From positions 1 through 21,805 of the forward strand of contig JAWBON010000017.1 in assembly GCA_038826135.1 (NCBI GenBank): a stretch of DNA of 21,805 bases, in the 5' to 3' direction. The notes beneath the pieces are model-generated. The model was given only the letters and a program-made list of their open reading frames with translations, was not told where the DNA came from and did not search any database. The first letter of the stretch is position 1, and every line of letters begins with the position of its first letter. Shown piece after piece: positions 1 to 21,805 of the stretch. The stretch comes from Candidatus Odinarchaeota archaeon (GTDB lineage Archaea; Asgardarchaeota; Odinarchaeia; Odinarchaeales; Odinarchaeaceae). A program made the translations under genes and the position numbers.

Positions 1-1
1 C

Positions 2-1012
2 GCTAAACAGATTAGAAGCGCGGGGGTTAACACTGTATACTTGAGTTTTGACGGTGTTTCACCAGCTACTAATCCTAAGAATCACTGGGAGGTGCCTTTC
101 GCAGTTCAAAACTGCAGGGAAGCTAATAAAATGGGGATTGTATTCGTGCCCACGGTTATTAACTCTGTGAACGATCATGATCTGGGTAATATTATAGATG
201 TGGCTTTCAGGAATCTGGATGTTGTTCGCGGTGTTAATTTTCAGCCTGTTTCACTTACAGGTAGGATAACTAGGGCTGAGAGGGATAAGCTTAGAATAAC
301 TTCAACGGATGTTATTAAAAGGATAGAGGAGCAGACTGGAGGGCAGATAACAAGAGATGACTGGTATACTGTGCCGTCTGTTGGTGCTGTTAGCAGGATT
401 ATTTCAGCTATAACTAAGCGTCCTCAAATAAATTTCACTAATCACTTTGCATGCGGTTTAGCTACATATGTTTTTTTGAATGATGGGAAATATGTGCCTA
501 TACCGCAGTTCATTGATGTGGACGGGTTCTTTGAATATCTGGCTGAGAAAGCTGATGAATTAGAGAAGGGTAAGAGTAAATACGTGGTTGGTTTAAAACT
601 TCTGTATAATTTGAAAAAATTTATTGATAATGATAAGAAGCCTAAGGATTTGAAGATCACAAGAACTCTTTTAAGAATTATTATGCAGCACGATTATTCG
701 GCTTTAGGCGACTTTCATATGAAGACGCTGTTTTTAGGTATGATGCACTTCATGGACTTGTATAATTATGATGTTAACCGGGTTAAGCGATGTAACATTA
801 TATATTTGTCCCCTGATGACAGGTTGATTCCGTTCTGCGCTTTTAACACGCTTTCAATGGTTTACAGGGATGTTATACAACCAAAATACGGTTTAAGCAT
901 AGCAGACTGGGAGGCTAAAACCGGTCGTAAGCTAAAAGACGGGTATTATAAGCGAGATATTAAAGCGTTAACTTCATCAGACGTGTATAAGAAGTTTTAC
1001 GGGTTATCTTAA
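2..1012 (+). CDS. tes: Radical SAM protein of the MJ0619 family, probable tetraether lipid synthase (5'-truncated by the window edge)
   Basis: The frame is open from base 2 (AKQIRSAGVNTVYLSFDG), so the listed TTG at 41 is internal. The C-terminal half has family motifs: VRGVNFQPVSLTGR, HFACGLATY and GMMHFMDLYNYDVNRVKRCNIIYLSPDDRLIPFCAFN. The CxxxCxxC motif would lie upstream of the window. Confidence 0.75.
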   Translation, partial: AKQIRSAGVNTVYLSFDGVSPATNPKNHWEVPFAVQNCREANKMGIVFVPTVINSVNDHDLGNIIDVAFRNLDVVRGVNFQPVSLTGRITRAERDKLRITSTDVIKRIEEQTGGQITRDDWYTVPSVGAVSRIISAITKRPQINFTNHFACGLATYVFLNDGKYVPIPQFIDVDGFFEYLAEKADELEKGKSKYVVGLKLLYNLKKFIDNDKKPKDLKITRTLLRIIMQHDYSALGDFHMKTLFLGMMHFMDLYNYDVNRVKRCNIIYLSPDDRLIPFCAFNTLSMVYRDVIQPKYGLSIADWEAKTGRKLKDGYYKRDIKALTSSDVYKKFYGLS

Positions 1013-1041
1013 TTTTTTAATAGATTTTAGGGCGATTTTCT

Positions 1042-1530
1042 TTGACTGATAAAAGTGATGTTATTGATAAATTGAGTGAAATTATAGCTAGAGCGAAGGA
1101 TGTTGAAGGTAGCTGGGATAAGAGTGGTTTTCCACGTCAACCTACTTTGGCCGTGGACGCTATTATTGTCTTCGAACCCGGTCGTATTGTTTTAATTAAA
1201 CGGCGTTTTCCACCGTTTAAGGATTTCTGGGCTTTACCTGGTGGTATTGTAAAGTATGGTGAATCTGTGGAAAATGCTTTACTGAGAGAGGTTTTAGAGG
1301 AGACGGGTTTAACTGTTAAGATAAGTAGACTTGTTGGTGTTTACTCTAACCCGGGTAGGGATCCGCGTGGACATGTTATTTCAATATGTTTTCTCTGTGA
1401 GTTTTCTGGTGGTGTTCTTAAAGCTAGTAGTGATGCTGCGGAGATTCAGCTTTTCAGTGTTGAACAGTTAGCTGGTTTGCAGCTGGCTTTCGACCATCTT
1501 AGGATGTTGAAAGATTCAGGTGTTTTATAA
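1042..1530 (+). CDS. NUDIX hydrolase (ADP-ribose pyrophosphatase-like)
   Basis: Nudix box GGIVKYGESVENALLREVLEETGL, plus AVDAII, LIKRRFPPFKDFWALPGG and GRDPRGH segments typical of this subgroup. TTG start. Confidence 0.9.
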   Translation: MTDKSDVIDKLSEIIARAKDVEGSWDKSGFPRQPTLAVDAIIVFEPGRIVLIKRRFPPFKDFWALPGGIVKYGESVENALLREVLEETGLTVKISRLVGVYSNPGRDPRGHVISICFLCEFSGGVLKASSDAAEIQLFSVEQLAGLQLAFDHLRMLKDSGVL

Positions 1531-1566
1531 TTTTCGCAATTTTTTGTATTTTATTTTGAGATTTTA

Positions 1567-1580
1567 GAAAAATTTATATA
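1567..1580 (+). promoter_or_regulatory. Archaeal BRE/TATA promoter
   Basis: GAAAAA followed by TTTATATA (1573-1580), about 30 nt upstream of ATG 1611 and after a T-rich tract that follows the NUDIX gene. Confidence 0.5.
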
Positions 1581-1610
1581 TAAGATATTAGATAAATTAT
1601 CTTGAGCATT

Positions 1611-1832
1611 ATGTCGCTAGAATACGAAATTGAAACATTATTCGAAAAAGTTCGGCGCTGTCTTAACCTACAGAAGAGTATTGTATTGAGAGGTTTTATG
1701 TCAAACTATCTGCCGGCGGTTAGTGTTTCTATTAATCCTGAGGACTCTGATGACGCTGAGGATAATATAGTTGATTCGTTATATTTTAATGATCTTTTTA
1801 GGCCTGGAGATATTGTAGGTTCAGCTTCTTAG
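1611..1832 (+). CDS. Small hypothetical protein (73 aa, acidic C-terminus)
   Basis: Fills the intergenic gap with its own TATA box. Promoter spacing favours ATG 1611 over TTG 1602. No family recognised. Confidence 0.5.
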   Translation: MSLEYEIETLFEKVRRCLNLQKSIVLRGFMSNYLPAVSVSINPEDSDDAEDNIVDSLYFNDLFRPGDIVGSAS

Positions 1833-1857
1833 CTTTGCTTTTTGGTTTAACGGAAGG

Positions 1858-1902
1858 TTTTTAAATTCATTTGCATATTATTATGTAGTATAACTACATA
1901 AT
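1858..1902 (+). promoter_or_regulatory. TATA box plus perfect 10-3-10 inverted repeat (candidate operator) upstream of the pelF-like gene
   Basis: TTTTTAAA at 1858-1865. ATTATGTAGT-ATA-ACTACATAAT at 1880-1902 spans the expected transcription start and ends 9 nt before ATG 1912. Confidence 0.65.
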
Positions 1903-1911
1903 GGTGCTGTC

Positions 1912-3222
1912 ATGACGCGAATCTGCCTGATAACAGAAGGCACTTACCCCTTGACTATAGGCGGGGTTAGCAAATGGACCCACACACTAGTATCTCACAT
2001 GCCGGATCTTGAATTTGAGATTATCTCGCTTGTACCAGATACTAAAACAAGATTCAATTACACCCCTCCTAAAAATGTTAAAGAAATTCATCTGTGGCCT
2101 ATCTGGGAGGATCTTAATCCAGACGGGTGCGAGCGTGGTATTCAGCCAAATAACAATTATTCTGCTAGGAAAGTTAGGCGAATTTTTCAAGCTGAAGCGG
2201 CTAAGTTTCAATCCTCCCAATACTTAAATGAGGGTTTTCTAAAACCTTTAGAACGGGTTTTCAACATACCTTTACCCGAAGCTGATGTATATCATGCTCT
2301 TAATTCAGGTTATGCTGGTCTAATAGCTGGTTTAGCTAAAAGAATTTATAACAAGCCGGTAATAGTCACAGAGCACGGCTCATATTATAAGGAATGGTTT
2401 CTGAGATTAAGTCGGGTTGACTTTCCAGATGAGCTTCGCCACCCTAAGATATTGAAGCCTGAAGATCACACTCAGATTAAACTGCTTAAATTCATAGGTA
2501 AACTGGTGGATTTCTCATTTAAATCAGCTGATGTGATCGCGCCTGTGACAGGTGCGCATATACCTCTTGAACTGAAGCTTGGAGCCGATCCTAGAAAGAT
2601 AAAACCTATACCTAACGGTGTTAACTGTAGTCTTTTTAACAATTCGGGTAACGGTGAACACTGCGAGGAGTTAATCGTTGGAACTGTTGCTAGATTAAAC
2701 CCTATAAAAGATGTTAAAACCTTGATAAGAGCAGCCCGTCTAGTTTTAGATAAACAGCCTAACATTAAATTCGAGTTTATAGGTCCTAAAGAGGACTTAG
2801 ACTACTATAACGAGAGTTTAGCTTTAGTTGAAGAACTTGGTTTGGAGGAAAGCTTCAAATTTCTACCCGAGACATTTTCACCTGAGAAACTTTACTCTAG
2901 ATTCCAGGTTTTCGTTCTTTCCAGTATATCCGAAGCTCAGCCTTTAGCGTTACTGGAGGCGATGAGTTCAGGGATTCCTGTTGTAGCTACGAGAGTTGGT
3001 GGTGTTCCTGAGCCTGTGTACGGTAGCGGTTTACTGGTTAATCCCGGCGAGTATGAGAATATGGCTAAATCCATATTATTCTATTTAAGGAACCCTGAAG
3101 CTAAAAATGAGGCTGGTCTGAGGGGTAGGACTAAAGTTTTGAACCGTTACTCCGAGGAGTTGTTTATACGTAATTACAGGGAGACTTACTCTAATCTTTT
3201 AGGGAAACCTAAAATTTATTAA
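1912..3222 (+). CDS. pelF: GT4 glycosyltransferase, PelF-like (DUF3492 N-domain + Glycos_transf_1)
   Basis: PelF-type signatures LITEGTYPLTIGGVSKW, DVYHALNSGYAG and PVIVTEHGSY. GT4 C-domain motifs VARLNPIKDVKTLIRA and LSSISEAQPLALLEAMSSGIPVVATRVGG (ExxxxxxxE). Confidence 0.85.
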   Translation: MTRICLITEGTYPLTIGGVSKWTHTLVSHMPDLEFEIISLVPDTKTRFNYTPPKNVKEIHLWPIWEDLNPDGCERGIQPNNNYSARKVRRIFQAEAAKFQSSQYLNEGFLKPLERVFNIPLPEADVYHALNSGYAGLIAGLAKRIYNKPVIVTEHGSYYKEWFLRLSRVDFPDELRHPKILKPEDHTQIKLLKFIGKLVDFSFKSADVIAPVTGAHIPLELKLGADPRKIKPIPNGVNCSLFNNSGNGEHCEELIVGTVARLNPIKDVKTLIRAARLVLDKQPNIKFEFIGPKEDLDYYNESLALVEELGLEESFKFLPETFSPEKLYSRFQVFVLSSISEAQPLALLEAMSSGIPVVATRVGGVPEPVYGSGLLVNPGEYENMAKSILFYLRNPEAKNEAGLRGRTKVLNRYSEELFIRNYRETYSNLLGKPKIY

Positions 3223-3246
3223 AGTTTTCTGTATATTCTTATTCTC

Positions 3247-4254
3247 ATGCCTATGTTTGAAAACCATTATATTGAAAAATACGTTGCCATGTTGAAAACT
3301 CAAGGTAAGTCTGAGAGCACTATTGAAGGTGAGCTTAAAATTATAAAACTGTTTTTAAATAATGCGGCTGGTAAAGATCCTACCTTGATCGGGGACTTTG
3401 ACATTCAAGAATGGCAGATAAATCTTTTAAACCGGGGTAAAAAGCCTTCAACCGTTACACGTTACACTCGTGTTATATACAGGTTTCTAAAAACCCTCGG
3501 TGTCACTGTTAAAGTAGCGTATCCTAGATCTTACGGTGACGGTGGGGTACGCTTTCTAAACTTGGAGCAGCTGAAAGCACTGTACGAATGCCTTGACGAC
3601 CCGAGGGATAAGGCTATTATCTCCTTATTTGCCGAGACGGGTATTAAAACATCCGAGCTTATTAATCTGCGTAGGAGAAATGTGTTTGAGCAATCTCTGA
3701 TCATTTCTCCGTTTCAACCATACAGGGTTTTAAACCTGACTGATACGGCTCAACTATATCTTGTGGAATACCTTAATTCTAAAACTTATTTAAACGAGGA
3801 GGATCTTATATTTTCTACTGGTGTTAATAATCCTCACGGTAAATTAAGTTACGCTTCTCTGAATTTTATTTTCAAGAATATTACGCGCAGACTTTCGAAA
3901 ACTTTTAGATTATCTTACAAGATTACTCCTCAAATTCTCAGGAATACATTCATATACTTGCAGCTTGTCAGAGGCGTGCCTTTAGAGCTTATTAGGAAAC
4001 AACTAGGTTTGAAAAAATCTTATTCTATTCAAAAAATTAAAGCGCTGGTTAAAGACCAGGATGATACGGGTATGAGAATGCTTGTTGAATGCTTTAAATG
4101 TAAGTCAATGATACAGCCTCATATGAAGATATGCCCTTACTGTTTCAACGATCTACCTAACCTTGTATGTGATAAATGTGGTAGATTAGTGAAAAGAGAT
4201 TTTAAATTCTGTCCTTACTGTGGCGGTCTTCTAAAAACGGCGAGCCTGTTTTAA
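3247..4254 (+). CDS. Tyrosine recombinase (XerA/XerD-fold) protein with a degenerate active site and a C-terminal double zinc ribbon
   Basis: SAM-like N-domain (GKSESTI..., KPSTVTRY), then RDKAIISLFAETGIKTSELINL, ITPQILRNTF and IRKQLGL boxes. The C-terminus has four CxxC pairs (CFKC, CPYC, CDKC, CPYC). Confidence 0.8.
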   Translation: MPMFENHYIEKYVAMLKTQGKSESTIEGELKIIKLFLNNAAGKDPTLIGDFDIQEWQINLLNRGKKPSTVTRYTRVIYRFLKTLGVTVKVAYPRSYGDGGVRFLNLEQLKALYECLDDPRDKAIISLFAETGIKTSELINLRRRNVFEQSLIISPFQPYRVLNLTDTAQLYLVEYLNSKTYLNEEDLIFSTGVNNPHGKLSYASLNFIFKNITRRLSKTFRLSYKITPQILRNTFIYLQLVRGVPLELIRKQLGLKKSYSIQKIKALVKDQDDTGMRMLVECFKCKSMIQPHMKICPYCFNDLPNLVCDKCGRLVKRDFKFCPYCGGLLKTASLF

Positions 4255-7200
4255 TTTTTTCAAAACCTTTGTAATCGAGTAGGCTGAAGCCAAGCTTAAA
4301 CCGCATATGAATCCTGTTACTATACTTGTAAACGGGTTTAAGAAGCCTGTGAACGTGACTGTTAAAGATACTATAATAGTGATAATTACAGCGACGCTTA
4401 GACTGATGCAGCTAGATTTCAGTTCAATCATCGAATTAAATAAGATTTGAACTAACAATATAGAAAATAAGATGTAGCCGGCTCCGAGAAGTATTATTTC
4501 AAGTGTTGAAACAGTTAATGTGAGATTAAAGAGCAAGCATATGTCTTTTAAAAAGTATGTTACCGGTGACACTATTATAATAGATGTGAGGGCTGTTACA
4601 GTTAACAATCTTTTATAGGTTTTTAACAGGTCACTGTATTCGTCTACAGCTCCTTTTCGTTTAGCTAGGATTTGACGGCTGAACTCGTTAAGTTTAGCTT
4701 CAACCCTGCTTATTAAAAGCCCGCCTACCCCTATTACCGGGAACACTGTTAACTGGTAGACTAATATAGGTGTCTGAAGCTGTGGGTTTAAAAGTATCGT
4801 GTACCCTGCGGTACTCCAACCTTGGAGGAGCCAAACCAGGTAGTTTGTTAACAGGAGAAGATTTATTATTAAAGCCCCCAGTAGTATGGATTTCAAGTTG
4901 AATCTTGTTTCTTTGAATAAACGTGTGCGGAAGGATGGTTCAATCATCGGTAGGCTTCCTATTCTTAAAATATGTTTCAGTAAGTAGCCGCCTAAGAAAA
5001 CGCAGGCTATTGTTAAACTTATACTGTATGGTAAAATGACTCCTAAAACACCTAAATAATATGTAATATACAGTGAAGTAACCACTCCAGCCATCATAGC
5101 TGTAAGATAGGTAACTCCGAGGGTTGGCAGCCTACCTAACGCTTTATACGCTCCTATAAGAGATAAGAGGAATATGTTTGGGATGATGCAGGTTAAAGCC
5201 TGTAAAGCTGAATCCAACGGTATTATTCCAGTGAACGCGGCGAATGCGGTGAGCGCTCCTGTAACTGCTAGTGAAATATATAGGCTTGTTAGAAGTGTTT
5301 GCTTCACGTAGGTTTTTGTAAGCGTCGTATCTTCTGACAGAGCCGCCTCCTCTGTGTAGCGTCTAGTAATATAATCTAAACCATAGAATGTGAATGCAAG
5401 GGGAATGGTTACTGTGAAAATTAAGGTGAGCGTGTTAACGTCAACAGGGTTTAATATTCTACTGTAATGGTAGCCTAATACTAGGATGAATCCTAGGTTA
5501 AATATTATAGGCGAAGCTGTGAATAACCCGTTTGAGAAGAAGCTGCCGACCGCTTTAATTTTCTCCGATTCAATGAACTTGTTTGTTAAAGCTATTATAG
5601 CCGCGAAAACCGCGATAACGCTGATTGAAGCTATGATCAGTTCACCGTTAAACCAGTAAACGTATACGCTGTTGCTTGAAACCGTATAAGTTAAGACAGC
5701 GTAACCTGAAATAACCTGTAATTGAATTGTTAGATTACCTGCAGGCCAGGCTGTTGAAGGGTTAACTGTAAGCTTCCCACTATATGTTTGACCGCTTCCT
5801 ATTGTAACAGGGAGTTCGCTTTCACCCAGCTGCAGATCTCCTATTGAAACAATGGCTTTGATTTTAAGGTTTAAAGTGAACGGGTAATTGTTAGTTAATG
5901 TATAGTCTACGATTACGGGATCAGTTGGGAAATATACGTGTTTATCAACGCCCAGTATATTCGAGCTGAACTTTAATGAGTAATAGACTTCTATAAGCGT
6001 GTTACCTGAAGCGTTTAAAGATAATATCATTTTTTTACCGTCATAATACCATTTATCTGTAAGTGTTCTGTTAACGAAAACAGTTACAGGCGTGTTCGCT
6101 GGCTCCAAGGTTACTCTACCGTTCTTCTGATGCGGGCTTGTGAAGTTGAACGTGAACAATTCTGTTGCGGATGAGGCTGAGATTGGTCCTCCGAAGGTGC
6201 ATCCTGTTATATGTGGCTGCGTGGAAGGCTGACTGTCTAAGCTGACGGTGATCGTGTGTACTCCTTTTGTAAGCTGTGGTAGTATTATCGTAGTATTAGA
6301 GTAGAATAAGTAATCGTTAGAGTCTATTTTAACGCTTTGCACGTATAAGCTTGTATTATCAATTCTTACAGTCTGACCTGTAATATATTCAAGATACTCG
6401 TCGCCGATGCTTCCCGTATCTAAGGTTATTGTGATCGTGTTATTTGAGTAATATGTGACATTATATTTTACACTGTCACGGGCTTGGATTCTATGATAAT
6501 ACTCGTATGGTGTACACGTGTAAACGTCTGTTTTCTGCCATACCTCGTAGTCTAACATCCTGTACAGTAACGGTAGACGGCTTGAATTATCTAGGGAGTA
6601 GTCATGCCATAGTATAGTGTAGGGCATACCGTTACCTATACGGTAAGCTGTATCAAAAATTTCTTTTTCTATTTGCCAGGCATCTGACCAGTTAAGATTC
6701 ATCTGCGTTGGACTGAAAAAGTTATGATCGGAGTAGGATTGTCTGAAGAGGACGAAAACAGTGTTATTGAAATCTATGTTGCCGTCGCCGGTGTAATAGA
6801 ATTCTCTTCCAATAAGATAGGGGAAGTTTTTAATGCTGAGTTCTGTAATATACTGGTAGCCTACTTGAGGTAAATATATTGAAGCGTTATAACGGCTGAA
6901 CCATATTCCTTGACCCCACACCTGTAAACCTGTTACAGGTATGCTGAGGTTGCCTTCAATCTGGTGTCTGCTCAGATTAAGCTCGTTTAAAACACGTGTA
7001 TCGTTTACAGGTGTGAGATCCCAGTATACGTGTGTGACGGAGTGGGAGGTTAAATCATGTCCTTTACTGTAGGCTTCTAGGAATAATGGTTTGCAAGCCG
7101 TCCAGTTAATAAAACCGTAGTATTCACCTGACTGTTTAACAGGGCCTTCGCTTATAATCGCCCAGCCGAATGTGAAATAATATGTGTCAGCTAAGTTTAA

Positions 7201-8127
7201 CAGTCTTCGTAAAGCTGTGGTTGTGTTAACTGTGGCGAAACACCAGTCTTGGTCTACTGTGAATATCCATGTTAACCTGCCGGGTGTCGGCTGTAAGCCG
7301 ACAGCGGGGTAATCTCTGAAAATACACCATTGTAACGCTCTTAATAGGAGGGTGGTTTGATCAAACCACGGGTTAACTGCTAGATCATATACGTTTATAA
7401 ACACGCTTCTGCCGTCCCCTATCTGTGAGGTGAAGCCGCAGTATGTTAGCAGCGTGCCTGTTTCATTATCCACAGCTTTAAGAAATGTCTGTGTGCTTAT
7501 TGAAGTTGAGTTTACTGTCATATTATCTATGCCGAATACTGTGCTGTGAAGGGTTGTATTCTCAGGGTAGTCTACTGTAACAGGATGGTTTAGGGTTATT
7601 ATGGAGTGAGATTCGTTTAGGAAATAATTCATTTTAATATTAAACAGTGTTTTCAAGAATACGTCTTTATCCGTGTACAGGGTGTTGTTTTCATCTCTTA
7701 AACCTACATATCCGAAAGCTATTATGCTTCCACCGTTTTCAAGATATTCTTTATAATAATTTAATAATTCTAGTCTGGTCGAGTTAGAGATATATGTGTT
7801 GTCGGGAAGTATTATGCAGGAATATTTTTGCAGGGTTTCACTGCTTGTTATATTTTCTTCAGGGATTACTTCAAATCTTAAACCAGCCATGTATATACTG
7901 CTTTCAACAACATAGAATGACATTATAACAGGGGTTGTGATATTAGAGTTATTATAGCTGATTTGCTTCCATGTTAAGCTTAAATTGCTGAATACGATTC
8001 CAACCGGTTTAACCTCGAACGGAGTCCCCTCCACAGGCTGGCTTAAAGTGCTGCTGGGTAGAAATAGGAGGGGGATTATTAATACTGCAAGGATTACTAT
8101 CGCCGCTCTCCCTTTTTTAGACAACAC
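4231..8127 (-). CDS. Membrane-anchored polysaccharide deacetylase (CE4/NodB-like, PelA-like) fused to a multi-TM PelG-like polysaccharide exporter
   Basis: N-terminal signal/anchor (KKGR then a hydrophobic run) and a class I GATase-like segment (CIILPD...YLENGGSIIAFG). Deacetylase motifs FTVDQD (7243-7260), GHDLTSHSVTH (7030-7047 for SHSVTH) and ILWHD. Beta-rich Ig-like region, then about 460 aa with roughly 12 hydrophobic segments, the size and pattern of PelG/MOP-type exporters. The PelG assignment rests on size, topology, weak N-terminal similarity (YGLDYITRRYTEE) and gene context. Confidence 0.65.
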   Translation of the reverse strand: MLSKKGRAAIVILAVLIIPLLFLPSSTLSQPVEGTPFEVKPVGIVFSNLSLTWKQISYNNSNITTPVIMSFYVVESSIYMAGLRFEVIPEENITSSETLQKYSCIILPDNTYISNSTRLELLNYYKEYLENGGSIIAFGYVGLRDENNTLYTDKDVFLKTLFNIKMNYFLNESHSIITLNHPVTVDYPENTTLHSTVFGIDNMTVNSTSISTQTFLKAVDNETGTLLTYCGFTSQIGDGRSVFINVYDLAVNPWFDQTTLLLRALQWCIFRDYPAVGLQPTPGRLTWIFTVDQDWCFATVNTTTALRRLLNLADTYYFTFGWAIISEGPVKQSGEYYGFINWTACKPLFLEAYSKGHDLTSHSVTHVYWDLTPVNDTRVLNELNLSRHQIEGNLSIPVTGLQVWGQGIWFSRYNASIYLPQVGYQYITELSIKNFPYLIGREFYYTGDGNIDFNNTVFVLFRQSYSDHNFFSPTQMNLNWSDAWQIEKEIFDTAYRIGNGMPYTILWHDYSLDNSSRLPLLYRMLDYEVWQKTDVYTCTPYEYYHRIQARDSVKYNVTYYSNNTITITLDTGSIGDEYLEYITGQTVRIDNTSLYVQSVKIDSNDYLFYSNTTIILPQLTKGVHTITVSLDSQPSTQPHITGCTFGGPISASSATELFTFNFTSPHQKNGRVTLEPANTPVTVFVNRTLTDKWYYDGKKMILSLNASGNTLIEVYYSLKFSSNILGVDKHVYFPTDPVIVDYTLTNNYPFTLNLKIKAIVSIGDLQLGESELPVTIGSGQTYSGKLTVNPSTAWPAGNLTIQLQVISGYAVLTYTVSSNSVYVYWFNGELIIASISVIAVFAAIIALTNKFIESEKIKAVGSFFSNGLFTASPIIFNLGFILVLGYHYSRILNPVDVNTLTLIFTVTIPLAFTFYGLDYITRRYTEEAALSEDTTLTKTYVKQTLLTSLYISLAVTGALTAFAAFTGIIPLDSALQALTCIIPNIFLLSLIGAYKALGRLPTLGVTYLTAMMAGVVTSLYITYYLGVLGVILPYSISLTIACVFLGGYLLKHILRIGSLPMIEPSFRTRLFKETRFNLKSILLGALIINLLLLTNYLVWLLQGWSTAGYTILLNPQLQTPILVYQLTVFPVIGVGGLLISRVEAKLNEFSRQILAKRKGAVDEYSDLLKTYKRLLTVTALTSIIIVSPVTYFLKDICLLFNLTLTVSTLEIILLGAGYILFSILLVQILFNSMIELKSSCISLSVAVIITIIVSLTVTFTGFLNPFTSIVTGFICGLSLASAYSITKVLKKLKQARRF

Positions 8128-8156
8128 TTATCCCCATGTAATAGTTTACCTGTTTA

Positions 8157-8885
8157 TCAATCCACTACTAACCCCTCTCTGGTGATATTGAATGTATGCT
8201 CTTTCATATCGTGGTCGGTTCCCCTCATTTTCACTATCATAAGCCTTCGCAGGTTAACATCACTTTCTTTTTCAAGTTTTAATAGTATTATGCCGTCGAC
8301 TACGAACTCTTCTATGTCGAAACGGCTTAGCCTGTCTGACCCGCTTGGAACCTCGGTTGTGATCAAAAATGTGCAGTTAAGCTGGCTTATACCGTAGCAT
8401 AATCTCTGGATGTCTCTTCTTAAATCGAATATGCTATCATACTGGTATGCTAATGAAACTATTGAGTCTAAGACAACTCTTTTAGCCCCAATCTCCCCTA
8501 TTATATTAGCTGTTTTATATAGTAAGCTGTCTATTTCCCCTCTTCTCAAAATATATTTTTCATTTGAAGGGGCTGAGACTCTCGAGCTTATAGCATCAAC
8601 TATCGCTAGTTTTCCCTCGTTTTCAAGTTTTTCAAGATCCCAGCCGAAAGACATTTTAACATGAGCTCTAAGCTTGTCGGGGGGTTCATCCATGGTGATA
8701 AACACACCGGGTTCATCGAACATTGTTATTCCTTTATACACGAACTCTATTCCGAAAAGTGTTTTCCCTGTTCCCGAGGTGCCGGTGACCAGGTATGTTC
8801 CAGTGTTTGGAAAACCGCCTTTAATAAGCTCGTCAAAACCTTTTATCCCGGTTTTCACTCTGCCGCCATTATTCTTTAAACTCAT
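8157..8885 (-). CDS. Single-domain KaiC/RAD55-like ATPase
   Basis: RVKTGIKGFDELIKGG, Walker A GTSGTGKT, GVFITMDEPP, Walker B RVVLDS, EEFVVDGIILL and IVKMRGTDHD. RBS GAGGT lies directly after the upstream stop codon. Confidence 0.9.
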   Translation of the reverse strand: MSLKNNGGRVKTGIKGFDELIKGGFPNTGTYLVTGTSGTGKTLFGIEFVYKGITMFDEPGVFITMDEPPDKLRAHVKMSFGWDLEKLENEGKLAIVDAISSRVSAPSNEKYILRRGEIDSLLYKTANIIGEIGAKRVVLDSIVSLAYQYDSIFDLRRDIQRLCYGISQLNCTFLITTEVPSGSDRLSRFDIEEFVVDGIILLKLEKESDVNLRRLMIVKMRGTDHDMKEHTFNITREGLVVD

Positions 8886-8896
8886 ATAAAAACCTC

Positions 8897-9313
8897 TTAG
8901 AATAATTTAATAATCTTATCAAGAGTGGACTGAGCTTTACCTATTTTTTCAAGCTTTTTATATATTTTAGTGAGTAATTCATATTTAAAATCTACTCCGT
9001 TTTGTAAATTTTCGCTTATTAAACCTTCCAGCGCCTCCATATAGGGGTCGGGCCTCTCACCTCTGTCTAATATTACTGTAACCGTCTTATTTATCTGGGC
9101 TCCTGCATAATAACTTACGATTTTTATCTTTGGGAGACTAAGATATATTGTTCCGCATCTTCTAAATCCTATGCTGTGAGCGTTATATATGGCGACCGCC
9201 TCTTTACTGAAGTCTGGAAGCCAGTCAGGGTACTTTGCTTCTATAACCGGGCCGTCATCTAATTTCCACCCTATTAGTAGGAGTCCTTGGGGCATTTCAC
9301 GCACCGCTACCAT
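8897..9313 (-). CDS. Small longin/uDENN-like protein of a type common in Asgard archaea
   Basis: Pattern MPQGLLLIGW..GPVIEAKYP...IVSYYAG...VILDRGERPDPY resembles Asgard N-terminal longin-like modules as I recall them (not searched). The ATG overlaps the upstream stop (ATGGTAG). Confidence 0.55.
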   Translation of the reverse strand: MVAVREMPQGLLLIGWKLDDGPVIEAKYPDWLPDFSKEAVAIYNAHSIGFRRCGTIYLSLPKIKIVSYYAGAQINKTVTVILDRGERPDPYMEALEGLISENLQNGVDFKYELLTKIYKKLEKIGKAQSTLDKIIKLF

Positions 9314-10392
9314 AGTGAATCCATTTTCTTTATTGTTTTTAATAATGCTATCTCTCGGTTGTCAGGGTTGCTCATAACCTCTTTTAAAACGTCTTTTCCA
9401 ATTATCTCCCTTAACTTCTCTATGTTTCTCATGAAATACGGTATGATGATCTCTCCGCTTTTAACCATGGCTAAAACAACCGGGACTATTACCGCGCTTC
9501 CACTTTTTATGTTGTCTGCTAATACAAGCTTGAAGTCTACTTCCGTCCTCTTTTCATCTTTTTCTATTCTAGATATGTTTAAAGCATAGTCTGAGGCTGA
9601 GGCTATTTTTATATTGGTTTTAGGTGTTATTAGCTTGCCTAAACTTGTTTTATTGAAGACTCTTAACACGCCTAGTTTAGCTATGCTTGTTAACAGCTTT
9701 TTTAAAACATCTTTTTCAATGTTAAGTAAACTCTCCATTTCAGTGAAGCTGAGAGCGTCATTGCTCAGAAGTCTGCAGAGTGACAGGATTTTACCCTCAT
9801 CTAATCTAGTGTTTACGCTAGTGGCTGCTATCTCTATTATATTTTTAATAGTTATTCTATCCAGGTTGTGAATATTGAATAACATGTTTTCGCTTATATT
9901 ATTAGGTTTAAATCCTTCTCCAATTTTGATCTCGCTTATTATATATGGTGTTAACGCTTTTGAAACAAGTTCTGTAATATGTTTAATCTCCTCTAGGTTA
10001 CCCGACCATTTTGATAGTGTGTCCGCGTGTTTCTCTTCTATGTAATCTAATACGTCTTTCAGGTATTTTTTAAGATCGCTTGTTATAAACTCTGTGAAAA
10101 CCCCTAAAATAAGATATTCGCCTGAACTTAATATTATGCTATTATTCCCGAAATCAAGAATTTTTAAACCTTTTCCTGTGTTGAAAAGCTCTTTTGAAGC
10201 TAGAACTATCGCTGAGATTAAACCCGAGGTTAAATCACGGTCTATTTTAGTTGAACTAAAGTTACCGTTGACTATCGAGTACCCGTAGCGGTGAATTACC
10301 ATGTAATCGTAGATTTTTATGTCAAGGCTTGTGTTCAAAACATCTTCTAACTCTACGCTTCCCCCTATTTGCAAGTCTTCAGGACTGTACAA
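9307..10392 (-). CDS. Longin-like N-terminal domain + winged-helix-like region + unknown C-domain
   Basis: VIHRYGYSIV...DLTSGLISAIVLASKELF...LDFGNNSII...IEEKHADTLSKWSGNL is an Asgard-type longin/roadblock-like pattern. LSFTEMESLLNIEKDVLKKLLTSIAKLGVL is wHTH-like. Strong RBS AAGGAGGGGG before the TTG start. Confidence 0.6.
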   Translation of the reverse strand: MYSPEDLQIGGSVELEDVLNTSLDIKIYDYMVIHRYGYSIVNGNFSSTKIDRDLTSGLISAIVLASKELFNTGKGLKILDFGNNSIILSSGEYLILGVFTEFITSDLKKYLKDVLDYIEEKHADTLSKWSGNLEEIKHITELVSKALTPYIISEIKIGEGFKPNNISENMLFNIHNLDRITIKNIIEIAATSVNTRLDEGKILSLCRLLSNDALSFTEMESLLNIEKDVLKKLLTSIAKLGVLRVFNKTSLGKLITPKTNIKIASASDYALNISRIEKDEKRTEVDFKLVLADNIKSGSAVIVPVVLAMVKSGEIIIPYFMRNIEKLREIIGKDVLKEVMSNPDNREIALLKTIKKMDSLW

Positions 10393-10438
10393 ATCTCCCC
10401 CTCCTTACTAATTATATTAGCCTCTTACCTAATAAAAT

Positions 10439-11368
10439 TTACTTGGATTGAAAAAATTCTATGAGCCTTTTTAAACCATCCTCTAATCTGTAACATGGTT
10501 TAAAATCTAAAACTCTTTCAGCCTCGGATATGTCCGCGTAGCTTTCGTATATTTCCCCTTCTCTTCTCGGTAGAAATCTTATCTGCGAATTAGAAGCTGT
10601 TAATTTTTTTATTTCCGCAGCCAAGTTTCTTATCGTCGTTTTCTCACCTGTCCCGCCGTTTAAAACAATAAAACCAGGTGTTTCTTTTCGAAGAGCTGTG
10701 AGTGATAAGTTTACAAGGTCCTCTACATATATGAAGTCTCTCGACTGGTTTCCGTCACCGTATATTTGGATTTCCTTTCCAAGGATTGCGAGGTCGAGAA
10801 ATTTTGAGATAACACCTGAATAAGCGTTTTTCGGGTCCTGTTTAGGCCCGTAAACGTTGAACGGTCTAATAACTATTATATTTAACCCATAGAATTTACT
10901 GTAGAACTCGGCGTATTTTTCCGCTGTAAGCTTACTTAAACCATAAGGGCTTGACGGCTTCAACGGATGTTTTTCATCGATTGGCAGGTACTCTGGTTCC
11001 CCGTAAACTGCTGCCGATGAATAGTAAACTATTTTTTTCACTCCGTAAGCTGCAGCAGCTTGAAGAATATTTAATGTTCCTCCGATGTTTACCGTCGCGT
11101 CTTTTGCCGGATCCTTTATAGACTCTGAGACGCTTATTTGGGCTGCTAGGTGATATATTATGTCAACCTTTGAGACTACTTTATCCACTTGGCCTCTATC
11201 AGTTATATCCCCCTTCCAGAAAACTATTTTATCAATGAATTCTTGTATATTCTCAAGTTTACCGTTTGATAAATTATCTATAATGTGAACTGTATGGCCT
11301 TCCTTAACAAGAGCGCTAGCTAGATTTGACCCTATGAAACCGCACCCTCCAGTGACTAGTATATTCAA
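10439..11368 (-). CDS. galE: NAD-dependent epimerase/dehydratase, UDP-glucose/UDP-GlcNAc 4-epimerase type
   Basis: Extended SDR motifs TGGCGFIG, HLAAQ, SSAAVYG, YGLSK (YxxxK) and PFNVYGP. GGAGG RBS before TTG 11368. Confidence 0.85.
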   Translation of the reverse strand: MNILVTGGCGFIGSNLASALVKEGHTVHIIDNLSNGKLENIQEFIDKIVFWKGDITDRGQVDKVVSKVDIIYHLAAQISVSESIKDPAKDATVNIGGTLNILQAAAAYGVKKIVYYSSAAVYGEPEYLPIDEKHPLKPSSPYGLSKLTAEKYAEFYSKFYGLNIIVIRPFNVYGPKQDPKNAYSGVISKFLDLAILGKEIQIYGDGNQSRDFIYVEDLVNLSLTALRKETPGFIVLNGGTGEKTTIRNLAAEIKKLTASNSQIRFLPRREGEIYESYADISEAERVLDFKPCYRLEDGLKRLIEFFQSK

Positions 11369-11410
11369 CGTGATAGCCTCCGTTAGTGATAAAATTAAAT
11401 ATTAATCTCG

Positions 11411-11426
11411 TATATATAAAATTGTT
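11411..11426 (-). promoter_or_regulatory. BRE/TATA promoter of the minus-strand epimerase-to-deacetylase operon (TATA may be bidirectional)
   Basis: The minus strand reads AACAAT-TTTATATATA, predicting a start near 11388 and a short leader that contains the GGAGG RBS. Confidence 0.5.
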
Positions 11427-11447
11427 ATATCTTTTGGAGGTTAGTGT

Positions 11448-11552
11448 ATGGCTGTTTTCGTTTGTGATAAATGTGGTGCTCTTTTCGAAGCTCGTTGTAA
11501 GCCTAAGAAATGTGAGAACTGTGGTTCAACGCAGATCTCTAGGAAGACTTAA
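11448..11552 (+). CDS. RCKP-type rubredoxin-like / zinc-ribbon microprotein (34 aa), absent from the ORF track
   Basis: My translation is MAVFVCDKCGALFEARCKPKKCENCGSTQISRKT*, with two CxxCG knuckles and the RCKP motif. GGAGG RBS at 11436-11440. Confidence 0.85.
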   Translation: MAVFVCDKCGALFEARCKPKKCENCGSTQISRKT

Positions 11553-11588
11553 TTTATATATTTTTTATAATATTTTTATACTTAGAAT

Positions 11589-11609
11589 TAATTATTATAA
11601 TAATTATAA
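11589..11609. promoter_or_regulatory. AT-rich palindromic operator candidate (Per/Fur-box-like)
   Basis: Perfect 18-bp palindrome TAATTATTATAATAATTA (11589-11606) overlaps TTATAAT-A-ATTATAA (11595-11609), about 20 nt upstream of the regulator ATG. Confidence 0.4.
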
Positions 11610-11630
11610 TAATTTTAATAGGCGGGAGCA

Positions 11631-12335
11631 ATGACCATTATAGAAAAATTTAAAGCCCTTTCATGTGAAGCCCGCTACAATATTTATAACCTGCTTAGAC
11701 GTAGACAAATGTCAATCGACGAGATCTCTAATTTAATAAATTTGAAACCTATAACTGTAAGACACCATATAAGTGAGCTGGAGCGTTCAGGCTTGATCTG
11801 TAAGAAGCTTAACAGGGTTAGCTTGGTCGGGAGACCTAGCACAGTTTACGGTGTAAACTCTGATCTTTTAGAAACATCGTTAATAACGAGAAACTACCCT
11901 GCTTTGCAAGAAATCTTATTCGTATCTATTCAAAATTATTTTAAGAATGAAGATCAACTTTCAGAATTCTATAATTTTCTGGGTAGACAACTAGCCCGTA
12001 TGATTTTAGCTGGGTTAAACTATAAAGACTTTAACGGCTGGAGTTTAAAGGATGTGAAAGAGAAAATTTTCTTTGAAAGAATGCAAAATTACGCTCCCAT
12101 GCCTGAGATAGTTGAGGATGAGGAAAAATTCTTTATTTTCAGATTGTACACGTGTCCTTTTCTAGAGCATACTTTACCGTTTTTTGAATCTCTTTGTAGA
12201 ATATTATCAGAATCCTATATCCCTGAACTGGCAAGTATAGTCGGAATAGTGGATATTTCAATCATGCATAGGAGGACTCTTGATAAACCCTTCTGTGAGT
12301 TTAAAGTTTCTTTGAAAGATTCTAAGAAACTCTAA
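11631..12335 (+). CDS. ArsR-type HTH transcriptional regulator with a SufR/V4R-like Cys-containing C-domain
   Basis: KALSCEARYNIYNLLRRRQMSIDEI...TVRHHISELERSGLI...GRPSTVY is an ArsR wHTH. The C-domain has YTCPF...SLC...PFCEF. Confidence 0.8.
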   Translation: MTIIEKFKALSCEARYNIYNLLRRRQMSIDEISNLINLKPITVRHHISELERSGLICKKLNRVSLVGRPSTVYGVNSDLLETSLITRNYPALQEILFVSIQNYFKNEDQLSEFYNFLGRQLARMILAGLNYKDFNGWSLKDVKEKIFFERMQNYAPMPEIVEDEEKFFIFRLYTCPFLEHTLPFFESLCRILSESYIPELASIVGIVDISIMHRRTLDKPFCEFKVSLKDSKKL

Positions 12336-12353
12336 GAAAAACTTAATAATATA

Positions 12354-12372
12354 ATACTATACACAAGTATAG
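12354..12372. promoter_or_regulatory. Inverted repeat upstream of nrdJ (candidate operator)
   Basis: CTATAC-ACAA-GTATAG (12357-12372) overlaps ATACT-N7-AGTAT (12354-12370), just downstream of an AT-rich TATA-like tract. Confidence 0.3.
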
Positions 12373-12418
12373 GCTGAAGTAAATATTGTTTTTACTATTT
12401 TATAAGTGGAGGTAAAAG

Positions 12419-14563
12419 ATGCCTATAAGTAAAATAATAAAGCGTGATGGTAGAGAGGTCCCCTTCGACCAGTCTAAGATCACTAATGCTATCTTCAAAG
12501 CCTTACAGGCTGTTGGAGAGGGGGATTATTCACTAGCCCAGAAACTCTCTGATAAAGTTGTTGAAATCCTTGAGAAATCGTTTAAAACCAGAACACCTCA
12601 CGTTGAAGATGTTCAAGATATTGTAGAGCTGGTTCTCATAGAGGAGGGCCAGGCTAAGACAGCTAAAGCCTATATTTTATACCGGCAGAAGCGTAAAGAA
12701 CTCCGCGAAGCTAAAATGCTTCTAGGGGTTACAGATGAGCTTAAACTACCTTTAAACGCTGTGAAAGTTTTAGCTAACAGATATCTGCGTAAAGATGAGA
12801 ACGGCCGGGTTGTTGAAACCACAGCTCAACTGTTTAGGCGTGTAGCTAGAGCAATAGCTGAAGCTGATAAAATATATGATAAACATGCGGATGTAGCTGC
12901 TGTTGAAGAGAAATTTTATAATTTAATGACTAGCTTCAAATTCCTCCCCAACTCCCCAACCCTTATGAACGCCGGCCTAGACCTTGGTCAACTCTCCGCC
13001 TGCTTCGTCATTCCTGTAGAAGACTCTATGGAGAGTATTTTCGACGCTGTCAAATACACTGCGTTAATCCACCGCTCAGGCGGCGGCACCGGATTCTCTT
13101 TTTCGAAGCTAAGACCGAAAGGTGACGTTGTGAAATCAACCGGCGGAATCGCTTCAGGGCCTCTCTCGTTTATGAAAGTCTTCGACGCCACTACGGATGT
13201 TGTCAAACAGGGTGGAAAACGCAGAGGAGCGAATATGGGTATTCTACGAGTAGATCACCCTGACATACTCGAATTTATAACAGCTAAAGAACGCAACGAT
13301 GTTCTTAACAACTTTAACATCTCGGTAGCTATCACAGATGAATTCATGGAAGCAGTTAAAGCTAATAAAGAATATCCTCTAATAAACCCTAGAACTGGAA
13401 AAGTTGTTAAAACCCTCCCGGCTAGAAAAGTATTCGACCTTATTATAACTATGGCTTGGAAAAACGGTGAACCTGGTGTAATATTCATAGACCGCATAAA
13501 CCAGTATAACCCTACTCCTCATCTAGGTAAAATAGAAAGCACAAATCCCTGCGGTGAGCAGCCTCTCTTACCTTTTGAAAGCTGTAATCTGGGGAGTATA
13601 AACTTATCTAAATTTGTTAAGGACGGTAAGATTGACTTTGAATCTTTAAGGGAGACTGTTTGGGATGCTGTTCATTTTCTAGATAATGTGATTGACGTTA
13701 ATAAGTATCCGCTTCCTGAAATTGAGAAGAGAACAAGAGCCACTCGGAAGATCGGGTTAGGTGTGATGGGTTTCGCGGACATGTTAATTGAGCTTGGTGT
13801 TCCTTATAATAGTGAGGAGGCGTTGCAGATCGCTGAACAGGTTATGAAGTTCATAAACGAAGAGGGTCATAAAGCGTCTAGAGCTTTAGCTGAGAAGCGT
13901 GGTCCATTTCCAGCTTTTAAAGGAAGCGTTTACGCTCAGCGGGGTGAACCACCTATTAGAAATTCAACTGTCACCACGATAGCTCCTACCGGTAGTATTA
14001 GCATTATTGCCGGTTGCAGCAGCGGCATTGAACCGATATTTGCAATCAGTTATATTCGCCGGGTTATGGAGGGAACCGAGCTTATTGAGATAAACCCTAT
14101 TTTTGAAAGAATTGCAAGGCAGAGGGGATTTTACTCTGATGAGCTTATGAAGGTGATTGCCAAACACGGTTCTATAAGCAGGTTTCAGAGCATTCCCGAG
14201 GATATTCGCCGTATATTTGTTACAGCTCATGATATAGAGCCTATATGGCATGTTCGATTGCAAGCTGCTTTTCAAAAATATACTGATAACGCTGTTTCGA
14301 AAACAGTTAATCTGCCTTTTCACGCCACCCCACATGATGTCGAACTAATATATTTCAAAGCTTACGAGCTTGGCTGTAAAGGTATAACAGTATACCGTGA
14401 TCGGAGTCGTGAAGCCCAGGTTCTTAACATCGAGCCTATAGTAGAGGAGCAGGAGGTTTCCCCGCCTGTGCGTGTGGAGCAATGCCCTACATGTGGGGTT
14501 GAACTGGTTAACCAGGAGGGCTGTATTATATGTCCAAGCTGCGGTTATGGAAGGTGCGGTTAG
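12419..14563 (+). CDS. nrdJ: Adenosylcobalamin-dependent (class II) ribonucleotide reductase with an N-terminal ATP cone and a C-terminal zinc ribbon
   Basis: ATP cone [16 protein letters not shown]. Catalytic motifs [36 protein letters not shown] and [10 protein letters not shown]-terminal [17 protein letters not shown]. No intein seen. Confidence 0.95.
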
Positions 14564-15091
14564 ATGAGGAACGGCGGGGGCAGGGTGGTCACATACTACG
14601 GGGATGGAGATGGGAAAACTACAGCTGCCTTAGGTCACGCTATAAGAGCTGCTGGCCAGAATCGTAAAGTAATAATCTTCCATTTCCTGAAGGGTCGAAG
14701 AGATGTAGGGGAATACTTGTTCTTCGAACAGAACTGCAGCAATATAGAAGTTCACTTATGCGGTCGACCGGAATTCTTCATACCTGGAAGCGACCCTAAA
14801 CCCTATATTGAAGACATAGAAAAGTGCATGAGTCAAATAGAGGAGATAATAAAAAAGAATAAATGTGATATGCTAATACTGGATGAAATCCTCTACGCGA
14901 TAGAGTATAATATGATTTCAACCGGGAACCTTCTAGAAATACTTCGAAAACGCCGGGATATGCATATAATTCTCACAGGTGGAAAAATAACGGATGAAAT
15001 AAAACAAGTATCAGATATCATAACTGAAATGAAGGAGATCCACCATCATTATAAACATGACCGGGAGACGATTCAAGGCTTAGATTATTAA
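14564..15091 (+). CDS. cobO: Cob(I)yrinic acid/cob(I)alamin adenosyltransferase (CobA/CobO/BtuR family)
   Basis: YYGDGDGKTTAALGHAIRAAG, FLKG, DMLILDEI, ILTGG and SDIITEM. The ATG directly follows the nrdJ TAG. Confidence 0.9.
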   Translation: MRNGGGRVVTYYGDGDGKTTAALGHAIRAAGQNRKVIIFHFLKGRRDVGEYLFFEQNCSNIEVHLCGRPEFFIPGSDPKPYIEDIEKCMSQIEEIIKKNKCDMLILDEILYAIEYNMISTGNLLEILRKRRDMHIILTGGKITDEIKQVSDIITEMKEIHHHYKHDRETIQGLDY

Positions 15092-15156
15092 CAAAACTGT
15101 TTCAATAAATATAAACAGGTTTTTATTAAATATTCTTCCAAAGATAATTAAAACAC

Positions 15157-16149
15157 GTGACCTTTATGACTAACAGTAATCCTGCTAATAAAATTAAGAT
15201 CAGTATCATCAATCTGCCTAAAGCATCATCGCTTTTAATACAGCGTAACATTATAACGGTTGAAGTTAAATCGAACACTCCCGGACCTGTAGTATGGCTT
15301 ATCGCTGGAAGCCACGGGGATGAGATAAGTTCAGTGGTTGTAGTTCAAGAGGTTATTAAAAAACTTAGAAAAAACCCGTTGCTTAAAGGCGCAGTTATCA
15401 CGATACCGGTTGTTAACCCATCCGGTTTCGAATCAGGTAAAAGAGAATTCGACCTGACCGGTGAAGACATAAATAGAAGCTATCCAGGAAATCTTAACGG
15501 GTCACTGGCTGAGAGACTAGCATATAAAGTATTCAACACAATCATGCAATCTAATCCAACACTAGTTTTAGACTTGCATAACGACTGGCGTAAGTCTATC
15601 CCATACACTCTAATAGATACGCCGCTGATAAAAAGCGACGGGCTTAAACGTCAATTATCTGTGTACGCTGAGAAACTAGGTTTTGTAACCGTGGAGGAGA
15701 AATACGAGGTAATGCTTCACAAAACATTAACAGGAAACCTGATAATCAACGGCACACCAGCTTTATCCGTGGAGCTAGGTGAATCATATGTTGTAAACGA
15801 GATTAACGTCGAATACGGTGTTAAATCAATCTGGAATATTTTAACATATTTGGAAATGGTTGAGCCGACGGGTGAAACCTTCAAATACCCCATTCCACCG
15901 CGTTTTTCCGGTAAAATACTGTATTACTCTGATGAACCTGCAAGCCAAACACTAGGCATAATAAGATTCAACGTTAAACCAGGGGATCAAATAATCAAAG
16001 ACCAAGTTATAGCTAGAATATACGATGTGCTGGGAAACCTTAAAGAAATAGTGAAATCACCTAAAGATGGAATACTACTAGGCTACTCCGACTCCTCGGC
16101 GGTTTACCCTGGCTCTAAAAACTTCGCCTTCGCCTTCACAAAGGAATAG
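15157..16149 (+). CDS. Succinylglutamate desuccinylase/aspartoacylase family (M14) zinc hydrolase
   Basis: GSHGDE, VVNPSGF, DINRSYPG, LDLHND and VELG motifs, plus a biotinyl-lipoyl-like C-terminal beta domain (VKPGDQIIKDQVIARI). The start could be ATG 15166. Confidence 0.85.
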   Translation: MTFMTNSNPANKIKISIINLPKASSLLIQRNIITVEVKSNTPGPVVWLIAGSHGDEISSVVVVQEVIKKLRKNPLLKGAVITIPVVNPSGFESGKREFDLTGEDINRSYPGNLNGSLAERLAYKVFNTIMQSNPTLVLDLHNDWRKSIPYTLIDTPLIKSDGLKRQLSVYAEKLGFVTVEEKYEVMLHKTLTGNLIINGTPALSVELGESYVVNEINVEYGVKSIWNILTYLEMVEPTGETFKYPIPPRFSGKILYYSDEPASQTLGIIRFNVKPGDQIIKDQVIARIYDVLGNLKEIVKSPKDGILLGYSDSSAVYPGSKNFAFAFTKE

Positions 16150-16254
16150 AATTTTGGAAGATTAGAAGTAATAGCTGTCTTTTTTCTATTTTAAGAAGCT
16201 TAAAATAATTTGGGCTCTCTCTTATATTTTGTTCAATTTTAAGAGGTTGATAGT

Positions 16255-17268
16255 ATGAGAGCGCAGCTACTTAGGAAAATATCTAAAGTCGAGGATGATC
16301 CTTTACAGCTTGTAGAGGTACCTACTCCAATCCCTAGAGAAGATGAAATTCTTATAGAAGTCTCCGTGTGCGGGGTCTGCCATACCGAGCTTGATGAAAT
16401 AGAGGGAAGACTTATCCCTAAACTCCCTGTTATCTTAGGCCATCAGATTGTTGGGAGAGTTGTAGAGCGAGGTGCAAAGGCAACCCATTATAGTATAGGT
16501 GATCGCGTCGGGGTGGCTTGGATCTATCATGCTTGCGGGGAATGCTATCATTGTAAAAACGGTTATGAAAATTTATGTGACCGTTTTAAGGGTACAGGAT
16601 GCGATGCAGACGGCGGTTATGCTGAATACATGACTGTTTCAGAAAACTTCGCTTATCCGATCCCCAGCCAGTTAACCGACGGTGAAACCGCGCCTCTTCT
16701 ATGCGCAGGTGCAATCGGATATAGGGCTTTAAAACTCACCGGTATGCAAAACGGAGAAACAATCGGGCTTTACGGCTACGGTGCCTCAGCTCACATTCTT
16801 CATCAGGTAATAAAATGCAAGTTTCCAGACTCTAAAATCTACGTTTTCACAAAAAGAAAAGGTGATGCACCAAGCCGGCTGGCTCAGAAACTGGGTGCAG
16901 ACTGGATTGGAGTTACAGGTGAAACTCCTCCAAATAAACTTAACCGCGCTATAGACACAACTCCGAGTGCAACTGTTATCAAAGAAGCTTTAAGAAATCT
17001 TGAGAAAGGCGGTAGACTGGTAATAAACGTTATCCGGAAAGAAACTTCAATACCTGAAATGGAATACAGTGAATACTTTTGGGGTGAAAAAGAAGTTAAA
17101 ACCGTAGCGAATATTACAAGAAAAGATGTTCAAGAATTTCTACCGATAGCCGCACAGCTGAGGCTGAAATTAAGTATAACCGAGTTCAAGCTGCAAGAGG
17201 CGAATAAAGCCCTATTATTATTAAAACAGGGAAAGTATACGGGTGCAGCGATTCTGAGAATAACTTGA
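16255..17268 (+). CDS. Zinc-dependent alcohol dehydrogenase (MDR family, GHQ subfamily)
   Basis: CGVCHTE, GHQIVG, structural zinc motif CGECYHCKNGYENLC, LLCAGAIG and GLYGYGASAH. GAGGT RBS. Confidence 0.9.
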   Translation: MRAQLLRKISKVEDDPLQLVEVPTPIPREDEILIEVSVCGVCHTELDEIEGRLIPKLPVILGHQIVGRVVERGAKATHYSIGDRVGVAWIYHACGECYHCKNGYENLCDRFKGTGCDADGGYAEYMTVSENFAYPIPSQLTDGETAPLLCAGAIGYRALKLTGMQNGETIGLYGYGASAHILHQVIKCKFPDSKIYVFTKRKGDAPSRLAQKLGADWIGVTGETPPNKLNRAIDTTPSATVIKEALRNLEKGGRLVINVIRKETSIPEMEYSEYFWGEKEVKTVANITRKDVQEFLPIAAQLRLKLSITEFKLQEANKALLLLKQGKYTGAAILRIT

Positions 17269-17399
17269 AAACTAAAGATAAAACTCTTTACTCTTAATAT
17301 TTTGACGTTATAGTAGAAGAACTCTTAAAATCATAAAAATATTCGGGCTGTGCTGCCATCTGGTTTAATTTTCCTTTTTAAGATTATTGAACCCGCTTC

Positions 17400-17792
17400 T
17401 TAGATATTCGTCCATGGGAATCCTCGGCCTGAAACTATTACCTGGCCTGTCAGGGCTCCTAAAGCAGCTATTTGAATTGTGAAATTACCTGTGATTGTTA
17501 TCCAGGGGCTGTTAACTGTTAACGCGCCTGTTGAAAGAGCTGAATAACTCCACACAATATCTCCTGTGGAATTATATAAGCGTAATGTCCATAGAGCTGA
17601 ACTTGATGTGATAGCTATGTTTAATTGAAGCTGTGTTTGAAGTATTTGTAGACTTCCATCATGTGTTTCAATTCCGGCTGCTTCAATATTCACGCTTATA
17701 CGTGATATTTCTCTAGGGTAGCTTATCGCCAGCCAGCCGCCTACTGCTGCGATTACGATAACGATGATGGCGATCGCTGCTTTCTTCCCCAA
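17400..17792 (-). CDS. Hypothetical secreted or membrane-anchored protein
   Basis: MGKK then a hydrophobic helix, followed by a beta-rich ectodomain. AGGTGA RBS before the TTG start. Confidence 0.65.
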   Translation of the reverse strand: MGKKAAIAIIVIVIAAVGGWLAISYPREISRISVNIEAAGIETHDGSLQILQTQLQLNIAITSSSALWTLRLYNSTGDIVWSYSALSTGALTVNSPWITITGNFTIQIAALGALTGQVIVSGRGFPWTNI

Positions 17793-17965
17793 AAAATCAC
17801 CTTTTATTTAATATTTATTACGAAATAATATAAGTGCTTTACTATTAGAAAACTGATTTATTTTGTCGAATTATTGTTTAAGCAGAATCTGCTTTAAAAA
17901 ATTATTTCACCAACTTCACCAGTAACCTTTATAATCTTCTTTTTCACATACTTGGTATATTCGGG

Positions 17966-18568
17966 GTGTTTGATTTGAGTGTTCGAAGTGTAACTGTGTT
18001 AAAATTTTCTTCCATTCTCGGTGTGATTGCTGGGGTTTGGAGTGTTATCTCTATTTTAGTCGCTATTAGTGTGTCTCCATGGTTTAGCTGGATTTCCAAC
18101 GCTCTTAGTGATCTCGGTGTCTCCTCTGCGGCTTTGATTTTTAACCAGGGTTTGATTGTAGGCGGGTGTTTAGCTCTGATATTCGCCTTATCTAATTTTA
18201 AAACTGTTAAAGATAGTTTAGGCGGTCGTGTAGGTAATGTTTTCCTGGTGTTGGCGGCTATCTCTCTGATAGGTATAGGTGTTTTCACAGAGGATTTCAT
18301 CCCACACCATTTTATTTTCTCAGTTTTATTCTTCGTGTTTGTTTTATTCGCTTTTCTCAGCTACGGTGCTGGTTTTCTTTTTGAAATGAAATGTAAACCA
18401 CTCGGCGTTTACTGTATTATTTTCGGTGTAATCGGAATTATCGCCTGGGCTTTACCTGTCTGGGATGGCGTGGCTATACCTGAAGCGATTACAGCTTTTC
18501 CGGCAGCTCTATTTATTGCTATTCTGGGGGTAAGAGCGCTATTATCTTACACGGGTAAGACTGGTTAA
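17966..18568 (+). CDS. DUF998-like membrane protein
   Basis: SPWFSWISNALSDLG, FNQGLIVGG, LIGIGVFTE...HH...FFVF and AIPEA segments; five or six TM helices. The start may be TTG 17975. Confidence 0.75.
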   Translation: MFDLSVRSVTVLKFSSILGVIAGVWSVISILVAISVSPWFSWISNALSDLGVSSAALIFNQGLIVGGCLALIFALSNFKTVKDSLGGRVGNVFLVLAAISLIGIGVFTEDFIPHHFIFSVLFFVFVLFAFLSYGAGFLFEMKCKPLGVYCIIFGVIGIIAWALPVWDGVAIPEAITAFPAALFIAILGVRALLSYTGKTG

Positions 18569-18618
18569 CCTGATTTAATATATTTTTATATACATAGTAT
18601 ATTTTTTTCGACTGAAAT

Positions 18619-18674
18619 CTTATATAATACTTATTTAATATTTTACCTTTAAAATCACCGTAAGGTGGTTTTAA
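18619..18674 (+). promoter_or_regulatory. TATA box and 5'-leader hairpin of the APC permease gene
   Basis: CTTATATA at 18619-18626. An 11-bp stem TTAAAATCACC-GTAA-GGTGGTTTTAA (18649-18674) has one G-U pair and a GNRA loop. Confidence 0.5.
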
Positions 18675-18687
18675 GAAGTGATATTAT

Positions 18688-20376
18688 ATGAGTGAAGAGT
18701 CTAAGACTGTTTTCGTTAGGAAAGCCTCAGGTCTTACAAGAGTTATAAGCAAATGGGATGCATTGGCCTATTCTTTCGTAGCTCCAACCATAGCATATGC
18801 TGCACACTATATTATCTGGTGTCAGACATTCAACCCTGGCGCTGACGTTTACATCGCTTCGCTTTGGATTCTTTCACTGATGCCTATCGCAGGCTTATAC
18901 GTTATGTTCTCAATCAGTATGCCAAGATCCGGCGGCGAATACATTTATGTTAGCAGGATTATCTCGCCTGCTTGGGGATTATTCGCATGCTGGACGCTGA
19001 CGATCGTGGGTTTAAACTGGTCTGGTGTTTTAACAACATGGCTGGTTAACTGGGGTATCGGTGACACGCTTTTAGCTCAGGGCGTTCTAGCCGGTAACAC
19101 TACGCTTAGAGACATAGGCTTATATCTTAATCAATCTAGCACGATTGAGGCTTGGATTATAGGAACCTTAGCCTTGGTAATCTGTTACTTTATCATGGCT
19201 AGGGGAACAAAAACGGTAGTAAGGTTCACATGGATTATATTCGTGTGGAACTTTATCGGTTTAGCTATCTACGGTGTATCCGCTGCTATGGCTGGCGGAG
19301 CAATGTCTGCAACCGTTCAGAATAATATTCTCTTATACACAGGTCACTCCTACACTGATATTATAAACGGTGCTATCGCCGCGGCTACTGGTTTAGGTCA
19401 AACCTTCCCGAACGGTGCCACCTATCTGTTACCAACTCTTATGGCTGGCGCCACGTACCTTAACCTTAGCACACTAGGTTCAACATTCGCTGCTAACATA
19501 GCAGGTGAGATAAAAGAGGTTAAAGCAGCCCAGACACTAGCACAACTTGGTTCACTAGCGTTATTCGTTGTATACTGGGAGATATTCACATTCTTCCAAT
19601 ATGCAGGCTTCGGCTCAGTATGGTATCAAGCTATTGCTATGATGGATCAGGCTAATGCCGGTGGTGTAGTCGGTCCAGGAGTTACAGGTGACTGGCTTGC
19701 CTACTACTTCGGATTCGACACGGCGTATAAGCTGCCTTTAGCAACTTATAACGTGATGTTCACTACGGCAAATCCGATTCTGACAGGACTTAGCACTATA
19801 CACTTCGCTATAATAGACTTCGGTGGTATGCTAACTTTAGCGTTCGGTCCTGTGAGAAACCTGTTCGCATGGTCTTTCGACGGTATTCTGCCGAAGTGGG
19901 TTAACAGAGTGAATAGGCGTGGTTCACCTGTCAACTCAGTTATTCTAGGTGGCTGTATTGCATGGATCATATTTACAATAAACACGTGGACTACATGGCT
20001 TGCTTACATTATTCATACGATAGCTATCTGGATGATTGGCTGGTGTGTCTTCGGCATAGCGGGCATATTCTTCCCATGGAGGAGAAAAGACATCTTCGAT
20101 AAATCGCCGGGTGTGGTTAAGAAGAAGATTGCAGGTATACCCGCGGTTACAATTTTAGGTTTTGTAACACTGGGTGTTGCTGCTTGGGGTGCTTACTCTG
20201 CTCTAGCGCCACCTATAGCCGCTCTTATAGGCGGCGGTGGAGGTATGGAGCAGATAGTTGGCACAGTAGCCTTCTTCGTAATCATACCGTTCATACTCTA
20301 CTACGCAGCCTACTTCATTAACAAGCGTAAAGGCGTACCCATGGACCTAAGGTTTAAGGAGATACCTCCTGACTAA
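18688..20376 (+). CDS. APC-superfamily amino acid permease
   Basis: FVRKASGLTRVIS N-terminus, MPRSGGEYIYVSRII, RNLFAWSFDGILPKW..VN and a C-terminal FKEIPPD; about 12 TM helices. Confidence 0.9.
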   Translation: MSEESKTVFVRKASGLTRVISKWDALAYSFVAPTIAYAAHYIIWCQTFNPGADVYIASLWILSLMPIAGLYVMFSISMPRSGGEYIYVSRIISPAWGLFACWTLTIVGLNWSGVLTTWLVNWGIGDTLLAQGVLAGNTTLRDIGLYLNQSSTIEAWIIGTLALVICYFIMARGTKTVVRFTWIIFVWNFIGLAIYGVSAAMAGGAMSATVQNNILLYTGHSYTDIINGAIAAATGLGQTFPNGATYLLPTLMAGATYLNLSTLGSTFAANIAGEIKEVKAAQTLAQLGSLALFVVYWEIFTFFQYAGFGSVWYQAIAMMDQANAGGVVGPGVTGDWLAYYFGFDTAYKLPLATYNVMFTTANPILTGLSTIHFAIIDFGGMLTLAFGPVRNLFAWSFDGILPKWVNRVNRRGSPVNSVILGGCIAWIIFTINTWTTWLAYIIHTIAIWMIGWCVFGIAGIFFPWRRKDIFDKSPGVVKKKIAGIPAVTILGFVTLGVAAWGAYSALAPPIAALIGGGGGMEQIVGTVAFFVIIPFILYYAAYFINKRKGVPMDLRFKEIPPD

Positions 20377-20378
20377 AC

Positions 20379-20403
20379 CTTTCCCCCTCTTTTTATTTTT
20401 TTA
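20379..20403 (+). terminator. Pyrimidine/oligo-T terminator
   Basis: CTTTCCCCTCTTTTTATTTTTTT-type tract right after the permease stop, between convergent genes. Confidence 0.45.
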
Positions 20404-20432
20404 ACCCGGTATCTTAACTGAAAATATGTCAA

Positions 20433-21122
20433 CTATATTTTTGACAGCAGCTTACAATATTTTTCCATTCTCATAATTCTACCTTCAGGCTGGATAAGCC
20501 ATGTCATCCAGCATAATTCAACAGGCTTATACCCGGTTTGTAAAGCAATAGTTTCCGTTTGCTTTATAAACTCTAAGTCATTTTCCACAGGGTTTAATCC
20601 CGCTTCCTCGAGTATGCTGTTTATAACTCTTTTAACGATTTTATCAGGCATAATCGTGTCCACTCCCCCCATCATTCTAAGATACTGGTATGTTACAAGT
20701 CCGACTCCTTTTATCCCTCCGATAGGGTCTTTCCTCCAATCTTCAAGTCTTGTATTACCCGCCCAGCACCTAAGCGCCTCTCTATCATTATAGCTTAAAC
20801 TTGAAAGATATGCTGCTATGTTTTTAGCTATGCTCCAAGAGCGCTTATTTCTCCAAACGCTTCTTAAAACCTCTGTGTCCGCTGACGGCAGTTTTCTTAA
20901 ACAGTCTATTAGACCTGTTTCTACAAATCTTTTACTAAACAATTCCACTTTAGGTACAACTGATGTGAAATAGTTTAATCCTATTGAAGTAAATGCAGCG
21001 TCCACAACCATTAATACAACGCTTCCGCTCCAGCGTTCTGTTCTCAAACATCTTTCACAATGCTCTTTTAAGCCTTCAACTTTTTGCATATACTTGTCGA
21101 CTATATTTTTTAATAGTTCCAT
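20433..21122 (-). CDS. Conserved hypothetical protein with a helix-hairpin-helix (HhH-GPD-like) motif
   Basis: IGGIKGVGLVTYQYLRMMGGVDTIMPDKIVKRVI resembles HhH plus the downstream Asp of DNA glycosylases. RBS spacing (CAGGT) favours ATG 21122 over TTG 21131. Confidence 0.6.
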   Translation of the reverse strand: MELLKNIVDKYMQKVEGLKEHCERCLRTERWSGSVVLMVVDAAFTSIGLNYFTSVVPKVELFSKRFVETGLIDCLRKLPSADTEVLRSVWRNKRSWSIAKNIAAYLSSLSYNDREALRCWAGNTRLEDWRKDPIGGIKGVGLVTYQYLRMMGGVDTIMPDKIVKRVINSILEEAGLNPVENDLEFIKQTETIALQTGYKPVELCWMTWLIQPEGRIMRMEKYCKLLSKI

Positions 21123-21241
21123 TATATTCAACCTGAAATTATACTGGCTACAAATTTAATCTTCTATAATTTAAAGAAAATATTTCTAATAGTTTTATTT
21201 ACTTTAATTTATTATATTATTTTCAGGCGGGAGGCGGTTTT

Positions 21242-21547
21242 ATGGTCGTGGTTGAAATAAGCATTGTTCCGTTAGGGACTGGGAGCGCTAGTTTAAGTAA
21301 ATATGTAGCTAAGGCTGTTAGTGTTTTAAAATCTTTTAAAGATATTAGGGTTGAAGTGCATTCTATGGGTACTGTTATAGAAGCTGATGAATTAGACACT
21401 GTTTTAGCAGCTGTTAAGCAAGCCCACAATGAAGTTTTTAATATGGGTGTTGCCAGAGTGTTAACTCAGATAAAGATTGATGATCGACGTGATAAACCAG
21501 TCACTATTAAATCCAAGATTGAATCTGTTATGAGAAATCTCGGTTGA
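21242..21547 (+). CDS. MTH1187/YkoF-family thiamine-binding protein
   Basis: VVVEISIVPLGTGSASLSKYV, MGTVIEA and RVLTQIKIDDRRDK...SKIESV. GGAGG RBS. Confidence 0.9.
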   Translation: MVVVEISIVPLGTGSASLSKYVAKAVSVLKSFKDIRVEVHSMGTVIEADELDTVLAAVKQAHNEVFNMGVARVLTQIKIDDRRDKPVTIKSKIESVMRNLG

Positions 21548-21567
21548 CCTTGGAATGGTGGTCTTCT

Positions 21568-21805
21568 TTGAGTCATATCATTAAAGTATACGCTGATGGG
21601 GGTTCAAGGGGTAACCGTGTCGGTCAAGGTAGATGCGCTCTTGGTGTTGTGATCTGTGATTTCAATGATAGGATTCTGTTTGAACTTGGAGAGTATCTTG
21701 GTTTAGGAACTAATAACTGGGCTGAATACAAAGCTCTTATTAAGGGTTTAACTTTAGCCAGAAAATATTCCTCTGATAGGGTTGAATGCTACTCTGACAG
21801 TCAAC
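21568..21805 (+). CDS. rnhA: Ribonuclease HI (3'-truncated by the window edge), absent from the ORF track
   Basis: My translation from TTG 21568 is MSHIIKVYADGGSRGN...GTNNWAEYKALIKGL...YSDSQ, containing the DGGSRGN, TNNxAEY and DSQ catalytic motifs. Confidence 0.9.
   Translation, partial: MSHIIKVYADGGSRGNRVGQGRCALGVVICDFNDRILFELGEYLGLGTNNWAEYKALIKGLTLARKYSSDRVECYSDSQ

Follow-up and report, generated by a model that had tools for sequence, protein, structure and literature searches.

The hot-spring Odinarchaeon studied here (Candidatus Odinarchaeota archaeon, Asgard archaea) carries a Pel-related gene cluster at positions 1912-11368 of the window, the 21,805-nt stretch of DNA that we analysed (GCA_038826135.1, contig JAWBON010000017.1, forward strand). 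We consider it probable that the cluster specifies synthase-dependent exopolysaccharide production of the Pel type, in a form adapted to an archaeal envelope with one membrane. By computation only, we describe it as a Pel relative with a deacetylase-exporter fusion and no detectable c-di-GMP control. Every open reading frame (ORF) named in an earlier note on this DNA was present at its coordinates, and all ORFs of the cluster were intact (Table 1). The two convergent gene sets reported in that note were also recovered, with 3' ends overlapping by 24 nt (4231-4254). Spacing on the minus strand is operon-like: the gene for the 138-aa protein overlaps the gene upstream of it by 7 nt, and gaps of 11 nt and 29 nt follow.

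Table 1. Genes of the cluster and domains of the giant protein, with window coordinates.
Feature	Coordinates	Strand	Basis
Short PelF-family GT4 glycosyltransferase, 436 aa	1912..3222	+	Pfam DUF3492, NCBIfam PelF
Inactive tyrosine-recombinase homologue with double zinc ribbon	3247..4254	+	Pfam Phage_integrase, DZR
Giant fusion protein, 1298 aa	4231-8127	-	ORF; domains by profile comparison
Giant protein: N-terminal signal/anchor segment, residues 1-25	8053..8127	-	KKGR stretch, then hydrophobic run
Giant protein: GATase1/ThuA/GH42-middle/IFT52-like alpha/beta domain, residues ~40-275	7303..8010	-	Fold matches
Giant protein: putative CE4-superfamily (NodB-like) de-N-acetylase domain, residues ~285-560	6448..7275	-	Motifs, profile
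Giant protein: beta-rich, sequon-rich stalk, residues ~560-820	5668..6447	-	Weak Big_3_5
Giant protein: extra linker TM helix, residues ~823-848	5584..5661	-	Hydropathy scan
Giant protein: diverged PelG-like 12-TM domain, residues ~855-1298	4234..5565	-	hhalign, HMM
Single-domain KaiC-like (RecA-superfamily) ATPase	8157..8885	-	Pfam KaiC 1.2e-72
Asgard-restricted small protein, 138 aa, possibly longin/roadblock-like	8897..9313	-	Atlas clusters
361-aa protein: N-terminal longin-like lead, central helix-turn-helix-like segment	9307..10392	-	Atlas structure matches
GalE/PelX-type short-chain UDP-hexose C4-epimerase, 309 aa	10439..11368	-	Pfam Epimerase 7e-67

The glycosyltransferase, which the earlier note had singled out for its PelF signature, matched Pfam DUF3492 at 3.9e-42, along with Glycos_transf_1, and scored 195.3 bits against the NCBIfam PelF equivalog NF038011 (cut-off 100). 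It also fell within the PelF clade of our tree, with GT4 outgroups separated at 100% support. This PelF is short, lacking ~60 residues in the middle of DUF3492 and keeping the GT4 E-x7-E motif and the invariant R/K. The assignment of a C4-epimerase likewise stood: the protein had a strong match to Pfam Epimerase (7e-67) and scored 212.6 bits against TIGR01179 GalE, under its cut-off of 262. Its best solved match was Thermotoga maritima GalE (4ZRM, 235 bits), followed by 6WJB (215 bits, E 1.3e-62), whose identity as PelX we confirmed.

The giant protein combines a large ectodomain with a membrane domain, as the earlier note had proposed in describing a CE4 deacetylase joined to a PelG-sized multi-TM region. 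In the ectodomain, a GATase1/ThuA/IFT52-like domain precedes a CE4-superfamily domain. This is the order of PelA, in which a ThuA/IFT52/GATase1 fold lies ahead of the deacetylase according to the PelA paper. The first domain had a weak Pfam Glyco_hydro_42M match, a Foldseek E of 1e-9, and VIA-align Z scores of 15-17.7 to the GH42 middle domain, ThuA-like proteins, and IFT52, in a part of the AF2 model with pLDDT 70-90. For the CE4 and TM parts, AF2 gave poor models (pLDDT about 20-55), the CE4 one being unreliable, and Polysacc_deac_1 matched the CE4 region weakly, at 16.5-19.3 bits against a cut-off of 23.1. The metal/catalytic motifs D292/D294 (DxD), H362/H366 (HxxxH), and W507-H508-D509 (WHD) were invariant in all relatives, including a bacterial homologue from a Thiotrichaceae metagenome-assembled genome (MAG), and nearly every PDB structure that a profile of the region matched was CE4/NodB (best E 4.4e-4; 7AX7, 2J13, and 2W3Z among them). 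The DUF2194/PelA search suggested in the earlier note gave a different outcome for the deacetylase: the ectodomain had no match or sequence link to DUF2194 or the PelA/CE21 signature, and Thr replaces the CE21-typical MT1 His. Judged by these features, the putative deacetylase is a CE4-superfamily member with PelA-like domain order, rather than a member of PelA/CE21 or DUF2194. Beyond it, the stalk had a weak Big_3_5 match, and the ectodomain as a whole contained 28 N-x-S/T sequons vs. 10.5 +/- 2.9 in shuffles, a count reached by 0 of 1000 shuffles.

The C-terminal ~445 residues had no direct match in Pfam or NCBIfam. In hhalign, they scored 98% against the Odinarchaeon's own canonical PelG (E 3e-13, 431 columns) and 94.5% against 71 bacterial PelGs (E 8e-8), compared with 0.1-0.6% for the controls overall (reversed 0.3-0.6%; unrelated multi-TM 0.6%). 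An HMM of the domain matched PelGs of three archaeal lineages, with E values of 7e-18 for the Odinarchaeon's PelG, 1e-13 for that of the Asgard genome G004, and 1e-7 for a fusion protein in a second Asgard lineage, G025. The low-confidence predicted fold resembles MOP flippases. The earlier note had set PelG against an unrelated flippase, and with controls below 1%, hhalign favours PelG; on profile comparison, the 12-TM domain is a diverged PelG homologue. The alignment begins only past the linker TM helix, at PelG residue ~18-20. This helix would bring the protein chain from the outside back to the cytoplasm before the N-in PelG core, and the predicted topology fits, with an extra TM helix ahead of that core and an ectodomain strongly enriched in sequons.

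The computations show how the proteins are related to known families, how the domains are ordered, a consistent topology, conserved catalytic motifs, and gene linkage in several lineages. On this basis, we infer which sugar is used, what polymer results, and how the steps are coupled. The GalE/PelX-type epimerase would supply a UDP-hexosamine, most plausibly UDP-GalNAc from UDP-GlcNAc, and the cytoplasmic short PelF would polymerise it at the membrane. The chain would then cross the membrane through the PelG-like 12-TM domain of the giant protein, whose covalently attached, presumably N-glycosylated ectodomain would partly de-N-acetylate the chain as it emerges at the exit site, yielding a cationic surface or matrix polymer. 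Family membership suggests a GalNAc-rich, cationic product. We think it unlikely that the Pel-type machinery builds some other glycan in place of a GalNAc-rich biofilm matrix, such as a polymer based on GlcNAc or Glc or one associated with the cell envelope or S-layer. Such a product would agree with an epimerase whose best solved match is GalE ahead of PelX (albeit with the GalE equivalog under cut-off), with a generic CE4-superfamily deacetylase that is not CE21, and with a structurally altered short PelF. Against it, Pel biogenesis is defined by four activities, namely PelF, PelG, a PelX-like epimerase, and a de-N-acetylase (PMC12022489), and the Thiotrichaceae cluster repeats this combination together with a GH114-type hydrolase.

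The cluster was conserved within Odinarchaeia. When its linkage in relatives was checked, six genes occurred together in five genomes, in the most divergent of which the giant protein is 32% identical. A five-gene block has moved as one unit and lies inverted when compared with a distant Odinarchaeon. The earlier note had called the system rewired; what it described is an inversion of this block within Odinarchaeia. The recombinase sits at one breakpoint of this inversion and is not in the co-directional cluster (L005). It was correctly described as dead: aligned to XerA (5HXY/4A8E), it shows R->K134, H->Q229 (with R232 kept), and H->L255, and both it and its orthologue in LCB_4 lack the conserved nucleophile Tyr. 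We consider it highly improbable that the cluster is a relic, decaying and no longer functional, of a bacterial pel locus gained by horizontal transfer. The dead recombinase inside it, the rarity of PelF in Asgard archaea (6 of 301 genomes), and the hot-spring Kryptoniota origin of the nearest bacterial PelFs are consistent with such a relic. However, the ORFs are intact and conserved in at least five genomes, where identities run from 32% to 70% and the catalytic motifs do not vary, and the fusion has kept a length of 1297-1303 aa in all of them.

The absence of PelD from the window, reported in the earlier note, extended to the whole 93%-complete genome, which had no match to PelD_GGDEF, GGDEF, DUF2194, or GH114. 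PelE is missing as well, and this counts against the Pel-type reading, since PelD and PelE are required in characterised bacteria. With no c-di-GMP system in the genome, a stand-in regulator or scaffold would most plausibly be sought among the KaiC-like ATPase and the two small Asgard-specific proteins, whose genes are probably co-transcribed, but this is the weakest step of the mechanism that we propose. The KaiC ATPase was already recognised in the earlier note (Table 1), and its gene lies 29 nt upstream of the giant gene here and in the same place in five related clusters (L004, L005, L020, L021, and L091). Neither small protein belongs to a Pfam family. The nearest Atlas clusters of the 138-aa protein are Asgard-only, one with NPR2-longin on 19% of its members, making the protein possibly longin/roadblock-like; it has orthologues in all Odinarchaeon clusters. 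For the 361-aa protein, Atlas structure matches included "Fuz/Mon1/HPS1 first longin" (TM 0.72 by hit) as well as HTH_47 and TrmB clusters, and its L005 orthologue is 27% identical.

It is quite conceivable, at somewhat under even chances, that these three genes are passengers, forming a separate Asgard signalling/trafficking-like module that shares the operon and the syntenic block. They accompany Pel genes only in Odinarchaeia, other Asgard Pel loci having TackOD1 proteins and bacterial loci PelD/E or GAF/SpoIIE/HD-GYP genes, and the 138-aa protein has paralogues elsewhere in Odinarchaeon genomes. Moreover, the whole region is syntenic across the class, unrelated housekeeping genes (RNR, CobA) included, so neighbourhood conservation within the class is weaker evidence than it appears and ties KaiC and the small proteins less firmly to a Pel function. 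Still, spacing is tight in lineages at 25-32% identity, both here and in L005 (1 nt, 50 nt, and an 11-nt overlap), and the five-gene block was inverted as a single unit.

Overlooked in the earlier note, a canonical pelG/pelF pair lies on another contig (C4) of the same genome. The genes of the cluster are therefore either a set of diverged paralogues or one half of a system split between two loci, and they may act alone or with the C4 pair. We hold the latter only tentatively: the short PelF and fused PelG-deacetylase would need the long PelF and PelG of C4, either joining them in a hetero-oligomeric synthase or serving as the sole modification/export module of that pair. Long and short PelFs (31% identical here, with a 60-residue gap) co-occur in 4 of 4 Odinarchaeum genomes, and two tandem PelFs occur in a Kryptoniota operon, one short (~400 aa and with the same DUF3492 gap), the other long (~512 aa). 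The Thiotrichaceae MAG and G004 also each pair two PelFs per cluster. Furthermore, no CE4-like match other than the giant protein occurred in the genome, leaving the C4 pair without a deacetylase of its own. However, the loci are on separate contigs here, about 1.2 Mb of the 1.42-Mb chromosome lies between them in LCB_4, and each has a PelF and a PelG-type domain, in principle enough for a separate machine. The Odinarchaeon and Kryptoniota short PelFs were also not joined in the tree, whose deep order lacks resolution.

Compared with known systems, the Odinarchaeon shares four core activities with Pseudomonas pelABCDEFG plus pelX (P. aeruginosa/P. protegens; PMC12022489, bioRxiv 10.1101/2020.05.26.111013): a PelF GT4, PelG, a PelX-like C4-epimerase (215 bits to 6WJB), and a metal-dependent de-N-acetylase between a ThuA/IFT52-like alpha/beta domain and a beta-rich domain. 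Unlike Pseudomonas, it has no GH166 hydrolase domain and no PelB/C/D/E, its CE domain has Thr for the CE21 MT1 His, and its PelG has diverged too far for Pfam to detect and is joined at its N-terminus, through an extra TM helix, to the deacetylase. The Gram-positive pelDEA(DA)FG type (Bacillus cereus; PMC7112194 and companion paper) is similar in having PelF, PelG, and a PelA-type deacetylase without a glycoside-hydrolase domain, and both lack PelB and PelC because their envelopes have a single membrane. By contrast, the Gram-positive deacetylase is a DUF2194 protein from a separate gene, whereas the odinarchaeal one is non-DUF2194 and fused to PelG, and these bacteria need PelE and the c-di-GMP receptor PelD, whereas the Odinarchaeon genome lacks PelD_GGDEF and any GGDEF.

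The Kryptoniota operon (L015), from the same kind of habitat, resembles the cluster in its short PelF, and among the bacterial proteins in our scan, the adjoining long PelF comes closest to the Odinarchaeon PelFs (34% identity). It differs in its true DUF2194 deacetylase, its weakly recognisable and unfused PelG, and its GH114, SpoIIE/GAF, and HD-GYP/GAF/STAS regulators. Aspergillus Agd3 (CE18; 6NWZ, VIA-align Z 13.7) and the human N-deacetylase NDST1 (9F6Z, among the Foldseek matches) also place a GATase1-like domain beside a CE4-superfamily de-N-acetylase and act on hexosamine polymers. This likeness is at fold level only, and both are eukaryotic secreted or Golgi enzymes without an exporter fusion.

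The only bacterial homologue of the ectodomain that we found is the 864-aa Thiotrichaceae protein (L022, JALWSU010000444; HMM E 3.7e-26; BLASTP 3e-12 over 413 aa), which combines GATase-like and CE4 domains and retains the DxD, HxxxH, and WHD motifs. Unlike the odinarchaeal fusion, this deacetylase is secreted as a protein of its own, and it adjoins epimerases, PelF, and PelG in the order OEP-[homologue]-epimerase-NTP transferase-epimerase-PelF-PelG-GH114-TPR; this cluster adds GH114, TPR, outer-membrane components, and a second PelF. The G025 fusion (L094:14464-18615) shows no detectable ectodomain homology to that of the Odinarchaeon (hhalign 2%), its PelF is the long type, and it neighbours genes for a TackOD1 protein and a protein of 606 aa rather than KaiC/longin-like genes. 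Yet this 1383-aa protein, of similar length and also adjoining PelF, has the same plan: its ectodomain of ~820 aa carries an HSxTH CE4 motif and is followed by a TM helix and PelG. Both domains exceed their Pfam cut-offs, at 28.7 bits for Polysacc_deac_1 and 56 bits for PelG.

For PelF, PelG and the epimerase, the evidence supports the Pel-like reading that the earlier note gave this locus; for the deacetylase, it does so in part. Between positions 1912 and 11368, gene content and convergent arrangement are as that note described them (see the table). We lean towards an archaeal synthase of Pel type and compact build, with a single polypeptide that would serve for both export and de-N-acetylation. 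Beyond this, we infer the identity of the polymer, expression of the genes, and a regulatory role for KaiC and the longin-like proteins.

Coordinates of the genes discussed, in the window (contig C17) unless another locus is named
Feature	Location	Strand	Basis or remark
5'-open ORF	2-1012		C-terminal part of zinc-ribbon radical-SAM protein, by synteny
NUDIX hydrolase	1042-1530		
PelF-family GT4 (short PelF)	1912-3222	+	DUF3492, NCBIfam PelF
Recombinase-like gene with zinc ribbons	3247-4254	+	ORF
1298-aa giant protein	8127-4231	-	ORF
KaiC	8885-8157	-	Pfam, 1.2e-72
138-aa protein	9313-8897	-	No Pfam family
361-aa protein	10392-9307	-	No Pfam family
Epimerase, 309-aa SDR	11368-10439	-	PDB matches
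ArsR-type HTH gene	11631-12335		
Class II-like ribonucleotide reductase	12419-14563		714 aa, intein-free
Canonical PelG	Contig C4, L003:10183-11790	-	Pfam, 90 bits
Full-length PelF	Contig C4, L003:11904-13313	+	DUF3492, 213 bits
Ribonucleotide reductase, co-directional Odinarchaeon	L005:13997-17173		1058 aa, with intein and LAGLIDADG endonuclease
121-aa paralogues of the 138-aa protein, other Odinarchaeial genomes	L010:8481-8846; L011:17065-17430		E ~1e-8
TackOD1 proteins, two other Asgard lineages	L094:13152-14237; L093:5443-6543		
Tandem PelFs, Kryptoniota (example)	L015:8778-9986; 9983-11515		
Bacterial PelG fusions (Coriobacteriales, Leptotrichiaceae)	L045:4389-7121; L027:5933-8581; L019:6482-8845		
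Unfused ectodomain versions, 751-874 aa	L090:2901-5492		P0012 at these coordinates; also P0011 and P0013

The window's glycosyltransferase, earlier recognized by a PelF signature, falls within that family by several measures. It scored 195.3 bits against the NCBIfam equivalog NF038011 (cut-off 100) and matched DUF3492 at 3.9e-42, the match being split into two stretches with ~60 residues missing. Compared with the canonical PelF of the same genome, to which it is 31% identical, it has a gap of ~60 residues in the middle region of DUF3492, and this gap is common to the short-PelF orthologues in four other Odinarchaeial genomes. In a PelF tree, for which sequences were gathered with a DNA pattern that skews the sampling, all 90 PelF rows were set apart from 3 neighbouring GT4 outgroups with an SH-aLRT of 100. 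The Odinarchaeial short PelFs lay inside the PelF clade and formed a clade of their own (SH-aLRT 100), while the deep branching order was not resolved by the tree.

The C-terminal half of the giant protein (~855-1298) is, judging from profile comparisons, a diverged PelG. No Pfam or NCBIfam model matched residues 830-1298, even at E 10; a genome scan with PF16933 matched the contig C4 gene only; and phmmer with the transmembrane (TM) domain against 1.8 billion representatives returned four Odinarchaeial relatives and nothing else. Profile-profile alignment, however, matched residues ~855-1298 to the genome's own Pfam-validated PelG over 431 columns (hhalign 98%, E 3e-13), versus 0.3-0.6% for reversed-sequence controls. 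Against 71 bacterial PelGs drawn from pelF loci, the domain reached 94.5% (E 8e-8, 383 columns); in the same test, the canonical Odinarchaeial PelG reached 97.3%, versus 0.4% for the reversed control. A Kryptoniota locus supplied an unrelated 13-TM protein, which scored 0.1-0.6% against all PelG profiles. An HMM of the domain also matched Odinarchaeial PelGs (E 7e-18), a PelG from a different Asgard genome (1e-13), and, in a third lineage, a PelG fusion (1e-7). An unrelated Wzx/MATE flippase was one alternative, and Foldseek with the AF2 model of the TM domain (mean pLDDT 53) did return MOP flippases. These matches came at weak E (1e-4) and a TM score of 0.3-0.45, so the model counts as consistent and goes no further, and the flippase is ruled out by PelG-specific profile matches that exceed the controls. 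The PelG match starts only past an extra TM helix at residues 823-848, as the topology would require of an outside domain joined to the cytoplasmic N-terminus of PelG.

Public records annotate the fused protein as "hypothetical protein" and nothing more. Its ectodomain (~800 residues after the signal/anchor segment) contains 28 N-x-S/T sequons, compared to 10.5 +/- 2.9 in shuffled versions, none of which reached 28 in 1000 trials. The density of 35 per 1000 residues compares with 4-17 in the cytoplasmic neighbours, and this enrichment argues that the ectodomain is extracellular and probably glycosylated. In the AF2 model of this region (mean pLDDT 50, falling to 20-30 in the CE4 part), the N-terminal alpha/beta domain alone was usable. 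Residues ~40-275 are modelled with moderate confidence (pLDDT 70-90) as a GATase1/ThuA/GH42-middle/IFT52-type alpha/beta fold, with a Foldseek E of 1e-9 and VIA-align Z of 15-17.7 to ThuA, IFT52, and GATase1.

Residues ~285-560 scored 16.5-19.3 bits against Polysacc_deac_1, below the gathering score of 23.1. Taking the metal triad Asp-His-His (MT1 DxD, MT2 HxxxH) and the MT5 His as the mark of a CE4 enzyme, we found D292-x-D294, H362-x3-H366, and W507-H508-D509 to be invariant in 7-8 sequences, including a bacterial homologue. A profile of this region against PDB returned CE4/NodB proteins in 10 of the 12 best matches (best E 4.4e-4). Against the same database, a whole-ectodomain profile gave only a chance neuraminidase match (E 0.55), and a word-indexed search with the ectodomain alignment found no match among proteins of 297-1008 aa.

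The earlier note set the CE4 deacetylase beside PelA of bacterial Pel synthesis, and the part of that comparison that stands concerns the CE4 motifs and architecture. A 2025 structure paper places a ThuA/PhzE/IFT52 fold class before the PelA deacetylase domain and a beta-rich domain after it (PMC12022489). The giant protein has the same order, with a ThuA/IFT52-like alpha/beta domain, the CE motifs at 292-509, and then a beta-rich region; PtPelA (9CGY) was not among the matches that Foldseek or VIA-align listed for the ectodomain model. We reject membership of PelA/CE21 or DUF2194. DUF2194 (PF09960) had no match in the giant protein at E 10 or anywhere in the genome, and none of the DUF2194 proteins in the fetched pel loci was retrieved by an iterated HMM built from the ectodomain and its homologue in Thiotrichaceae. 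In addition, the MT1 motif of PelA/CE21 is H-x-D-x-D, with His in place of the CE4 Arg (PMC12022489), whereas the giant protein reads T-V-D-Q-D, keeping D292 and D294 but placing Thr290 at the diagnostic His position. An Atlas feature search put DUF2194 clusters at 0.93, which we treat as a lead. We thus describe a putative CE4-superfamily deacetylase with PelA-like architecture, outside the PelA family, as partly supported.

The epimerase holds up as the proposed C4-epimerase of PelX type at the level of similarity. Its best solved matches were T. maritima GalE (4ZRM, 235 bits) and PelX (6WJB, 215 bits, E 1.3e-62), the UDP-GlcNAc C4-epimerase of Pel synthesis. The alignment to 6WJB covers residues 2-303 and includes the YGLSK (YxxxK) motif. 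This supports a PelX/GalE-like assignment, for which the sequence here does not give sugar specificity.

The same genome carries a second locus on contig C4, where a canonical pelG, already named as such by the NCBI pipeline, and a full-length pelF are divergently oriented. Downstream of this pelG lie a 161-aa protein without a family and a 432-aa coiled-coil protein. Both PelF types were present in all four Odinarchaeum genomes searched; beyond these, DUF3492 was found in only two others among 301 Asgard genomes. The giant protein is the source of all CE4-like matches in the genome. Given two PelF types per genome and a single CE4-like protein, the window and C4 loci may together form a single system, or they may be two paralogous systems. 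The whole genome had no match to GH114, nor to PelD_GGDEF (PF16963) or GGDEF (PF00990). The lack of PelD first seen in the window therefore extends to a 93%-complete genome.

That genome measures 1.26 Mb, and one of its contigs, 21.8 kb long, makes up the window in full. The closest named relative of the window's proteins is LCB_4 (Candidatus Odinarchaeum yellowstonii), in which the giant protein is 69% identical. A sequencing-run search located DNA of this window in hot-spring metagenomes. Two libraries labelled metatranscriptomic, though probably DNA, yielded scattered low-depth contigs across all genes, with no RNA run among those listed.

The plus- and minus-strand gene sets converge, and their 3' ends share 24 nt. 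This layout is common to LCB_4 and two or three further Odinarchaeial genomes. Short pelF and the PelG-like gene are ~1 kb apart with the recombinase gene alone intervening, as is also the case at four other Odinarchaeial loci (L004, L020, L021, and L091). By contrast, a distant Odinarchaeon (L005) encodes PelF, epimerase, a 336-aa protein, a 132-aa protein, KaiC, the giant protein (32% identical to the window's), and ribonucleotide reductase, all co-directionally and with no recombinase. The convergent operons that the earlier note called rewired are therefore better described as an inverted block of five genes, running from the epimerase gene to that of the giant protein. The recombinase-like gene lies at one breakpoint and the ArsR-type HTH gene at the other, and both are missing from the co-directional version. 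The flanking housekeeping genes are also syntenic, so conservation of this neighbourhood within the class is moderate evidence for function. The NUDIX hydrolase gene is the conserved upstream neighbour of short pelF in all Odinarchaeial genomes.

The recombinase-like protein, as previously suspected, is predicted to be catalytically dead. Set against the tyrosine recombinase signature R-K-H-R-H/W-Y, it carries K134 in place of Arg and Q229 and L255 in place of His, and it lacks a conserved Tyr; the same substitutions are kept in the LCB_4 orthologue at 69% identity. We thus reject an active integrase or mobile element, since the catalytic residues are lost.

The KaiC assignment made earlier is unambiguous. 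For the 361-aa and 138-aa proteins, the Atlas offers only look-alikes confined to Asgard archaea, with leads towards longin and HTH families; among these leads are a Fuz_longin_1 structure row (by-hit TM 0.72) and a cluster in which 19% of members carry NPR2. A complex prediction for the pair scored 0.01 and returned no verdict. In each of the two distant lineages, their genes are closely spaced with those for KaiC and the giant protein. In other Odinarchaeial genomes, 121-aa paralogues of the 138-aa protein lie ~5-6 kb from canonical pelF. In two other Asgard lineages, proteins with TackOD1 (Thaumarchaeal output domain 1) directly adjoin PelG or the CE4-PelG fusion, in the place corresponding to KaiC and the small proteins; the 361-aa protein gave 0.1% against TackOD1. 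The presence of TackOD1 proteins there suggests a common PelF/PelG core into which each lineage plugs regulators of its own, the TackOD1 proteins being candidates for this role in Pel-type synthases, and it means that the putative KaiC link is specific to Odinarchaeia. A speculative and rather improbable extension is that an ATP-driven KaiC-like autokinase/ATPase and a longin/roadblock-like pair, instead of c-di-GMP, would control the Odinarchaeial synthase by gating the exporter-deacetylase. Longin/roadblock-like proteins regulate membrane traffic in eukaryotes. If true, this would tie "eukaryote-like" regulatory parts of Asgard archaea directly to extracellular-matrix secretion.

Pel is among the most widespread bacterial biofilm polysaccharides. 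Systematic surveys have been confined to bacteria, and PMC7112194 has no mention of archaea. A full-text search for Asgard together with Pel returned nothing, and in the searchable literature we came across neither an archaeal Pel system nor a fusion of a deacetylase to PelG. If Asgard archaea have a Pel-type machine, it would be a testable candidate for matrix building or partner attachment by uncultured relatives of eukaryotes, and would show a synthase running without c-di-GMP, PelD, or PelE. A natural exporter-deacetylase fusion would fix the geometry of translocation and modification and would be useful for structural work on how the chain is handed from PelG to the deacetylase.

PelG fusions also occur in other lineages. 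Another Asgard genome (G025) encodes a 1383-aa fusion adjoining a long PelF, with Polysacc_deac_1 (28.7 bits) and PelG (56 bits) both above Pfam cut-offs. Its layout is that of the giant protein, down to the approximate position of a TM helix, and its ectodomain had no detectable homology to the Odinarchaeial one (hhalign 2%). Either the CE4-PelG fusion dates from very long ago or it has two separate origins. Among bacteria, a Coriobacteriales PelG of 910 aa carries a C-terminal GT4 domain, and Leptotrichiaceae PelGs have C-terminal extensions of 300-400 residues without a Pfam family. Unfused versions of the Odinarchaeial ectodomain, with a single C-terminal TM anchor and a Lys-rich tail, were found in other metagenomes, on short contigs that leave their partners out of view; for those of 863-874 aa, the visible 5.6 kb held no Pel gene.

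In our scan, the nearest bacterial relative was the long PelF (34%) of Kryptoniota, which are hot-spring bacteria. At each of the five Kryptoniota loci (L012-L016), two PelFs, a short one of ~400 aa and a long one of ~512 aa, stand in tandem. Next come a 547-aa protein that weakly resembles PelG and an unrelated 13-TM protein of 579 aa. Along with these PelFs, Kryptoniota encode GH114, DUF2194, and GAF/SpoIIE/HD-GYP regulators. An Asgard Pel-type machine would document likely gene flow between Kryptoniota and Odinarchaeia. The ectodomain itself has an 864-aa homologue in a Thiotrichaceae metagenome-assembled genome (HMM E 3.7e-26; BLASTP 3e-12, 26% identity over 413 residues), with DxD, HxxxH, and WHD motifs all as in the Odinarchaeial protein. 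There the cluster runs OEP, homologue, epimerase, NTP transferase, epimerase, PelF, PelG, GH114, and TPR protein. In a bacterial cluster of pel type, the ectodomain family therefore takes the place of the deacetylase.
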